Below are positions 1 to 64,000 of a DNA stretch of 64,000 nucleotides, piece after piece. A model generated the notes under the pieces. It did no database searches. It saw nothing but the letters and a program-made list of their open reading frames with translations, and was not told where the DNA came from. How positions within the stretch are numbered: the stretch's first letter is position 1; each line of letters opens with the position of its first letter. A program made the translations under genes and the position numbers. Origin of the DNA: Thermoanaerobaculia bacterium (GTDB lineage: Bacteria > Acidobacteriota > Thermoanaerobaculia > Multivoradales > UBA5704); assembly GCA_036399915.1 (NCBI GenBank), contig DASWME010000222.1, forward strand, positions 7,164-71,163. Reading direction: 5' to 3'.

Positions 1-1140
<1,140 letters not shown>

Positions 1141-1142
1141 CC

Positions 1143-2015
<873 letters not shown>

Positions 2016-2041
2016 GCCCGGTTCGGCCGCATGCCCGCGAA

Positions 2042-2148
2042 GCCTCACCCCCTGGCCCCCTCTCCTTGACAGGAGAGGGGGAAAGAATCAGAACGAAGCC
2101 TGCGTTTTCCCCTCTCCCGTCAGGGAGAGGGGGCCAGGGGGTGAGGCT
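2042..2148. repeat. inverted pair of REP-like elements (GCCTCACCCCCTGG + CCCCCTCTCC-loop-GGAGAGGGGG)
   Basis: Copy 2042-2081 is forward and copy 2109-2148 is reverse-complemented. Each has its own hairpin, and the pair can also fold into a ~106-nt super-hairpin just after the sucD stop. Related copies lie at 9521-9562 and 60141-60184. Confidence 0.85.
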
Positions 2149-2181
2149 TCAGAGCGCGAACGATGAAGACAGGTAAACGTT

Positions 2182-2877
2182 ATGCTGCGTGACATCCCAC
2201 GCATCCCCGGCACCGGCTGGCTGGCGCTCCTGGGGGGCGGCGAGTTCAGCTTCGGGGAGACGGAGGAGGCGGATCAGGCCTGGATCGAGAGGACGCCGCC
2301 CGGGCCGGTGGGGTTCATCCCGGCGGCGTCCGGATCGAACGACTATCCCCGCCACTTCGCCGAGTACCTGAAGGCGGAGTGGGACCGCGAGGTGGAGATC
2401 ATCCCCATCTACCGGTCGCGGGACGGCCGGCGCGGCCGCAACGCGGAGCGCATCCGGGAGGTCGCGGCGGTCTACGTCGGCGGCGGGGTGACGGACCACC
2501 TGCTCGACGCGCTCCAGGAGACGCCGGCCGCCGAGGCGCTGGCGCGGAAGATCGCCGAGGGCGGGATCGTGGTGGCGATCGCCGCCGCGGCGCAGTGCGC
2601 CGGCAGGCTCGCCCGCAGCATCTTCCGGGGGGATCTGATCCCCGGCTTCGGCTGGCTGCCGGAGGGAGTGGTGGAGCCGAACTTCGATCCCGGCCACGAC
2701 CGGCGGCTGCGCAAGATGCTCGCCGGGGCCGGGGTGCGGTTCGGGCTCGGCATTCCCGCCAGCTCGGCGGTGCTGCTGGGGCCGGACGGCGTGACGGAGG
2801 TGGTGGGGACGGCGTTCCGGATCGAGGGGGCGGAGGGGGACGTCGAGGTGCTGGGAGAGCCCCTGGAGGGCTCCTGA
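2182..2877 (+). CDS. peptidase S51 / cyanophycinase-like (type-1 glutamine amidotransferase-like fold) protein
   Basis: The layout LALLGGGEF...AVYVGGGVTDHLLDAL...GGIVVAIAAAAQCAG resembles peptidase E/cyanophycinase. The usual nucleophile Ser in the G-x-S-A-G stretch appears to be Ala, so activity is uncertain. Confidence 0.45.
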   Translation: MLRDIPRIPGTGWLALLGGGEFSFGETEEADQAWIERTPPGPVGFIPAASGSNDYPRHFAEYLKAEWDREVEIIPIYRSRDGRRGRNAERIREVAAVYVGGGVTDHLLDALQETPAAEALARKIAEGGIVVAIAAAAQCAGRLARSIFRGDLIPGFGWLPEGVVEPNFDPGHDRRLRKMLAGAGVRFGLGIPASSAVLLGPDGVTEVVGTAFRIEGAEGDVEVLGEPLEGS

Positions 2878-2942
2878 ACGATCAACCTGTCACGGCCGGT
2901 TTGCCCGGCCCGACCTGATTCATAGAGGGAGATGACGACCGT

Positions 2943-3365
2943 ATGGAGATGACGTTGGCGATCCTGAAGCCGGACAGCGTGGGAGCCGGCAACGCGGGGA
3001 ACATCCTCGCTCACCTAGAGCAGGCGGGCTTCGCGGTCCGGGGGCTCAAGATGCTGCGGCTGACCGCGACCCAGGCGCGGGCCTTCTACGAGGTGCACAG
3101 GGAGCGGCCGTTCTACGGCAGCTTGGTGGAGTTCATGACGAGCGGTCCGGTGATCCCGGTGGCGCTGGAGCGGGAGAACGCGGTGGCCCACCTGCGGCAG
3201 GTCATGGGGGCGACGGACGTCTCCAAGGCCGAGGAGGGGACGATCCGCAAGCTGTACGGCTCGTCGATCGAGCGCAACGCCATCCACGGCAGCGACTCTC
3301 CCGAGAACGCCGCAATCGAGCTATCCTTCTTCTTCTCGCGCTCCGAGCTGCTCGCGGCGCGCTAG
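2943..3365 (+). CDS. ndk: nucleoside-diphosphate kinase
   Basis: MEMTLAILKPD..., FYEVHRERPFY, NAIHGSDS are the classic NDK signature. Confidence 0.95.
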   Translation: MEMTLAILKPDSVGAGNAGNILAHLEQAGFAVRGLKMLRLTATQARAFYEVHRERPFYGSLVEFMTSGPVIPVALERENAVAHLRQVMGATDVSKAEEGTIRKLYGSSIERNAIHGSDSPENAAIELSFFFSRSELLAAR

Positions 3366-3381
3366 AGACCTGGAGGCGGTC

Positions 3382-3681
3382 ATGGTCTACCGATTCCCCC
3401 ACGCGGCCCCGCAGAGCCAGCTCCCGGAGGAACGGCGGGGCCGCACGGTCGGCCGCTTCTGCACGGTCTGCGGCAGCATCTACCCGCTGCACCGCAGGCT
3501 GCACCGGGGCAAGCCGATGTACGGCCGCGATCACATCGCCTCCCCGTGCACCCACGAGGGCGATGCCTTCGAGGAGGGCGAGACCTGGTGGGAGCCCGCC
3601 GTCGAAGTGCTGCCCGAGGCGGTGGAGAAGGCCGCCACGGACCTGGTGACCGGATCGCCTGCCAAGGGCACCGCCCCCTAG
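3382..3681 (+). CDS. hypothetical protein (99 aa, CxxC...C.H, possible zinc-ribbon)
   Basis: Codon usage is strongly GC3-biased like the neighbouring genes. It lies between ndk and the HD-GYP gene on the same strand. I recognise no family. Confidence 0.5.
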   Translation: MVYRFPHAAPQSQLPEERRGRTVGRFCTVCGSIYPLHRRLHRGKPMYGRDHIASPCTHEGDAFEEGETWWEPAVEVLPEAVEKAATDLVTGSPAKGTAP

Positions 3682-3709
3682 CGGGGGCAAGGAGGTCCAC
3701 CCACCCGGG

Positions 3710-5374
3710 ATGAGCGTCGTCAACCCCGAGCCGCGCGCCGCCTCGACACCCCGGGCGGCGTTCGCCTACCACCGCACGAGCCGTCTCGCGGAGTGGTTCG
3801 GACGGGGCCGGGGGCACCGCCTCATCCTGTCCCTGGCCGCCGGCCTGTTGGGCGAGCTGATCACCGGCTGGAGCGGCGGGCTGCTGTTCCCCCTGACACC
3901 GACCGTCTCCCTCTCCGCGGGTCTCCTTTTCGGTTGGCTGGGGATCGCCGGGACCGCGGTGGGGCAGCTTGCGGCGGACTGGATCCTCCACCGCAGTCTC
4001 CTCGATGCGCTGACGTTCGCGGTCTCCTTCTCGCTCACCGGCATCGCCGCCTGGGCGCTCTTCCGGTACGTCCCCAGGCTCGGACGGGGCTTTCCCAACC
4101 TCCGCTCCTTCCTGGGGACGCTGGCGGCGGCCCTGGCGGGAGGGCTCGCCGGCTCCCTGCTGACGCTGCTCCCGGCGGACCTGCCGCCGCCCGGGCAGAC
4201 GCCGGGGATGTGGATCTGGACCTGGGTGACTGGAGCCCTGGTCAGCGTGGCGCTCCTGGCGCCGCCCATCCTGCTCGCGTTCGACCGCCACGGCCGGCAC
4301 TTGATGGTGCCGCTTCCCGGGGAGTTCCTGGTCGGGGACCACCGTCTGGGCCGCGCCATGGCCGGCAGAGGGGAGGAGACGCTCGTCGTCGCCGCGCCGG
4401 AGCCCGCTGCTCGAACCAGTCATCGCGACCTCCTTCTGGGCGCGGCGATGGTGCTGGCGGCGGCGGTCGTGGCTCTCGCGGTGGTCTGGAAGCTGCCTCA
4501 GGGGAGCGGCTGGACGACGCTCCTCTACCTGCTGCCCATCCTCTGGGCGGCCCTCCACCATGGCCTGCGCGGGGGGATCCTGGCTTCCTCGGGGAGCGGC
4601 GTCTGCCATCTTCTCGGGCTTGCGGCGCTGGCCGTCCACCTCGGCGGGCCGGAGCTGGGGAGCGAGGTCTGGGCGGGGAGGGCCGACCTGCTGATCCTCT
4701 CCCTGGCCGGCGCTCTGGTGGGATGGTCGCGCGACCGGGAGGTGCGGCTGCGCGAGGAGCTGATCGAGTCGAACCGGCTGCTCCGCCGGGACCTCGTCCG
4801 CGTCTCGGATGCGCTGATCCAGGCGGTCGAAGCCAAGGACGTCTATACCGGCGGCCACCTGCGCCGGGTGAGCGAGTACGCCGTGGCGGTGGGGGAGAAG
4901 CTCGGGATGCGCGGCCGTGACTTGGAGACCCTCCACTACGCGAGCCTGCTCCACGACGTGGGCAAGCTCGGCGTGCCGGAGTCGGTGCTGGGCAAGGAGG
5001 GGCCGCTCGATGCCGCCGAGATGGAGATGATGCGCCGGCACCCGGAGATCGGCGCGCGGATGCTCGAGCGGCTGGAGCTGCTGAGCGGCGCGGCGCCCCT
5101 CGTCCTCCACCATCAGGAGCGCTTCGACGGCGAGCTCGACGGCCGGCACCCCGGCTATCCCCGGGGGCTCGCCGGGAACGAGATCCCCTTAGGCGCGCGC
5201 ATCATCGCCGTGGTGGACGCCTTCGACGCGATGACCACCACCCGGCCCTATCGTCCCGCGTACCCGATCGAGGAGGCGACCGCCGTGCTCCGCCGGGAGC
5301 GGGGACGGCAGTTCGATCCCAAAGTGGTGGACGCCTTTCTCGATTGCCTCGCCGAGCGCCCGTGGCAGATCTGA
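3710..5374 (+). CDS. membrane-anchored HD-GYP domain phosphodiesterase (c-di-GMP)
   Basis: The N-terminal ~330 aa are multi-TM. The C-terminus has HLRRVSEYA...LLHDVGKLGVP...HHQERFDG(ELDGRHP)GYPRGL...DAFDAMTTTRPYR. Confidence 0.85.
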   Translation: MSVVNPEPRAASTPRAAFAYHRTSRLAEWFGRGRGHRLILSLAAGLLGELITGWSGGLLFPLTPTVSLSAGLLFGWLGIAGTAVGQLAADWILHRSLLDALTFAVSFSLTGIAAWALFRYVPRLGRGFPNLRSFLGTLAAALAGGLAGSLLTLLPADLPPPGQTPGMWIWTWVTGALVSVALLAPPILLAFDRHGRHLMVPLPGEFLVGDHRLGRAMAGRGEETLVVAAPEPAARTSHRDLLLGAAMVLAAAVVALAVVWKLPQGSGWTTLLYLLPILWAALHHGLRGGILASSGSGVCHLLGLAALAVHLGGPELGSEVWAGRADLLILSLAGALVGWSRDREVRLREELIESNRLLRRDLVRVSDALIQAVEAKDVYTGGHLRRVSEYAVAVGEKLGMRGRDLETLHYASLLHDVGKLGVPESVLGKEGPLDAAEMEMMRRHPEIGARMLERLELLSGAAPLVLHHQERFDGELDGRHPGYPRGLAGNEIPLGARIIAVVDAFDAMTTTRPYRPAYPIEEATAVLRRERGRQFDPKVVDAFLDCLAERPWQI

Positions 5375-6015
5375 AGCCGCGCAAGGCTCGCCTCCCCGTC
5401 CTTAGGGGTTGGGAAGCCCTCGATCATCATCTTGTCCAGGTGCGGGGCTGCCGGATCTGTCCCACGGTGGAGCCGCCGCCGGTCGCGGCCCGTCCCGAGG
5501 TCTGGCCGCGGCTGATGCTGGTGGGGCAGGCTCCGGGGCCGCGGGAGGTCGTGGAGCAGCGCCCCTTTGCCTACACGGCCGGCTCGCGCCTCTTCTCGTG
5601 GTTCGGCCGGCTGGAGGTTTCCGAGGAGGAGTTTCGCCGGCGGGTCTGGATGTGCGCAGTGATCCGCTGCTTTCCGGGGCGCGCGCCGCAGGGTGGGGAC
5701 CGCGTGCCCGCTCCCCTGGAGATCGCGAACTGCGCCCCCTACCTGGAGGAGGAGATCGGTCTGATCCGGCCGGCGACGGTGATCGCGGTCGGCCAGCTCG
5801 CCATCAAGAAGTTCCTTCCCGAGCCCGCGCCGCTGCAGGAACGGGTAGGTCGGAGCTTTCCTGCCTCGCGAGGGGACGTGGCGTTCGACGTCATCCCGCT
5901 GCCCCATCCCTCGGGCCGCAGCACGTGGCTGGTGAGGCCGGAGAACCAGGCGCTGCTCGAGCGGGCGCTGGAGCTGCTGCGGGGGAGCGTGGGATGGCGG
6001 GAGACGTTCGGATAA
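5344..6015 (+). CDS. uracil-DNA glycosylase superfamily protein (family 4/5-like)
   Basis: Motif A-like LVGQAPGP and motif B-like LPHPSGRS are present. The start is uncertain: the TTG at 5344 overlaps the HD-GYP 3' end, and GTG 5362 is an alternative. Confidence 0.55.
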   Translation: MPRRAPVADLKPRKARLPVLRGWEALDHHLVQVRGCRICPTVEPPPVAARPEVWPRLMLVGQAPGPREVVEQRPFAYTAGSRLFSWFGRLEVSEEEFRRRVWMCAVIRCFPGRAPQGGDRVPAPLEIANCAPYLEEEIGLIRPATVIAVGQLAIKKFLPEPAPLQERVGRSFPASRGDVAFDVIPLPHPSGRSTWLVRPENQALLERALELLRGSVGWRETFG

Positions 6016-6028
6016 ATCGTCCCACTCT

Positions 6029-6286
6029 TCAGGGCTCACCCTCACGCCATTCGGCCATCCAGTCTCTGGTCCTCCAGGTTGCCCGGAAGCGCTTGGCGAA
6101 ACCCAGCATGGCGACGGCTCCGTGACGCTTCGGGTCTGGAAGGACGGTGACGCGGATCTCGCGTTCGCCAATCTTCTCCCAGAGCAGGCGCTGACCCTTG
6201 GAGAGGGACAGTTCCTTGCGAAGTCGGGCCGGTATGGAGACCCGTCCGCTCTCAGTCACCGTAGAGATTTTGGAGAGCCTCGGCAT
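6029..6286 (-). CDS. AbrB/MazE/SpoVT-type DNA-binding protein (antitoxin-like)
   Basis: LSKISTVTESGRVSIPARLRKELSLSKGQRLLWEK looks like a looped-hinge-helix domain, with an acidic/Trp-rich tail ..WMAEWREGE. No cognate toxin gene is adjacent. Confidence 0.6.
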   Translation of the reverse strand: MPRLSKISTVTESGRVSIPARLRKELSLSKGQRLLWEKIGEREIRVTVLPDPKRHGAVAMLGFAKRFRATWRTRDWMAEWREGEP

Positions 6287-6352
6287 GGAACAAAGGCTAT
6301 CAGGACGCCTACCCCGCTTGATATAGAATCCGCCCGCTCAGGAGGGGTTCCC

Positions 6353-6595
6353 ATGGATGTTTCGCAGGCGGAGCAAGCCATCCTCGCTCGCTTCAAAGCG
6401 AGGTGCCACATTGCAGGCGGCGTGCAGACCGGCTACGGGATGCGCGCCCAAGCCATCAAGCTCGTCGAGCCGCCCGGTGCGGATTTTGATCAGGCGTTGA
6501 AGGGCATGGTCGAGAAGGGCTGGCTCAAGATGAACCAGGCAGGGACCTGGTATTACCTGACCGCGGAGGGAGCGGAGCGGGTGAAGGCGGCGTGA
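6353..6595 (+). CDS. hypothetical small protein (80 aa), possible winged-helix
   Basis: AGGAGG lies 8 nt upstream of the ATG at 6353. GC is lower than in the flanks. The 4-nt ATGA overlap with the next ORF suggests coupling. Confidence 0.55.
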   Translation: MDVSQAEQAILARFKARCHIAGGVQTGYGMRAQAIKLVEPPGADFDQALKGMVEKGWLKMNQAGTWYYLTAEGAERVKAA

Positions 6596-6789
6596 TGAAC
6601 CAAAAACAAGTGCAGTGGACTGAAGAAGATCTCAAGCGCGCACTGAAGATCGAACCTCTAACTGGCGCTGAGATCGTCGAAGCCGGTCTCGTTGGAGGGT
6701 GGGCAGATGAGGGAATCACCGATAGTGCCGCGTGGGTAGAAGAGCAGCGGCGGAAGAGGCGCGAGCGGCATCATCAACGATCGGGCTGA
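6592..6789 (+). CDS. hypothetical small protein (65 aa), antitoxin-like tail
   Basis: GAEIVEAGLVGGWADEGITDSAAWVEEQRRKRRE resembles short antitoxin-type proteins found upstream of PIN toxins. It appears translationally coupled to 6353..6595. Confidence 0.5.
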   Translation: MMNQKQVQWTEEDLKRALKIEPLTGAEIVEAGLVGGWADEGITDSAAWVEEQRRKRRERHHQRSG

Positions 6790-6792
6790 CCT

Positions 6793-7950
6793 TCATTCCT
6801 TCCGACCCTTCACCCGCCCCGCCGCCACCAGTAGCTCCCGGACCCGTTCCACTGGGATCGCCTCCCCGCTGTGGCCCTGGTGGCCGGTGACGGTCGTGGT
6901 CTTGAGGAGGGAGTTGTAGACCGCCTCCTCGACGGCCTCGACGGCGGCCAGGAAGAGAGGGCTCATGGCGTCGTTCGTCAGCTCCTCGACGGTGAACGTC
7001 TTCTCCTTCGGCTCGTGCGGGACGAGGTTCCTGGTGGAGAAGGCGATGACGAAGTCGCCGGAGCCGTTGCTCAGGAAGGAACCGGTGCGGGCGAGGCCGA
7101 GGACGGCGCGCCTGGCCAGGCGCTCGAGGTTGCGCGAGGAGAGCGGCGCGTCCGTGGCGAGCACGATCATGCACGAGCCGGCGTCCGGCTTCTCCAGATC
7201 TTCGCGGAAGGAGTAGCGGCCGAGCCGCTCGCCGACCGGCGCGCCGTCGATCGTCAGGATTCCACCGAAGTTCGTCTGCACCAGGGCACCCACGGTATAG
7301 CCCCCGAGGCTCTTGGGGATCACCCGCGAGGAGGTCCCGATCCCGCCTTTCCAGCCGAAGGCCATCGTGCCCGTGCCGGCGCCGACGGAGCCCTCCTCGA
7401 CCGGCCCGGTGCGGGCGGCGGCGATGGCGGCGCGGACGTCGTCAGCCGTCACCTGCCGGCCCCGGATGTCGTTGAGAAAGCCATCGTTCGTCTCCCCGAC
7501 CACCGCGTTGACCGAGCGCACCTCCTGATTGCCCGGCTGCTCCAGGGTCCAGGCCACGACCGCTTCGACCGCGGTGCCGACGGCGAGGGTGTTGGTGAGC
7601 ACGACCGGCGTCTCGAGGTTGCCCAGCTCCTGCACCTGGAGGAACCCCGCCGCCTTGCCGAAGCCGTTGCCGACGTAGACGGCCGCGGGCGTCTTGCGCT
7701 GGAACAGGTTGCCGCCGTGGGGGAGGATCGCGGTGACCCCGGTGCGCACCGACTCGCCACGGATCAGGGTGCGGTGCCCGACGCGGACGCCTTCGACATC
7801 GGTGATTGCGTTGAGCGGACCGGGCGGGAAGATCCCGGGCTCGACTCCGAGATCACGGATCCGCGGCCGCGGTTCGGGATCGGCGGACCAGGCCAGTACG
7901 GGGACGAGCAGCCAGGTGAGGGCCAGGAACGGAAAGGCGATTCTCCTCAC
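6793..7950 (-). CDS. secreted DmpA/BapA-family (peptidase S58/P1) aminopeptidase
   Basis: A signal peptide is followed by NAITDVEGVRVGH..., GETNDGFLND and GAGTGTMAFGWKGGIGTSS, which includes the self-processing site region. Confidence 0.85.
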   Translation of the reverse strand: MRRIAFPFLALTWLLVPVLAWSADPEPRPRIRDLGVEPGIFPPGPLNAITDVEGVRVGHRTLIRGESVRTGVTAILPHGGNLFQRKTPAAVYVGNGFGKAAGFLQVQELGNLETPVVLTNTLAVGTAVEAVVAWTLEQPGNQEVRSVNAVVGETNDGFLNDIRGRQVTADDVRAAIAAARTGPVEEGSVGAGTGTMAFGWKGGIGTSSRVIPKSLGGYTVGALVQTNFGGILTIDGAPVGERLGRYSFREDLEKPDAGSCMIVLATDAPLSSRNLERLARRAVLGLARTGSFLSNGSGDFVIAFSTRNLVPHEPKEKTFTVEELTNDAMSPLFLAAVEAVEEAVYNSLLKTTTVTGHQGHSGEAIPVERVRELLVAAGRVKGRKE

Positions 7951-7974
7951 GGCAATCCTCCGCGCAAGATAAGA

Positions 7975-9528
7975 TCAGGTCTCCAACCCCGCTGGCCGCA
8001 ACGCCTTCTCGACCCATCCCAGCGCGCCATCCACCAGCAGGGCGAGCAGGGCCGCCGGGATGGCTCCGGAGAGGATCATCCCGGTATCCGCGAGCTGCAG
8101 GCCGGTGACGATCGGCTCGCCGAGGCCTCCGGCGCCGATGAAGGCGGCCAGGGTGGCGGTGCCGACCGTGAGGACAGCGGCCGTGCGCAGGCCGGCCATG
8201 ACCACCGGGGCGGCCAGGGGCAGGCGGATCTGACGCAGGATCTGCCCGGGGGTCATGCCCAGCGCGGTCGCCGCCTCGACGGCCCGCGGGTCGGCGTCCC
8301 GCACGCCGGTATAGGTATTCCTCACGATGGGGAAGAGCGAGTAGATCCAGAGCGCCACGATGGCGGGCACGACCCCCACGCCCAGGAAGGGGATCATGAA
8401 GGCCAGCAGCGCCAGCGAGGGGACGGTCTGGAAGAGCCCCAGGAAGCGGATGACCGCTTCCGCTCCGCGCCGGTGGCGCTCCAGCCAGAGCCCGAGGGGG
8501 ATCGAGACGAGCGCTCCCAGGAGCAGGGCCGCCGCCGACAGGCCGAGATGCTCCAGCGTGCGCCGGCCGAGGTCTCCGCGCTCGCCCCAGAGGCGAGCGA
8601 GCAGGCCGGTCTTTCGCGAAACCGGCTCCGGAGAGTTTCCCACCCTCTCCAGGAAACCCAGGGAGCGGAGGGCGTCCCGGGCCACGACGGCCTCGCTCTC
8701 ATGCCCCTCCTGAAGCCTCAGGTTCAAGGCCCGCATCGTGTCCGCGTCGAAAGCCCCGCCGAGCAGGCCGAGGACGGCGCCGATCTCGGGGTGCCTCTTC
8801 AGGGTTTCGCCGCGCACCAGGGGCGCCGCATCGTAGGGAGGAAAGAAGTTCCGGTCGTCCCGCAGGAGCTTGAGGTTGTAGAGGATGAGACGGCCGTCCG
8901 TGGAGTAGACGTCCAGGGCGTCGATCGTGCGCTGCTTCGCGGCCTGATATTGGAGGGCCTGCTGGAGGTGATCGACCGAGGCGAACTGAAGGCCGTAGAC
9001 CCTTTGGAGCCCCAGAAGGCCGTCCTCCCGGCCCACGAATTCATGGCCGAAGCCACCGTGGAGGCGTTTCGAGACCCGGGCCAGGTCGGAGATCGTCTCC
9101 AGGTGCTCCCGCTCGGCCAGCTCGCGGGGCACGGCGATCTCCCAGGAATTCTCGAACCCCAGAGGCGCGAGCCACCACAGGTTCCAACGGTGGAGGAACG
9201 CGGCGCGGACGCGGTTCAGGGTCCGCGCCGCATCGCCCGTCGCGGGCTCGCCAAGGATCGAGACCAGCCCGGTGCCGGTGTACTCGGGGTAGACGTCGAT
9301 CGCGCCGCTCTTCAGCGCCTCGAAGCAGACCTGCGTGCCCGCGAGCCCCAGGCGCCGCTCGACCTGGAGGTCGGTGCGGCTTTCCAGGAGCTGTGCGAAG
9401 ACCTCGCCGAGAAGCCGGCTCTCTTCGAAGTTCTTGGAGCCGATAACGATGCGGTCGGCAGCGGGGAGGGGGGAGGTAGCATAAGCAAGGATGAGGAAGA
9501 TGGCGGCGGCGAGGCTGCGAGGCCTCAC
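7975..9528 (-). CDS. glycine betaine/choline-type ABC transporter, fused substrate-binding + permease protein
   Basis: The N-terminal OpuBC-like SBP has IVIGSKNFEESRLLGE..YPEYTGTG. The C-terminal permease has FQTVPSLALLAF...GMTPGQILRQIRLPLA. I prefer the GTG at 9528 (MRPRSLAAAIFLILAYA signal peptide) over the track start at 9594. Confidence 0.85.
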   Translation of the reverse strand: MRPRSLAAAIFLILAYATSPLPAADRIVIGSKNFEESRLLGEVFAQLLESRTDLQVERRLGLAGTQVCFEALKSGAIDVYPEYTGTGLVSILGEPATGDAARTLNRVRAAFLHRWNLWWLAPLGFENSWEIAVPRELAEREHLETISDLARVSKRLHGGFGHEFVGREDGLLGLQRVYGLQFASVDHLQQALQYQAAKQRTIDALDVYSTDGRLILYNLKLLRDDRNFFPPYDAAPLVRGETLKRHPEIGAVLGLLGGAFDADTMRALNLRLQEGHESEAVVARDALRSLGFLERVGNSPEPVSRKTGLLARLWGERGDLGRRTLEHLGLSAAALLLGALVSIPLGLWLERHRRGAEAVIRFLGLFQTVPSLALLAFMIPFLGVGVVPAIVALWIYSLFPIVRNTYTGVRDADPRAVEAATALGMTPGQILRQIRLPLAAPVVMAGLRTAAVLTVGTATLAAFIGAGGLGEPIVTGLQLADTGMILSGAIPAALLALLVDGALGWVEKALRPAGLET

Positions 9529-9562
9529 CCCCTGGCCCCCTCTCCCTGACGGGAGAGGGAGA
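9521..9562. repeat. REP-like element copy, intercistronic between ABC ATPase and permease genes
   Basis: The sequence is ggcctcaccccctggccccctctccc-tgac-gggagaggg, with the same flank and stem as 2042-2148 and 60141-60184. Confidence 0.85.
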
Positions 9563-9586
9563 ACTCGGTCGGAGCGGATGTGCACC

Positions 9587-10330
9587 TCACACACGCCGCA
9601 TCTCCAGCAACGCCTGCACGTACGGATCCGCCGGGCGCTCGGCCAGCTCGGACGGCGGGGCGAGTTGCAGGAGGCGGCCGGCGCGCATGACGCCGATGCG
9701 ATCGGCGAGGTGGAAGGCCTCGGCGAGGTCGTGGGTCACCAGGACGGCGGTCTTGCCCAGGGTCTGCTTGAGGTCCAGGAACTGGCGATGCAGCTCCAGG
9801 CGGGTCAGGGCGTCCAAGGCGCCGAAGGGCTCGTCGAGGAGAACGAGGTGAGGATCGGCGGCGAGGGCGCGGGCGAAGGCCACGCGCTGGCGCTGCCCGC
9901 CCGAAAGCTCGGCGGGGTAGCGGCCGGCGTGGGCGTCGGGGCGGAGCCCCACCAGCTCCAGCATCTCGCGCGTCCTGGCTCGGCGGCGGTCGCGGTCCCA
10001 GCCGAGGAGGCGGGGGACCAGCTCGACGTTGCGCTCCACCCGCCAGTGGGGGATCAGGCCGCCGTCTTGCGGCACGTAGCCGATCCGGCGGCGCAGCGCG
10101 ATGGGATCGAGCTCCGCCACGGGCCGCCCTTCGACCCGCACCGCGCCGGCCGAGGGCTCGACCATGCGGTTGAAGATGCGCAGGAGCGTCGTCTTGCCGC
10201 TGCCGCTCTCGCCCACCAGCGCCACGGTCTCGCCGGGCCGCACCGCCAGGTCGACCCCCGCGAGCGCGGCCGTGCCGTCGCCCCAGGTCTTGGCGACGCC
10301 GACCGCTTCGAGGATGGGCTCGGCGGGCAC
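9587..10330 (-). CDS. ABC transporter ATP-binding protein (OpuCA/ProV-like, no CBS domains)
   Basis: It has Walker A GESGSGKTT, the signature LSGGQRQRVA and Walker B LVLLDEPF. Confidence 0.9.
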   Translation of the reverse strand: MPAEPILEAVGVAKTWGDGTAALAGVDLAVRPGETVALVGESGSGKTTLLRIFNRMVEPSAGAVRVEGRPVAELDPIALRRRIGYVPQDGGLIPHWRVERNVELVPRLLGWDRDRRRARTREMLELVGLRPDAHAGRYPAELSGGQRQRVAFARALAADPHLVLLDEPFGALDALTRLELHRQFLDLKQTLGKTAVLVTHDLAEAFHLADRIGVMRAGRLLQLAPPSELAERPADPYVQALLEMRRV

Positions 10331-10370
10331 GGCGGTAGTCTACCCTGCGCCGGGTGCTACGATCCGGGGC

Positions 10371-11594
10371 ATGAAAAGCGAACACCTGCGGTTCCCCGGC
10401 TCCCAGGGGCAGGAGCTGGCGGCGCGCCTCGACAGCCCGGTCGCGGCGCCCACGGCCTACGCTCTCTTCGCCCACTGCTTCACCTGCTCGAAGGACCTCA
10501 AGGCCGCCGGCTGGATCAGCCGCGCCCTCACTCGACGGGGAGTCGCCGTGCTGCGCCTCGACTTCACCGGCATCGGCGAGAGCGAGGGGGACTTCGCCGG
10601 CACCGACTTCTCGTCCAACGTCGACGATCTGGTGGCGGCCGCGGACTTCCTGCGCCGCGAGCGCGAGGCCCCGCTCCTGCTGGTCGGCCACAGCATTGGC
10701 GGGTGCGCCGCCCTGACGGCGGCGGAGCGGATCCCGGAGGCGCGCGCCGTGGTGACCCTCGGTACGCCCAGCGACACGGAGCACCTGCGGCAGGTCCTTC
10801 TCCATCTGGCTCCGGACCTGGAAGCCCGCGGCGAGGTCGAGGTGCGGCTCGGGGGCCGTCCGTTCCGCATCCGCAAGGAGCTTCTGGACAATCTGCGGAA
10901 GGATCACCTGCGGGGCGTCCTCGAAAGGCTTCACAAGGCCCTCCTCATCCTGCATTCGCCGGTGGACAACATCGTCGGCATCGACCACGCCCGCCGCCTC
11001 TTCGAGATGGCCAAGCATCCCAAGAGCTTCGTCTCCCTCGACACGGCGGACCACCTGCTCACCGACGAGCGGGACGCCCGCTACGCAGGCGAGGTTCTGG
11101 CCGTTTGGGCGGGACGGTATTTGGAAGGTGTTCAGTCCGAAGTGGAGACGGAACCGGAGATCGGCAAGGCGGGGGAGGTGCTGGTCATCGGCGGCGCGAG
11201 CGGCTTCGCGCAGGAGATCGTGGTCCGCCGCCATCGCCTGACCGCCGACGAGCCGAAGGAGGTGCCGGGCGGTGCCGACACGGGCCCGACTCCCTATGAC
11301 CTGCTGACCGCCGCCCTCGGAGCCTGCACGTCCATGACCCTGCGGATGTACGCCGACTTCAAGAAGCTCCCCCTGGAAGGGGTGCGGGTGCGGCTCCGTC
11401 ACGGCAAGATCCATGCTGCCGACTGTGCGAGCTGTGAGACCAAGGAGGGGAAGATCGACCGCATCGAGCGCGAGATCGAGGTGCTCGGACCGCTCACGGA
11501 GGAGCAGCGCCTCCGCCTCCTCGAGATCGCCGACCGCTGCCCCGTCCACAAGACGCTCAAGTCGGAGATCGAGATCGTCAGCCGGCTGAGCTGA
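10371..11594 (+). CDS. bifunctional alpha/beta-hydrolase / OsmC-family protein
   Basis: The N-terminus has [10 protein letters not shown]...GHSIGG (nucleophile elbow). The C-terminal OsmC/Ohr-like domain has [16 protein letters not shown]...CPVHKTL. The ATG at 10371 lies inside the longer ORF. Confidence 0.8.
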
Positions 11595-12007
11595 AGCCCC
11601 GACCTCCCGAGGGTTCACCCCCGTCTCCGCGAGATGACAGGCGTCCGGTCCACCGGACGCCCCGGGCCCTCCTCTCGCTTCTCAAACCATTGAAAACAAA
11701 GGAGCGGCTCTGCCCGGCGGGGGCTGGCACGCTTCGTGGAATCCCAGGGGAACAAGCGCGGGTGGAAGAGAGACAGGAACGATTGACAGACGCGCGCCGG
11801 CTCTCCAGAGCGACGGCGCCCAGGATAGAACAAAGGCAATCTCCTCTCCCTCCGGTGCCGGGGCGGGTTTAATGCCCTCCGCCCGTCCCGGCCCTCTTTT
11901 TTTCCCTGTCCATCGACTTCAGAGGCCCATCTGTCTCCCTCGCGGCCGCTTCGCGCACTCCTCAGCTTTGGAGAGTCCAACATGATCAACGCTCAGGGAG
12001 GCGACAT

Positions 12008-12352
12008 ATGAGTGAGTTGGTACACAAGCTGGCCCAGGGAGACCACAAAGTCATCTTCCGGCCGATCCGGGACAACCCGCTCCAGGAGCTGCGCGACGCC
12101 ATCGGACGGAACTACGTGCACGTCAAATTTACTGAAACGCGCGGTGGAACCGAGCTTGGCTTCCCGCTCGACGACAAGAACTTCCCGAACGCCGACCTGG
12201 AGAAGGGGGAGGGGACCGTCCGCCTGAGCGGCCGGCTCAAGCTGGACGGCGTGCCCATCCGCGTCGTGGCCGACATCGACCTCGAGACAATGGCTGGCCT
12301 GGGGCACCTCGAGATCCTCGAGGAGGAGCCCAAGGCGGCTGCCGCGAACTGA
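12008..12352 (+). CDS. hypothetical protein (114 aa)
   Basis: GGGAGG lies 6-8 nt upstream of the ATG and codon bias is good. I recognise no family. It is preceded by a 413-bp non-coding leader. Confidence 0.55.
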   Translation: MSELVHKLAQGDHKVIFRPIRDNPLQELRDAIGRNYVHVKFTETRGGTELGFPLDDKNFPNADLEKGEGTVRLSGRLKLDGVPIRVVADIDLETMAGLGHLEILEEEPKAAAAN

Positions 12353-12513
12353 TCTCGCCTGGCGGGGCGGCTCGGCGGCCCTTCCCGGCGCCGAGCCCTG
12401 CCCCTCTTCTGGCGAGGCTTGTCTCTCACCCGCCACCCCGATAGAGTCGGTCTGCCCCTCCGCCGGCCGGGAGGAGCCAGGCGCGCGTCCTTGCAGAATA
12501 TAGCTGTTCATCA

Positions 12514-13851
12514 ATGGTTTCCGAGGCCCCGTATAATCGAACCGTGAGCGCGAACGCCGAGGGGGAGCCGCGCATCCTGCCGCGCTCCGAGCATCCGATC
12601 TCCCGCCGGTTCATCGACAAGAACCCTCTCAAGGTCCTCTACCGCCTCCACAACGCAGGCTACCTGGCCTACCTGGTGGGGGGGAGCGTGCGGGACCTGA
12701 TGATGGGCCGCACGCCCAAGGACTTCGACATCGGCACCAACGCCCGGCCGAACGAGATCCGTCGCCTGTTCTCGAACTCGCGGATCATCGGCCGGCGCTT
12801 CCGGCTGGTGCACGTCTTCTTCCATGACGGCAGCGTCGTCGAGGTCTCCACCTTCCGCCGCGATCCGGACCCCGAGGAGCAGCGGGGCGAGCCGGGGGAG
12901 CTGCTGATCACCAGCGACAACACCTGGGGCACCCCCCGCGAGGACGCCTTCCGCCGCGACTTCACGATCAACGCCCTCTTCTACGACATCGGCGACTACT
13001 CGGTCGTCGATCACGTGGGCGGCATCGAGGACCTGGAGCGGAAGCTGATCCGGGCCATCGGCGACCCGGAGGTGCGCTTCCGCGAGGATCCGGTGCGCAT
13101 GCTCCGCGCCTGCGAGTTTGCGGGACGGCTGGGGTTCGGCATCGAGGCGCGCACGCAGGAGGCGATCCACCGCCACAGCAGGGAGCTGGAGAAGGCCTCG
13201 CCGGCGCGGGTCACGGAGGAGGTCGTCCAGCTCCTCAAGTGCGGGCAGGCCGGGGCGGCCATGCAGTGGATGCTGGATCTCGGGCTGCTCGAGGTCTTGC
13301 TGCCGGAGGCGTACGCCATGCTCACCGCCGGCGCGCGGGGGCTGGGGGACTTCGGCCAGATCCTGCCGGTGATCGACCGCATGGTGGCCGCGGACCGTCC
13401 CCTCTCGGACACCGGCCTGCTCGCCGCCCTGCTGCTGCCCAAGATCATGCTCCGGCGCTTCGACGTCGAGGCGATGACGGGTAAGCCGATGAGCCGGGCG
13501 GCCATCGACGCCATGATCCAGGAGGAGGTCGCTCCCTTCTTCCAGCGCCTGACGATCTCCAACCTGCGCGCCCAGCAGGTGCTCCACGCCCTGGTGGGCT
13601 TCCAGCGGCTGTGCGAGCCCCGCTGGTCCCCCCACGAGCGGGTGCGCTACGCCCGCAAGCCCTGGTTCAACGACGCCCTGCTCCTGTTCGAGATCCTCGT
13701 CCAGGCTACCGGGGAGGGGCAGGAGGCGCTCGCCGAATGGCAGGCCGCGGCGCGCCGCCGCCCGCCCCTCAAGGCCCCCGCCGAGAGCGAGAGGCGCGTG
13801 GCGCGCCCCCGCCCCAGGCGCCGCCGGCGGCGGCGCGGTCCCGCCTTGTGA
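12514..13851 (+). CDS. pcnB: poly(A) polymerase I / tRNA nucleotidyltransferase family
   Basis: LVGGSVRDLMMGRTPKDFDIGT...RIIGRRFRLVHV...EVSTFRR is the PcnB-type head domain. There is an Arg-rich C-terminal tail. Confidence 0.85.
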   Translation: MVSEAPYNRTVSANAEGEPRILPRSEHPISRRFIDKNPLKVLYRLHNAGYLAYLVGGSVRDLMMGRTPKDFDIGTNARPNEIRRLFSNSRIIGRRFRLVHVFFHDGSVVEVSTFRRDPDPEEQRGEPGELLITSDNTWGTPREDAFRRDFTINALFYDIGDYSVVDHVGGIEDLERKLIRAIGDPEVRFREDPVRMLRACEFAGRLGFGIEARTQEAIHRHSRELEKASPARVTEEVVQLLKCGQAGAAMQWMLDLGLLEVLLPEAYAMLTAGARGLGDFGQILPVIDRMVAADRPLSDTGLLAALLLPKIMLRRFDVEAMTGKPMSRAAIDAMIQEEVAPFFQRLTISNLRAQQVLHALVGFQRLCEPRWSPHERVRYARKPWFNDALLLFEILVQATGEGQEALAEWQAAARRRPPLKAPAESERRVARPRPRRRRRRRGPAL

Positions 13852-13922
13852 CAGATGTCACAACCCGGGCGCGATCTGGCATAGGATAGGCCCGGGGTCC
13901 GAGCGTGCCTTGAGGAAAACCC

Positions 13923-14639
13923 ATGTCCTGGTTCACTGACCTCTATCGATCCGCGGTGGGCAAGAAGGCGGTGATGGCCATCACCGGCATCATCCTCTTC
14001 GGCTTCGTCCTGCTGCACCTGATCGGCAACCTCAAGCTGTACGAAGCCGGCGAGTACATGCAGTATGTGGACGGCGCCTACAAGCCCATGCGGTATCTCG
14101 ACGCCTACGGCTTCTTCCTGCGCCACGTGGGGGAGCCGCTGGTGCCGGCCTACACCCTGCTCTGGATCTTCCGCTCCGTCCTCCTGATCGCCGTGGCGCT
14201 CCACATCTGGGCCGCCTGGCAGGTGACGAAGATGAGCCAGGCGGCCCGCCCGCGCGACTACGTGAGCCGTCCGAAGATCCACACCACCTATGCTTCCCGG
14301 ACGATGCGGTGGGGCGGAGTCATCCTCCTCCTCTTCATCATCTACCACCTCCTGCACTTCACGACCGGGACGGTCCACCCCGACTTCCAGGAGGGGAGCG
14401 TCTACCACAACGTGGTGACCGGCTTCAGCGTCTGGTACGTGTCGCTCTTCTACATCGTGGCCCAGACGGCACTGGGGTTCCACCTCTACCACGGCCTGTG
14501 GAGCATGTTCCAGTCGCTGGGATGGAACCACCCGCGCTTCAACACCTGGCGCCGGTACTTCGCCGTCGCCTTTGCCTGGATCATCACCCTCGGCAACATC
14601 TCATTCCCGGTGGCCGTGCTGACCGGCCTGGTCCGTTAG
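13923..14639 (+). CDS. sdhC: succinate dehydrogenase cytochrome b558 subunit
   Basis: It is a five-TM protein (SAVGKKAVMAITGIILFGFVLLHLIGNL) lying directly upstream of sdhA and sdhB. Confidence 0.85.
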   Translation: MSWFTDLYRSAVGKKAVMAITGIILFGFVLLHLIGNLKLYEAGEYMQYVDGAYKPMRYLDAYGFFLRHVGEPLVPAYTLLWIFRSVLLIAVALHIWAAWQVTKMSQAARPRDYVSRPKIHTTYASRTMRWGGVILLLFIIYHLLHFTTGTVHPDFQEGSVYHNVVTGFSVWYVSLFYIVAQTALGFHLYHGLWSMFQSLGWNHPRFNTWRRYFAVAFAWIITLGNISFPVAVLTGLVR

Positions 14640-14651
14640 GAGCGCCGCGTC

Positions 14652-16564
<1,913 letters not shown>

Positions 16565-16565
<1 letters not shown>

Positions 16566-17317
16566 TGAACCTGACCCTCCACGTCTGGCGCCAGAAGAGC
16601 CCTGCGGACGAGGGGCGCATGGAGACATACGAGGTCCGGGACGTCAACGAGCACGCCTCGTTCCTCGAGATGCTGGACGTCTTGAACGAGCAGCTCGCCG
16701 GGCGGGGAGTCGAGCCCATCGCCTTCGAGCACGACTGCCGCGAAGGGATCTGCGGCTCCTGCGGCTTCATGATCAACGGTGAGGCGCACGGGCCGCTGCC
16801 CGCCACCACGGTGTGCCAGCTCCACATGCGCCACTTCCGGGACGGCGACGTGCTCCATCTCGAGCCCTGGCGCTGCAAGGCCTTCCCGGTGGTCAAGGAC
16901 CTGGTGGTCGACCGCGGCGCCTTCGACCGCATCGTCCAGGCCGGCGGCTTCATCTCGGTCGCGACGGGCAGTGCTCCCGAGGCGAACCTGATCCCGGTGC
17001 CGAAGCCCCTCGCCGACCGCGCCTTCGACGCCGCCCAGTGCATCGCCTGCGGCGCCTGCGTGGCCCAGTGCCCGAACGGCGCGGCGCAGCTCTTCACCGC
17101 GGCCAAGGTCTCGCACTTGAACCTGCTGCCGCAGGGCCAGCCCGAGCGCTTCGACCGCGCCCTCGCCATGGTCGAGGCCATGGAGAAGGAGGGCTTCGGC
17201 GCCTGCTCCAACTTCGCCGAGTGCGAAGCCGTCTGCCCCAAAGAGATCTCGATCGACTTCATCGCGCGGATGAACCGGGACTACCTGAAGGGGAAAGCCA
17301 AGAACCCCCACGCCTAG
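16565..17317 (+). CDS. sdhB: succinate dehydrogenase iron-sulfur subunit
   Basis: It has [10 protein letters not shown] plus [12 protein letters not shown] and C..C..CP clusters. The ATG overlaps the sdhA stop. Confidence 0.9.
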
Positions 17318-17328
17318 GGGTGCTCCGC

Positions 17329-18540
17329 TTACTTTTTCGCGAACCGCCGCACGTAGATGGTGCTTTGGTCGTAAGGAAATATGGCGGCCACCCAGGCGAC
17401 GAGCCACGAGTCTCCCGTCCAGGCTAGGTCGCCTTCCCTGGGCTGGCTGCGTCCCCAAGGATCTTCATTGATGTCGCTGTTTACGTCCACCGGCGGCCCC
17501 AGGGGCGTACCCTGCGGATCGAAGAGCCGGAGCCGGAGAGCGCTGAATCCTTCTCCCCAGAGCAACACCAGATTCCCCGTATCGTCGAACGCCATGGACT
17601 GGGGACCCCCACCGTCATCGAAACCCTCGGACGTGATGGCCGCGACCTCGGGGCCCAACGGGGTGCCCGCCGCATTGAACCAGCGCAGATAGATCGTCTG
17701 GTGGACCCGCCAGGCGACGACGAAGCCTCCGCCGGGAGCGGCGGCGACCTTGAATGCGGGGCAGGAGGATGTGTCGAGCACCCCCAGGGGTATCGTATTG
17801 ACGTCGAAATCGGGCCCCAGAGGCTTTCCGGAAGGGGAGAACCGGCGGGCGCGCAGGACCGCGGTCCCGGAGCTCCCCGGCATGATCCCGAGCCAGACCG
17901 CGACGAAACTTGCATTGGCGAGGCCCACGACGGACACGCCCGCCGGATGATCGACCAGACGGCTGTTCAGACGCAACTCCGGCCCCGTCCGCTGGCCTGA
18001 GGCCGTGAGGCGCCGGGCCGCGATGCCATGCTTGCTCGGCAGCGACCAGCCGGCCATGAATCCGTTGCCCCGGACCTGCCAGACCCATTCGGTACCGGCT
18101 CCTCCCAAACGGACCGGCTTGCCCTGGGGCCTGCCCCGCAGATTCAGGTGGCCCCGGTAGAAGAGCGTCGGCTCGTCCTCGTATTGCACGGTATGCCAGA
18201 TCACGTCGAAGCCCTGCTGTCCCGCCGTGACGGCATCCACGTCAGGAACGCCGGTCGGGCTCTGGAGCACCCCCTCACCCTCATCCTCGGGCCCTTCGCC
18301 CGCGGGGATGTAGAGGTAACTGAAGGTTCCGTCTATGTTTGAAAGGGTGTCATCATCCCAAGCGACGACATAGGAGCCGTCGGGCTGGGCGGCCACCGCG
18401 GGAGGGTTGGAGAACACGTCGGCGTACAGCTCCTCCTCGGGGCCGAGCGGCACCAGTTGAGCCGCGAGCGCGCGGTGGCCCGTCGCGCCGAGCCATGCCG
18501 AGGTGAGGAGCAGGAAGAGCGCGAAGCGGGTTCTGTTCAT
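17329..18540 (-). CDS. secreted repeat protein (beta-propeller-like R-x-F-x-x-x-G-x-P-x-G-P-E repeats)
   Basis: A signal peptide MNRTRFALFLLLTSAWLGA is followed by repeated blocks RRLTASGQRTGPELRLNS, RRFSPSGKPLGPDFDVNT, RWFNAAGTPLGPEVAAIT and RLFDPQGTPLGPPVDVNS, each followed by G.FVVAW-like strands. Confidence 0.7.
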   Translation of the reverse strand: MNRTRFALFLLLTSAWLGATGHRALAAQLVPLGPEEELYADVFSNPPAVAAQPDGSYVVAWDDDTLSNIDGTFSYLYIPAGEGPEDEGEGVLQSPTGVPDVDAVTAGQQGFDVIWHTVQYEDEPTLFYRGHLNLRGRPQGKPVRLGGAGTEWVWQVRGNGFMAGWSLPSKHGIAARRLTASGQRTGPELRLNSRLVDHPAGVSVVGLANASFVAVWLGIMPGSSGTAVLRARRFSPSGKPLGPDFDVNTIPLGVLDTSSCPAFKVAAAPGGGFVVAWRVHQTIYLRWFNAAGTPLGPEVAAITSEGFDDGGGPQSMAFDDTGNLVLLWGEGFSALRLRLFDPQGTPLGPPVDVNSDINEDPWGRSQPREGDLAWTGDSWLVAWVAAIFPYDQSTIYVRRFAKK

Positions 18541-18782
18541 GAAGTTATGATACTTGCGAAACAGGCGCCAGAGAACAGGTGGAGAACAGGTGCCGCAGGC
18601 GACAGCTTGGCGGGTCGGAGCGAGGCCGAGGCCCGCTTCGGCTTCTTCCTGGAGGCTCTGCGCTATTGCTGAGCGGGGGCGGGTAGGGAGAGAGGTTCCC
18701 TGATCCCGCGTCGAGGCTTTCCTTCCGTCATCTCCTTGCAATATCTTTGACGGATCTTGGGGAGACTCCTATACTCGGAGCC

Positions 18783-19697
18783 ATGGCCGAGCCCGCGTGG
18801 AAGACGCCCCCTGAGGACAGCGACGAGCCCGATTTCGGGCTCCCGGATGACGATCGGGAAGAGGGCGTCTACCTCCAGCGCGTTGTCGAGCGTCCCGACG
18901 GCACCCGGGAGCTCCTCGACATCCCTCTGACGCCGGAGGACTTTCTCAATCCGCAGTACGGGGACAAGTGGGTGCAAGGAAGACCTCACGGCCGCACCTG
19001 CCTCTATTTCTCCGACGTCCTGGAGCGCCATCTCCGCTTCGACGAGAGCCTCCTGGTCCTTTACGACGTCAGGCTCCTCTCCGGCCCGGGCCGCGACGGG
19101 CCCGCTCCGGACGTGATGGTCGTGCGGGGGGCGCGCGATCCCGACCCGGACCTGTCGAGCTTCGACGTGGCCAAGCAGGGGACCGTCCCCTGCCTGATCG
19201 TCGAGGTCCTCTCCCCCACGAGCAAGCGGATCCGCAACACGGACGTGAAGGACAAGAAGGGGCTCTACCAGCGGCTGGGCATCCCGGAGTACCTGATGGT
19301 GGACCTGCCCCGGCGGAGCACCGAGTACCGCTTCGTGCTCCGGGGCTACCGCCTGGGTCCATACGGTCGTTACCGGAAGATCCCGCCGGACTCCGAAGGC
19401 CGGCTGCTCTCGGAGACCACGGAGGTCCTATTCGGCGTCTCCGCAGATGGCCAGAGGGTCGAGCTGTTCGACGCCCGGACGGGGGAGCGGCTCTTGAACT
19501 CCCGCGAGGAAGAGGAGGGCCGGAAGGCCGAACGAGCAGCCCGGAAGGCGGCCGAAGCGAGGGCAGCGCGGGAGGCGAAGACCCGAAAAGTGGTTGAGGA
19601 GAGGGCTGCCAAGGAGGTGGCGGCCCGGAAGGCCGCCGAAGAGGAGCTGAAGCGGCTGCGGGCAGAGATCGAACGGTTGAAGGCGTCCGGACGCTGA
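18783..19697 (+). CDS. Uma2-family (DUF820, PD-(D/E)xK) endonuclease with C-terminal Ala/Lys/Glu coiled coil
   Basis: PDVMVV....VPCLIVEVLSPTS....D...K...Y...GIPEYLMVD is the core. The tail is KAERAARKAAEARAAREAK...LKRLRAEIERLK. An alternative TTG start lies at 18747. Confidence 0.7.
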   Translation: MAEPAWKTPPEDSDEPDFGLPDDDREEGVYLQRVVERPDGTRELLDIPLTPEDFLNPQYGDKWVQGRPHGRTCLYFSDVLERHLRFDESLLVLYDVRLLSGPGRDGPAPDVMVVRGARDPDPDLSSFDVAKQGTVPCLIVEVLSPTSKRIRNTDVKDKKGLYQRLGIPEYLMVDLPRRSTEYRFVLRGYRLGPYGRYRKIPPDSEGRLLSETTEVLFGVSADGQRVELFDARTGERLLNSREEEEGRKAERAARKAAEARAAREAKTRKVVEERAAKEVAARKAAEEELKRLRAEIERLKASGR

Positions 19698-19811
19698 AGC
19701 CTGCGGCTCGGCTCCTCGCCGCCACGCCACGCCGCGCCTTGACTCCCCCTCGTCCCAGCGGTATTTTGACCCTCAAGTCCACCTTCCTGCTGGTCACGAA
19801 AGGGGGTCGAG

Positions 19812-22775
19812 ATGTCGCGACGTTGGGGCGTGCACATATTGGCCTTGGGTCTGATCCTCTCCTGGATTCCGGGCGCCTTCGCTCAGTCGCAGGCGACGAC
19901 CGGCGTCATCGAGGGGACCGTCGCGGACGAGACCGGCGGCGTGCTGCCGGGAGCGACGGTCACCCTGCGGAACACGGCGACCAATTACGAGCAGGTCGTC
20001 ACCACCGGTCCCGACGGCCGCTTCCGGGCGGTGCTGCTGCCGCTCGGGCCGTACCGGATCACGGTCGAGTTGGAGGGGTTCGCACGGCTGGTCCGCGAGG
20101 GGATCGATCTCGCGGTCGGCCAGACCATCAACCTCAAGCTGACGCTGCAGATCTCCGCCGTCGAAGAGGAGATCACGGTCACCGCCGAGGCGCCGGTGAT
20201 CGAGACCAGCCGCACCGAGGGGACGGTCCGCATCGACACCGACGCCGTCGAGGGGCTCCCCAACAACGGCCGCAACTTCCTCGACTACACCAAGCTCACT
20301 CCCGGCGTGACCATCGTGCAGGGCCCCGACGGCGACGAGCTGTCGATCAACGGCCAGAAGGGCATCGCCAACAACATCTCGGTGGACGGCGCCGACTTCA
20401 ACAACCCCTTCTTCGGCGAGCAGCGCGGTGGCCAGCGCCCGCCCTTCACCTTCAATCTCGACGCGGTGAAGGAGGTAGTGGTGGTGGCCGACGGCGCGCC
20501 GGCCGAGTTCGGGCGCTCCTCGGGTGGCTTCGTCAACGTGGTCACCAAGTCGGGCACCAACCAGCTCTCCGGCACCGCCCACGGCTTCTTCAAGAACGAC
20601 AGCCTGTCCTCGGATCCGCAGAAGCCGGGCGGCGGCAGAATCCCGAAGGGCGACTCCAGCCAGACCCAGTTCGGCTTCACGCTCGGCGGGCCGCTCCAGC
20701 AGGACAAGGTGTTCTACTTCCTCGCCGCCGACGCGCAGCGCGGCGACGAGACCAAGCAGACCCAGGCCGGCCGCATGGACGCGCGGCTGGTCGACTTCCT
20801 CAACTCGATCGGCATTCCGCAAGACGACGGCCCGATCGAGCGCACCAACGACGCGGAGGTGGCGCTCGCCAAGCTCGACTGGACGGTGTCGGAGTCCAAT
20901 CTCTTCACCATCCGCTACTCCTATACCAACTCCGAGCAGCTCAACGGCACCTTCGATGTCGACTCCTATGGCCGCTCCTCGAACGGCGTCGAGAAGGACT
21001 ATTCGCACGCCGGCACCATCACCTGGATCTCGACGCTTTCTTCCTCGAACCTCAACGAGCTGCGCGCCCAGTACGCCAAGGAATGGCGGCCGCGGCCCTA
21101 CGAGGGGCCGGACATCCCGGGCCAGGACCGGCCGTTCCCGGATACCTCGATCCTGTCGGTTGACAACCGCTTCGGCCTGCCGTTCTTCCTGCCCATCGAG
21201 TACGACGACGACCGCAAACAGCTGACCGACAACTTCTCGATGCTGCGCACCAAGCACAACATCAAGATGGGCTTCGACTACAACGAAGTGGCGTCGGGGC
21301 AGACTTTCATCGGCTTCGCCAACGGCAAGTTCTTCTTCACCAGCGTGGACGGCTTCATCAACTACTTCAACAATCCGCGCTACGTCGAGTGCTCGAACGC
21401 CGCCGGCCAGTTCGTCACCGGCTCGCAGAGCGGCGTCTGCCCGGCGGGCCTGACGGTCTCCGGCCCGGTGATCCTCTACCTGCAACAGGCGGGCGTCGGC
21501 AACCTGACGGTGGAGGACGCCGGCACGCAGACCATCAAGCAGAAGGAGCCGGCGCTCTTCGTGCAGGACGAGTGGCACCCGGCCGCCAACCTGACCGTCC
21601 AGATGGGGCTGCGCTGGGAGGGCCTCGACAACCCGGACCCGCGCACCCCGCCCGATCAGGTCTTCTTCGCGCCGTTCATCGGCCAGACCCGCAACGGCCA
21701 GGAATTCCCCTCGGACGGCAACATCCCCGACGACTGGGAGATGTGGCAGCCGCGCCTCGGCATCTCGTGGGCGCCCGACGACAAGAGCGTGGTGCGCATG
21801 ACCGCCGGCGTCTTCCACGCCCGCCTGCCGGCCTTGAACCTGGCCTCGACGCGCTCGACCAACGGCTCGATCGGCCAGACGCTCTTCCGCAACAGCTTCC
21901 TGGGCTCGATCGGTGTGCTGCCGCCGCCGCCGGACTACCGCACCTTGATCGATGCGCGCGGCGCGCCGGTTTTCTTCCCCGACGTCTTCGTCTACGACAA
22001 GGACTGGCAGACTCCGCGCACCACGGCGACCTCGCTCTCCTGGGAGCGTGAGGTGACGACCGGTCTGGCGCTGCTCGTCAAGGGCAACTACGCCAAGACC
22101 GACCACATCACGCGCTTCATCAACCGCAACGACGCGCGCTTCGGCTCGCCCTGGAGCTCCGGTCTGCCGCCGGGCGGCGCCAACGGCATCAACACCCTGA
22201 CCTCGGTCGAGTCCACCGCCAAGAGCCGCTACTGGGGCGTGACGGTGGGCGCCAACAAGCGGCTGACGGACAACTACTCCTTCCAGGCCTACTACACCTA
22301 CTCGCAGGACAAGTCGGACGACGACAACGAACGCGACCCATTCACCTTCCGCTACGTCGACCCCCGGCACCTCGACCGCGAGTACAACTGGTCCGACCGC
22401 GACCAGCGCCATCGCTTCAACGGGCTGGCGCTCTTCCGCCTGCCCTGGGGTCTGGATCTGAACGCCCGCTATTCCTACCGCTCGGCGCAGCCTAAATCGG
22501 TCGCCAACCGCGTGCGACCCGACGGCACCATCATCCTGCGCAACACGCTGCGCAAGGACAACGAGTTCAACTCGCTCGACCTGCGGCTGTCGAAGGACAT
22601 CGCAGTGGGCGGCCTGCACATCGAGCCGATCCTCGAGGTCTTCAACGTCTTCGACGAGCCGAACTTCCTGCGCCCGGAGGTCACCAACGGCGTCGCGACG
22701 AGCTTCGACGGCACCATCCGCTCGGGCGGCGGCGACCCGCGGCAGGTGCAGTTGGGGTTGCGGGTGCTCTTCTAG
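19812..22775 (+). CDS. TonB-dependent receptor with N-terminal carboxypeptidase-regulatory-like domain
   Basis: The order is signal peptide, then GVIEGTVADETGGVLPGATVTLRN, then plug (NGRNFLDYTKLTPGV, INGQKG), then a long beta-barrel ending in ...LGLRVLF. Confidence 0.9.
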   Translation: MSRRWGVHILALGLILSWIPGAFAQSQATTGVIEGTVADETGGVLPGATVTLRNTATNYEQVVTTGPDGRFRAVLLPLGPYRITVELEGFARLVREGIDLAVGQTINLKLTLQISAVEEEITVTAEAPVIETSRTEGTVRIDTDAVEGLPNNGRNFLDYTKLTPGVTIVQGPDGDELSINGQKGIANNISVDGADFNNPFFGEQRGGQRPPFTFNLDAVKEVVVVADGAPAEFGRSSGGFVNVVTKSGTNQLSGTAHGFFKNDSLSSDPQKPGGGRIPKGDSSQTQFGFTLGGPLQQDKVFYFLAADAQRGDETKQTQAGRMDARLVDFLNSIGIPQDDGPIERTNDAEVALAKLDWTVSESNLFTIRYSYTNSEQLNGTFDVDSYGRSSNGVEKDYSHAGTITWISTLSSSNLNELRAQYAKEWRPRPYEGPDIPGQDRPFPDTSILSVDNRFGLPFFLPIEYDDDRKQLTDNFSMLRTKHNIKMGFDYNEVASGQTFIGFANGKFFFTSVDGFINYFNNPRYVECSNAAGQFVTGSQSGVCPAGLTVSGPVILYLQQAGVGNLTVEDAGTQTIKQKEPALFVQDEWHPAANLTVQMGLRWEGLDNPDPRTPPDQVFFAPFIGQTRNGQEFPSDGNIPDDWEMWQPRLGISWAPDDKSVVRMTAGVFHARLPALNLASTRSTNGSIGQTLFRNSFLGSIGVLPPPPDYRTLIDARGAPVFFPDVFVYDKDWQTPRTTATSLSWEREVTTGLALLVKGNYAKTDHITRFINRNDARFGSPWSSGLPPGGANGINTLTSVESTAKSRYWGVTVGANKRLTDNYSFQAYYTYSQDKSDDDNERDPFTFRYVDPRHLDREYNWSDRDQRHRFNGLALFRLPWGLDLNARYSYRSAQPKSVANRVRPDGTIILRNTLRKDNEFNSLDLRLSKDIAVGGLHIEPILEVFNVFDEPNFLRPEVTNGVATSFDGTIRSGGGDPRQVQLGLRVLF

Positions 22776-22800
22776 GCTTCAGGACAACGACCTGATCGAG

Positions 22801-22829
22801 ACGCCCGGCGGGAGCCGGGCGTTTTCGTT
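22801..22829 (+). terminator. intrinsic terminator after the TonB-dependent receptor gene
   Basis: The sequence acgcccggc-ggga-gccgggcgt forms a 9-bp GC stem and is followed by tttcgtt. Confidence 0.7.
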
Positions 22830-23167
22830 CAATCCAAGATCGCGAACTGCACCGTTGCCTTGGCCACCAGCCGGCCGTCCTGGGTGACCTCGCCCTCCGC
22901 CACGGCGAGCCGTTTTCCCTTGCGCAACAGCCGGCCCCGGCCCATGAGAGGCGCGAGGGTGGCGCGGTTCAGGAGGTGCACCGTAATCGTCGCCGGGACG
23001 ACCGGAGCGCCCACGGCGCTCGCGGCGGAGACCTCCGCCAGGGTGGTGAGGACCGCGAAGTGGATCACGTCCGGCGCCATCTGGTGCTCGGGTTTGGGAT
23101 CGAGAAGGACCGTGCCGGGCTCGTCGCCAGGACGCAGGCCGAGGCTCTGATTGAAGTTAGCGGTCAT
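22829..23167 (-). CDS. PaaI-family hotdog-fold thioesterase
   Basis: It is 112 aa, with ...GRGRLLRKGKRLAVAEGEVTQDGRLVAKATVQF, a typical 4HBT/PaaI C-terminus. Confidence 0.7.
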   Translation of the reverse strand: MTANFNQSLGLRPGDEPGTVLLDPKPEHQMAPDVIHFAVLTTLAEVSAASAVGAPVVPATITVHLLNRATLAPLMGRGRLLRKGKRLAVAEGEVTQDGRLVAKATVQFAILD

Positions 23168-23175
23168 GCGATCTC

Positions 23176-24390
23176 CTAGCGATTCCCCGATGCCATCCGC
23201 GCCGCTTCGGGCAGCCGGCGGAGGCGGAGCATGCTCCAGGCGCCGAAGACCGGACCGATGGCGAGGATCAGGAAGGCGCGCTCCCAGCCGAAACGGTCGG
23301 CGAGCGGCGGGATGATGCGGATGGTGAAGAGGGTCAGCAGGAAGCCGAGGCTGGTCTGCAGCGTCAGCGCCGTGCCTACGTAGCGCGGATCGGCCAGCTC
23401 GCTGACCGCGGCACTGAACTGCGCGCTGTCCGCCACCACGGCGAAGCCCCAGACGAGACAGAGGACGGTGAGCGGTCCCGGGCTGTGGAAGAGGAGGCCC
23501 GCCGTCAACGCGCAGGCGCCGGAGACGATCAGGCTCCAGGCGGTCACCCGCGTGCGTCCCAGCCGGTCGGCGAGGCGTCCGGCCAGCACGCAGCCCACCG
23601 TCCCGGCGGCGAGGACGCCGAAGCCGGCGAGGCGGGCGTCGTGCGCGTTCCAGCCCGCGGCCTCATAGCTCGCCAGCAGGAAGATCGGCACCCAGGCCCA
23701 CATGGCGTACAGCTCCCACATGTGACCGAGATAGCCGAAGTTGGCGAGCCGTGTGGGCCGGTCCGCCAGCACGCGTCCCGCGAAGCGCCAGTCGAACGGC
23801 GGCGCCTTGCCGAGGTACGGACCGGGACGGATCACGATCGCTCCCAGGACCGCGGCGATGGCGGCCAGGGCGGAGGTGGCGAGCAGCACCGCGCGCCAGG
23901 GAGGCATGCCGCCTTCGCCGAAGACCGGCAGCGCGTTGAGCAGGTGGGGCACTCCCGAGCCGAGCGTCAAGGCGCCGACCAGGATGCCGATGCCGAGCCC
24001 GCGGTCCTCCTTGCACCAGGAGGCCACGAGCTTCATGCCGGGCGGGTACACGCCGGCGAGGGCGAATCCGGTCAGAAAGCGCAGCGCCAGCGTAGGGCCC
24101 GGCCCGGCGTCGAGGAGAGGGATGGCGGCGTTGGCGCCGGCTGCCACGAAGGCGCTCACCGCGAAGAGCCGGTGCGCGGCCAGGCGGTCCGCCAAGTTGA
24201 GCACGGCCGAGAGCAGCGCCCCCGCCACGAAGCCGATCTGCACGCTCATGGTGAGCCACGACCGCTGGCCGCCCGAGAGGTCCCACTCGGCGGTGAGCTG
24301 GGGCACCACGGCCGAGGCGGAGAACCAGACCGTCATGGCGAGCAGCTCGGCGACGGCCAGCAGGCCGACCTGGGGCCACTTGCGGGTCAT
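23176..24390 (-). CDS. MFS transporter
   Basis: It has 12 predicted TM segments and an LADRLGRTR-type loop 2-3/8-9 motif. Confidence 0.85.
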   Translation of the reverse strand: MTRKWPQVGLLAVAELLAMTVWFSASAVVPQLTAEWDLSGGQRSWLTMSVQIGFVAGALLSAVLNLADRLAAHRLFAVSAFVAAGANAAIPLLDAGPGPTLALRFLTGFALAGVYPPGMKLVASWCKEDRGLGIGILVGALTLGSGVPHLLNALPVFGEGGMPPWRAVLLATSALAAIAAVLGAIVIRPGPYLGKAPPFDWRFAGRVLADRPTRLANFGYLGHMWELYAMWAWVPIFLLASYEAAGWNAHDARLAGFGVLAAGTVGCVLAGRLADRLGRTRVTAWSLIVSGACALTAGLLFHSPGPLTVLCLVWGFAVVADSAQFSAAVSELADPRYVGTALTLQTSLGFLLTLFTIRIIPPLADRFGWERAFLILAIGPVFGAWSMLRLRRLPEAARMASGNR

Positions 24391-24456
24391 GGATCAACTG
24401 ACCCTGAAAGTCCCGTTTGGCTTCTCCTCCGCACCCTCTTCTGATGAGGAGGAACC

Positions 24457-24690
24457 ATGGACCGACGTAAGATCGTTCGCTGTTTCGCCCTCATCTGTAT
24501 GGTCGCCGGCACCCTGCAGACGGCGCAGCCCGCCCTGGCCACGCTCGACCCCTGCGTCTCCGCCTGTTTTCCGGACTACAGCCTTTGCTACGACGGTTGC
24601 CAAGGCTCTCAGCCCTGCCAGCAGGAATGCTGGGCCTACTACCAGGCCTGTCTCTGCGAGTGCAATCCGCCAAGGTACTGTCCGGCCTGA
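24457..24690 (+). CDS. secreted cysteine-rich small protein (77 aa precursor, ~49 aa mature, 10 Cys)
   Basis: AGGAGG lies 6 nt upstream of the ATG. The signal peptide MDRRKIVRCFALICMVAGTLQTAQPALA is followed by TLDPCVSACFPDYSLCYDGCQGSQPCQQECWAYYQACLCECNPPRYCPA, which has three CX3C pairs and a CxCxC. Confidence 0.7.
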   Translation: MDRRKIVRCFALICMVAGTLQTAQPALATLDPCVSACFPDYSLCYDGCQGSQPCQQECWAYYQACLCECNPPRYCPA

Positions 24691-24739
24691 TCGCGCGCCT
24701 GGACGGCGGGATCGTGAGGTCAGCGCCATCCGCGGGAGC

Positions 24740-25303
24740 TTACTTCAGCGCATCCAGCGCCGCCCGGATCTCCGCGTTCGACGGCCGCTGCCGGTAGTCC
24801 TCCTCGACCTTCGCCCAAGCGACCTTGCCGTTCTTGTCGATCACGTAGACCGCCGGGTGCGGGACGCCTTCGATCGGCTGCCCCTTGTAGGCGGGGTCGC
24901 GCAGGCCGTAGGCGTCGATGGTCTTGCTGCCAGGGTCGGAGAGCAGCCGGTAGCCGACCTTGCCTCTGCCGTCGGCGGCAATCTTCTCCTCGAGCTTGCG
25001 GCTGTTCTCGGGCTTGTCGATGCTGATGGCGTAGACGTCCAAGGGCTCGCCCTCCTTGCGGAGGAGCCGCAGCTCGGCCAACTGCCGAGCGCAGAACGGT
25101 CACCAGTAGCCGCGGTAGAAGACGAGCACGACCGGCCGCTGCCCGCGCGAGGCCGACAGCTTCACGGTCTGGCCGTTCTGGTCCTGCAGCGCGAAGTCCG
25201 GGGCCATGTCGCCCACCGCCACCGGCGAGGTGCGGGCCTGCTCCGCCGCGGACGCGAGGCCGGCGATCAGGACGGCGAGAGCTGCGATGCTGAATCTTCT
25301 CAT
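24740..25303 (-). CDS. exported redoxin/peroxiredoxin-like (AhpC/TSA-TlpA fold) selenoprotein candidate, UxxC active site (TGA at 25100-25102 read as Sec)
   Basis: ORFs 25100..25303 and 24740..25081 are in the same frame and are separated only by TGA. The joined sequence reads ...RPVVLVFYRGYW-U-PFCARQLAELRLL..., so the TGA replaces the first Cys of the conserved WCPxC motif. There is an N-terminal signal peptide, AGGAGG lies 7 nt before the ATG, and a SECIS-like hairpin sits downstream. Confidence 0.75.
25067..25094 (-). promoter_or_regulatory. candidate bacterial SECIS stem-loop
   Basis: The mRNA reads UGA CCGUU CUGC-GCUCGGC-AGUUG-GCCGAGC-U-GCGG. This gives 7 perfect bp plus 4 more bp across a bulged U, and a 5-nt apical loop with GU. 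The stem starts 5 nt after the UGA, and the loop G is ~20 nt from the U of UGA. Confidence 0.6.
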
Positions 25304-25329
25304 TGAAAGATCCTCCTGGAAGCTGCGGC

Positions 25330-25610
25330 CCGGGTCACGCCGCCTGACCTGCGGGTCAAGCCGTCTGACCTTCAGGTCAAGCCGCCCGACCTTCAGGTCA
25401 AGCCGTGTGACCTTCAGGTCAAGCCACCAGACCGTCAGGTCAAGTGACCTGACCTCCAGGTCAAGCTATCTGACCTTCAGGTCAAGCCCTTGACCTGGAG
25501 GTCGAGCCGCCTGACCTTCAGGTCACGCCGTCTGACCTTCAGGTCAAACTGTCTGACCTTCAGGTCAAGCCCTCGACCTGCGGGTCGAGCCGTTTGACCT
25601 TCGGGTCAGG
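25330..25610. repeat. tandem array of ~14 x 21-bp units, each containing the palindrome TGACCTnnAGGTCA
   Basis: The consensus unit is tgaccttcaggtcaagccgyc. Six exact TGACCTTCAGGTCA cores start at 25366, 25408, 25471, 25512, 25533 and 25554. The remaining units differ by 1-3 nt. The array fills the spacer between the oxidoreductase stop (25637) and the Sec-redoxin RBS (25310). Confidence 0.95.
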
Positions 25611-25636
25611 GGGCGTTCGATCCATGGGGCCCCGAG

Positions 25637-27187
25637 TCACTTGAAGGTCCGGAACCACACGTCAAAGATCTTTTTCACCGTCGGCGTCAGCTTGCCGCGC
25701 CGCCAGGTGTCGGCCGCCTTCTTCACCACCTCGCCCTGGGTGGGGTAGGGGTGGATGACGCTGGCGATCCTGGCGAGGCCGATGCCATGGGTGACGGCGA
25801 GACAGAGCTCGCCGAGCATGTCGCCCGCGTGCTCGGCCACCAGGGTGGCCCCTACGATCTTACCCTCCTTCGATCCCTTCGCGACGTGGACGCGCAGGAA
25901 GCCGTCGTCGGCGCCGTCGAGGATGGCGCGGTCGACGCCGGAGAGGGGGACCGTCAAGGTCTCGACCGCGATCCCCTTCTCGCGGGCGTCCCTCTCGTAG
26001 AGGCCGACGTGGGCGATCTCGGGCGTGGTGTAGGTGCACCAGGGCACGGTGAGGGCCGAGGCCTTGGCGCGGCCGAAGAACAGGGCGTTCTGGATGACGA
26101 TGCGCGCCTGGGCGTCGGCCACGTGGGTGAACTGGAAGCGGGACGCCACGTCGCCGCAGGCGAAGACGTTCCGGTTGCTGGTGCGCAGGTTGTCGTCCAC
26201 CTCGACGCCGCGCCTGCCGTAGGCGACGCCGGCGGCTTCGAGGCCCAGGCCCTCGACGTTGGGCGCGCGCCCGGCCGCCACCAGGATCTCGTCCGCCACC
26301 GCCTCGTGCCGCTGCCCGCCGCGCTCGAAGACGACGACCTTCTCGGCGCCCCGGCGGCGGACCTCGACGGCCTTCATGCCGAACTCGAAGTGGACGCCGT
26401 CGTCGATCATGGCCTTCTGCACGATCTCGGCGGCGTCGGCGTCCTCGCGGGGGAGGATGTGGGCTTCCTGGTTCAAGTGGGTGACGCGGCTGCCGAGGTG
26501 GGCGAAGGCCTGGGACATCTCGCAGCCGATGGGGCCGCCGCCGATCACCACCAGGCGCTTGGGCAGCTCGGTCAGGTTGAAGATCGTCTCGTTGGTGCGG
26601 AAGCCCGCCTCGGCCAGGCCCGGGATGGGCGGCTCGGCGGCGCGGGCGCCGGTGGCGATGACGGCGCGGCGGAAGCGCAGGCGCTTGCCCTCGACCTCGA
26701 CCGCGTCGGGCGCGACGAAGCGCCCCTCGCCCAGGAAGACGTCCACTCCGAGGCTGGTGAAGCGGCGGGCGCCGTCGTGCACGCTGATGCCGGCGCGCAG
26801 GCGGCGCATGCGCGCCATGGCGGCGCCGAAGTTGCCGGTAGCGTCGTGGGCGACCGGCGGGCCGCCGAAGCGGGCGGCGGCCTCGCGGGCATCGTGCCAG
26901 GCGCGGGCGGCGCGGATCACCCCCTTGGAGGGGACGCAGCCGACGTTCAGGCAGTCGCCGCCCATCAGGTGCCGCTCGAGGAGGGCCACCCGGGCGCCGA
27001 GCCCGGCGGCGCCCGCGGCCGAGACCAGGCCGGCGGTGCCCGCGCCGATCACCACCATGTGATACCGCTCCTTCGGCTCCGGGTTCACCCAGGACGATGG
27101 ATGGACGTTCTCGACGAGCTTGAGGTTGTACTCGTCCAGCGGCTCGACGGGGAACGTCGGCGGCTGCTTCAGGGCGGGCTCAGACAT
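25637..27187 (-). CDS. FAD-dependent pyridine nucleotide-disulfide oxidoreductase (mercuric reductase / dihydrolipoamide dehydrogenase-like)
   Basis: It has VVIGAGTAGLVSA and the redox-active GGDCLNVGCVPSK, plus a C-terminal dimerisation domain with HPYPTQGE. It overlaps the upstream TVP38 gene by 8 nt. Confidence 0.9.
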   Translation of the reverse strand: MSEPALKQPPTFPVEPLDEYNLKLVENVHPSSWVNPEPKERYHMVVIGAGTAGLVSAAGAAGLGARVALLERHLMGGDCLNVGCVPSKGVIRAARAWHDAREAAARFGGPPVAHDATGNFGAAMARMRRLRAGISVHDGARRFTSLGVDVFLGEGRFVAPDAVEVEGKRLRFRRAVIATGARAAEPPIPGLAEAGFRTNETIFNLTELPKRLVVIGGGPIGCEMSQAFAHLGSRVTHLNQEAHILPREDADAAEIVQKAMIDDGVHFEFGMKAVEVRRRGAEKVVVFERGGQRHEAVADEILVAAGRAPNVEGLGLEAAGVAYGRRGVEVDDNLRTSNRNVFACGDVASRFQFTHVADAQARIVIQNALFFGRAKASALTVPWCTYTTPEIAHVGLYERDAREKGIAVETLTVPLSGVDRAILDGADDGFLRVHVAKGSKEGKIVGATLVAEHAGDMLGELCLAVTHGIGLARIASVIHPYPTQGEVVKKAADTWRRGKLTPTVKKIFDVWFRTFK

Positions 27188-27959
27188 GGCGGTCCTCCGC
27201 GGCGGCCGGGGCGTCGATCTCCTGGCGCAGCGCCCTGCCGGCCAGGCGGGTGACGAACGCCGTGACCACGACCGTGGCGACGAGGCCCAGGCCGAGGACG
27301 ATCCAGGACCCAGGGCCCTTCTCCGTCCTGGCTCCTCCCGCCAGCGCCGCCAGGCTGCCGGCGGCCTTGCCGTAGTAGACGTAGAGCAGGGTGCCGGGCA
27401 GCATCGCGATCGAGGCGAGGAAGTACTGCCAGAAGCCGACCCGGGTCAGCCCCAGGGAGTAGTTGAGCAGGTTGAAGGGGAAGACTGGAGAGAGGCGCAG
27501 CAGGGCCACGATCTTGAACCCCTCGCGCCCGACCGCCCGGTCGATGGCCTCGAACTTCGGGTTGCCGGCGATCTTGCGCTCGATGGCGCCGCGCGCCACG
27601 TAGCGGGCCACCAGGAAGGCTGCGGCGGCGCCCAGCGTAGCGCCGATCATGGTGTAGAGCGTCCCCTTGACCAGCCCGAAGATGGCGCCCGCCGCGAGTG
27701 TGAGGAGCGAGCCCGGGATGAAGGCGACCGTGGCGACGGCGTAGCCCAGGATGAAGACGACCGGCCCCCACACCCCCAGGCCCTCGACCCACTGGGCGAA
27801 CCGGGGGATGTAGGCGCCCGCCTGCCGGCCGCCGAGGATCAGGGCGGCCAGGACGGCGAGGCCGATCACGGCGTAGAGGACGAGCCTGGCCTTCGACCCC
27901 GGCTTCTGCTGCGGGACGGCGTCGGCGGTGCTGTTCACAGCAGCGGCTCCTCTCTGCAT
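27180..27959 (-). CDS. TVP38/TMEM64 (DedA-superfamily) membrane protein
   Basis: FIPGSLLTLAAGAIFG...LLRLSPVFPFNLLNYSLGLT is present. The ATG at 27959 lies inside the longer ORF 27180..28493. Confidence 0.8.
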   Translation of the reverse strand: MQRGAAAVNSTADAVPQQKPGSKARLVLYAVIGLAVLAALILGGRQAGAYIPRFAQWVEGLGVWGPVVFILGYAVATVAFIPGSLLTLAAGAIFGLVKGTLYTMIGATLGAAAAFLVARYVARGAIERKIAGNPKFEAIDRAVGREGFKIVALLRLSPVFPFNLLNYSLGLTRVGFWQYFLASIAMLPGTLLYVYYGKAAGSLAALAGGARTEKGPGSWIVLGLGLVATVVVTAFVTRLAGRALRQEIDAPAAAEDRHV

Positions 27960-28069
27960 GGTCCGGCGTGCGCGCCGGTCCCGCGAAAGACTACGGCCCG
28001 CCGGCGCCGGCGGATTACCGGCCTGCCCGGACGGACGCCTTTCCCTGAGATGCCGCGGGCGGCTGGCGG

Positions 28070-28411
28070 TTACGCCGCGGCCCAGAGGGCCGCCGCCAGC
28101 AGGACGCCGCCCATGCCGATGAACGAGGCGAGGAGCGCGGCCAGGTTGCCCAGCGCCGTTCCCTCCTTGGCCGTCTTGCCGAGCAGCATCAGGCCGCCGC
28201 AGGCGACCCCGAGCTGGGTGAACACCACGAGGGTCGTCAGCCAGGAGGGGTAGGGCTCGCCCGCCGGCTTCGCGATCCCCTTGTACAGGTTGACGGCGGA
28301 GACCAGCACTCCGAGGAAAAACAGTCCGATCGCGTAGTAATCCCAGAGCTTCGGGCGCGGCAGCTCGATCTTGGGCAGCTTGAATCTCGGCAGCTTCATG
28401 GCCTCTCCCAT
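28070..28411 (-). CDS. hypothetical small membrane protein (113 aa, 3 TM)
   Basis: AGGAGAG lies ~9 nt upstream of the ATG at 28411, and there are hydrophobic segments. I recognise no family. Confidence 0.5.
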
Positions 28412-28529
28412 GGCGTTTCTCTCTCCTGCGGACGCGAAGACGGCGCGAAGGATACCATAAACCTCCCGCTCGGTTGCCGCTTCTGAGGTGCACCGAAAAA
28501 TGTGCAGATCCGTCAAAGTTTCTCGTTCA

Positions 28530-28554
28530 GTTTGCAAATCTGGGGCTTGCAAAC
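28530..28554. promoter_or_regulatory. perfect inverted repeat GTTTGCAA-N9-TTGCAAAC upstream of glnA (candidate operator)
   Basis: It lies 52-76 nt upstream of the glnA ATG, in a locally AT-richer stretch. It does not match the NtcA, TnrA/GlnR or NtrC consensus sequences as I remember them. Confidence 0.35.
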
Positions 28555-28605
28555 CGCCCCAATACCCCCTATGATCCGCCCCAACGTCAATCTTGGGAGG
28601 GCAGA

Positions 28606-29934
28606 ATGACCAGAGAGGAAATCCTCAAGGCCACCGACGAGGAGGGCGTCCGGTTCATGCGCCTGCAGTTCACGGACATCCTCGGGGTGATCAAGAACGT
28701 CGAGATCCCCCGCAGCCAGTTCGAGAAGGCGCTGGACGGCCAGATCATGTTCGACGGCTCGTCGATCGAGGGGTTCACCCGCATCGAGGAGTCGGACATG
28801 CTCCTCACCCCCGACTACTCCACCTTCCGGGTCAACCCGTGGACGAATCCCGACGGCTCGAAGGTGGCGCGCATGATCTGCGACATCTACCTGCCCGACG
28901 GCTCCCCGTTCCCGGGCTGCCCGCGCATGACGCTCAAGCGGCAGGTCGAGCGCGCCAGGGGGATGGGGTACCGGATGGTGGCGGGTCCGGAGGCGGAGTT
29001 CTTCCTCTTCCAGAAAGACGAGCTCGGCAACGCCAAGGTCGAGACGCACGACGTGGGCGGCTACTTCGACCTGACGCCGGTGGACAAGGGCGAGGAGTGC
29101 CGGCGCGACATCGTGATCGTGCTGGAGGCGATGGGCTTCGAGGTCGAGGCCGCGCACCACGAGGTGGCGCCGGGCCAGCACGAGATCGACTTCAAGTACG
29201 CCGAGGCGGTGGAGTGCGCCGACAACGTGACCACCTTCCGCTTCGTGGTGAAGAAGGTGGCCCTGGACCACGGCCTGCACGCCACGTTCATGCCCAAGCC
29301 CATCTTCGGCGTCAACGGCTCAGGCATGCACTGCCACCAGAGCCTGCTCAACAAGAGGGGCGACAACGCCTTCTTCGACGCCAAGGCGGAGTGGCAGCTC
29401 TCCAAGGTGGCCATGGGCTACATCGGCGGCATCCTCGAGCACGCGGCGAGCTTCGCGGCGGTCACCAACCCGCTGGTCAACTCCTACAAGCGGCTGGTGC
29501 CCGGCTACGAGGCGCCGGTCAACATCGCCTGGTCGGAGAAGAACAGGAGCCCGCTGGTGCGCGTGCCGGCCAAGCGCGGCATGTCCACCCGCTGCGAGGT
29601 GCGCATGCCCGACCCGTCGTGCAACCCCTACCTGGCTCTCGCGGTGATGCTGGCCGCGGGCCTCGACGGCGTGCAGCGCAACCTCCACCCGGGCTCGCCC
29701 GTCAACAAGAACATCTTCACCATGAGCAACCGCGAGAAGCGGCGGCTGCGCATCGGCCAGCTCCCGGCGAACCTCTCCGAGGCGCTCGATGAGTTGGAGA
29801 AGGACGACGTCGTCAAGGACGCCCTGGGCGACCACATCCTCGAGAACTACCTGCGGGCCAAGCGCCAGGAGTGGGCGGAGTACATCTCGCACGTCCACCC
29901 CTGGGAGCAGGAGAAGTACCTCGGGGAGTATTGA
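28606..29934 (+). CDS. glnA: glutamine synthetase, type I
   Basis: [37 protein letters not shown] and [13 protein letters not shown] are present. GGGAGGG lies upstream of the ATG at 28606. Confidence 0.95.
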
Positions 29935-29947
29935 CGTGGTATAGAGT

Positions 29948-30022
29948 GAGGGGACGGGGCCCCGTCCCCTCTCGCGCGGTGAAGGATTGGGGAGTGCGCG
30001 GGGATGAAATCCTTCCCCGCGC
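29948..30022. terminator. two GC-rich hairpins between convergent glnA and the DUF4301-like gene
   Basis: gaggggacgggg/ccccgtcccctc (29948-29971) is a perfect 24-nt palindrome. gcgcgggga-N9-tccccgcgc lies at 29996-30022. Neither has a clear U-tract. Confidence 0.4.
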
Positions 30023-30037
30023 CGGGGGGGATGGGGC

Positions 30038-31669
30038 CTACTGGTGCTCGGGTCGCAGCAGGTCCAGCACCGTCTTGACGGGCGCGAAGGTCGAGTCCGG
30101 CACCTCCACGAACACGGTGTTCCAGCCCGCCATGGCGCCGTTCCACAGGCCGGGACGCTCCAGGGCCTTCAAGGGGCGCCCCTCGTGGGACTTCTCGGAG
30201 ATGAAGACGGTCGCGGGATCGACGTAGCGGTTGAGGTCGTAGGGCCGGCCGTGGCGGTCGCGCAGGCCGCAGGCGATGTCCACCGGATTGAAGTGGGTGG
30301 ACTCCTGGAGGATCGCCTGCTGCTGCTCCGGATCGTCGGGATCGATCTGCGAAGCCTCGACGATCTGCGGAGAGATCCCGCCTGAGGGGGACTCCACCCA
30401 GAAGGGACCGCCGCCCGGCTCGCCCTGGTTGCGCACCACGCCGCAGACGCGCAGCGGCCGGTCGAGCGAGTCCATCAGGAACCGTCTCCTCTCCCGCGGA
30501 CCTGCCTGGGAGAACCCTGCGGGCAGCGGCCGGCAGAGCTCGTCCCCGAGGAACTCCCCGGCTCGCCGCAGCACGGCTTCGGCCGCCTTGCCCTTGACGC
30601 CGTCCAGCGTCTCCAGGCGGTCCAGGTGGCCGAAGACCCGCTCGCGCACGGCGAGCAGGCAGCCGCCGAGGAGCCGCTTCCAGAGGTGGACCACCGGCTT
30701 GCGGTCGTCGGGCACGACGTTGTCGATGTTCTTGAGGAGGATGACGTCCCACCCCTCGCGCCCGAGGTCCTTCAGGTTGGTGATGAGGGCGCCGTGGCCC
30801 CCCGGCCGGAACAGGAGCGAGCCGTCGTCCAGCCGGAACGGGCGGTCCTGGAGATCGACGGCCAGGGTGTCCGTCGAGTGCCGCTGGGTGGAGAAGGAGA
30901 CCTCGAAGCGGCAGTCGTAGCGCTCCTCGAGGGCCGGCCGCACCCGGTCGAGCAGGCGCTCGAACTCCTCCTGGTGCTCGGGCGAGACGGTGAAGTGGAG
31001 CAGGCAGAGGCCGCTGTCGTCGCGGGCGATGGCCGCCGCCTCCACCAGGTGCTCCTCGAAGGCCGTGCGCGGCCCTTCGGGATAGCGGTGGAACGGCAGC
31101 AGCCCCTTGGGCAGCTCGGCATAGCCGAGGCCGGCATCCGTGAGCAGGTAGGTGAGGACAAGGCGGTAGTCGCCGCTCCGCACCGCCTCCTCCAAGTCGA
31201 TGCCGTCGGCCCCCAGGGCCGCCGCCAGGTCCTCGTAGAAGGCGAAGCGGTGGAGGCTCTCGAAGAAGGTCCGCACCGGTCCTGCCGGCGCGGCGTCGGC
31301 GGGCTCCGAGAGGAACGCCAGCAGGTCCTGGAACATCCGGGTGGCGGCCCCCGAAGCGGGAACGAACTTGGCCGTACGGCCCCGGCGGGCCGCCGCGCCG
31401 TAATGGGCGAGCAGGTCCGGATGCTCGGCCGCCGAGATGGACCTGATGCCGTCGCCGGGCCGGCAGGGGCGCAGCACGCGGGTGTACGGGGGCGGGTTGC
31501 GGAAGAGCGCGACCTGCCGGGCGGCTTCCTCCGGCGCGAGGCCCATCGCGGACATCTGCCGGAGGTCGCGGGACGTGAACAGAGACTCCTCCATGGCGGC
31601 GGAGATCACCGCGGGAGCCGCGGAGAGAGAGTCATGGCTCGTCGTTTTCTCAGGAGTCGTTTTTCCCAT
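30038..31669 (-). CDS. DUF4301-like protein (UDPGP-type nucleotidyltransferase-like fold, function unknown)
   Basis: [41 protein letters not shown] and HFNPVD are present, as I remember them from DUF4301. An alternative start lies at 31594. The track start overlaps rfbC by 20 nt. Confidence 0.5.
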
Positions 31670-32216
31670 CGGGCGGCAGCAGATGCAGGATCTCCGCCAA
31701 CCTCGGAGCGGCCCGGTCCCTGGCGCTGAGCAGGGGGTCCTCGACGGGCCAGGCGATGCCGATCCGGGGGTCGTTCCAGGCGATCCCGATCTCGTCCTCG
31801 CGGTCGTAGAGCTCCGTGCACTTGTACAGCACGTGCGCCGAGTCGGAGAGCACGCAGAAGCCGTGGGCGAAACCGGGCGGGATGTAGAGCTGGCGGAAGT
31901 TCTCTCCAGAGAGAACCTCGCCCACCCACTTGCCGAAGGTCGGGGAGTGCGGCCGGATGTCGACCGCCACGTCGAAGATCTCTCCCAGGACGGCGCGCAC
32001 GAGCTTGCCCTGCGGCTGCCGGAGCTGGGCGTGGAGACCCCGGAGGATGCCGCGGCGGGAGAAGGAGTGGTTGTCCTGCACGAAGGTACCGGGCAGGCCC
32101 CCCTCCTCGAACTTGCGCTGATGGTAGACCTCCAGGAAGAAGCCGCGGTCGTCGCCGAGCACGTCGGGCTCGACCCGGATGACCTCGGGGAGGCCGGGCA
32201 TGGGCAGAAATTTCAC
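31650..32216 (-). CDS. rfbC: dTDP-4-dehydrorhamnose 3,5-epimerase
   Basis: [11 protein letters not shown]...RGLHAQ...[18 protein letters not shown]...[11 protein letters not shown] is present. The GTG start overlaps the rfbB stop (GTGA). Confidence 0.9.
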
Positions 32217-33322
32217 GCGCCCTGCTCCCGGCTTGCCGTTTTCGTCCCCAGCCCCAGGCGCTCGCGGCCGTACCGGCCCGCCTGCACGGCCTCGCACCAG
32301 GCGCGGTTGTCGAGATACCAGCGCACCGTGGCGCGCAGCCCGGCGGCGAAGTCGTGCCGGGGGGCCCAGCCCAGCTCGGTCCGGGCCCTGGCGTCGTCGA
32401 TGGCATAACGGCGGTCGTGGCCGGGGCGGTCGGGGACGAAGGTCTTGAGGTCCTTGTAGGAGGCGATTCCCCGGTGGGCGAGAGCGGGGTTGCCGGCCGC
32501 CGGCCGCTCGCTCTCCAGCGTCTCGCAGATTGAGTCCACGATCTCGAGGTTCGTCCGCTCGCTCCGGCCGCCCAGGTTGTACTTCTCGCCCGGCCGGCCG
32601 CGGCGCAGGACCTCGAGGACGCCGCGGCAGTGGTCCTCCACGTAGATCCAGTCGCGCACGTTGCCGCCGTCGCCGTAGATGGGCAGGGGCCTGCCCTCGA
32701 GAGCGTTGAGCGTCATCAGCGGGATCAGCTTCTCGGGGAACTGGTAGGGGCCGTAGTTGTTCGAGCAGTTGGTGATGAGGACGGGCAGGCCGTAGGTCGC
32801 GTGCCAGGCCCGCACCAGGTGGTCCGCGCCCGCCTTGGAGGCGGCGTACGGGGAGTTGGGGGCGTAGGGGGTGGCCTCGGTGAAGGCTCCGGCCGGTCCC
32901 AGGCTGCCGTAGACCTCGTCGGTCGAGACGTGGAGGAAGCGGAAGGCGCGCCGGCCGGCCTCGTCGAGGCCCGCGAGGTGATGGCGGGCCGCTTCGAGCA
33001 GCTCGAAGACGCCCACGACGTTGGTCCGGATGAAGGCGCTCGCGTCGTCGATCGAGCGGTCGACGTGGCTCTCGGCGGCGAAGTTGACGACCGCCGCGGG
33101 CCGGCGCTCGGCGAAGATCCGCCGCACCTCCCGGCGGTCCGCGATGTCCCCCTGGAGGAACTCCAGGCGGGGATCGTCCAGCACGCCGGCGAGGTTCTCG
33201 CGGCTTCCGGCGTAGGTGAGCTTGTCGAGCACGAGGACGCGGTCGGCCGTCTCCGCGAGGACGAGCCGCACGAAGTTGCAGCCGATGAAGCCGGCTCCGC
33301 CGGTGACGAGGATCGTGTCCAT
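32213..33322 (-). CDS. rfbB: dTDP-glucose 4,6-dehydratase
   Basis: [31 protein letters not shown] and YAASKAG are present. Confidence 0.95.
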
Positions 33323-33422
33323 GGAGTTCTTGGCCCCGGGGGCGGTGCAGCCGGGGAAGTATAGCCGTATCCGGGCGAGAGGCTGTGGGGCGTCCGGGTC
33401 TGGCGTAGAATCGCGCGACTAT

Positions 33423-33545
33423 CCCCGCCCGGGCATCAATGCCCGGGCTAGGCCGAGAAGCCGGCTGAAGCCGGCTCAACGAATCTTTGAGCCTCCTTCA
33501 GGAGGCTTTTTCCTGGTAGCCCGGGCATTTGATGCCCGGGCGGGG
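33423..33545. repeat. 123-bp structured element bounded by 27/28-nt inverted repeats (CCCCGCCCGGGCAT-CA-ATGCCCGGGCT)
   Basis: The left arm is 33423-33449 and the right arm is 33518-33545 (its reverse complement differs by one inserted A). Each arm is itself a 9-bp hairpin. The interior has GAAGCCGGCT x2 and a terminator-like AGCCTCC-ttca-GGAGGCT-TTTTT. Confidence 0.8.
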
Positions 33546-33581
33546 AGGGCGGCCGGCTGTGATCGTCACGAGGACCACTCC

Positions 33582-34394
33582 ATGACCCCCCTCCAGGCCA
33601 TCGTGCTGGGCATCGTCCAGGGGATCACCGAGTTCCTGCCCATCAGCTCCTCCGGGCACCTGATCCTGGTCCCCTACTTCCTGCACTGGCCCGACCAGGG
33701 GCTCGCCTTCGACATCGCCACCAACACGGGGACCCTGCTCGCCATCGTCGCCTACTTCCACCGCGACCTGCGCGACCTGATCGTGGGCTTCTTCACCGGA
33801 GCGCCGCGGTCGCGCGACGGCGAGTTCGCGCCGCGCCGCATGGCCTGGGCGATCCTCCTCGGCACGATCCCGGCCGGCCTCGCGGGGCTCCTGATCAAGC
33901 CCTGGGTCGAGACCTACGCCCGCAATCCGCTGCTGATCGCGGGGACGACCTTCTTCTACGGTGTCCTCCTCTTCATCGCGGACCGCGTGGGCCGGAAGGA
34001 GCGGATCCTCGGGGAGGTCACCTGGGCCGACGCCCTGGTCGTGGGCTGCGCCCAAGCCCTGGCCCTGGTGCCGGGGACCTCGCGCTCGGGCGCCACCATC
34101 ACCGCCGCCCTGCTGCTGGGGCTCACCCGGCCGGCGGCGGCCCGGTTCAGCTTCCTCCTCACGGTCCCGATCAGCGTCCTGGTGGCCCTCAAGGAAGCCA
34201 AGGACCTGATGGACGCGGGAATCACGGCGGCCGACCTCGTGCCGATGGCGATCGGCCTCGTGGTCTCCGCCCTCGTGGGCTACCTGGTGATCGCCTTCCT
34301 CCTCGCCTGGCTGCGCCGCCGGACGCTGACGGTGTTCGTGGCCTACCGGCTGCTCCTGGCGGTGGTGATCCTGGCGGTGGCGGCCTTCCGCTAA
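33582..34394 (+). CDS. uppP: undecaprenyl-diphosphate phosphatase
   Basis: MTPLQAIVLGIVQGITEFLPISSSGHL... and PGTSRSGATI are present. The ATG at 33582 lies inside the longer ORF. Confidence 0.95.
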   Translation: MTPLQAIVLGIVQGITEFLPISSSGHLILVPYFLHWPDQGLAFDIATNTGTLLAIVAYFHRDLRDLIVGFFTGAPRSRDGEFAPRRMAWAILLGTIPAGLAGLLIKPWVETYARNPLLIAGTTFFYGVLLFIADRVGRKERILGEVTWADALVVGCAQALALVPGTSRSGATITAALLLGLTRPAAARFSFLLTVPISVLVALKEAKDLMDAGITAADLVPMAIGLVVSALVGYLVIAFLLAWLRRRTLTVFVAYRLLLAVVILAVAAFR

Positions 34395-34480
34395 GAAGAC
34401 GGAAGATTCATATTGACAAAAGCAAATGGCTGGTCTACTCTTCACGGTGCGGGGAGGCAAATCCTCCTCTCATCCCTCCC

Positions 34481-34513
34481 AAAAAGGAGCGCTCGTAAGC
34501 GCTCCTCTTTTTT
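34481..34513. terminator. bidirectional intrinsic terminator between uppP and the chalcone-isomerase-like gene
   Basis: The sequence is aaaaa-GGAGCGCT-cgta-AGCGCTCC-tcttttttt. Confidence 0.8.
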
Positions 34514-34532
34514 TGGTGGCCGCGGGCGAAGA

Positions 34533-35087
34533 TCAGCCGCCCAGGACGCCCTTCTTGAAGTCGGCGCCGGGGGCCGGGTCGGGGCCGATCCAGGTGGCGA
34601 GGATGGCGTCCGCCACCGCCTTGCCGGGGAGGGTCCCTTTGGTCTTGCCGTTGACCTCGATCGTGGCGCCCTCGCCGGGGACGTAGGTCATCACGAGCTG
34701 GTTGCCCTTCTTGATGGGCTCCATCCAGGAGCAGAGGGTCGTGAAGGCCTTCTTCACGTCGGCGGAGGCTTTGGGGGTGTTCTTCTCCAGCCCCTCGTCC
34801 CACGCCTCGCACATCTGCTCTTTGCTGACGCTGTAGAGGAAGTGCATCACCATGCGGCGCGGCGCGTCAGTATCCAGGATCCGGGCCGCGGCCTTCTCCT
34901 TCTGGGGCAGGTAGAGCCCGCCCACGTACACTTTGATGAAGAACTTCGAGCGCAGGCCCATGCCGTTGAGCACCAGGGTCTGGCCCTTGACCTCGGCCTT
35001 GTCGGGCAGCGCGACCCCGGCGAGCGTGCCGGCGCCGGCCGGCAGGGCCAGGAACAGGGAGAGCAGGGCGGCGGATAGAATTCGCAT
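34533..35087 (-). CDS. secreted chalcone isomerase-like family protein
   Basis: A signal peptide is followed by LVLNGMGLRSKFFIKVYVGGLYL and ...ILATWIGPDP. GGAGGA lies upstream of the ATG at 35087. Confidence 0.7.
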   Translation of the reverse strand: MRILSAALLSLFLALPAGAGTLAGVALPDKAEVKGQTLVLNGMGLRSKFFIKVYVGGLYLPQKEKAAARILDTDAPRRMVMHFLYSVSKEQMCEAWDEGLEKNTPKASADVKKAFTTLCSWMEPIKKGNQLVMTYVPGEGATIEVNGKTKGTLPGKAVADAILATWIGPDPAPGADFKKGVLGG

Positions 35088-35215
35088 CGGTATCCTCCAA
35101 ACGACGTTCGGGTTGCGGAACTCCGGCGGGAAGTGTAGCCGAAACCGGCGCAACCCGGGCGGTGGGCTACCGTATCTGAGGCATCGAAGGCGCGCGGACG
35201 CGTGCGCAACCCGGG

Positions 35216-35833
35216 ATGAAGACCGAAGCCGAGCTGGTCGCGAGCGCCCTCGGGGGCTCGCAGGACGCCTGCCGCGAGCTGGTGAAGCGGTTCGAGCGCC
35301 CTGTCTACAGCCTGGTGCTGCGCATGGTGCAGGACCGGGCGGCCGCCGAGGACCTGGCCCAGGAGGTCTTCATCAAGGCCTTCCGCCGCCTCGACACCTA
35401 CGATCCGCAGTGGAAGTTCTCGAGCTGGCTGTTCAAGATCGCGCACAATACCACCATCGACCACCTGCGCCGGGGAGGACCGGAGACGGTGCCTCTCGAG
35501 GCGGAGGAGGACGACAAGGGGGGGCTCGCCGCCGTGCTCGCCGACGGGGCGGCGGAGGACCCCCAGGCCGCGGCGGAGCGGCGGGACCTGGCGCGGTCGC
35601 TCGAGCGCGCCATCGCCCGCCTGCGGCCGGAGTACCGCCAGGCGGTGTTGATGTTCTACGCTCAGGGGGCCTCGTACCAGGACATCTGCGAGGTCACCGG
35701 CCTGCCGCTCGGCACGGTGAAGACGAACCTCCACCGGGCCCGCAAGGAGCTCGCCCAGGCGATGACCGACCTCGGGTGGGGCCCGGCGGGACGGACGGCG
35801 GCCGCTGAAACCGGCAAGGCCCCGGCCTCGTAG
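35216..35833 (+). CDS. ECF (RpoE-like) RNA polymerase sigma factor
   Basis: Region 2 has AEDLAQEVFIKAFRRLDTYD...FSSWLFKIAHNTTIDHLRR. Region 4 has YQDICEVTGLPLGTVKTNLHRARKEL. Confidence 0.9.
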   Translation: MKTEAELVASALGGSQDACRELVKRFERPVYSLVLRMVQDRAAAEDLAQEVFIKAFRRLDTYDPQWKFSSWLFKIAHNTTIDHLRRGGPETVPLEAEEDDKGGLAAVLADGAAEDPQAAAERRDLARSLERAIARLRPEYRQAVLMFYAQGASYQDICEVTGLPLGTVKTNLHRARKELAQAMTDLGWGPAGRTAAAETGKAPAS

Positions 35834-35857
35834 GGCGGGTCAGAGGAGAAACGACGG

Positions 35858-36388
35858 ATGCGCCGCTCCCATCACAACGCCCTGGACCGCTGGCTCGCCG
35901 CCGAGCGGGATGACCGTCCGGAGGCGGCCGAGGCCGCGCTGCGCGAGCTGTTCGCGGCCCTGCCCCTGATCGCGCCGCCGGCCGGCTTCGCCGACCGGGT
36001 GCTCGCTCAGGTCCAGGTCCGGCGCGATCCCTTCGCCTCGCTCTGGGCGCGGCTGGCGCTGGTCCTCGGCCTGCTCGCCACCAGCCTCGGCGTGCTGTCG
36101 CTCCCGGCGACCCTGCGGGCCGCGGGGGCGCTGGCGGGGATGTGGAGCCTGAGCGATCTGGTGCAGGGCGCGGTGCAGACGCTGATCGACGCCGCTCATG
36201 GGCTGGCCTCGGTCCTGCGGCTGTGGGACCTGCTGCTCACCATCGGCCGGGCCCTCACCCAGCCGCTGACGCTGCCGCAGGTGACGGCGGTCCTCATGGC
36301 CTGTCTGCTCGCCTCCAGCCTGGCGTTCCGGTTTCTCCGTGACCAAATCACTGGTGAGAGGAATCTGACTTATGTCGACCCTGTCTGA
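35858..36388 (+). CDS. putative membrane anti-sigma factor
   Basis: It lies immediately downstream of the ECF sigma gene, has TM segments, and has an N-terminal helix WLAAERDD..AEAALRELF. Confidence 0.5.
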   Translation: MRRSHHNALDRWLAAERDDRPEAAEAALRELFAALPLIAPPAGFADRVLAQVQVRRDPFASLWARLALVLGLLATSLGVLSLPATLRAAGALAGMWSLSDLVQGAVQTLIDAAHGLASVLRLWDLLLTIGRALTQPLTLPQVTAVLMACLLASSLAFRFLRDQITGERNLTYVDPV

Positions 36389-37976
36389 TCGTTGGCAGAA
36401 TCTCGTCGGGAAGCGATCCCTCTGGATGGCGGCGATCCTTCTCGTTCTCGTTGCCGTGGCGGCGTACGCCGCTCCCGTTCCGCAGTCCGCCGCGAACCCT
36501 CCCGTCTCGGCCGAGGAGCGCGGGGAGCTGCGCCAGACCATCGAAAGCCGTTACGAGGTGCTGCCGGTCAGCGGCGGCATTGCGCTCAAGCCCCGCCAGC
36601 CCCGGGCGGGCATCCGTACCATCGAGGTGACCGGCGAAGAGGTGGCGGTCAACGGCGAGCGGGTCAACCCCCGCACGCTGCGCGACTGGCTGGGCGAGGA
36701 CGCCGACGCCATCCTGCGCCTCCGGGGTCTCTCCACCGACGAGCAGCGCCAGGTCTTCGGGCTCGGCGAGGAGGCTCCCGCCGCCGGCCGGCCCGAGCCG
36801 TCCGTGGAGGAGACGCCCGCGATGACCGCGGGCGAGGAGGCCGCGACGAGCGACGTCGACGTGGCCGAGGTCCCCGAGCCGCCCGCAGCTCCCGCGGAGC
36901 CGGCCGTTCCGGAGCGCCCGGGCCGGCGCACCTCCAGCAGCCGGGTGAACGTCGGCGGCAGCGTCCGGGTGGATAAGGACGAGATCGTGGACGCGGCGGT
37001 GGCGGTCGGCGGCTCGGTCACTGTGGACGGCGAGGTCGAGGACGAGGTCGCGGCCATCGGCGGCCCCGCCCATATCCAGGGAAGGGTGGGCGGCGACGTC
37101 ATTTCGGTCGGCAGCAGCGTCCACCTCGGCCCGAAGGCGGTGGTGGATGGCAACGTGACGAGCGTGGGCGGCCGCATCCGCCGCGAGCCCGGCTCCGTCA
37201 TCCATGGCGAAACCGCTGAGGTTGGTTTCTTCCCCTGGGAGCGCCACGGCCGCTGGCTCGGTCCCGGCTGGGGTCTCTGGGGGGGGTTCTTGGGGGGCGT
37301 CTCGGACGTCATGGGCAGCCTGACGGTCCTCGTCCTGATGGGCCTGCTCGTCTCTCTGACGCTCCTCGTGGCGCGGCGTCCCTTGGAGAGGGTGGACCGG
37401 CAGCTCGCGGCCCAGCCGTGGCAGTCGGCGGCCGTGGGGCTCGCGGGCGTCGTCTTCTTCTGGCCGTTGCTGTTCGTGGTCACCATCCTGCTGCTGATCA
37501 CGATCGTCGGCTGCCTGCTGATCGCCCTCTATCCCTTCCTCTTCCTCTGGGTCGCGCTCCTGCTCCTGCTGGGCTACGCCGCGGTGGTCTACCGTGTGGG
37601 ACGCTGGCTCGAGAGCCGTTTCAACCGGCGCTTCGGCGGGCCTTACGCCGCGGCCCTGATGGGCCTGCTGGCCATCCAGGGCTGGCTCGTGCTGGGCAAC
37701 CTGCTCGACCTGCTCCCCGGCCCCTTCGGCACCATGGTGTGGCTGTTCGGTCTGCTCCTGGTGGTGGCCGCCGTGATCGTGGGGTTCGGCGCGGTGATCC
37801 TGGCCCGCTTCGGGCTGGAGCCGGGCTATTGGCCGCGGCGCGGGGCGCCGGCGCCGCCGCCGTCCTACACACCGCCGCCAGCGCCGGACAGCCTGCCCCT
37901 CACAGATCCCCTGACCGCGCCGCCGTGGGAGGAGCCGCGGGTGTATCCGCCGCCGGAAACGGAGCCGCCGCGCTAG
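36372..37976 (+). CDS. membrane protein with bactofilin-like (polymer-forming, beta-helical) repeat region and C-terminal multi-TM domain
   Basis: An N-terminal TM is followed by the repeats VGGSVRVD..VGGSVTVDGEV..IGGPAHIQGRVGGDVISVGSSVHLG..VDGNVTSVGG, then ~5 TM and a Pro-rich tail. It overlaps the anti-sigma gene by 17 nt. Confidence 0.55.
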   Translation: MSTLSDRWQNLVGKRSLWMAAILLVLVAVAAYAAPVPQSAANPPVSAEERGELRQTIESRYEVLPVSGGIALKPRQPRAGIRTIEVTGEEVAVNGERVNPRTLRDWLGEDADAILRLRGLSTDEQRQVFGLGEEAPAAGRPEPSVEETPAMTAGEEAATSDVDVAEVPEPPAAPAEPAVPERPGRRTSSSRVNVGGSVRVDKDEIVDAAVAVGGSVTVDGEVEDEVAAIGGPAHIQGRVGGDVISVGSSVHLGPKAVVDGNVTSVGGRIRREPGSVIHGETAEVGFFPWERHGRWLGPGWGLWGGFLGGVSDVMGSLTVLVLMGLLVSLTLLVARRPLERVDRQLAAQPWQSAAVGLAGVVFFWPLLFVVTILLLITIVGCLLIALYPFLFLWVALLLLLGYAAVVYRVGRWLESRFNRRFGGPYAAALMGLLAIQGWLVLGNLLDLLPGPFGTMVWLFGLLLVVAAVIVGFGAVILARFGLEPGYWPRRGAPAPPPSYTPPPAPDSLPLTDPLTAPPWEEPRVYPPPETEPPR

Positions 37977-40180
37977 AGGGGTGAGGTCGCCGGCCCGCTC
38001 AGCCGCTCCGCCAGGCGCGTGAAGCGGGGACGCACGCGGCGGTTGCCCACGGCGATCCGCAGGGCCCGCTCCTCGCCCACCAGAATGGCCAGCCGCTTCG
38101 CCCGGGTGAGGGCCGTGTAGAGGAGGTTCCGCTGCAGCATCACGTAGTGGGTGCTGTGGAGCGGGATCACCACGCACGGGTACTCGCTCCCCTGCGACTT
38201 GTGGATCGTACAGGCGTAGGCGAGGACCAGCTCGTCGACCGAGCCGAAGTCGTAGGCCACCTCCCGGCCGTCGATCGACACCGTCAGGACCTGCTCGACG
38301 TCGTCGATCGCGCGGACGCGCCCGATGTCGCCGTTGTAGACCTCGAGCTCGTAGTTGTTGCGCACCTGCATCACCTTGTCGCCCGCCCGCAGGCTGCGGC
38401 CGCCGCGGGTCACCATCTCGCCCTCGGGGTTGAGCAGGTCGCGCAAGACGGCGTTGAGGCTGTCCGTGCCGAGCGGCCCCCGGTTCATGGGGGTGAGCAC
38501 CTGGATCTGCTCGACGGGGTCGAAGCCGAACCTGGCCGGGATGCGCCGCGAGACGAGCTGGGCGATCGTGTCGACGATCTCCTCCGGCTCTCTACGCTCC
38601 AGGAAGAAGAAGTCGCCGTCGCTGTCGACCGACTCCAGGATGGGCATCATCCCCTGGTTGACCCGGTGGGCGTTGACCACGATCAGGCTGCGCTCGGCCT
38701 GGCGGAAGATCTCGGTCAGGCGCACCACCTCGACCGCCTCCGAGCGGATGAGGTCGGCCAGCACGCGGCCGGGGCCCACGGAGGGGAGCTGGTCCACGTC
38801 TCCCACCAGGATCAGCCGGCCGTGGTCCGGCACGGCGCGCAGCACGTGATGGGCGAGCACCGCGTCGAGCATCGACGCCTCGTCCACGATCAGCAGGTCG
38901 CAGGAGAGCGGGTGCTCGCGGTTGCGGACGAACTGCCGCGTCCTGGCGTCGAACTCCAGCAGCCGGTGCAGGGTGGCGGCCTCGGCGCCGGTGGCCTCGG
39001 CCAGGCGCTTGGCCGCCCGGCCGGTGGGCGCGGCGAGGAGCACCCGCTGGCGCTTCTTCTCCAGGATCTTGACGATGCCGCGCACCAGCGTCGTCTTGCC
39101 GGTGCCGGGGCCGCCGGTGACGATCAGCACCTTGCGGGTGAGCCCCGAGCGGATGGCCTGCCGCTGCTGGCGGGCAAGGTCGATCCGCTCCTGCCTCTCG
39201 AACCAGTCGAGGGCGCGGTCGAGGTCGATCTCCAGCGGCAGCGGCGGCTGGACGAGCAGCGCCCGGATGCGCGCCGCCACTCCGGACTCGGCCGAGTGGA
39301 GCGGCTTGAGGTAGACCGCCTGCTCTTGCGGGTCGACGAGGGGCTCGACGACGACCTGCTCGGTCTCCGCCAGCGCCGCGACCGCCTGCTCCACCCGGGC
39401 GGCCGGCGCGCCCAGGAGCTTCTCGGCCTCCTCGATCAGCGCCTGGCGCGGCAGGTAGAGGTGCCCGCGGTCCGCGCCCTGCCCCAGGAGGTAGAGCGTG
39501 CCGGCCTCGATGCGCTGCGGCGCGTCGGGCGGTATCCCCAAAGCCGAGGCGATCTTGTCCGCCGACTTGAAGCCGATGCCGTAGATGTCCGTCGCCAGGC
39601 GGTAAGGGTTCTCCCGGACCAGCTCCGTGGCCTGGGGGCCGTAGGCCTTGTAGATCTTGATCGCGTAGTGGGTGGAGACGCCGTGGGACTGGAGGAAGAC
39701 CATCACCTCCTTGATGTCCCGCTGCTCGTGCCAGGCGCGGAGGATCTCGCGGCTGCGCTTGGGGCCGATCCCCTCCACCTCGGTCAGCCGGTCCGGCCGG
39801 TTCTCGATGATGTCCAGCGTCTCCAAGCCGAAGGCCGCCACCAGCCGGGACGCCATCACCTTGCCGATGCCGCGGATCAGCCCCGAGCCGAGGTACTTCT
39901 CGATGCCGACGAGCGTCGCCGGGGTCACTGTGGCGTAGGAGGCGACCCGGAACTGCCGGCCGTACTTCGGGTCGTTGATCCAGGTGCCGGTCAGGCGGAG
40001 GTTCTCGCCGGGCTGCACCCCCAGCAGGTTGCCGACGGCGGTCACCAGGTCGCGGTGTCCCGGAACGGCGAGGCGCACCACGCTCCAGGCGTTCTCCTCG
40101 TTGGCGAAGACGATTCGCTCCAACACCCCTTCGAGGGTGGTCGCGGCGTCGCCGGATGGGGAGTTGAAGGGGAGGGTCAT
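37973..40180 (-). CDS. recD2: RecD2-type SF1 ATP-dependent DNA helicase
   Basis: It has a HhH region (GIGPKRSREIL), Walker A GGPGTGKTT, LIVDEASML, GDVDQLPSVGPG and AYACTIHKSQGSEYP. Confidence 0.9.
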   Translation of the reverse strand: MTLPFNSPSGDAATTLEGVLERIVFANEENAWSVVRLAVPGHRDLVTAVGNLLGVQPGENLRLTGTWINDPKYGRQFRVASYATVTPATLVGIEKYLGSGLIRGIGKVMASRLVAAFGLETLDIIENRPDRLTEVEGIGPKRSREILRAWHEQRDIKEVMVFLQSHGVSTHYAIKIYKAYGPQATELVRENPYRLATDIYGIGFKSADKIASALGIPPDAPQRIEAGTLYLLGQGADRGHLYLPRQALIEEAEKLLGAPAARVEQAVAALAETEQVVVEPLVDPQEQAVYLKPLHSAESGVAARIRALLVQPPLPLEIDLDRALDWFERQERIDLARQQRQAIRSGLTRKVLIVTGGPGTGKTTLVRGIVKILEKKRQRVLLAAPTGRAAKRLAEATGAEAATLHRLLEFDARTRQFVRNREHPLSCDLLIVDEASMLDAVLAHHVLRAVPDHGRLILVGDVDQLPSVGPGRVLADLIRSEAVEVVRLTEIFRQAERSLIVVNAHRVNQGMMPILESVDSDGDFFFLERREPEEIVDTIAQLVSRRIPARFGFDPVEQIQVLTPMNRGPLGTDSLNAVLRDLLNPEGEMVTRGGRSLRAGDKVMQVRNNYELEVYNGDIGRVRAIDDVEQVLTVSIDGREVAYDFGSVDELVLAYACTIHKSQGSEYPCVVIPLHSTHYVMLQRNLLYTALTRAKRLAILVGEERALRIAVGNRRVRPRFTRLAERLSGPATSPL

Positions 40181-40250
40181 ATCCGCAGGACGAAATCAGT
40201 GTATGACAGGTGATGATCCCCACCCCTGCTTGTGCCAAAATGACCCGCGC

Positions 40251-41642
<1,392 letters not shown>

Positions 41643-41651
41643 GGAGGGACG

Positions 41652-41867
41652 ATGGAGCTCCACACCGAGGTGCTGATCCACAACGACAACCTGGGGGTGA
41701 AGGGGGGCGGGGGGGTGCTGCTCCAGGTCAGCGGCGACGGCTATTACGAGGTGAACTGCGTCTTCGGCGACCGGGTCCACCGCACGCTCTTCCCGATCCA
41801 GGGAACGGTGCTGATCAGCCGCGAGCCGGAGGACACCACCCGCGCCGACATGGAGATCGAGCGCTGA
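41652..41867 (+). CDS. hypothetical small protein (71 aa)
   Basis: Its stop overlaps the pdxJ start (TGATG) and its codon usage is GC3-rich. I recognise no family. Confidence 0.45.
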   Translation: MELHTEVLIHNDNLGVKGGGGVLLQVSGDGYYEVNCVFGDRVHRTLFPIQGTVLISREPEDTTRADMEIER

Positions 41868-42709
41868 TGGGCGCGCCGGAGCGGGGCGCGAGGCTCTCGG
41901 TCAACGTCGACCACGTCGCGACCCTGCGGCAGGCGCGGCGGACCCGCTATCCCGACCCGGTCGAGGCGGCGCGGATCGCCGAGCACGCCGGAGCCTCGGG
42001 GATCACGGTGCACCTGCGGATGGACCGCCGGCACATCCAGGACTCCGACGTCGAGCGGCTGCGCGAATCCGTGCAGGGCAAGCTCAACCTGGAGATGTCC
42101 AGCGCCGAGGACATGCTGAAGGTCGCCCTGCGGACCAGGCCCGACCAGGTGACGCTGGTCCCCGAACGGTCGGAGGAGGTCACCACCGAGGGAGGGCTCA
42201 ACCTGATCCTCTACGGCCGGCGGGTCGCCGGGGTCGCCGAGCGGCTGGCGGCGGCGGGGATCGCCGTCTCGCTGTTCGTCGATCCGGACCCCCGGCAGCT
42301 CCAGACCCTCGTCTCTCTCTCCGCTCATGGCGTGAACGGCTTCGAGATCAACACGGACGCCTACACCCGCGCCGCCGAGCCGGCCGCGGTCGAGGGAGAG
42401 CTGCGTCAGATCGTCGAAGTGGTGGAGCAGGGGAGATCAGCCGGTCTCCACGCCTACGCCGGCCACGGCCTGCGCACCGACAACGTCGGTCCCATCGCGG
42501 CCATTCCCGGCATGGAGGAGCTGAACATCGGCCACTTCATCATCGCCCGCGCCGTCATTGTCGGGATGGAAGCGGCGGTCAAGGAGATGCTGGCGGCGAT
42601 GGCCGGGAGGCCTGCGGCAGCTATCCCGCCCCCAGCTCCCCGCGGATCGCAACGGCCAGCTCCTCGGCCAAGGCGTCGATCGCCCCCTGCTCCGGGCCCT
42701 CGATCATGA
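41867..42709 (+). CDS. pdxJ: pyridoxine 5'-phosphate synthase
   Basis: LSVNVDHVATLRQAR, ITVHLRMDRRHI, TLVPE and YAGHGL are present. The last ~35 aa are a Pro/Arg-rich tail encoded antisense to the glmM 3' end. Confidence 0.9.
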   Translation: MGAPERGARLSVNVDHVATLRQARRTRYPDPVEAARIAEHAGASGITVHLRMDRRHIQDSDVERLRESVQGKLNLEMSSAEDMLKVALRTRPDQVTLVPERSEEVTTEGGLNLILYGRRVAGVAERLAAAGIAVSLFVDPDPRQLQTLVSLSAHGVNGFEINTDAYTRAAEPAAVEGELRQIVEVVEQGRSAGLHAYAGHGLRTDNVGPIAAIPGMEELNIGHFIIARAVIVGMEAAVKEMLAAMAGRPAAAIPPPAPRGSQRPAPRPRRRSPPAPGPRS

Positions 42710-43988
42710 TGCGGGCGAGGGGCTCGGTGCCGCTGTAGCGCAGGACGAGCCGGCCGTCCTCGCCAAGCCGCTCCTCGACGGAGCGCGCCGTGGCGGTGAC
42801 GGCGGGCAGGGCCTTGAAGTCGACCTTCTTCGCCACCTTCACGTTCAGCAGGATCTGGGGATAGCGCCGGAATGGGGTCAGCATCGCGGAGAGGGGCCGG
42901 CCCTCCTGATGGCGCAGCCAGGCCATCTGGACGGCGGTCAGGAGCCCGTCGCCGGTGCTCGACAGATCGCTTTCGACGACGTGGCCGGACTGCTCGCCGC
43001 CCAGGAGGATGCCCTCCCGCTGCATCGCCTCGACGACGTAGCGGTCGCCCACGTTGCAGCGGACCAGGCCGATCCCCTCGGCCGCGAGCGCCCGCTCGAG
43101 CCCGAGGTTGCTCATCGAGGTGGCCACGATCCGCGGGGGTTGGAGCCGGCCGCTGCGGTGGAGACGGGTCGCCCACAGATAGAGGATGGCGTCGCCGTCG
43201 CGTACCGCGCCCTTCTCGTCGACGAGGATGCAGCGGTCGGCGTCGCCGTCGAAGGCGGCGCCGAGGTCCGCCCCCGCGGCGGCGACCCGCGCCGCCATCT
43301 CCTCCGGCGCCGTCGAGCCGCAGCCCTCGTTGACGTTGCGGCCGTTGGGGGAGGCGTGGAGCAGGGTCACCCGTGCGCCGAGCCGCTCGAACAGCTCCCG
43401 GGCGTAATGGGAGGCGGCGCCGTTGCCGGTGTCGAGCACCACCCGCAAGCCGTCCAGAGGGTGGTCCCCTGGAAGGGTTGAGGCGAGGTGGCGCAGGTAG
43501 CGCTCGCGCAGCTCCGGCTCGGGCTCAGGACCGCCCTCCGGGAGGTCCTGGACCTCGCCCGCCGGGCTCGCCTTCAGCCGGCGTTCCAGGGCCAGCTCGT
43601 CCTCGTCGCTCCACTTGAAGCCCTGTGGGTCGATGAGCTTGATGCCGTTGTCCGGGTAGGGGTTGTGGCTCGCCGAGACGACGACGCCCGAGGCCGCCCC
43701 GAGCTGCCGGACGAGCCAGGCCACCCCCGGCGTGGGGATCACGCCCGCATAGCGCAGGTCGACCCCGCCGGCGGTGAGCCCGGCGGCCAGCCAGCGGCAG
43801 ATCGCGGGCGTGCTCTCGCGGGTGTCGCCGCCGAGCACCATGCGGGGGGCCGCGCCGTTGCCGCGCTCGCGCAGGGTGGCGGCGAGGTGGACGGCGAGCG
43901 CCGTCACCGTTTCACGGTCGAGCGGGGGCTCGCCGAAGCGGCCGCGGATGCCGTCGGTTCCGAAGAGGCGGGACGAATCGTGGCTCAA
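42621..43988 (-). CDS. glmM: phosphoglucosamine mutase
   Basis: LFGTDGIRG, VVSASHNPYPDNGIK, DGDADR and GEQSGH are present. Confidence 0.95.
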   Translation of the reverse strand: MSHDSSRLFGTDGIRGRFGEPPLDRETVTALAVHLAATLRERGNGAAPRMVLGGDTRESTPAICRWLAAGLTAGGVDLRYAGVIPTPGVAWLVRQLGAASGVVVSASHNPYPDNGIKLIDPQGFKWSDEDELALERRLKASPAGEVQDLPEGGPEPEPELRERYLRHLASTLPGDHPLDGLRVVLDTGNGAASHYARELFERLGARVTLLHASPNGRNVNEGCGSTAPEEMAARVAAAGADLGAAFDGDADRCILVDEKGAVRDGDAILYLWATRLHRSGRLQPPRIVATSMSNLGLERALAAEGIGLVRCNVGDRYVVEAMQREGILLGGEQSGHVVESDLSSTGDGLLTAVQMAWLRHQEGRPLSAMLTPFRRYPQILLNVKVAKKVDFKALPAVTATARSVEERLGEDGRLVLRYSGTEPLARIMIEGPEQGAIDALAEELAVAIRGELGAG

Positions 43989-44674
43989 GTCCTTTCCTTT
44001 CGTGGCCTGGCGGCGTCCTTGGCCTGATCGCCTGAGGCCTGCAGCGGTACCCGCACGGTGACCTTGGATGGCTGGACGATCTGGATCAGCGGGTCGGGTG
44101 TCAGGACCGGCACTGTCTCCTCGAAAGTGAGGACGCGGCCCTCGAGGCTGATCGGCCGAGTCGAGAGCGAGTCGATGCGGGCGAGCAGCGGCTCGGGGCC
44201 GGTCACCAGGACCTGATTTGGGAAGACCTCGGGCTTTTCGGCGATGACCCCTGCGGCCGGCACACCCACGAGCTTGGGGACCACCGGCAGCCGCTGGGTG
44301 ACCTCCCGCTCGAGCTCCACCCGGATGGCGCTGGGCTCGACGGAGACCACCGCCAGGCCGTCCGGCGCGAGCACGTTCTCCGGCCCGAGATTGATGGTGG
44401 CCGACCCCGCCTGCTGCCGCGACAGATCAACCTGGATGTCCACCAAGTCGGGATTGAGCTGGCGGACGGCCTTCTTGCTGCCGATCAGGCGCACCTGCAC
44501 GTTCTGCACCGGGTTGATGACGATGAACCCGCGAGGCCGGTTGTAGGTAATGCCGGCCTCTACCACCTTCTCGCTGGAGACGAGGCGATCTTCGACCGAG
44601 GCGTTGAACCAGATGCCGATAGCGATACCGAGGGCGAGCAGCCGCAGGGCCCAGGTGCGCCACTGATCGTTCAA
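43985..44674 (-). CDS. cdaR: YbbR-domain protein, CdaA regulator
   Basis: It has an N-terminal TM plus YbbR-like repeats, and lies between cdaA and glmM with 4-nt overlaps. Confidence 0.75.
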   Translation of the reverse strand: MNDQWRTWALRLLALGIAIGIWFNASVEDRLVSSEKVVEAGITYNRPRGFIVINPVQNVQVRLIGSKKAVRQLNPDLVDIQVDLSRQQAGSATINLGPENVLAPDGLAVVSVEPSAIRVELEREVTQRLPVVPKLVGVPAAGVIAEKPEVFPNQVLVTGPEPLLARIDSLSTRPISLEGRVLTFEETVPVLTPDPLIQIVQPSKVTVRVPLQASGDQAKDAARPRKERT

Positions 44675-45456
44675 GCCGCTCTCCCCTGCGGATAGAGGTC
44701 GGTCACCAGGTACTTGTAGAGGATATTGCGCAGGCTGTTGCTGTCCAGGTCGGAGGTCAGCTCGCCGTTGAACGCCACGGAGATGGTGCCGGTCTCCTCG
44801 GAGACGACCACCGTCACGGCGTCGGTCTCCTCGGTGATGCCGAGGGCGGCCCGGTGGCGGGTGCCATACTCTTTGGAGAGCTCGGGGTTCGAGGTGAGCG
44901 GCAGGAAACAGCCGGCGGCGGCGATGCGGTCGTCCTGGACGATGGCCGCGCCGTCATGGAGCGGCGTGTCCGGCATGAAGATGTTGATCAGCAGGTCGTA
45001 GGAGACGATGGCGTCGAGGGCGATGCCGTTCTCGATGTAGTTGCGCAGCCCGTGCAGGCGCTCGATGACGATCAGGGCGCCGACCCGGCGGGTGGACAGG
45101 GTCGTCGCAGCCAGCACGATCTCGCTGAACGAGGCCACCCCCTTCTGCTGCTTGGCGAGCCCCCAGAGCGGGTTGCGCCCGAAGTCGGCGAGGGCGCGGC
45201 GGATCTCTCCCTGGAAGAGGACGATGATGGCGAAGGGGAGGACGATCAGCAGGTTCTCGAGGATCCGCTGCAGGGTCGGCAGCTCGGCCAGGATGGCGAG
45301 GTAGTAGAGCAGCCCCAGGAAGAACAGGCCGAGCAGCATCTGCACGGCCCGCGTGCCGCGGATGAGCAGCAGCAGGTTGTAGATGATGATCGCCACCGCC
45401 AGCACGTCGATGACGTCGCGCCAGGTCAGGATCTCGAGGAACCGCAGCAGGTTCAT
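44671..45456 (-). CDS. cdaA: diadenylate cyclase (c-di-AMP synthase)
   Basis: Three N-terminal TM segments are followed by a DAC domain with GALIVIE, PLHDGAAIV and GTRHRAALG. Confidence 0.92.
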   Translation of the reverse strand: MNLLRFLEILTWRDVIDVLAVAIIIYNLLLLIRGTRAVQMLLGLFFLGLLYYLAILAELPTLQRILENLLIVLPFAIIVLFQGEIRRALADFGRNPLWGLAKQQKGVASFSEIVLAATTLSTRRVGALIVIERLHGLRNYIENGIALDAIVSYDLLINIFMPDTPLHDGAAIVQDDRIAAAGCFLPLTSNPELSKEYGTRHRAALGITEETDAVTVVVSEETGTISVAFNGELTSDLDSNSLRNILYKYLVTDLYPQGRAA

Positions 45457-46373
45457 GCGCTCTCCCGCTGCCGCGCGACGGCGTACCAGACGTCGAGGAA
45501 CTGGACCGTCTCGGCCACGTCGTGGACGCGCACGACGGCCGCCGGCAGCGTCGCCGCCCAGGCCACGGCGGCGAGGCTCCCTCCCAGCCGGCGGCCGGGC
45601 GGCGGGTCGGGCACGCCGGGCCTCGCCGCGGCGCGGGCGATGAAGCTCTTGCGGCTGGCGCCTACGAGCAACGGCCGGCCGAGCCCCGCCAGCTCGCCCA
45701 GGCGGGCGAGGAGCGCGAGGTTCTGCTGCCAGGTCTTGCCGAAGCCGATGCCGGGGTCGAGCGCGAGCTGCGACTCGTCGATCCCGGCGGCGACGGCGCG
45801 TCCCACGGCGAGGGCCAGCTCGGCCCGCACTTCGCCGAGGAGGTCGTCGAAGCGGATGTCCTTCTGCATGGAGGAGAGATCGCCGCGGCTGTGCATCAGC
45901 ACCAGCGGGCAGCCCGCCTCGGCCACGGCCCGGCCGAGCGCGGGATCGGCGAGCGCGCTCACGTCGTTGATCAGGTCGGCGCCGGCCGCGAGGGCCCGCC
46001 GCGCCACTTCCCCCTTGCGGGTGTCCACCGAAAGGGGCGCGTCCGTGGCCTGCCGCAGCGCCTGCAGCACAGGCAGCAGGCGCGCGGTCTCCTCTGCGGG
46101 CGGCACCGTCCGTGCCCCCTCGCCGTAGATCCCGCCGCCCGGCCGCGTGGACTCGGCCCCGAGGTCGAGCAGGTCGGCGCCCTCGGCGAGCATCTGCAGA
46201 CCGCGCTCCGCGGCCCGTGCTGGATCGTCCCAGAGGCCGCCGTCGCTGAAGGAGTCGGGAGTGAGGTTGAGGACGCCCATCACCCGTGGCCGTCCTCCCA
46301 GGTCGAGGGAGCGGCCACGGGGAAGACGGAGGGTCCAGGTCCGGGCGGTTGCGGGTAGAGTCGCGGTCTCCAT
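45453..46373 (-). CDS. folP: dihydropteroate synthase
   Basis: VMGVLNLTPDSFSDGG, DLGAESTRPG, SVDT and INDVSA are present. The start is uncertain: ATG 46373 versus TTG 46403. Confidence 0.9.
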   Translation of the reverse strand: METATLPATARTWTLRLPRGRSLDLGGRPRVMGVLNLTPDSFSDGGLWDDPARAAERGLQMLAEGADLLDLGAESTRPGGGIYGEGARTVPPAEETARLLPVLQALRQATDAPLSVDTRKGEVARRALAAGADLINDVSALADPALGRAVAEAGCPLVLMHSRGDLSSMQKDIRFDDLLGEVRAELALAVGRAVAAGIDESQLALDPGIGFGKTWQQNLALLARLGELAGLGRPLLVGASRKSFIARAAARPGVPDPPPGRRLGGSLAAVAWAATLPAAVVRVHDVAETVQFLDVWYAVARQRESA

Positions 46374-46422
46374 CCAGGGTGGGGCGCGAGGGGCCCACCC
46401 CAAGTCTATCGCGAGAAGACGG

Positions 46423-48456
<2,034 letters not shown>

Positions 48457-48605
48457 AGCTCGGCTACCTCATGTGAAACGCCCGGGGGGCGTGAACCGCC
48501 CGCGGAGCGCCTTTCTTGCGTTCATGAAGGGACGGAAAGCCCCTTCCTGGTGACAACCAAAAGGCCGGTGCACCGATTCCCGGGCGGGTTCCCGCCGTCG
48601 GCCAG

Positions 48606-49142
48606 TCAAGCCCCGTCCGCCAGCCATCCCACATAGGGGAGGTTCCCGTAGCGCCCCTGGTGCTTGAGCCCGTAGCCGACGAGGATGCCGCGGCGCCGGG
48701 CGGTCAACGCGCGGTAGTGCAGGTCGAAGGCGGTCTTGCGCTCTTCGGGCAGGTCGATGAGCGCGGCGAAACGCACCCTGCGGGCGCCGTGGTCGCGGAG
48801 CTGCTGCTCCAGGTACGGCTCGGTCACCGCCGAGGAGACCACGTCCTTGAGGACCACGACGCTCTGCCCTTCGATGTCGATGGGGATCGGGTACTGGATC
48901 CGCAGCACACCGCTCCCCTCCTCGCCATAGGCCACGTCGATGAGCTCGTAGCGCACCGGCCGTTCGATCGCCCGCACCAGGTCGGCGAGGAAGATCACCG
49001 AGCCGCCGAGCAGCGCGATCAGCAGGGGGTCCTCGCTCCCCAGCTCCTCGCCGAGCTTGCGGCCGAGGGCGGCGACGCTGTCGCGCACGGTGCCGGCATC
49101 GAACAGGGGTTCGATGCCGGGCTGGGAGCTCTCTCCGTTCAT
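48606..49142 (-). CDS. hpt: hypoxanthine phosphoribosyltransferase-like protein (PRPP motif degenerate)
   Basis: The overall HPRT layout is present (LIALLGGSVIFLADL..., ...VGYGL...YGNLPYVG), as is the conserved tilS-hpt-ftsH position. However, the PRPP loop reads VVVLKDVVSSAVT instead of VLIVEDIxDxGxT. Confidence 0.7.
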   Translation of the reverse strand: MNGESSQPGIEPLFDAGTVRDSVAALGRKLGEELGSEDPLLIALLGGSVIFLADLVRAIERPVRYELIDVAYGEEGSGVLRIQYPIPIDIEGQSVVVLKDVVSSAVTEPYLEQQLRDHGARRVRFAALIDLPEERKTAFDLHYRALTARRRGILVGYGLKHQGRYGNLPYVGWLADGA

Positions 49143-50521
49143 GTCGTCGACACCTCGGCGACCCAGGCGGTCGCGTGTCCATCCAGCCGGAACCTCTGGT
49201 CGATCGTGACGCCCGGAACCCAGGCGATCCGCTCGCCCACGGCCAGGAGCGGCAACCGATCCCTCTGGTGCCGCGGCATCCGGCGGTCGATCAGCACCTC
49301 TTTCAGCCGCCGGCTGCCGCTCGCCCCCAGGGGGTGGATGCGGTCTCCGGGACGGCGGTTCCGGACCGTGACGCGATCCCCCTCCGCGAGCGGCAGCGCG
49401 AGCCCGGCGCGGTGGGGCGACCCCTGGAACATCCAGGGCTCGACGGCGCCGCGCGAGACGCGCACCCGGACGGCGATCTCCGGGATCTCCAGCTCCCCCG
49501 GAATGTCAAGAGTATAAGTGAAGTCGGGGACCCGCTTTCGTCCCTCTTCCGCGCGGCGCAGGACCAGCAGCTCCCCGCAAGCCTCCCAGCGCCAGCCGCC
49601 CCCGCAGTCGCAGGACGCGCCGCCGCGGCTCCCGAGCTGGCGTAGGACCTCGGCGCGGGCGGCCTCGCCGGCGGGGTAGGGGGCTCCGGCCCGGCGGTGG
49701 AGCCAGGCGAAGGCGAACGGCCGCAGCGCGGGCGGCAGGCTCTCGAAGGCCCGGCGCTCGATGGCGAGGCCACCCGCCGCCGGCCGCACCGGCAGGCTGG
49801 CGGAGAGCCGGCGGTCCAGGCTCGCGCCGGCGGCACGGGCCCGCCCGGCCAGCCGGGCGAGGCGAAAGGCGAGGTCCGGCTCTCCTGGTCCCTCTGTGGC
49901 GAGCGCCGGCAGCAGCCGGTGGCGCACCCGGTTGCGGGGCACCCCGAGGTCGCGATTGGTGGGATCCTCCACCGGTGCCACCCCCGCCGCAGCCACGGCG
50001 GCCAGCAGCGCGGAGCGGGGCAACCCGAGCAGCGGCCGCACGACGGCGCCGTGGACGGGACGGATGCCCGCCAGCCCCGCGAGGCCGCTGCCGAAGAGGA
50101 GGCGCAGCAGGACGGTCTCGGCCTGATCGTCGCGGTGATGGGCGGTGGCGATCCAGCGGGCCCCGAGCCGCCGGCGGGTCCGCTCCAGGAACTCGTAGCG
50201 TGCCCGCCGGCCGGCGGCCTCGGCGCTCTCGCCCGCCCGCCGGCCAGCGGGCGCGTCGAGCCGCTCGGCGGCGAGCGTCACGCCCAGCCGCGCGGCGAGC
50301 CCGGCCGCCCTGGCCGCCCGTTCCGCGGAGCCGGGATCCATGGCATGATCGAGATGGGCGGCGTGCAGATGGATCCCTCGGCGGGGCGCGAGCCGGGACA
50401 TCCCCCACAGCAGCGCCGTGGAGTCGGGGCCCCCGGAGAAGGCGACGACCACGCCGTCTCCCGGAGCGAGAGGCGCTCCCGCCCGGAAGAAGGTCTCCAG
50501 CTCGTGGAGGAGAAGGTCCAT
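49139..50521 (-). CDS. tilS: tRNA(Ile)-lysidine synthase
   Basis: It has the PP-loop VVVAFSGGPDSTAL and HLDHAMDP. The ATG at 50521 lies inside the longer ORF. Confidence 0.9.
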   Translation of the reverse strand: MDLLLHELETFFRAGAPLAPGDGVVVAFSGGPDSTALLWGMSRLAPRRGIHLHAAHLDHAMDPGSAERAARAAGLAARLGVTLAAERLDAPAGRRAGESAEAAGRRARYEFLERTRRRLGARWIATAHHRDDQAETVLLRLLFGSGLAGLAGIRPVHGAVVRPLLGLPRSALLAAVAAAGVAPVEDPTNRDLGVPRNRVRHRLLPALATEGPGEPDLAFRLARLAGRARAAGASLDRRLSASLPVRPAAGGLAIERRAFESLPPALRPFAFAWLHRRAGAPYPAGEAARAEVLRQLGSRGGASCDCGGGWRWEACGELLVLRRAEEGRKRVPDFTYTLDIPGELEIPEIAVRVRVSRGAVEPWMFQGSPHRAGLALPLAEGDRVTVRNRRPGDRIHPLGASGSRRLKEVLIDRRMPRHQRDRLPLLAVGERIAWVPGVTIDQRFRLDGHATAWVAEVSTT

Positions 50522-50536
50522 GGCCCAGGTATGGAT

Positions 50537-50612
50537 GGTGGCGGTGACGGGACTCGAACCCATGACCTAGCGGTTATGAGCCGCTCGCTCTAACCGGCTG
50601 AGCTACACCGCC
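50537..50612 (-). tRNA. tRNA with CAT anticodon (elongator Met or tRNA-Ile2/lysidine substrate), CCA encoded
   Basis: Reverse complement: GGCGGTG-TA-GCTC-AGCCGGTTA-GAGC-G-AGCGG-CTCATAA-CCGCT-AGGTC-ATGGG-TTCGAGT-CCCGT-CACCGCC-A-CCA. It forms a full cloverleaf, and G1-C72 rules out an initiator. Confidence 0.9.
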
Positions 50613-50620
50613 ATGCAGCA

Positions 50621-50658
50621 GGCAAAAGAAGGAAAAGCCGCCACGTGGAAGCGACGGC
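50621..50658 (-). terminator. putative intrinsic terminator upstream of the tRNA(CAT)-tilS operon
   Basis: The minus strand reads GCCGTC-N10-GGCGGC followed by TTTTCCTTCTTTT. Confidence 0.45.
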
Positions 50659-50805
50659 CTTTTCGATGCGGGCGGATTATACCCGAGACGGACCGTAGTG
50701 AGGCCAGAGCACGCCAGAGAAGGAGTGCCGGCCGGGGGCGGCGTCTTCCGCAAGAGGCGGCCACCGCTGCGGCCTGGCGAGCCGGCCGGGCCTCGACCTG
50801 CCCGC

Positions 50806-51135
50806 TTACCGCATCACTTCCTGGCAGCTGCGGAACTGGCCGAAGAACTCCTGCATCGAAGTCGACAGCGCCGGCTCGTTCAGCCGGTAGATCACGTTCT
50901 GTCCCTGGCGCTGGTCGACGACCAGCTCCGCCTCCTTCAGGACGGAAAGGTGACGCGAGATCGTGGGCTGCGACAGGTTGAAGTTGCCGACGATCTCTCC
51001 GACCGTGCGCTGGCGCCCTTCGAGCAGGCGCAGGATCTCCTGCCGGGTGCCGTCCGACAGGGCCTTGAAGACCTTGGTCAGATGCCGTTCCTCTCGCCGG
51101 AAGTCGCTGATGCTGCTGCGGTCGATGTTGGCCAT
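50806..51135 (-). CDS. ArsR/SmtB-family transcriptional regulator
   Basis: FKALSDGTRQEILRLLEGRQRTVGEIVGNFNLSQPTISRHLSVLKEAELV is present. The ATG at 51135 lies inside the longer ORF. Confidence 0.9.
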   Translation of the reverse strand: MANIDRSSISDFRREERHLTKVFKALSDGTRQEILRLLEGRQRTVGEIVGNFNLSQPTISRHLSVLKEAELVVDQRQGQNVIYRLNEPALSTSMQEFFGQFRSCQEVMR

Positions 51136-51409
51136 GGCCGTCTTCTCTCCTTGAGCGGGGGTCAGAATCTCCGCCTCTTGTTGCACACATTGTAGAGGGA
51201 ACATACTTGAAAAAAACTTGATGTTGCCCGCTTGGGAAGGCAGGGTTCTGCCCAATTACTGGGCATACAGGTGCAAACTTCTCTATAACCAAAAGTTGCG
51301 CCGCGCGCGGGGTAGCTTCAGCGGGGGAAAACGGGACAAAGGGCTCCCCGGATGGAGCCCTGTCGAGACGGGAAACGGACGGGAAAACGGCCCGCGGCGG
51401 GGCAGGAGA

Positions 51410-52024
51410 TCAGCCCCGGGCGGCGCTGTACCGCCGGGCCACCGCCGGCCAGTTGATGGTGTTCCACCAGGCGGCCAGGTAGTCGGGGCGGCGGTTCTGG
51501 TACTTCAGGTAATAGGCGTGCTCCCAGACGTCCACGCCCAAGATGGGGGTCTTCCCCTCCATGAGGGGGCTGTCCTGGTTGGGGCGGGCAATCACATCCA
51601 GCTTGCCGCCGCTGGCGACGAGCCAGCCCCAGCCCGAGCCGAACTGGTTGGCCGCGGCGTTCGTCAGCTTCTCCTTGAAGCCCTGGAAGCTGCCGAAGTC
51701 GCGGGAGATGGCTTCGGCGATCCCGCCAGTGGGCTCGCCGCCGCCGTTCGGGCCCATGATCTCCCAGAACAGCGAGTGGTTGTGGTGGCCGCCGCCGTGG
51801 TTGCGCACCGCGGTGCGGATCGACTCAGGTACGTCGTCGATGCCGCGCAGCAGGTCCTCGAGGCCCTTGCCCTGCAGGCCGGGCTCCTTGTCGAGGGCCT
51901 CGTTCAGCTTGGCCACGTACGTGGCGTGGTGCTTGTCGTGGTGGAGCTGCATGGTCTGGGCGTCGATATGGGGCTCCAGCGCATCGAAGGCGTAAGGCAA
52001 CGGGGGCAACTCGTGCTTGGACAT
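51410..52024 (-). CDS. sodA: superoxide dismutase (Mn-type signature)
   Basis: [32 protein letters not shown] and DVWEHAYYL are present. Confidence 0.93.
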
Positions 52025-52107
52025 CGCGTCTCCTCCTTTTCAGCCTGGGGTCGGGATGCGGTGGGTCTCTCTCGCGCTCCCGCTCTCGGGATGCATTCTG
52101 GCAGACG

Positions 52108-52142
52108 CCCCGAAAACACGAAAGCCCCCGCGGGCGGGGGCT
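52108..52142 (-). terminator. intrinsic terminator after rpmG
   Basis: The minus strand reads AGCCCCCG-cccg-CGGGGGCT followed by TTCGTGTTTTCGG. Confidence 0.7.
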
Positions 52143-52181
52143 TCAAGGCCGCGCAGCGGCGGGACGCGCGTGGCGCGGGGG

Positions 52182-52337
52182 TCAGCGCAGCTTCTCTTCG
52201 ACGAACTCGACGTGCTTGCGCACCTTGGGGTCGTACTTCTTCATCCGCAGCTTCTCGGTGGAGAGCTTCTTGTTCTTGGTCGTCGTGTAGAAGTAGCCGG
52301 TGCCGGCGGACGAAACCAACTTGATCTTCTCGCGCAT
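52182..52337 (-). CDS. rpmG: 50S ribosomal protein L33
   Basis: This gene is not in the ORF track (51 aa). Hand translation gives [51 protein letters not shown]. Confidence 0.9.
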
Positions 52338-52363
52338 CTCGGACTCTCTTTCGTGGATTGGAC

Positions 52364-52440
52364 TGGCGGGGCCGACGGGGCTCGAACCCGCGACCTCCGG
52401 CGTGACAGGCCGGCGTTCTAACCGACTGAACTACAGCCCC
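52364..52440 (-). tRNA. tRNA-Asp (GTC), CCA encoded
   Basis: Reverse complement: GGGGCTG-TA-GTTC-AGTCGGTTA-GAAC-G-CCGGC-CTGTCAC-GCCGG-AGGTC-GCGGG-TTCGAGC-CCCGT-CGGCCCC-G-CCA. Confidence 0.93.
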
Positions 52441-52472
52441 GCAAAGAACCTCTTGGCCGGCGGCCCACTCCC

Positions 52473-52548
52473 TGGTGGGAGGTGAGGGATTTGAACCCGC
52501 GACCCCCTGCGTGTAAGGCAGGTGCTCTGACCGCTGAGCTAACCTCCC
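52473..52548 (-). tRNA. tRNA-Val (TAC), CCA encoded
   Basis: Reverse complement: GGGAGGT-TA-GCTC-AGCGGTCA-GAGC-A-CCTGC-CTTACAC-GCAGG-GGGTC-GCGGG-TTCAAAT-CCCTC-ACCTCCC-A-CCA. There is one C-U mismatch in the T stem. Confidence 0.85.
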
Positions 52549-52605
52549 TCTGCCGCCAAGGACGGCCAATGATAGGGAAGCAGGGTGGGGTTGTCAACAG
52601 AAAGG

Positions 52606-54000
52606 TCAGTGGGCCACGTAGCCGAGGTTCTTGAGCTCCTTCTTCAGCTCCTCGGGTACCTCCTGCTGGCGCGAGCGGTTGCGCAGGCCGGCGAAGCGTT
52701 GGCGGATCAGCTTCGCCAGCTCTGCCACTTTGCCGGGCTGGCCCGCCGCCAGGTTTTCGGTCTCGCCCGGGTCCCGCGACAGGTCGTACAGCTCCTCGCG
52801 GCCGATCGGGTAGTGGCCCGGAGGGGCGTCGGGGATGCAGACCGGCGAGATGCCGTCCGGGTTGTGCACCAGCTTCCAGCTCCCCTGGATCGCCGTGCGC
52901 ACGGTGCTCGAGCCGTACTCGGAGAAGGCCGGCTTGCCCGCGCCGCCGGCGCCGGGGCGCTCGAGGTAGGGCACCAGCGATCTGCCGTGCTGCTCGGCGG
53001 GCTTCGCCACGCCCAGCAGGTCGAGCAGGGTGGGGAGCACGTCGATCAGCTCCACCGTCTGCGGCACCCGCGCCCCGGCGGGCAGCAACCCGGGAGCGGA
53101 GAAGCCTAGAGGCACGTGCAGGGTCGTCTGGTAGACCGAGCACGAGTGGTAGAGGTAGCGGTTGTGCTGGTAGAGCTCCTCGCCGTGGTCGGCGGCGAAG
53201 ACCACGATCGTGCGGTCGAGCCGGCCCGCCGCCTTCAGGCCGTCGAGCAGTGAGCCGCTCAGCCGGTCGCTCCCCTGCACGGCCGCGTCGTAGAGGGCGT
53301 CGAGGTGCCGGACGTCCCGGGAGCCGAGGGGGATCGGCTTCGTCATCACCGAATCGAGCTGCCATTTCTTGGGACCGAGGGGGCCCGTGTAACCGGGATC
53401 GAGCTGGTCCGCCAGGTCGCCGCCGTTGTAGTAGGGGGGATGGGCGCCAAAGAGGTGGACCCAGAGCAGGAAGGGACGGCTGGCGTCCACGCCCTGGACC
53501 CACTCGAGCGCGCGGCGGACGCTCTTGCCGTCCTGCCCTCCGGAGCAGGCGAAGGCGTCCCAGCCCTGGTGGTTCGCCCGGCACATGTTGCTCAAGAATG
53601 CCCCGGTCTGGTAGCCGGCGCCGTGCAGCAGCCGGGGCAGGGTCGGCAGGCCGTCGGGCAAGCCGTAGCCGTTCTCGGCCACCCCGTGCCCGCTCGGATA
53701 GAGGCCCGTCAGCAGAGAAGCCAGCGACGGCCAGGTCGAAGCCCGCTGCGCCATGGCGTTCTCGAACAGGACGCCGGAGGCGAGCTGCGCATCGATTCCG
53801 GGGCTGTTGCCCGCCCGCGCCGTGTACCCGTAGGCCCCGAGCCGGTCCGCCCGCAGCGTATCGACCGTCAGGAGGACGACGTTCCACCCCTTTGCCCCTC
53901 CGGCCAGCCGGCGCCGCTCCGCCTGTGCCCTGGGCTCGGGCCCGCAGCCCGCGGTGGCCAGGGGCAGGCAGAGGAGAAGGAAGAGGGCGTGTCGTCGCAT
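52606..54000 (-). CDS. sulfatase-like (alkaline-phosphatase superfamily) lipoprotein hydrolase/transferase
   Basis: It has the lipobox LATAGC and VVLLTVDTLRADRLG. The site aligned to the sulfatase C/S-x-P-x-R motif reads T-W-P-S-L (ASTWPSLASLLTG), so the nucleophile is probably Thr rather than formylglycine. Confidence 0.8.
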   Translation of the reverse strand: MRRHALFLLLCLPLATAGCGPEPRAQAERRRLAGGAKGWNVVLLTVDTLRADRLGAYGYTARAGNSPGIDAQLASGVLFENAMAQRASTWPSLASLLTGLYPSGHGVAENGYGLPDGLPTLPRLLHGAGYQTGAFLSNMCRANHQGWDAFACSGGQDGKSVRRALEWVQGVDASRPFLLWVHLFGAHPPYYNGGDLADQLDPGYTGPLGPKKWQLDSVMTKPIPLGSRDVRHLDALYDAAVQGSDRLSGSLLDGLKAAGRLDRTIVVFAADHGEELYQHNRYLYHSCSVYQTTLHVPLGFSAPGLLPAGARVPQTVELIDVLPTLLDLLGVAKPAEQHGRSLVPYLERPGAGGAGKPAFSEYGSSTVRTAIQGSWKLVHNPDGISPVCIPDAPPGHYPIGREELYDLSRDPGETENLAAGQPGKVAELAKLIRQRFAGLRNRSRQQEVPEELKKELKNLGYVAH

Positions 54001-54159
54001 GAGGGGCTCCGGAGGGCGGATTCTAGCCCGGTTCTGACCGGGTTTTTCCCCGCCGCCGCCGCCCCTCCTTGCGCAGAGTTGCAGAAAGAAGGTATAAAGG
54101 AGTCCCCTTCCGTGCCGATCCTCTCGGCACCGCTCCTCTCCTTTTCAAAGGAGAGGAAT

Positions 54160-54939
54160 ATGAACGCATTCGAGAAGCGCCGCATCTCCCCGCGGCAGCG
54201 GCAGGAGGCGGCTTTCCAGGCCGCCTGGGAGGACCTGGTCCGGCGGTACGGCCCGCTCCTGCGCGGGCAGGTCCACCGGTCATTGCGGAGCGCGGGGCTG
54301 CCACGGCAGCCCGAGCAGGTGGAGGAGCGGGTCCAGGAGGTCTACTGCCGCCTGCTGACGGGCGGGACCGGGCGGCTGCGGCGGCTGCGCCGCTGGAGCG
54401 AGGGGCAGGTGGTGACCTACCTCACCCGGGTCGCCCAGCGGGTGGTGGTGGACGAGCTGCGGGCCATGGCCGCCGCCAAGCGCGGCGGGGGCCTGCGGGT
54501 CTCGTTCGCCGGCTGCCTGAGCGAGTTCGCCGACCGGACCGTCGATCCCGGCGGCACCCCCGAGGACCGCGCCATGGTCTCCGAGGGCCGGCGCCTCCTG
54601 CTGCAGCACTGCCGCCTGGTCGCCGACTCGATGGCGGCAGGGCCGGACCGCAGACGCTGCCTGCGCATCCTCCGGCTCGCCCTGCTCGAGGGGTGGAGCA
54701 GCGAGGAGATCGCCCGCGCCGAGGGCGGACTGCTGGCCGCGAGCACCGTCGACTCGCTGGTGCACCGCATCCGCCGGCGGCTGGCCCGCAGCGGCCTCGA
54801 CCTGCCGAGCCGCAGGAAGGGCCGGGGGGCGCTGCTATCATCGCGCCCATGGTCCGCGTCTTCACCGCCCCCGCCTGCCGCGAGCACCGCACCCCGTCCG
54901 GCTTCCCGGAGAAGCCGGAGCGGCTCGCGGGGATCCTGA
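54160..54939 (+). CDS. sigma-70/ECF-like RNA polymerase sigma factor (divergent)
   Basis: A region-2-like EERVQEVYCRLL...YLTRVAQRVVVDELR and a region-4-like EEIARAEGGLLAASTVDSLVHRIRRRL are present. Its Pro/Ser/Arg tail overlaps the next gene by 91 nt in another frame. Confidence 0.5.
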   Translation: MNAFEKRRISPRQRQEAAFQAAWEDLVRRYGPLLRGQVHRSLRSAGLPRQPEQVEERVQEVYCRLLTGGTGRLRRLRRWSEGQVVTYLTRVAQRVVVDELRAMAAAKRGGGLRVSFAGCLSEFADRTVDPGGTPEDRAMVSEGRRLLLQHCRLVADSMAAGPDRRRCLRILRLALLEGWSSEEIARAEGGLLAASTVDSLVHRIRRRLARSGLDLPSRRKGRGALLSSRPWSASSPPPPAASTAPRPASRRSRSGSRGS

Positions 54940-55796
54940 GCCGGCTGCGGGAGAGCGGCTGGCCGGTGGGGGAGGAGGGGGTCGACCCGGAGACGGCGCG
55001 CGAGGCCGTGGGGGCTCTCCATGAGGAGGGTTATGTCACCCGCTTCCAGCGCGCCGTCGCCCGCGGCGACTCCCTGCTCGACTCGGCGGACAACCCGCTC
55101 TCCGAGGGTACCTGGCAGGCGGCCTGGGCGGCGGTCGCGGCGACCCTCGCCGCGGCGGACTGGGTCGCCGGGGGCGAGGGCCGCACGGCTCTCGCGGCGG
55201 TGCGCCCTCCGGGCCACCACGCCGAGCGGGGCATGGCCATGGGCTTCTGCTTCTTCAACAACGTGGCGGTCGCGGCCGAGCACCTGCGCCGCCGCCACGG
55301 CGCCTCCCGGTTGGCCATCTTCGACTTCGACGTGCACCACGGCAACGGCACCCAGCACACTTTCGAGGAGCGGGCCGACATCTTCTACGCGAGCACCCAT
55401 CAGTACCCCTTCTATCCCGGGACCGGCGCCGCGGACGAGCGGGGGAGGGGGGCCGGGGAGGGGTTCACCCTCAACGTCCCCCTGCCCGCCGGAACCGGCG
55501 ACGAGGGCTACGCCGAGGCCATCCGCAGCGCGGTCCTCCCCGCCCTCCGCCGCTTCGCGCCCGACGCGCTGCTGCTCTCCGCCGGCTTCGACGCCTGGCG
55601 GAGCGACCCGCTGGGAGGCATGCGCGTGAGCGAGGAGGGATTCCGGAGCTGGGGGGACTGGCTGCGCGAGCTGGCCGCCGAGGTCTGCGGCGGCCGCGTC
55701 CTCGCCGTCCTGGAGGGGGGATACGACCTGCTGCACCTGCCAGGGCTGGTGGAGGCGAGCCTGGAGGGGCTGGCGGGAGGGCGTCCCAGCCTATAG
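54849..55796 (+). CDS. histone deacetylase-family (class II / AcuC-AphA-like) deacetylase
   Basis: RPPGHHAERGMAMGFCFFNN, DFDVHHGNGTQ and YPGTG are present. Confidence 0.9.
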   Translation: MVRVFTAPACREHRTPSGFPEKPERLAGILSRLRESGWPVGEEGVDPETAREAVGALHEEGYVTRFQRAVARGDSLLDSADNPLSEGTWQAAWAAVAATLAAADWVAGGEGRTALAAVRPPGHHAERGMAMGFCFFNNVAVAAEHLRRRHGASRLAIFDFDVHHGNGTQHTFEERADIFYASTHQYPFYPGTGAADERGRGAGEGFTLNVPLPAGTGDEGYAEAIRSAVLPALRRFAPDALLLSAGFDAWRSDPLGGMRVSEEGFRSWGDWLRELAAEVCGGRVLAVLEGGYDLLHLPGLVEASLEGLAGGRPSL

Positions 55797-55956
55797 ACAA
55801 AGAGCAATGATTGACTTTCCGCACCGGTCCTCATAGAATCACCGAAAAGTTCACGTAATACAGGAAGGGTGACCGGCCAGGTCCGCGTCCTTCGGCTGTT
55901 TCCACGATTCACTCCGGGTGGTTGTGCAGGGGGCGGCGTAGTGAGGAGGTAGGAGC

Positions 55957-57159
55957 ATGAAGCGCAATGTCATCCTGTTTGCGGTCGCGGCGGTCCTGCT
56001 GGCCGCGCTTCCGGCCTCGGCGGCGGCGCCGTTCGGTGCGTTCGACGGCATCCTGCGGGGGGGCAACTCCGGCGCCGGCCTGATCCCGCTGGTCGGCTGG
56101 GCTCTCGACGACAACGGCGTGCGGTCGGTGGACATCCTGGTGGATGGCGTGGTCGCCGGCCGCGCCCTCTACGGCATGACCCGGCCGCGGGTGACGGCGA
56201 GGTTCCCGCGCTTCCCGGACTCGGCGGCCCCCGGCTTCGGCTTCTCCCTCGACAGCACCCGTTACCTCAACGGCGTCCACACCGTCTCCGCTCAGGTGAC
56301 GAGCAAGGCCGGCGAGGTGGTCACCCTGGCGCCGAAGCGGATCCAGTTCACCAATGTGGAGCACAACCTGGCGCCGTTCGGCGAGATCGAGTTCCCCAGG
56401 GCGCAGGCCGAGCTGCGCGGCAAGTGCGACCTCGCCAACCCGAACCGCCGCTACAGCGTCGTCTCCGGCTATGCCCTGGACGCCGGCCTGACCGACGACG
56501 ACTCCGGCGTCGGCTACGTCGAGCTGCTGATCGACCGCGCCGTCTGGGCCAACTCCAGGCTCGACTGCCACTTCTCCGTGCCCGAGGGCGGCGCCTCCAA
56601 CTGCTACGGCATCCGGCGCACGGACATCGAGCAGGTCTACCCCGCCATCAAGGGCAGCGGGCACAGCGGCTTCCGCTTCGTCCTCGACGTCGGCCTGCTG
56701 ATGGCGGTCGGCTACACCCCCGGCACCCACGTCCTGACGGTGCGGGCCGGCGACCACGCCAGCCAGGTGCGCAACATCGACGAGCTCGTGGTCAACTTCT
56801 CCTGCGACGAGGACGTCGCCAACGAGAACGCCTTCGGCGAGATCGACGTGCCGCGCAACGGCCTGCTCTACCAGGGCGTCATCCAGGCGAGCGGCTGGGC
56901 CCTCGACTTCGAGGGCATCTCGGCCGTCAAGGTCCTGGTCGACGGCACCTTCGTCGGCCTGGCGACGATCGGCTTCGCACGGCCGGACGTCACCTTCTTC
57001 TATCCCGGCTACCCGGAGAGCGCCGCGCCCGGCTGGCAGCTCTCCCTCGACACCCGGCTGTTCTCCAACGGCGAGCACTTCATCGACGCGATCGTGGTGG
57101 ACGACCTCGGCGCCGAGACCTACATCGGCCGGCGGCGGTTCGTCATCGACAACCCGTAG
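55957..57159 (+). CDS. secreted protein with three tandem ~120-aa Ig-like/beta-sandwich repeats
   Basis: After the signal peptide, each repeat starts (A)PFG-x-(I/F)D/E and contains GWALD...V.(I/L)LVDG...RPDV/RTDI..(F/Y)P...S...GF...D..L..G.H. Confidence 0.65.
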   Translation: MKRNVILFAVAAVLLAALPASAAAPFGAFDGILRGGNSGAGLIPLVGWALDDNGVRSVDILVDGVVAGRALYGMTRPRVTARFPRFPDSAAPGFGFSLDSTRYLNGVHTVSAQVTSKAGEVVTLAPKRIQFTNVEHNLAPFGEIEFPRAQAELRGKCDLANPNRRYSVVSGYALDAGLTDDDSGVGYVELLIDRAVWANSRLDCHFSVPEGGASNCYGIRRTDIEQVYPAIKGSGHSGFRFVLDVGLLMAVGYTPGTHVLTVRAGDHASQVRNIDELVVNFSCDEDVANENAFGEIDVPRNGLLYQGVIQASGWALDFEGISAVKVLVDGTFVGLATIGFARPDVTFFYPGYPESAAPGWQLSLDTRLFSNGEHFIDAIVVDDLGAETYIGRRRFVIDNP

Positions 57160-57288
57160 ACCCCTCTCCGGTTTCGCTCCCGCGACGCCCCGGCCGGCCG
57201 GCTGGGGCGTTCATGTTTCTATGCCCTAAATCCTTGAGTTTCATGCTCTCAGGCCATGTTTTCTCCCCGGTGCTATCCTTCGCGGGCG

Positions 57289-58236
57289 ATGGCGGGGATC
57301 GACCGCGTCCTGTTCTTCGGCACGCCGGAGTTCGCGGTGCCGGCGCTCGCGGCGCTGACGGCGGCCGGCAGGGCTCCGGTGCGCGTGGTCACCCAGCCCG
57401 CGAAGCCGGCCGGCCGCGGCCGCCGGCCGCAGGACCCGCCGGTCGCGGCGTGGGCGCGCGAGCGCGGCCTTGAGGTGGCGCAGCCCGAGCGCGTGCGCGA
57501 CCCCGGTTTCCTGGCCGAGGCGGCGGCGCTCGCCCCGGACGTCGCGGTGGTGGTCGCCTTCGGGCAGATCTTCCCGCGCGCCCTGCTCGACCTGCCGCGG
57601 CACGGCTGCGTCAACCTCCACGCCTCGCTGCTGCCGCGCTGGCGCGGTGCCTCGCCGGTGCAGGCCGCGCTGGCCGCGGGCGACACCCGGACGGGCGTGA
57701 CCACGATGCTGATGGAGGAGGGGCTCGACACCGGCCCCATCCTCCTCCAGGAGGAGACGGAGATCGGTCCCGGCGAGACCGCGGACGAGCTGGCGCGCCG
57801 GCTCGCCGAGATGGGGGGCCGGCTGATGGTGCGCACGCTGGAGGGGCTGGAGCGGGGGGACTTGGAGCCCCGGCCGCAGCCGGCCACGAGAGTAACCTAC
57901 GCGCCGCGCCTCAAGCGCGACAGCGGCCGCGTCGACTGGGGGCTCGCCGCCCGCGAGATCCACGACCGCCTGCGCGCCTACACGCCGTGGCCCGGGCTGA
58001 CGGCGGAGCTGCGCGGCGAGCCCGTCAAGATCGTCGCCGCCGAGATCCTCGACGCGGCCGGCGATGGCGCGGCGCCCGGCACGGTGCTGGGGCTGCGCGA
58101 CGGCCGGCTCGCCGTGGCCTGTGGCGGCGGCAGCGTGCTGGGCCTCTCCGAGCTGCAGCGGCCGGGCAAGCGGGCCTTGCGCGCGGCGGACTTCGTCAAT
58201 GGGGAACGGCTGCGGACTGGCGAGAGCTTCGCGTGA
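57289..58236 (+). CDS. fmt: methionyl-tRNA formyltransferase
   Basis: VLFFGTPEFAVPAL, NLHASLLPRWRGASPVQ and the C-terminal domain are present. Confidence 0.93.
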   Translation: MAGIDRVLFFGTPEFAVPALAALTAAGRAPVRVVTQPAKPAGRGRRPQDPPVAAWARERGLEVAQPERVRDPGFLAEAAALAPDVAVVVAFGQIFPRALLDLPRHGCVNLHASLLPRWRGASPVQAALAAGDTRTGVTTMLMEEGLDTGPILLQEETEIGPGETADELARRLAEMGGRLMVRTLEGLERGDLEPRPQPATRVTYAPRLKRDSGRVDWGLAAREIHDRLRAYTPWPGLTAELRGEPVKIVAAEILDAAGDGAAPGTVLGLRDGRLAVACGGGSVLGLSELQRPGKRALRAADFVNGERLRTGESFA

Positions 58237-58256
58237 ACCGCCGGGCGCGAGCGAGC

Positions 58257-59666
58257 ATGTCGAAGCGGCATTTCTCACCTCCGCTCGCCTCCCAGACCGG
58301 CGCCGGCCGCAGCCGGCGGTTCACCCCCCGGCGCACGCCGCAGGACAACGTGCGCGTCGCCGCGGCCTGGGTGCTGGAGCGCACCCTGCAGTCGCTGGCG
58401 CCGGCGGACTCCTTCCTCGACAGCGCCCTGCCGCGCTTCGACGAGCGCGACCAGGGCCTGCTGCGCGAGCTGGTGATGGGGAGCCTGCGCTGGCTGCGCC
58501 GGCTCGACCACGTGATCGCCGCGGCGAGCAACCGCTCGTTCCAGCAGATCGAGACGGCGCTGCACGGGCCTCTGCGCATCGCCACCTACCAGCTCCTCTT
58601 CCTCGACCGGGTGCCGGCCCACGCCGCCGTGCACGAGGCCGTCGAGCAGGCCCACCAGCTCACCCACCGCGGCGGCGCGAGCTTCGTCAACGGCGTGCTG
58701 CGCCGCATCGCGCGCGCGCCGCGGCTGGACGACTGGCCGGTCGAGGAGCCCGATCCGGTGCGGCGCCTGGGGGTGGAGAAGAGCCACCCCGACTTCCTCG
58801 TCGCGCGCTGGCTCGAGCGCTTCGGCCGCGAGCGGGCGCTCGCCCTGCTCGATGCCAACAATCGCGCCAAGCCCCCGCACGTCCTCGCCTTCCGCGACCG
58901 TGGCGGCCGCGAGCTGTTGGCCGAGGCGCTGATCGACGAAGGCCTGGAGGTCGAGCCCGCCGGGCTCTCGCCGCTGGGCCTGATCGTGCGCCGTGGCAAC
59001 CCGCTGGCGTCCGCGGCCTTCCAGCGCGGGGACCTCTACGTGCAGGACGAGGCGAGCCAGGCCGCGGCCCTGATCCCGCCGCCGCGCCCCGGCGAGACCG
59101 TGCTCGACGCGGCGGCGGCGCCGGGCGGCAAGAGCTTCTCCCTGCTCGCCTGGGAGCCGCGCGTGAGCGTCACGCTGAGCGACCTCGCCCTCGGCCGCGC
59201 CAACGTGCTGCGCGCCAACCTGAGGCGGCTGCGGCGCAACCTGCCGCTCGCCGTGGCGGACGCCGGCGCGCCCCCCTTCGAGCGCCCCTTCGACCGCGTG
59301 GTGCTCGACCTGCCCTGCACCGGTACGGGGACGCTGCGCCGGCATCCCGAGATCAAGTGGCGGATCAGCGAGGGGGAGATCGGGCGCCTGTCGCGCCAGG
59401 CCCTGCGCCTGCTCGAAGGCGGCGCGCCGCTGGTCGCTCCCGGCGGCCGGCTGGTGGCCATCACCTGCTCGCTCGAGCGGGAGGAGAACGAGGAGGTCGT
59501 GGCGCGCTTTCTCGCGACGCATCCGGAGTTCGCGCCGCTCCCTCTCGAAGGAGTGCTGGAGCGCCCCTTGGCGGCGAGCGTGACGGGCCCCGGAGCCTGG
59601 CGCATCCTGACCGGCGGCGACCACGACGGGTTCTCCGTCAACGTGCTCGCGAAAGCCCGGATCTAG
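58257..59666 (+). CDS. rsmB: 16S rRNA (cytosine967-C5)-methyltransferase
   Basis: It has a NusB-like N-terminus, the SAM site DAAAAPGGKS, and DLPCTGTGTLRRHPEIKWR...TCS. An alternative GTG start at 58233 overlaps the fmt stop. Confidence 0.88.
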   Translation: MSKRHFSPPLASQTGAGRSRRFTPRRTPQDNVRVAAAWVLERTLQSLAPADSFLDSALPRFDERDQGLLRELVMGSLRWLRRLDHVIAAASNRSFQQIETALHGPLRIATYQLLFLDRVPAHAAVHEAVEQAHQLTHRGGASFVNGVLRRIARAPRLDDWPVEEPDPVRRLGVEKSHPDFLVARWLERFGRERALALLDANNRAKPPHVLAFRDRGGRELLAEALIDEGLEVEPAGLSPLGLIVRRGNPLASAAFQRGDLYVQDEASQAAALIPPPRPGETVLDAAAAPGGKSFSLLAWEPRVSVTLSDLALGRANVLRANLRRLRRNLPLAVADAGAPPFERPFDRVVLDLPCTGTGTLRRHPEIKWRISEGEIGRLSRQALRLLEGGAPLVAPGGRLVAITCSLEREENEEVVARFLATHPEFAPLPLEGVLERPLAASVTGPGAWRILTGGDHDGFSVNVLAKARI

Positions 59667-59768
59667 GCGGTTCTGCGCGTCCCCATTCCGTATTGACAGC
59701 CCACCCGGGTTGCCTTATCGTTTCCGCCAGTCAATTTTGTTCAGGAACACCACTCAAGGAGGAGAGAG

Positions 59769-60071
59769 ATGGCTGGTAAGGCTGACCTGGTGAATAGCAT
59801 TGTGGACTCCGTCGAGGGCATCACCCGGCGGCAGGCCGTCGCGGCTTTCGATGCGGTCTTCGATGCGATCTCCGGCGCACTGAAGGCGGGCGAGTCCGCC
59901 AAGGTGCCTGGCTTCGGCAGCTTCAGCGTTTCCGATCGCGGCGCCCGCAAGGGCCGCAACCCCGCCACCGGCGAGTCGATCACGATCAAGGCCAGCAAGG
60001 CGGTCCGCTTCAAGGCCGGCAAGGAGCTCAAGGACTCGGTCAACACCAAGCGGCGGGGGGGCCGCAGGTAG
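59769..60071 (+). CDS. hup: HU-family DNA-binding protein
   Basis: KADLVNSIVD...GFGSFSVSDRGARKGRNPATGESITIKASKAVRFKAGKELK is present, with a short basic tail. Confidence 0.93.
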   Translation: MAGKADLVNSIVDSVEGITRRQAVAAFDAVFDAISGALKAGESAKVPGFGSFSVSDRGARKGRNPATGESITIKASKAVRFKAGKELKDSVNTKRRGGRR

Positions 60072-60140
60072 GCGCAGGCGGCCCGCACCGCGAAGCCCCC
60101 GCGCGCAGGAGGGGCGCGCCGGGGCTTCGGCGTTCCGGGG

Positions 60141-60184
60141 GGCCTCACCCCCTGGCCCCCTCTCCCGCGAAGCGGGAGAGGGGA
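60141..60184. repeat. REP-like element copy between convergent hup and glycosyltransferase genes
   Basis: The sequence is ggcctcaccccctgg-cccctctcccgc-gaa-gcgggagagggg, with a 12-bp stem. Confidence 0.85.
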
Positions 60185-60192
60185 ACGCGGTC

Positions 60193-60873
60193 TTATCGGA
60201 TATGCCGGTAGAGCCGCGCCAGGCGGTGCGGCGACACACCCAGCAAGAACAGCATCCAGATCAGCCAGTTGGTCGCCACCGTACGCGCCGCGCCCTGCGT
60301 GACGAAGCGGCGGGCGCAGGTCGTCACCGGCTCCTCGATCAGCGCCATCCCGCCCAGCCGGCGCAGCCGGACCGCGAAGTCCAGGTCCTCCAGGATCGGC
60401 CAGTCGCGGAAGCCTCCCAGCCGCTCGAAGGTCGCGCGCGTCGCGAACTGCGCCTGATCGCCCAGCGGCAGCCGCGTGAGCCGCGTGCGCTGGTTGATGA
60501 GCCAGGCGCCCAGGCGCTGCGCCGGGCGGTCCGCGTCGAAGCGGACGAGGAAGGCGCCGCCCGGCGCGCCCCTGGCCACCGCCGCGCGCACGGCCTCGGC
60601 GCCGCACGCGGGCAGCGTCGTGTCCGCGTGGAGGAAGAGCAGCACCTCCGCCGCCGCCGCCGCGGCCCCGCGGTTGAGCTGGCCGCCGCGGCCGGGCGGA
60701 CCCGAGACCACCCGGGCGCCGAGCCGCCGCGCCACCTCGGCGGTGCCATCGCGGCTGCCGCCGTCGGAGACCACGACCTCGTCGGCCACGGCGAGGGCCG
60801 CGGGCAGGTTGCGGCGCAGAGCGTCCTCCTCGTCGAGAGCGGGCACCACGATCGCCAGGCGCATGAGGGCCAA
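60193..60873 (-). CDS. family-2 glycosyltransferase (TIGR04283-like, short form)
   Basis: IVVPALDEE...VVVSDGGSRDGT...LFLHADT...EDLDF is present. Confidence 0.75.
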   Translation of the reverse strand: MALMRLAIVVPALDEEDALRRNLPAALAVADEVVVSDGGSRDGTAEVARRLGARVVSGPPGRGGQLNRGAAAAAAEVLLFLHADTTLPACGAEAVRAAVARGAPGGAFLVRFDADRPAQRLGAWLINQRTRLTRLPLGDQAQFATRATFERLGGFRDWPILEDLDFAVRLRRLGGMALIEEPVTTCARRFVTQGAARTVATNWLIWMLFLLGVSPHRLARLYRHIR

Positions 60874-60951
60874 GATGGCGAAATGCTAGCATGCCGGCGC
60901 CCTACTGTTGGGATCAACCGTCGGGATCCAACCGTCCGGAGACGCCGTTCG

Positions 60952-61428
60952 ATGAGCTCGCAAGGTCCGTTCAGCCATCTCGATCCGCAGGGCAGCGCCC
61001 ACATGGTAGACGTCTCGGAGAAGCCGGTCACCCGGCGCGTGGCCGAGGCGTCCTGCCGCGTGCTGCTCTCCGCGCAGACCCTGATCCGCCTGGCCAACCT
61101 CCCCAAGGGGGACGCCTTCGCCGTGGCCCGCCTCGCCGGCATCCAGGGGGCCAAGCGCACCCCGGAGCTGATCCCCCTCGCGCACCAGATCCCGCTCGAC
61201 CAGGTGGAGGTCGAGATCCAGCCCATCCCTGAAGGCGTCGCGATCCGCAGCCGCGTCGTGGTCAACGCCCGCACCGGCGCCGAGATGGAAGCGCTGCTCG
61301 CCTGCTCCATGGCGGCGCTCGCCCTCTACGACATGGTCAAGGCGATCGAGAAGGGCGTCGTCGTCACCGACCTGCGCCTGGAGACCAAGAGCGGCGGCCG
61401 GACGGGAACGTACAGGAGGGAAGGATGA
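60952..61428 (+). CDS. moaC: cyclic pyranopterin monophosphate synthase
   Basis: HMVDVSEKPVTRR, KGDAFAVARLAGIQGAKRT.ELIPLAH and MEALLA...ALALYDM.K are present. Confidence 0.92.
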   Translation: MSSQGPFSHLDPQGSAHMVDVSEKPVTRRVAEASCRVLLSAQTLIRLANLPKGDAFAVARLAGIQGAKRTPELIPLAHQIPLDQVEVEIQPIPEGVAIRSRVVVNARTGAEMEALLACSMAALALYDMVKAIEKGVVVTDLRLETKSGGRTGTYRREG

Positions 61429-62711
61429 TGAAACCGTCTTTGCTGCACGAGCTGTCCACGGTCTCCCAGGACGGGCAGCATCACCACCCACCCGTCCAGC
61501 CCCGCTCCTACTCGAAGCGGGAGGTCACCACGGTCCGCACCGGCCTCGATCGCCTGCTCGCCGATCCCTCGCCGCTCGCGGGGCGGCGCTACGGCCTGCT
61601 GGCCCACGGCGCCTCGATCACCGGCGACGGCGTGCCCATCCACCTCGCCCTGGCGGCGGGCTCGGCGGGCCCGCCGCGGGCCCTGTTCGGCCCCGAGCAC
61701 GGCTACTACGGCCTCGAGCAGGACATGGTCGCCGCCGAGAGCGGGCGCGACCCCTGGACGGGCGCTCCCCTGGTCTCGCTCTACGGGGACTCGGAGGAGT
61801 CCTTGCGGCCGAGCCCCGCGGCCTTCCAAGGGCTCGACCTGCTGGTGATCGACCTTCAGGACGTGGGCGCGCGCTACTACACCTACGCCGCGACCGGCGT
61901 CTGGTCGGCCGAGGCGGCGATGGCCGCCGGCTGCGAGGTCTGGGTGCTCGACCGGCCCAACCCGCTGGGCGGCGAGGCCATCGAAGGCAACCTCCGCCAG
62001 CCGGGCTACGAGTCGTTCATCGGCGCCTTCCGCCTGCCGGTCCGCCATGGCCTCACGCTGGGCGAGATCTTCCGGCTGGAGGGGCGGCGCCGGGGCTGGA
62101 ACGGCGACTTCCGAGTCTGGGAGATGGCAGGCTGGCGACGCGCCATGACCTGGGAGGAGACCGGCCTCCCCTGGATCGCGCCCTCGCCGAACATCCCCAC
62201 GACGGCGACCACCGTGGTCTACCCCGGCGGCTGCCTCGTCGAAGCCACGGAGGTCTCCGAGGGGCGCGGCACCACGCGGCCCTTCCAGCTCACGGGCGCG
62301 CCGTTCATCGATCCCAAGCGGCTGGCGGACCATCTGAACGGGCGCGGCCTGCCGGGCGTCGTCTTCGTCCCCACCTACTTCCGCCCGCAGTTCCAGAAGC
62401 ACCGGGGCGCGGCCTGCGGCGGCGTCGAGCTGCTGGTGACGGACCGCGGCACCTTCCAGTCCTACCGCGCAGGCGTCGAGCTGCTCGACGCCATCCACCG
62501 CCTCTGGCCGGAGGAGTTCGCCTGGCGCGAGGCCCCCTACGAGTTCGTCTCCGACCGCCCGGCGATCGACCTCCTGTCCGGCGGCCCCGAGTGCCGCGAG
62601 GCCGTCGAGAGCGGCGAAGGAATGGAAGACTGGATCGCGAGCTGGCAGGGCGACGAAGAGGCGTTCCGCGAGGAGCGGCGGGAGATTTTGCTGTACCCGG
62701 AGGAGGGGTGA
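61425..62711 (+). CDS. DUF1343-family protein (exo-beta-N-acetylmuramidase NamZ-like)
   Basis: LFGPEHG, LVIDLQDVGARYYTY, VLDRPNPLGG and LPVRHGLTLGE are present. It overlaps the moaC stop. Confidence 0.75.
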   Translation: MMKPSLLHELSTVSQDGQHHHPPVQPRSYSKREVTTVRTGLDRLLADPSPLAGRRYGLLAHGASITGDGVPIHLALAAGSAGPPRALFGPEHGYYGLEQDMVAAESGRDPWTGAPLVSLYGDSEESLRPSPAAFQGLDLLVIDLQDVGARYYTYAATGVWSAEAAMAAGCEVWVLDRPNPLGGEAIEGNLRQPGYESFIGAFRLPVRHGLTLGEIFRLEGRRRGWNGDFRVWEMAGWRRAMTWEETGLPWIAPSPNIPTTATTVVYPGGCLVEATEVSEGRGTTRPFQLTGAPFIDPKRLADHLNGRGLPGVVFVPTYFRPQFQKHRGAACGGVELLVTDRGTFQSYRAGVELLDAIHRLWPEEFAWREAPYEFVSDRPAIDLLSGGPECREAVESGEGMEDWIASWQGDEEAFREERREILLYPEEG

Positions 62712-63163
62712 AGTCCCCCCATCTCCTCCGCGTCGAAGGCGACCCGGTCCATTTCGCCCCGCTCATCGAGGCCGCCCGTGCCGTGGGGCTGCGGATCGGC
62801 TGGCTCGATCTCGGCGGCACGCCCTCGCCGGTCCCCGAGGCTCTGGACGCCGCCGCCGGCCTCGGGGTCCTCCGTGCCGTCGTGGTGGGGAAGGACCGGA
62901 CGGTCGCCGTCAAGCCCCTGCGCGGTGCGCCCGTCCTCAAGGACCTCCTGCGCGAGCACTTTCAGGGCTGCGCGCTCGTCCTCGTCCGGGGAGAGGTGGA
63001 CGCGCCGGCCCTGCGAATCGAGGAGGACGCCTGGGTTGTCACGCCGCCGGGGACCGCTTCATGGCAGTACACCGCGGCAAAGCTCGCCGCCACGCTCCGA
63101 AAGCCCAATCCCTGGCATCCCGGGACTTCCGCGTCCTCCCCGGACGAGAAAAATCCAACCTGA
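62708..63163 (+). CDS. hypothetical protein (151 aa)
   Basis: The GTG start is preceded by GAGGAGG and overlaps the previous stop (GTGA). Codon usage is GC3-rich. I recognise no family. Confidence 0.45.
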   Translation: MKSPHLLRVEGDPVHFAPLIEAARAVGLRIGWLDLGGTPSPVPEALDAAAGLGVLRAVVVGKDRTVAVKPLRGAPVLKDLLREHFQGCALVLVRGEVDAPALRIEEDAWVVTPPGTASWQYTAAKLAATLRKPNPWHPGTSASSPDEKNPT

Positions 63164-63445
63164 AAGGCTTTTCGGTCCGGAATAGGCCCCGTCCTCGCGG
63201 CAAAGCCTTTCCGCTTCGACCCAAAGGCCTTTTGGTTCCAGAATAGCCTTCGTCTCCCGGCAGAAAAGGTCTGTTGGGCGGGGAAAAGCCTTTTCGCTCG
63301 AGGTAAAGGTCTTTTTCCGACGGTAAAGGGCTGTTGCTCGCTGGAAAAGGGCTTTTGCCCCGAGGAGGGAGTCAATCCTCGGACCGAAAGGCCTTTTGGC
63401 GGCGCCATTGCCTTTTACCTCCGACGGAAAGGTCTTTGGAGGCGG
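63159..63445. repeat. tandem array of ~14 units, ~20.5-bp period, palindromic core AAAGG(N0-1)CCTTT
   Basis: The core centres lie near 63167, 63186, 63206, 63228, 63246, 63269, 63289, 63310, 63330, 63351, 63372, 63392, 63412 and 63433. The best copies are ccaaaggccttttgg (63221) and ccgaaaggccttttgg (63384). The array fills the spacer upstream of the aminotransferase gene. Confidence 0.8.
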
Positions 63446-63542
63446 CCCTAGCCCCGCCTTGCCACCCCCCATCCCTTTTGCCACAATGCGGCATCGACGG
63501 GGAGCCTGTCGGGTCCCTTGTCCGTAGAGGAGATGTGCACCC

Positions 63543-64000
63543 GTGATCGAGCCCATCCAGTTCTTCCTCCCCGGCCCGAGCTACGTGCCCGAGGATGTCC
63601 GCCAGGCCATGACGAAGCCCGTGGTGGGGCACCGGTCGGCCGGGTTCAAGGAGTTCTATCTCACGCTCGCCGGACGGCTGCCGAAGGTGCTCCGCACCGC
63701 GGGCGACGTCATGATCGCCACCGGCAGCTCGACCCTGATCATGGAGAGCGCCGTCGTCTCCTGCGTCCGGCAGGACGTGCTCAACCTCACCAACGGCGCC
63801 TTCTCCGAGCGCTGGCATGCGATCTCGAAGGCCGCTGGGAAATCCGCCGACAAGGTCTCGGCGCCCTGGGGGCAGGCCGTCGATCCGGACCTCGTGCGCT
63901 CGGCCCTGCGCCGCAGGCGCTACGACGCGGTCACCGTGGTCCACAACGAGACCTCGACGGGCGTGATGAGCCCCATCGCGGAGATCGCGCGCGTCATCCG
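63543..64000 (+). CDS. class V (serine-glyoxylate / phosphoserine-type) aminotransferase, 3' end cut by window edge
   Basis: This gene is not in the ORF track because no stop falls inside the window. Hand translation from the GTG at 63543 gives VIEPIQFFLPGPSYVPEDVRQAMTKPVVGHRSAGFKEFY...ATGSSTLIMESAV...NGAFSERW...VVHNETSTGV. GAGGAG lies 11 nt upstream. Confidence 0.75.
   Translation, partial: MIEPIQFFLPGPSYVPEDVRQAMTKPVVGHRSAGFKEFYLTLAGRLPKVLRTAGDVMIATGSSTLIMESAVVSCVRQDVLNLTNGAFSERWHAISKAAGKSADKVSAPWGQAVDPDLVRSALRRRRYDAVTVVHNETSTGVMSPIAEIARVI

Follow-up and report, generated by a model that had tools for sequence, protein, structure and literature searches.

The Prx-like thiol:disulfide oxidoreductases of the UxxC type are an established selenoprotein family, defined by the PF00578 domain together with a UxxC or UxxU motif and represented by WP_010940744.1. 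The Sargasso Sea study called it 'Prx-like protein' and the GOS study 'Prx-like 1'; the literature lists the family as a high-confidence prediction, without experimental verification. SelL proper carries a UxxU motif and is eukaryotic or aquatic. The consensus of the bacterial SECIS element (bSECIS) comprises an apical loop of 3–9 nt, an upper stem of 4–16 bp, a G among the first two loop nucleotides, a distance of 16–37 nt from the UGA and a minimum free energy (MFE) of ≤ −7.5 kcal/mol (model of Zhang and Gladyshev, summarized in PMC13188914).

The window, by which we mean the whole 64,000-nucleotide (64-kb) stretch of Thermoanaerobaculia (Acidobacteriota) DNA that was analyzed, holds at 24740–25303 on the minus strand what is very probably one functional gene for a 187-residue Prx-like thiol:disulfide oxidoreductase selenoprotein, whose in-frame TGA, on comparative grounds, almost certainly encodes selenocysteine (Sec). 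An earlier note on this DNA had proposed a UxxC redoxin of a known Prx-like selenoprotein class, and the published family definition places the gene there: with that family it shares PF00578, a thioredoxin-like UxxC motif opened by Sec where peroxiredoxins (Prx) have TxxC/TxxU, and many Cys homologues. The motif F-Y-R-G-x-W-U-P-[FY]-C is common to the window protein and the Geobacter/Geobacteraceae members (L005, L038). The window gene is set apart from other Sec forms by belonging to a distinct Acidobacteriota clade that carries a K-I-A-A-D-G-[RK]-G insertion and, probably, a signal peptide, and the identity of its product to most other retrieved Sec forms is only ∼35–45%. No joint mention of Thermoanaerobaculia and selenocysteine was found in the searchable literature. 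The features of the locus are collected in Table 1.

Table 1. Features of the redoxin locus and its upstream neighbours, in window coordinates.
Feature	Position	Strand	Details
Probable selenoprotein gene, AhpC/TSA-fold, Prx-like UxxC redoxin	24740..25303	−	187 codons; ATG 25303-25301; TAA 24742-24740
In-frame UGA, predicted to be read as Sec, residue 68	25100..25102	−	First position of the U-P-F-C redox motif
Cys71 UGC codon, second residue of UxxC	25091..25093	−	Peroxidatic-Cys column of BCP/PrxQ peroxiredoxins (alignments to 2ywn, 2cx3)
Putative bacterial SECIS hairpin within coding sequence (C-A-R-Q-L-A-E-L-R codons)	25067..25094	−	Fold, covariance model, covariation, relatives
Shine-Dalgarno-like AGGAGG	25312..25317	−	8 nt upstream of ATG; read from sequence
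Signal-peptide-like N-terminus, MRRFSIAALAVLIAGLASA then AE	25247..25303	−	Judged by eye, no predictor
FAD-dependent pyridine-nucleotide disulfide oxidoreductase, 516 aa	25637..27187	−	Upstream; NF004991 770.9 bits, above 620 cut-off
DedA/VTT-domain membrane protein	27180..27938	−	Overlaps start of FAD oxidoreductase gene; PF09335 VTT_dom in L001, L248, L249

The interrupted frame and its homologues

Translation of 24740–25303 (−) gives a single frame of 187 codons with a terminal TAA and one internal stop, the TGA at 25100–25102, and the open reading frames (ORFs) at 25100..25303 and 24740..25081 (both −) lie in the same frame, in agreement with the earlier note, which had described two ORFs of one 187-aa protein interrupted by this TGA alone. 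The joined protein matches PF00578 AhpC-TSA (1.4e-30, 106.3 bits against a gathering cut-off of 26, residues 30–163) and PF08534 Redoxin (6.5e-22), with both matches spanning the two halves; upstream and downstream of the TGA alike, all 31 family-invariant columns are retained, and C71 is invariant among homologues. The N-terminus resembles a signal peptide and would imply export of the redoxin; the N-termini of relatives differ in sequence, are equal in hydrophobicity and end in A-x-A, and the segment has low pLDDT in the structure model of an orthologue. Elsewhere in the window, TGA is a normal and frequent stop. When the 64 kb were scanned for TGA codons lying within coding sequence, no second candidate selenoprotein gene emerged; apart from the TGA at 41640, an ordinary gene end, that of the redoxin is alone in having coding-like composition (GC3 > 0.85) and ≥30 open codons both before and after it. 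The same-frame ORF pairs at 6793–9735 and 30038–33418 were rejected as split genes and are merely adjacent genes.

The stop column is occupied by Cys in 22 of 23 full-length homologues (52–66% identity) and by Trp in the remaining one (P0003), within the context F-Y-R-G-x-W-C-P-[FY]-C, and the TGA falls on the first Cys of the WCPxC motif, where the earlier note had put it. Four close relatives from four other samples, 80–88% identical in protein sequence over the C-terminal part, have TGA at the same codon (4/4; L248–L251, from JGI, NCBI and two Logan assemblies, among them JGI 3300086037 contig Ga0679480_0000064 and GCA_966190215.1). The homologue comparison that had been suggested thus returns Cys at this column, or TGA in at least 120 genomes and in all four sequenced close relatives. 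A sequencing or assembly error with TGC as the true codon could be argued from the occurrence of the exact window sequence in a single assembly (the 100%-identical L001 is probably that assembly again, L002 and L003 break off at 25422 within a tandem array, short of the redoxin gene, and the 67-aa N-terminal fragment is on one contig only), but the same TGA in the assemblies of four related organisms and a downstream codon choice of the Sec-form type leave such an error a virtually negligible probability.

Synonymous sites around the TGA and the hairpin have diverged among these relatives (pairwise dS 0.36–0.74), and downstream of the TGA dN is 0.07–0.16 and dN/dS ∼0.14–0.32 (119 codons, 10 pairwise comparisons); in these comparisons both halves of the redoxin gene are under purifying selection. 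Relatives more than ∼70% identical to the C-terminal 119 aa are all fragments of ∼100–115 aa beginning just past the stop, the closest of them (74–88% identical) being nearly all 113 aa long; full-length Cys forms occur only at ≤70% identity, and ∼35 clusters of relatives are truncated at this one point. These fragment calls, at the locus and in its relatives, are the splitting by annotation pipelines that had been foreseen. The gene might instead be a dead pseudogene in which a Cys codon (TGC/TGT) or the Trp codon TGG has mutated to TGA and where GC-rich coding sequence gives rise to the hairpin incidentally. One base change turns TGC or TGG into TGA, P0003 has Trp at this very column, and at 95% GC3 frames remain open over long distances without selection; against this stand the sharing of one TGA by four relatives at the above divergence, the low downstream dN/dS, and the truncation of ∼35 clusters at one point with no full-length form closer than 70% identity. 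Frameshifts or other stops in close relatives, which the earlier note had named as evidence against a selenoprotein, were not seen, and the TGA and hairpin are kept. The pseudogene reading, which we hold to be most improbable, is already contradicted by this pattern of conservation.

The hairpin in Sec and Cys forms

The hairpin, CUGC-GCUCGGC-[AGUUG]-GCCGAGC-U-GCGG, begins 5 nt past the UGA and consists of a lower stem of 4 bp, a bulged U and an upper stem of 7 bp (25084–25090 with 25072–25078), as the earlier note had drawn it (11 bp in all, the bulged U setting 4 of them apart from 7 perfect ones); its apical loop AGUUG (25079–25083) lies 16 nt after the UGA and carries GU at loop positions 2 and 3. 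It satisfies all four published bSECIS criteria (PMC13188914), and its position directly downstream of the UGA inside the ORF is that of the fdhF type. From the E. coli fdhF element it differs in an unrelated sequence and in the bulged U on the 3′ side of the stem, and it is built from the conserved codons A-R-Q-L-A-E-L. Folded alone, the hairpin has −18.2 kcal/mol (z = −3.3 against dinucleotide shuffles, with 1 of 200 shuffles as stable). The wider 71-nt fold around the UGA is not significant in this 70% GC DNA (z = −0.57), and folding energy was for that reason rejected as sole evidence; the ease with which GC-rich DNA folds is also a point in favor of a pseudogene. It is the comparative evidence, not the energy, that makes the hairpin more than chance. 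The stem and loop GCUCGGC-AGUUG-GCCGAGC are identical in all four close relatives, and the hairpin nucleotides are invariant while nearby synonymous sites vary, which counts against a pseudogene. A covariance model trained solely on Sec forms from other genomes, a check that had been called for, finds 25058–25102 (−) with 45.0 bits (E 6.5e-13), against 13.2 bits for the next match in the window and at most 28.4 bits among 100 Cys-form loci. A scan of the window at Rfam gathering thresholds returned three tRNAs only and no SECIS family.

Across GTDB species genomes, Y-R-G-x-W-TGA-P-[FY]-C occurs at ≥120 loci in many phyla, all inside open redoxin frames. When 114 of the TGA forms were compared with 111 TGY (Cys) forms, the Sec set being drawn from GTDB genomes and the Cys control set from metagenomes, the downstream MFE was −13.2 vs −8.5 kcal/mol (P = 3e-14), 99/114 vs 57/111 had a hairpin of ≥6 bp, the loop centre lay at +20/21 or +24/25 in 75 vs 14, and all published bSECIS criteria were satisfied in 48/114 vs 5/111 (P = 4.5e-12), the last count being a further argument against a chance hairpin in a pseudogene. 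The family has at least two hairpin registers, with the loop centre at +20/21 or +24/25. In an alignment of 42 other genomes, limited to sequences already folding in the register in question, double changes were found in 7/7 stem pairs, and compensatory cells numbered 76, where shuffles gave 25.5. For the identical residues (U/C)P[FY]CARQLAEL, pairing synonymous codons are chosen in Sec forms and not in Cys forms. In the aligned sequences the hairpin is conserved, covarying and specific to TGA forms. The genes selA-selB-tRNA-Sec adjoin four Sec-form loci (L027, L044, L074, and L112) and none of the Cys-form loci, and Sec forms also occur in four further Thermoanaerobaculia MAGs. In a rough neighbor-joining (NJ) tree the Sec forms are not one clade and are scattered on long branches among Cys forms, and because of this roughness and scatter no conclusion is drawn on the number of Sec/Cys switches.

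Decoding, fold and active site

By the canonical bacterial mechanism, the ribosome would reach the UGA at codon 68, where the hairpin 5 nt downstream would present its apical loop, and SelB-GTP with Sec-tRNA(Sec) would bind the loop, leading to Sec insertion in place of termination; the ribosome would then unwind the hairpin while translating C-A-R-Q-L-A-E-L-R. Pfam scans of ∼30 window ORFs and the L001 gene calls found no selA, selB or selD in the 64 kb, and ARAGORN found no tRNA-Sec there; the Sec-decoding capacity of the organism, of whose genome these 64 kb were examined, is only implied. We infer SelB-dependent insertion in this organism, as well as the export, substrate and reductant of the protein.

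The lack of visible Sec machinery in the window would also fit a lineage that has lost SelA/SelB/SelC and in which a near-cognate Trp or Cys tRNA reads the UGA at low level, or in which two products arise through termination followed by reinitiation at TTG 25081. In either case Sec would have been used at this codon formerly. UGA-C is a weak termination context, and gene callers place a TTG start 19 nt past the stop. The TTG is, however, without a preceding Shine-Dalgarno sequence, and the C-terminal piece alone cannot form the thioredoxin (Trx) fold, as strands b1-b3 and the active site belong to the N-terminal piece. That five diverged sequences keep the hairpin and loop strictly conserved implies continued use of the hairpin, and, since Sec/Cys exchange is easy in the Prx-like UxxC family, one would look for TGC in a lineage that lacks Sec. 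Such a relic or alternative decoding is quite improbable, and each of the refutation tests of the earlier note that could be run favoured selenocysteine.

For the Sec protein, an N-terminal signal peptide would probably take the redoxin out of the cytoplasm, with the active site U68-P-F-C71 carried on an AhpE/BCP-like peroxiredoxin fold. The fold was modelled on the orthologue P0002 (64% identical) in place of the window protein, and the best Foldseek PDB matches of this model (4x1u, 1xvw, and 2cx3; TM 0.74–0.9) are AhpE, BCP and Tpx. The modelled overall fold is thus that of the AhpE, BCP-PrxQ and Tpx peroxiredoxins, with Cys71 in the column of the peroxidatic Cys and U68 in that of the Prx Thr (alignments to 2ywn and 2cx3). 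The canonical peroxiredoxin PxxxTxxC motif and catalytic Arg are absent in the same alignments (Pro → Arg64, Thr → Sec68, and Arg → Pro150), and assignment to the canonical peroxiredoxins (BCP/PrxQ, AhpE, and Tpx) was rejected on this active-site motif and on NCBIfam PrxQ/Tpx/BCP scores of 26–51 bits against cut-offs of 123–260. These replacements point to TlpA-like rather than canonical peroxiredoxin chemistry; the most likely chemistry would be thioredoxin/TlpA-like selenol/thiol-disulfide exchange via a selenenylsulfide, and the redoxin selenolate might also reduce peroxide.

The periplasmic thiol-disulfide oxidoreductases TlpA, ResA and CcmG (DsbE) resemble the window protein, itself probably exported, in the Trx fold, in W-C-x-x-C and in a loop Pro opposite the active site, and matches to ResA, TlpA and Etrx were obtained in both sequence and fold. 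The modelled fold is nearer Prx than ResA, and membership of the TlpA/ResA/DsbE families was rejected by profile scores (ResA 38.7 vs 170, TlpA 25.2 vs 230, and DsbE 17.7 vs 123 bits); the resemblance is one of way of working, not of membership. DsbD is the usual electron supply of TlpA/ResA/DsbE-type proteins. The Cys orthologue P0092 adjoins DsbD_N and DsbD_TM genes, and no DsbD or CcdA gene was found in the 64-kb window. SelL-related proteins (NF040769) share a Prx-like fold with the redox motif at the same place and give a weak profile match (3.1e-13), and membership was rejected at 49.7 bits, below the 120-bit cut-off.

Gene neighbourhood and significance

The string of DedA/VTT, reductase and redoxin genes is tight and conserved in Thermoanaerobaculia. 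In the relatives L248 and L249 the gene order is the same, with 22–41 nt between the FAD oxidoreductase and redoxin genes, and beside a Sec-form orthologue of Pyrinomonadaceae (L057) lies a 40%-identical reductase homologue; the FAD oxidoreductase is a conserved neighbour and probable operon partner of the redoxin. A Cys-rich ORF of 77 aa is not conserved near other loci. In the window strain, between the reductase and redoxin genes lie 13 tandem copies (25333–25608) of a palindrome-bearing 21-nt unit, an array that might tune selenoprotein expression; tandem arrays lie near 4/114 Sec loci and 6/111 Cys loci and show no association with Sec forms. It is conceivable, though rather unlikely, that the Sec-redoxin is the exported end of a three-part module of DedA/VTT protein, cytoplasmic FAD disulfide reductase and UxxC selenoprotein; if true, a periplasmic selenoenzyme would be supplied across the membrane with reducing power, or with selenium or another chalcogen, by an undescribed route.

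This locus leaves the understanding of Sec decoding as it stands. It provides a clean natural example of a SECIS made from conserved codons, in a family where Sec and Cys forms that agree in their amino acids differ only in synonymous codons. The redoxin locus and dozens of related clusters are recorded in public databases as two 'peroxiredoxin' fragments, and joining the fragments with Sec at codon 68 would restore a complete enzyme. The locus would mark Thermoanaerobaculia as selenium users and would extend the widespread Prx-like UxxC selenoproteins (≥120 GTDB species from many phyla) by a probably exported clade specific to Acidobacteriota.

Reading frame and hairpin at the in-frame TGA

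The redoxin gene (see table) is preceded by AGGAGG 8 nt 5' of its ATG, and with the stop replaced by Cys its 187-residue product matches AhpC-TSA (PF00578; 1.4e-30, residues 30-163) and Redoxin (PF08534; 6.5e-22), each match covering both fragments, which bears out the earlier note's claim of one frame broken only by a TGA. The motif F-Y-R-G-x-W-C-P-[FY]-C is common to the full-length homologues, which are 52-66% identical and come mostly from Pyrinomonadaceae and other Acidobacteriota. The TGA lies, as had been proposed, at the first Cys of this motif, a column occupied by Cys in 22 of 23 aligned homologues and by Trp in one. The full-length homologue with Trp in this column, P0003, reads W-W-P-Y-C, and a single base separates the Trp codon TGG from TGA. 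TGA is the commonest ordinary stop within the window, and there is therefore no genome-wide reassignment. Gene calls in five assemblies consist of fragments of 65-92 aa and 100-113 aa, in keeping with the expectation that pipelines would split the gene, and the JGI calls name these fragments 'peroxiredoxin'.

The hairpin described in the earlier note is present downstream of the TGA and folds alone at -18.2 kcal/mol (z = -3.3); a wider 71-nt fold is not significant in this 70% GC DNA, so comparative evidence is needed. A covariance model built from 42 non-window Sec forms (family loci with the in-frame TGA) matches the window at 25058-25102 (minus strand) with 45.0 bits (E 6.5e-13; second-best window match 13.2 bits), whereas among 100 Cys-form loci, with a Cys codon at that position, the top score is 28.4 bits and the remainder are at most 20.8.

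When only the 119 residues after the stop were searched against the protein collection, relatives above ~70% identity were all fragments of ~100-115 aa starting just past the stop, grouped in some 35 clusters, of which several comprise many sequences; the closest (74-88% identity) were nearly all 113 aa, and full-length Cys proteins appeared only at 70% identity or below. The DNA of four relatives from four other samples (JGI 3300086037, Logan SRR31724269, NCBI GCA_966190215.1, and Logan SRR29837673) carries TGA at the same codon in all four, together with an identical 19 nt (GCUCGGC-AGUUG-GCCGAGC). Sequencing error is ruled out by this shared codon in independent samples. The coding sequence 3' of the TGA has diverged (dS 0.36-0.74, dN 0.07-0.16, dN/dS ~0.14-0.32), with similar dS and dN values over the 42 codons 5' of it. 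Amid such divergence, the kept TGA and identical hairpin indicate that the sequence beyond the stop is translated and selected and that constraint on the hairpin acts on its nucleotides; a recent nonsense mutation is ruled out by the same observations. One of the four relatives (L248, 5249-5809) has U-F-F-C in place of U-P-F-C.

Coordinates of the features in the window and in the fetched loci
Feature	Location	Strand	Description
Sec-redoxin gene	25303-24740	minus	single frame, 188 codons, one internal stop, terminal TAA
Internal TGA	25102-25100	minus	sole in-frame interruption of the redoxin frame
SECIS hairpin	25094-25067	minus	CUGC GCUCGGC [AGUUG] GCCGAGC U GCGG
Tandem array	25333-25608		13.2 copies of a 21-nt unit, consensus GGTCAAGCCGCCTGACCTTCA; oxidoreductase-redoxin gap
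77-aa ORF	24457-24690	plus	convergent with the redoxin gene
DedA/VTT-oxidoreductase string	25637-27938	minus	window
DedA/VTT-oxidoreductase-redoxin string	L248 2900-5809		close relative
DedA/VTT-oxidoreductase-redoxin string	L249 1-2842		close relative
Oxidoreductase and Sec form	L057 3497-4960		Pyrinomonadaceae MAG
Sec machinery near Sec form	L027 3135-6659		
Sec machinery near Sec form	L112 1858-5105		
Sec machinery near Sec form	L074 3399-4710		
Sec machinery near Sec form	L044 4201-5057		

Family-wide comparison and Sec machinery

When GTDB genomes, one for each species, were scanned with the pattern TAY-MGN-GGN-NNN-TGG-TGA-CCN-TWY-TGY, at least 120 loci matched, compared with about nine matches expected by chance on our own estimate at equal base frequencies. 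Every listed match is in frame within a redoxin-like ORF, and the frame is open on both sides in the 114 loci, the window's own included, that are not cut by a contig end. Record titles place the TGA forms in the Acidobacteriota, Desulfobacterota, Poribacteria, Gemmatimonadota, Chloroflexota, Planctomycetota, Actinomycetota, Myxococcota, and other phyla, as well as the Alpha-, Beta-, and Gammaproteobacteria, and four other Thermoanaerobaculia MAGs are among the loci listed.

The control set comprised 120 loci with TGY at that codon, taken from metagenomes, whereas the TGA set came from GTDB genomes. Between +3 and +48, the mean MFE is -13.2 kcal/mol in TGA forms and -8.5 in TGY forms (P = 3e-14), and the mean z against synonymous-codon shuffles is -1.1 and -0.3, respectively (P = 7e-8). 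A hairpin of at least 6 bp occurs in 99/114 TGA and 57/111 TGY loci, with the loop centre at +20/21 or +24/25 in 75 and 14. All four bacterial SECIS criteria, as given in the legend to Fig. 2 of PMC13188914, describe the hairpins of 48/114 TGA loci as against 5/111 TGY loci (Fisher P = 4.5e-12), and the loop G is present in all 48 of the former. Gln-Leu is encoded as CAG-UUG in 35 of 67 TGA forms and 5 of 40 TGY forms. For the identical residues (U/C)-P-[FY]-C-A-R-Q-L-A-E-L, Sec forms use the pairing codons GCU CGG CAG UUR GCY GAG, whereas in the Cys forms L245 and L246/L247 these residues are encoded by different synonymous codons and no hairpin forms. The Thermoanaerobaculia orthologue L016 has a compensatory U-A to C-G change. 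Across the 42 non-window Sec forms in the window's register, two-sided changes occur at all seven stem pairs, and compensatory cells number 76 against 25.5 in shuffles, none of 500 shuffles reaching the observed value. The percentage paired in these forms is circular because the sequences were chosen for that register, and the evidential weight is carried by the compensatory counts and the unselected TGA/TGY comparisons.

ARAGORN, run on all fetched loci, found tRNA-Sec in four, all of them Sec-form and proteobacterial-type, and in none of the 120 Cys-form loci. The adjoining ORFs encode SelA (PF03841, up to 1.6e-160) and SelB (SelB winged-helix and beta-barrel domains), and the redoxin gene lies 0.2-4.4 kb from selA-selB-tRNA-Sec or selB-tRNA-Sec; the TGA is therefore physically tied to selA-selB-selC at the family level. 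The 64-kb window itself has three tRNAs, all ordinary, and lacks sel genes. Its SdhA shares 85-93% identity with proteins labelled as Thermoanaerobaculia, which places the organism in that class. The TGA very probably does encode Sec, with a functional SECIS downstream.

Gene neighbourhood and tandem array

The gene order DedA/VTT, FAD-dependent disulfide oxidoreductase (NF004991, 770.9 bits in the window), split redoxin, and MFS transporter is kept in L248, while L249 keeps the first three genes but is interrupted ahead of the MFS gene by a PIN/MazE pair and a YaeQ gene. The oxidoreductase-redoxin gap is 22-41 nt in these two relatives, and a 40%-identical oxidoreductase adjoins the Sec form in L057. 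The recurrence in three genomes hints that DedA/VTT, oxidoreductase, and Sec-redoxin form a functional module.

In the window this gap holds its only strong tandem repeat, most units of which contain the 14-nt palindrome TGACCTTCAGGTCA, intact or with one mismatch (11 sites, where 0.06 would be expected); no such array occurs in the gap of L248 or L249, and two other assemblies of near-identical strains (L002, L003) end within it at 25422. The array may influence selenoprotein gene expression, either as a series of RNA hairpins or as a series of protein-binding sites. Across all loci, 4 of 114 Sec forms and 6 of 111 Cys forms have an array nearby, so Sec forms show no excess. An unrelated array (33-nt unit, 5.7 copies) lies at 5658-5849 of L016, ~450 nt 5' of the Sec-form orthologue. 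The 77-aa ORF, called as a gene in the window's own contig, combines an N-terminus resembling a signal peptide with 12 Cys in ~50 mature residues; it has no NCBIfam or Pfam match on record and no counterpart near the other fetched loci.

Active site and family assignment

Among solved structures, the sequence matches BCP/PrxQ-type and AhpE peroxiredoxins and has weaker matches to ResA, TlpA, and Etrx. The nearest structure to an AlphaFold model (pLDDT 89.7) of a Cys orthologue with 64% identity is M. tuberculosis AhpE, followed by BCP and Tpx, with ResA lower. Residue alignments to the peroxiredoxin signature P-x-x-x-T-x-x-C plus Arg place Arg64, invariant in the clade, at its Pro, Sec68 at its Thr, and Pro150, just downstream of an invariant G-[IV]-P148, at the catalytic Arg, while the peroxidatic Cys is retained as Cys71. 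The site is therefore thioredoxin-like: UxxC lies opposite a proline loop, and the scaffold is that of a peroxiredoxin. This combination is the literature definition of the 'Prx-like thiol:disulfide oxidoreductase' selenoproteins.

The N-terminus (MRRFSIAALAVLIAGLASA/AE, the slash marking the putative cleavage position) and those of the relatives look, by eye, like cleavable signal peptides. The Cys orthologue P0092 (L246/L247, 1-3600) has DsbD_N and DsbD_TM-redoxin fusion genes downstream, consistent with a periplasmic reductase, and an ECF sigma/anti-sigma pair upstream; its flanks suggest an envelope-stress-regulated periplasmic reductase pathway for Cys forms. Sec would be inserted at codon 68 in a SelB-dependent manner, and the protein would be exported and would carry out selenol/thiol-disulfide exchange via a Sec68-Cys71 selenenylsulfide that a membrane electron relay would re-reduce. 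A role as an exported thiol-disulfide oxidoreductase is moderately favoured, and peroxide reduction by the selenolate is possible.

The GOS study listed 'Prx-like 1, pfam00578, UxxC' with 225 Sec and 2,740 Cys forms, a 2016 survey table includes the Prx-like family with counts of 28 and 32, and reviews of 2022 and 2026 describe the 'Prx-like thiol:disulfide oxidoreductase, PF00578, UxxC/UxxU' as a high-confidence prediction lacking experimental verification. The window gene has both defining features, domain and motif, as the earlier reading of a UxxC redoxin/Prx-like selenoprotein had held, and its protein falls below the cut-offs of the NCBIfam SelL-related, PrxQ, Tpx, ResA, and TlpA models; it is therefore a new member of a described selenoprotein family, within which it appears from sequence comparison to represent a distinct exported Acidobacteriota clade. 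The finding brings no new principle; its worth lies in the annotation and in unusually clean comparative evidence.

What the first reader, a model, noticed from the sequence alone, without database searches (positions are those of the whole stretch)
25330..25610. Array of ~14 tandem 21-bp units, each a TGACCT-NN-AGGTCA palindrome, filling the spacer upstream of the Sec-redoxin gene
The unit is tgaccttcaggtcaagccgyc. Six cores are exact TGACCTTCAGGTCA and the others differ by 1-3 nt. The period is 21 bp, with one 20-bp unit. That equals two helical turns, so every palindrome faces the same side of the duplex. This is the arrangement expected for cooperative binding of a dimeric protein along ~290 bp, as with operator arrays, centromere-like parC/parS sites or iterons. 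The array starts ~20 nt from the RBS of the selenoprotein candidate and ends ~25 nt from the stop of the upstream oxidoreductase. It is therefore also an intercistronic or 5'UTR RNA that could form 14 consecutive short hairpins (GACC-UGAA-GGUC on the mRNA strand). It has no spacers and so is not a CRISPR array. The 7-codon periodicity creates a fake heptad-repeat ORF (25206..25493).
Basis: seen in the sequence. Interest (0 to 1): 0.75.

Follow-up and report, generated by a model that had tools for sequence, protein, structure and literature searches.

The report
Phased 21-bp palindrome minisatellite between genes
The 14-unit array of 21-bp palindromic repeats is real, but it is one copy of a fast-changing, genome-scattered repeat family of soil Acidobacteriota that landed between two genes, not a control switch built for the selenoprotein gene next to it.

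Summary
Window 25324-25608 holds 13 well-formed units and 1 degenerate unit, with a period of 21 bp (two units are 20 bp) and the core TGACCTTCAGGTCA. This is far beyond chance.

The array fills the spacer between a pyridine-nucleotide-disulfide oxidoreductase gene and a UxxC (Sec) AhpC/TSA-redoxin gene, both on the minus strand.

It is not conserved with these genes:
- A relative at 86% identity has the same gene pair with a 42-nt spacer and no array.
- A relative at 93% identity has a different 21-bp palindromic array at the same spot.
- Five other relatives have none.

The unit (YGACC-N4-GGTCR plus a G/A-rich 7-nt linker) recurs as 9-28-unit arrays. There are at least 9 such loci in one Acidobacteriota MAG and 2 on contigs of another metagenome, next to unrelated genes. 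No single copies occur.

An unbiased scan of about 180 kb of clade DNA found five non-coding phased arrays. All have a 20-21 bp period and each has a different core.

Best reading: a new REP/BIME/MAEB-like intergenic minisatellite. It grows by slippage or unequal recombination and is strongly structured as RNA. A generic protein-binding role for the two-turn phasing is not excluded. A locus-specific operator is not supported.

The parts
25324..25608 (-). Tandem array of 14 units. Read on the minus strand (mRNA sense for both flanking genes) the unit is TGACCTGAAGGTCA + GRCGGCT. Thirteen cores are intact and the promoter-distal last unit (25324-25344) is degenerate.
   Evidence: TRF, motif count against shuffles, register listings
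25471..25594 (-). Two identical 20-bp units (25471-25490, 25554-25573), each followed by a GGTCGAGCCG-type unit. This is the footprint of an 83-bp (4-unit) block duplication inside the array.
   Evidence: TRF period 83, score 356; unit listing
25609..25636 (-). 28-nt unique spacer between the oxidoreductase stop codon and the first core. Its first ~16 nt still align with the relative L122.
   Evidence: Sequence; blastn homology with L122 ends at 25632
25637..27187 (-). Upstream gene: pyridine nucleotide-disulfide oxidoreductase (mercuric-reductase or dihydrolipoamide-dehydrogenase-like), 516 aa. It is overlapped at its 5' end by a VTT/DedA-domain gene.
   Evidence: Pfam PF07992/PF02852/PF00070; gene calls on identical contig L001
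25312..25317 (-). Shine-Dalgarno AGGAGG of the downstream gene, 8 nt before ATG 25303 and 6 nt after the degenerate last unit.
   Evidence: Sequence read directly
24740..25303 (-). Downstream gene: secreted AhpC/TSA-Redoxin family protein with in-frame TGA at 25100-25102 (W-U-P-F-C). A stem-loop starts 12 nt after the TGA. The same split is present in relative L124.
   Evidence: Pfam on both halves; fold of the region after the TGA; gene calls in L124

Best explanation
The array is one copy of a dispersed, rapidly turning-over family of intergenic minisatellites found in Acidobacteriota (Thermoanaerobaculia-like genomes). The family consists of head-to-tail arrays of a 21-nt unit. Each unit is a 14-nt palindrome (YGACC-N4-GGTCR) plus a 7-nt G/A-rich linker.

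Shown:
- The array sits in what is a 42-nt intercistronic spacer in a relative.
- It is absent from, or replaced at, the orthologous site in other relatives.
- The same unit forms 9-28-unit arrays at many unrelated loci, and single copies do not occur.
- Arrays have degenerate edge units and multi-unit block duplications. These are the signature of growth and homogenisation by replication slippage or unequal recombination.

Inferred:
- The array is co-transcribed with the oxidoreductase and the Sec-redoxin gene. There it folds into very stable structure.
- Like REP/BIME elements, this structure would mainly act as a physical barrier to 3'->5' exonucleases and RNase E scanning. It would also uncouple the two cistrons.
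- It carries no gene-specific regulatory information.

How new arrays are seeded at new sites is unknown.
For: Orthologous sites:
- L124 (86% aa) has oxidoreductase, 42 nt, then Sec-redoxin, with no array.
- L122/L123 (93% aa, 89% nt) carry a different 21-bp array (CCCGCC-GGTSCA-GGCGGG-TGA, ~12 units) starting ~50 nt after the same stop codon. YaeQ follows instead of the redoxin.
- L125, L127, L128, L130, L133 and L134 have no array there. L129 has a 9-bp-repeat hairpin.

Family:
- Acidobacteriota MAG MFD04580.bin.1.152 has at least 9 arrays on 4 contigs. All have period 21, with 9-28 copies and consensus TGACCTGTGGGTCAGAGAGCG.
- Two long contigs of metagenome Ga0190274 carry 9- and 10-unit arrays of TGACCTGMAGGTCAGGTSRGT.
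- The window consensus matches these in 16 of 21 positions.
- Neighbouring genes are unrelated in function: cNMP-binding/DUF1003, PhoU, carbamoyltransferase, GDSL lipase, TMEM175, HTH_3, AbiEii, GH3_C.
- There are no exact single palindromes outside the array in 64 kb.

Array dynamics:
- Edge units are degenerate and 42/63/84-bp higher-order repeats occur.
- Two arrays share a 71-nt flank.

RNA structure:
- The 361-nt sense transcript has MFE -206.6 kcal/mol, z = -10.2.
- A single unit hairpin folds at -6.5 kcal/mol.
Against: - There is no compensatory covariation in the stems. Positions 1/14 and 6/9 vary symmetrically but independently (Watson-Crick pairs 69 observed against 74.7 expected, and 80 against 72). 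All degenerate units are single-arm changes. Pairing itself is therefore not visibly under selection.
- The family orientation relative to the flanking genes is not constant. It is sense in the window, L063 and L068, and antisense in L057, L120 and L121.
- An RNA or neutral model does not explain the period. All five non-coding phased arrays found without any motif bias in ~180 kb of clade DNA have a 20-21 bp period, including one with no palindrome.
- Transcription across the array, and any effect on mRNA, have not been tested.
- Other copies in the window's own genome could not be examined, because only 64 kb is available.
Confidence: 0.48

Rival explanations
1. The array is a phased DNA-level binding platform. 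A dimeric sequence-specific protein recognises the symmetric half-sites TGACCY and loads cooperatively on one face of the helix every two turns. Sister arrays with other cores serve other proteins. The role would be architectural, titrating or mobility-related rather than control of the adjacent gene.
For: - The half-site marginals are symmetric (T1 about equal to A14, C1 about equal to G14, Y6/R9). There is no covariation, as expected for two independently read half-sites.
- The central 4 bp and the linker vary between arrays.
- Sequence-unrelated arrays in the same clade share the 20-21 bp period: window 63163-63440, L122, L120 390-607, L132 15520-15700 and the non-palindromic GTCCC array in L133.
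- Weinberg et al. 2007 raise the same possibility for tandem-hairpin motifs (PMC1950547).
Against: - No single sites occur in promoters within 64 kb.
- In some arrays every second unit has lost one arm (L005, L063).
- Arrays come and go between close relatives.
- Each core type would need its own protein, and no candidate gene recurs next to arrays.
- Conservation of the arms across genomes is partly built into the search pattern.
Confidence: 0.3
2. The array is a locus-specific operator, centromere or iteron array that controls or serves the Sec-redoxin operon.
For: The array has a palindromic core and two-turn phasing, and it lies directly upstream of the RBS.
Against: - The orthologous Sec-redoxin gene in L124 lacks the array.
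- The same unit lies next to unrelated genes elsewhere.
- The immediate context is chromosomal housekeeping: GlnA, DedA/VTT, MFS and a TonB receptor, with no rep or par genes nearby.
- There are no plasmid or phage matches.
- No sigma-70-like promoter or intrinsic terminator was found in 24500-27500.
Confidence: 0.04
3. The array is purely neutral slippage DNA with no consequence at DNA or RNA level.
For: - The array turns over rapidly, has degenerate edges and shows block duplications.
- There is no covariation.
Against: - The same 21-mer is present at at least 9 loci in one genome and in at least 3 genomes. This requires dispersal or recurrent selection, not local slippage alone.
- The preference for a 20-21 bp period across unrelated cores is unexplained.
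- A 290-nt insert folding at about -200 kcal/mol in an operon spacer is unlikely to be silent for the mRNA.
Confidence: 0.15

Closest known systems
REP / BIME elements (repetitive extragenic palindromes; GTAG and CGTC superfamilies, Di Nocera et al. 2013, PMC3733652)
   Same: These are short GC-rich palindromes confined to extragenic DNA, often just after stop codons and between co-directional genes. They are dispersed over the chromosome, variable between close relatives, and form hairpins in read-through mRNA.
   Different: - This array has no conserved unpaired GTAG or CGTC tag.
- Its units are strictly head-to-tail (such dimers are rare or negligible in REPs) and never single.
- It has a fixed 21-bp period and a 5-6 bp stem.
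- No RAYT gene was found in the window or in the loci held (each at most 8 kb around an array). The RAYTs found in relatives are flanked by a different ~50-nt GTAG REP.
MAEB motif of Burkholderia (Weinberg et al. 2007, PMC1950547)
   Same: MAEB is a single short hairpin with conserved linker, repeated 2-12 times in tandem. It is found at many intergenic loci in a genome, has an ambiguous RNA-versus-DNA reading and has no known function.
   Different: - The sequence and phylum differ.
- There is no Rfam match even at E<=10.
- MAEB sits in 5' regulatory position of metabolic genes, whereas these arrays show no functional theme.
- MAEB shows some covariation, and here none was seen.
MIRU-type intercistronic minisatellites of mycobacteria (own knowledge: Supply et al. 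1997)
   Same: These are tandem units inside operon spacers, dispersed over the genome, with copy number and presence variable between strains.
   Different: - MIRU units are 46-101 bp, are not palindromic, and carry small ORFs coupled to the flanking genes.
- Here two of the three sense frames contain TGA in every unit, and the open frame is not joined to the upstream gene.
Plasmid centromere and iteron arrays (parC of R1, sopC of F, R6K/pPS10 iterons; own knowledge)
   Same: These are many identical protein-binding sites in tandem, with spacing close to one or two helical turns, so that all sites face one side.
   Different: - Those arrays lie next to par or rep genes on plasmids and are conserved with them.
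- This array is chromosomal, dispersed, not conserved and has no plasmid or phage match.
CRISPR arrays
   Same: Both have short, partly palindromic repeats in a regular array.
   Different: There are no spacers. The whole 21-bp unit repeats.

Membership tests
REP (GTAG/CGTC superfamilies) | Conserved unpaired GTAG or CGTC tetranucleotide at one end of the palindrome | tested here: not met
   On the plus strand only some window units end in CGTC or CGCC. The family linkers (GAGAGCG, GGTSGGT, AAGACCK, AGGGTTT) carry no such tag. The definition is from PMC3733652.
REP (GTAG/CGTC superfamilies) | Many dispersed single units and head-to-head or tail-to-tail dimers | tested here: not met
   There is no exact TGACC-N4-GGTCA outside the array in 64 kb. 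All arrays are head-to-tail. A relaxed search outside arrays returned only CGACC...GGTCG coding-like matches.
REP (GTAG/CGTC superfamilies) | Association with a RAYT (REP-associated tyrosine transposase) flanked by the same repeat | tested here: not met
   tblastn with the RAYT of L124 found nothing in the window or in any array-bearing locus. The RAYTs of L124 and L130 are flanked by an unrelated ~50-nt GTAG REP. Only 8 kb around each array could be examined.
BIME | Mosaic of REPs in alternating orientation with other short motifs | tested here: not met
   All units in every array have the same orientation and the same linker.
MAEB and other Rfam RNA families | Score against the family covariance model | tested here: not met
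   cmscan at gathering threshold found only tRNAs in the window. At E<=10 on 25200-25700 it returned only spurious miRNA-hairpin matches far below threshold.
Structured cis-regulatory RNA hairpin | Base pairs maintained by compensatory changes | tested here: not met
   Among 147 units, pairs 1/14 and 6/9 show no excess of Watson-Crick combinations over independence. Degenerate units change one arm only. The inner four pairs could not be tested because they were used as the anchor.
CRISPR | Repeats separated by unique spacers | tested here: not met
   The unit listing shows no spacers. cas genes were not searched for.
Plasmid iteron / par centromere array | Adjacent rep or par gene, plasmid or phage replicon, conservation with that gene | tested here: not met
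   The neighbours are GlnA, DedA/VTT, oxidoreductase, redoxin, MFS, thioesterase and a TonB receptor. There are no blastn hits in 72,556 plasmids or 50,697 phages. The array is absent in orthologous loci.
Locus-specific operator of the Sec-redoxin gene | Conserved upstream of orthologous target genes | tested here: not met
   L124 has the orthologous split (Sec) redoxin 42 nt after the oxidoreductase stop, without any repeat.
MIRU-type intercistronic minisatellite | Tandem units in operon spacers, dispersed and variable between strains | tested here: met
   The position is intercistronic. The family is dispersed. Presence, absence or replacement varies among relatives.
MIRU-type intercistronic minisatellite | Unit-encoded small ORF translationally coupled to the flanking genes | tested here: not met
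   The sense strand has TGA in two frames of every unit. The third frame (DLKVRRL) has no start and is not in phase with the upstream stop.
Dimeric-protein binding site array (generic) | Specific binding of a protein to the duplex palindrome | not testable with these tools
   Only indirect evidence is available: symmetric half-sites without covariation and two-turn phasing.

The most novel reading that the evidence does not exclude
Thermoanaerobaculia-like Acidobacteriota carry a previously undescribed class of chromosomal arrays phased at 20-21 bp (two helical turns), roughly one per 35-40 kb. The period is the conserved feature and the core motif is interchangeable. The cores seen are TGACC-N4-GGTCA, AAAGGNCTTT, GGCAGA-NN-TCTGCC, CCCGCC-N6-GGCGGG, TTARCSGYTAA and even a non-palindromic GTCCC. 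In this reading each array is a one-faced loading platform for a cognate DNA-binding protein, or a curvature or architectural element. That would make it a dispersed chromosomal analogue of plasmid centromere or iteron arrays, or a natural transcription-factor decoy array.
Probability: 0.22. Interest if true: 0.8.

Novelty: new variant of a known kind. Interest (0 to 1): 0.5.

Why it matters
- **Annotation.** Such arrays create false heptad-repeat ORFs. They also break short-read assemblies: two independent contigs end inside this one. They are therefore under-counted in MAGs, and the richest genome found here is assembled in megabase-scale contigs.
- **Interpretation of the selenoprotein locus.** The spacer should not be read as a Sec-specific control element.
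- **Biology.** A repeat family whose arms are shared by several genomes has no described counterpart in the literature searched. It is accompanied by sister arrays that keep a two-helical-turn period while changing sequence. It gives a concrete test case for whether bacterial intergenic repeats act as RNA structure, as DNA-protein scaffolds, or as selfish DNA.

Tried and rejected
- A metagenome scan with a linker-specific two-unit pattern found 0 hits. A second scan with the loop-specific pattern found only 2. It did not recover the JGI contig L002, which carries that pattern, so that collection is incomplete for this organism.
Many hits are collagen-like coding repeats of period 18/24/27 or unrelated short hairpin arrays of period 17-26. 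Counts are therefore lower bounds, and conservation of the arms is partly by construction.
- Family orientation against local GC skew shows no relation.
- A conserved leader, terminus or target-site duplication was sought. Only L029 and L078 share a 71-nt flank. Comparing the filled site (window) with the empty site (L124) shows no duplication.
- Promoter and terminator were sought. No sigma-70-like or intrinsic-terminator-like site occurs in 24500-27500. The recurrent TTGACC has no -10 partner, and an ECF-type reading does not fit the spacing.
- Translation was considered. The heptad frames are by-products of the 21-nt period.
- A CsrA-type sponge was considered. Only 2 sense-strand loops contain GGA.
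- RAYT association was not found.
- A look-up of the 67-aa N-terminal redoxin fragment, intended to find other strains spanning the array, returned only the same contig.
- The single viral hit (L126) is an ordinary two-site operator in a divergent promoter and is not this family.
- The two differences between the window and L003 lie in the last unit, at a contig end. They may be assembly artefacts, so they were not used as evidence of polymorphism.

Full report
**1. The observation**

Tandem Repeats Finder reports a 21-bp array at 25333-25608 with 13.2 copies, 78% matches and score 300. It also reports an 83-bp higher-order period with a higher score of 356.

The palindrome TGACCTNNAGGTCA with up to 2 mismatches occurs 12 times inside the array and 4 times in the rest of the 64-kb window. 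The expected count for the whole window is 1.36, and no shuffle out of 100 reached 16.

In register there are 14 units:
- Thirteen have a recognisable core, and six of those are exactly TGACCTTCAGGTCA.
- The unit nearest the downstream gene (25324-25344) is degenerate.
- Two units, not one, are 20 bp (25471-25490 and 25554-25573). They are identical, and each is followed by a GGTCGAGCCG-type unit. A 4-unit (83-bp) block was therefore duplicated.

An ENA contig is identical to the window over 17.9 kb. Independent JGI and Logan contigs are 99.9% identical, carry the first ~181 nt of the array, and then both end at the same point inside it. The array is real and breaks short-read assemblies. Its exact length rests on one assembly.

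**2. Setting**

Both neighbours are on the minus strand.
- Upstream is a 516-aa pyridine-nucleotide-disulfide oxidoreductase (25637-27187), overlapped by a VTT/DedA gene.
- Downstream is a secreted AhpC/TSA-Redoxin protein (24740-25303). It has an in-frame TGA at 25100-25102 (W-U-P-F-C) and a stem-loop 12 nt after it.
- The first core lies 28 nt after the stop codon. AGGAGG (25312-25317) follows the last, degenerate unit by 6 nt.
- No sigma-70-like promoter or intrinsic terminator was found in 24500-27500.

Homologues of the oxidoreductase at 78-85% identity are labelled Thermoanaerobaculia or Acidobacteriota by NCBI. That is the likely origin of the window.

**3. The array is not conserved with these genes**

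I retrieved the orthologous locus from ten relatives.
- L124 (86% aa) has the same oxidoreductase and the same split Sec-redoxin, separated by 42 nt with no repeat.
- L122/L123 (93% aa, 89% nt) lose homology with the window 5 nt after the stop codon. About 50 nt after the stop they carry a different array of ~12 units, also 21 bp, built on CCCGCC-GGTSCA-GGCGGG-TGA. YaeQ follows instead of the redoxin.
- L129 has a hairpin made of 9-bp repeats at that position.
- L125, L127, L128, L130, L133 and L134 have nothing. L132 has a 35-nt gap and no repeat.

The window's array is therefore a lineage-specific insertion or expansion in a short intercistronic spacer, at a site that different repeats have colonised repeatedly.

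**4. It belongs to a dispersed family**

I scanned 185,579 species-representative genomes for three consecutive GACCTNNNGGTC cores with 5-14 nt between them. Many hits are collagen-like coding repeats or unrelated short hairpin arrays of period 17-26.

One Acidobacteriota MAG (MFD04580.bin.1.152, megabase contigs) stands out:
- It has at least 9 arrays on 4 contigs.
- All have period 21, with 9-28 copies. The longest is 593 bp.
- The consensus is TGACCTGTGGGTCAGAGAGCG.

A metagenome scan for the window's own core found two more arrays of 9 and 10 units, TGACCTGMAGGTCAGGTSRGT. They lie on two long contigs of one sample.

Oriented by the linker, all arrays read YGACC-YNNR-GGTCR-RRGARCG. The window's minus strand matches these consensuses in 16 of 21 positions.

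Features not forced by the search pattern are shared:
- the exact 21-bp period
- T/A at the outer pair
- Y at position 6 and R at position 9
- a G/A-rich linker
- high copy number

Single copies do not occur. A relaxed search returned only coding-like CGACC...GGTCG matches.

Pfam confirms genes on both sides of several arrays, and they are functionally unrelated: cNMP-binding/DUF1003 and PhoU; carbamoyltransferase and GDSL lipase; TMEM175 and an HTH_3 protein; an AbiEii toxin; a GH3 C-terminal domain. Most arrays lie between co-directional genes, tens to hundreds of nt after a stop codon. The linker orientation relative to transcription varies: sense in the window, L063 and L068, and antisense in L057, L120 and L121.

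**5. How the arrays evolve**

- Edge units are degenerate and central units are homogeneous.
- Higher-order periods of 42, 63 and 83/84 bp are common.
- In L005 and L063 every second unit has lost its right arm.
- L029 and L078 share a 71-nt flank at 83% identity.

This is the behaviour of a minisatellite maintained by slippage, unequal exchange and gene conversion. The way new loci are seeded is not evident. I found no target-site duplication and no RAYT in the window or the array loci. Two relatives do carry a RAYT flanked by a classical ~50-nt GTAG REP unrelated to this unit.

**6. RNA or DNA?**

As RNA, the 361-nt sense strand folds at -206.6 kcal/mol (z = -10.2). It does so mainly through long inter-unit duplexes. 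One unit alone gives a 5-6 bp hairpin of -6.5 kcal/mol. If transcribed, such a block would be expected to hinder exonucleases and RNase E scanning, as REP/BIME elements do. This step is inferred.

The stems show no sign of selection for pairing. In 147 units the outer pair (1/14) and the 6/9 pair vary with symmetric marginals but independently. Watson-Crick pairs number 69 observed against 74.7 expected, and 80 against 72. Every degenerate unit is a single-arm change. Symmetric, independently varying half-sites (TGACCY) are what a dimeric duplex-binding protein would give. Neutral decay of a palindrome gives the same pattern.

Rfam has nothing here, either at gathering thresholds or at E<=10. 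There is no similarity to plasmids or phages.

**7. An unexplained regularity**

I ran lag-autocorrelation over ~182 kb of clade DNA that was not selected by any motif: the window plus ten orthologous loci. It found five non-coding phased segments with a 20-21 bp period. The only other non-coding periods were a 9-bp and a 10-bp repeat. The five are:
- this array
- a degenerate array of AAAGGNCTTT palindromes at window 63163-63440 (17 of the window's 21 matches cluster there; 2.55 expected)
- the L122 array
- a TTARCSGYTAA array in L132 15520-15700
- a GTCCC direct-repeat array in L133 12900-13180 with no palindrome

In addition, L120 has a second 21-bp array (GGCAGA-NN-TCTGCC). Together with the TGACC array it brackets an AbiE-like toxin-antitoxin cassette.

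A period of two helical turns that outlives the sequence is not predicted by an RNA-hairpin or a neutral model. It keeps a DNA-level reading alive.

**8. Comparison with known systems**

- **REP/BIME.** The location, palindromy, dispersal and strain variability match. The defining tag, the single or head-to-head organisation, and RAYT linkage do not (PMC3733652).
- **MAEB.** This Burkholderia motif is the closest described analogue in architecture. It is a tandem hairpin with conserved linker, 2-12 copies, at many loci, with the same RNA-versus-DNA ambiguity (PMC1950547). It differs in sequence, phylum and gene association.
- **MIRU.** These share the intercistronic minisatellite habit but not the unit size, the palindromy or the coupled small ORFs.
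- **Plasmid centromere/iteron arrays.** These share only the phasing.
- **CRISPR.** Excluded, because there are no spacers.

Literature searches found no description of this family.

**9. Verdict**

The finding is real and well described, but its main interpretation is not supported. The array is a member of a new family of phased palindromic intergenic minisatellites in Acidobacteriota. It is a new variant of the REP/BIME/MAEB kind, inserted between two genes, and it most probably acts, if at all, through nucleic-acid structure. The shared two-turn period across sequence-unrelated sister arrays is the one strange feature and is worth a genome-wide census. Interest 0.5.

Noticed in passing
window 63163-63440: A second, degenerate phased array lies in the intergenic region upstream of an ORF that appears to start near 63545 (+); its product was not checked. 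It has about 13 units of 20-21 bp, each with an AAAGGNCTTT(T) palindrome. Seventeen of the window's 21 matches (<=1 mismatch) cluster here, against 2.55 expected.
   Followed up: partly
window 24740-25303 (-), TGA at 25100-25102: An AhpC/TSA-Redoxin family gene has a signal peptide and an in-frame TGA in a W-U-P-F-C motif. A 7-bp stem-loop (loop AGUUG) starts 12 nt after the TGA. The same split is present in relative L124, so this is a likely selenoprotein.
   Followed up: partly
window 24390-25632 compared with L122, L124, L127, L133, L134: The slot between the oxidoreductase and the MFS or thioesterase genes is variable. It holds the Sec-redoxin in the window and L124, and YaeQ in L122, L127, L129, L133 and L134. 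The window also has an extra 77-aa Cys-rich secreted ORF on the opposite strand (24457-24690) with no Pfam match.
   Followed up: partly
L124 7407-8253; L130 4890-5500: Relatives carry a RAYT-like gene (NF047646, 69 bits, below the 80-bit cut-off). It is flanked by inverted ~50-nt GTAG-tagged REPs (TAGGGTAGGGGCGGGTC...GACCCGCCC), forming a classical REPtron. It is absent from the window.
   Followed up: yes
L120 390-607 and 1650-1858: Two different 21-bp palindromic arrays (GGCAGA-NN-TCTGCC and TGACC-type) bracket a two-gene cassette whose second gene is an AbiEii/DUF6036 nucleotidyltransferase toxin. This may link the arrays to junctions of mobile cassettes.
   Followed up: partly
L133 12900-13180: About 14 direct copies of (T)GTCCC(TGA) are spaced 20-21 bp apart with otherwise diverged spacers. 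They lie between convergent genes, just before a hairpin terminator. This phased array has no palindrome.
   Followed up: no
L132 15520-15700: An intergenic ~20.5-bp phased array is built on TTARCSGYTAA palindromes. A CCGGTAAATG x3 repeat follows.
   Followed up: no
L129 4560-4650: At the position of the window's array, this relative has a long hairpin. It is built from 9-bp repeats (CAAGGACAA x2.8) facing their complement (TCGTCCTTG x4.9).
   Followed up: no
loci L004-L119: Short non-coding tandem arrays of GC-rich hairpins (CGACC-N4-GGTCG and similar; periods 17, 19, 22, 23, 25, 26; 3-8 copies) occur in many phyla, including Mesorhizobium, Nocardioides, Cryobacterium, Haliangium and Planctomycetota. 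A Planctomycetota MAG (L073 3416-3590) has 8 units of TGACCTTGAGGTCAAGGGTTT directly upstream of a gene start.
   Followed up: partly
window 50539-50612, 52367-52440, 52476-52548 (-): There are three tRNA genes. These were the only Rfam matches at gathering threshold.
   Followed up: no
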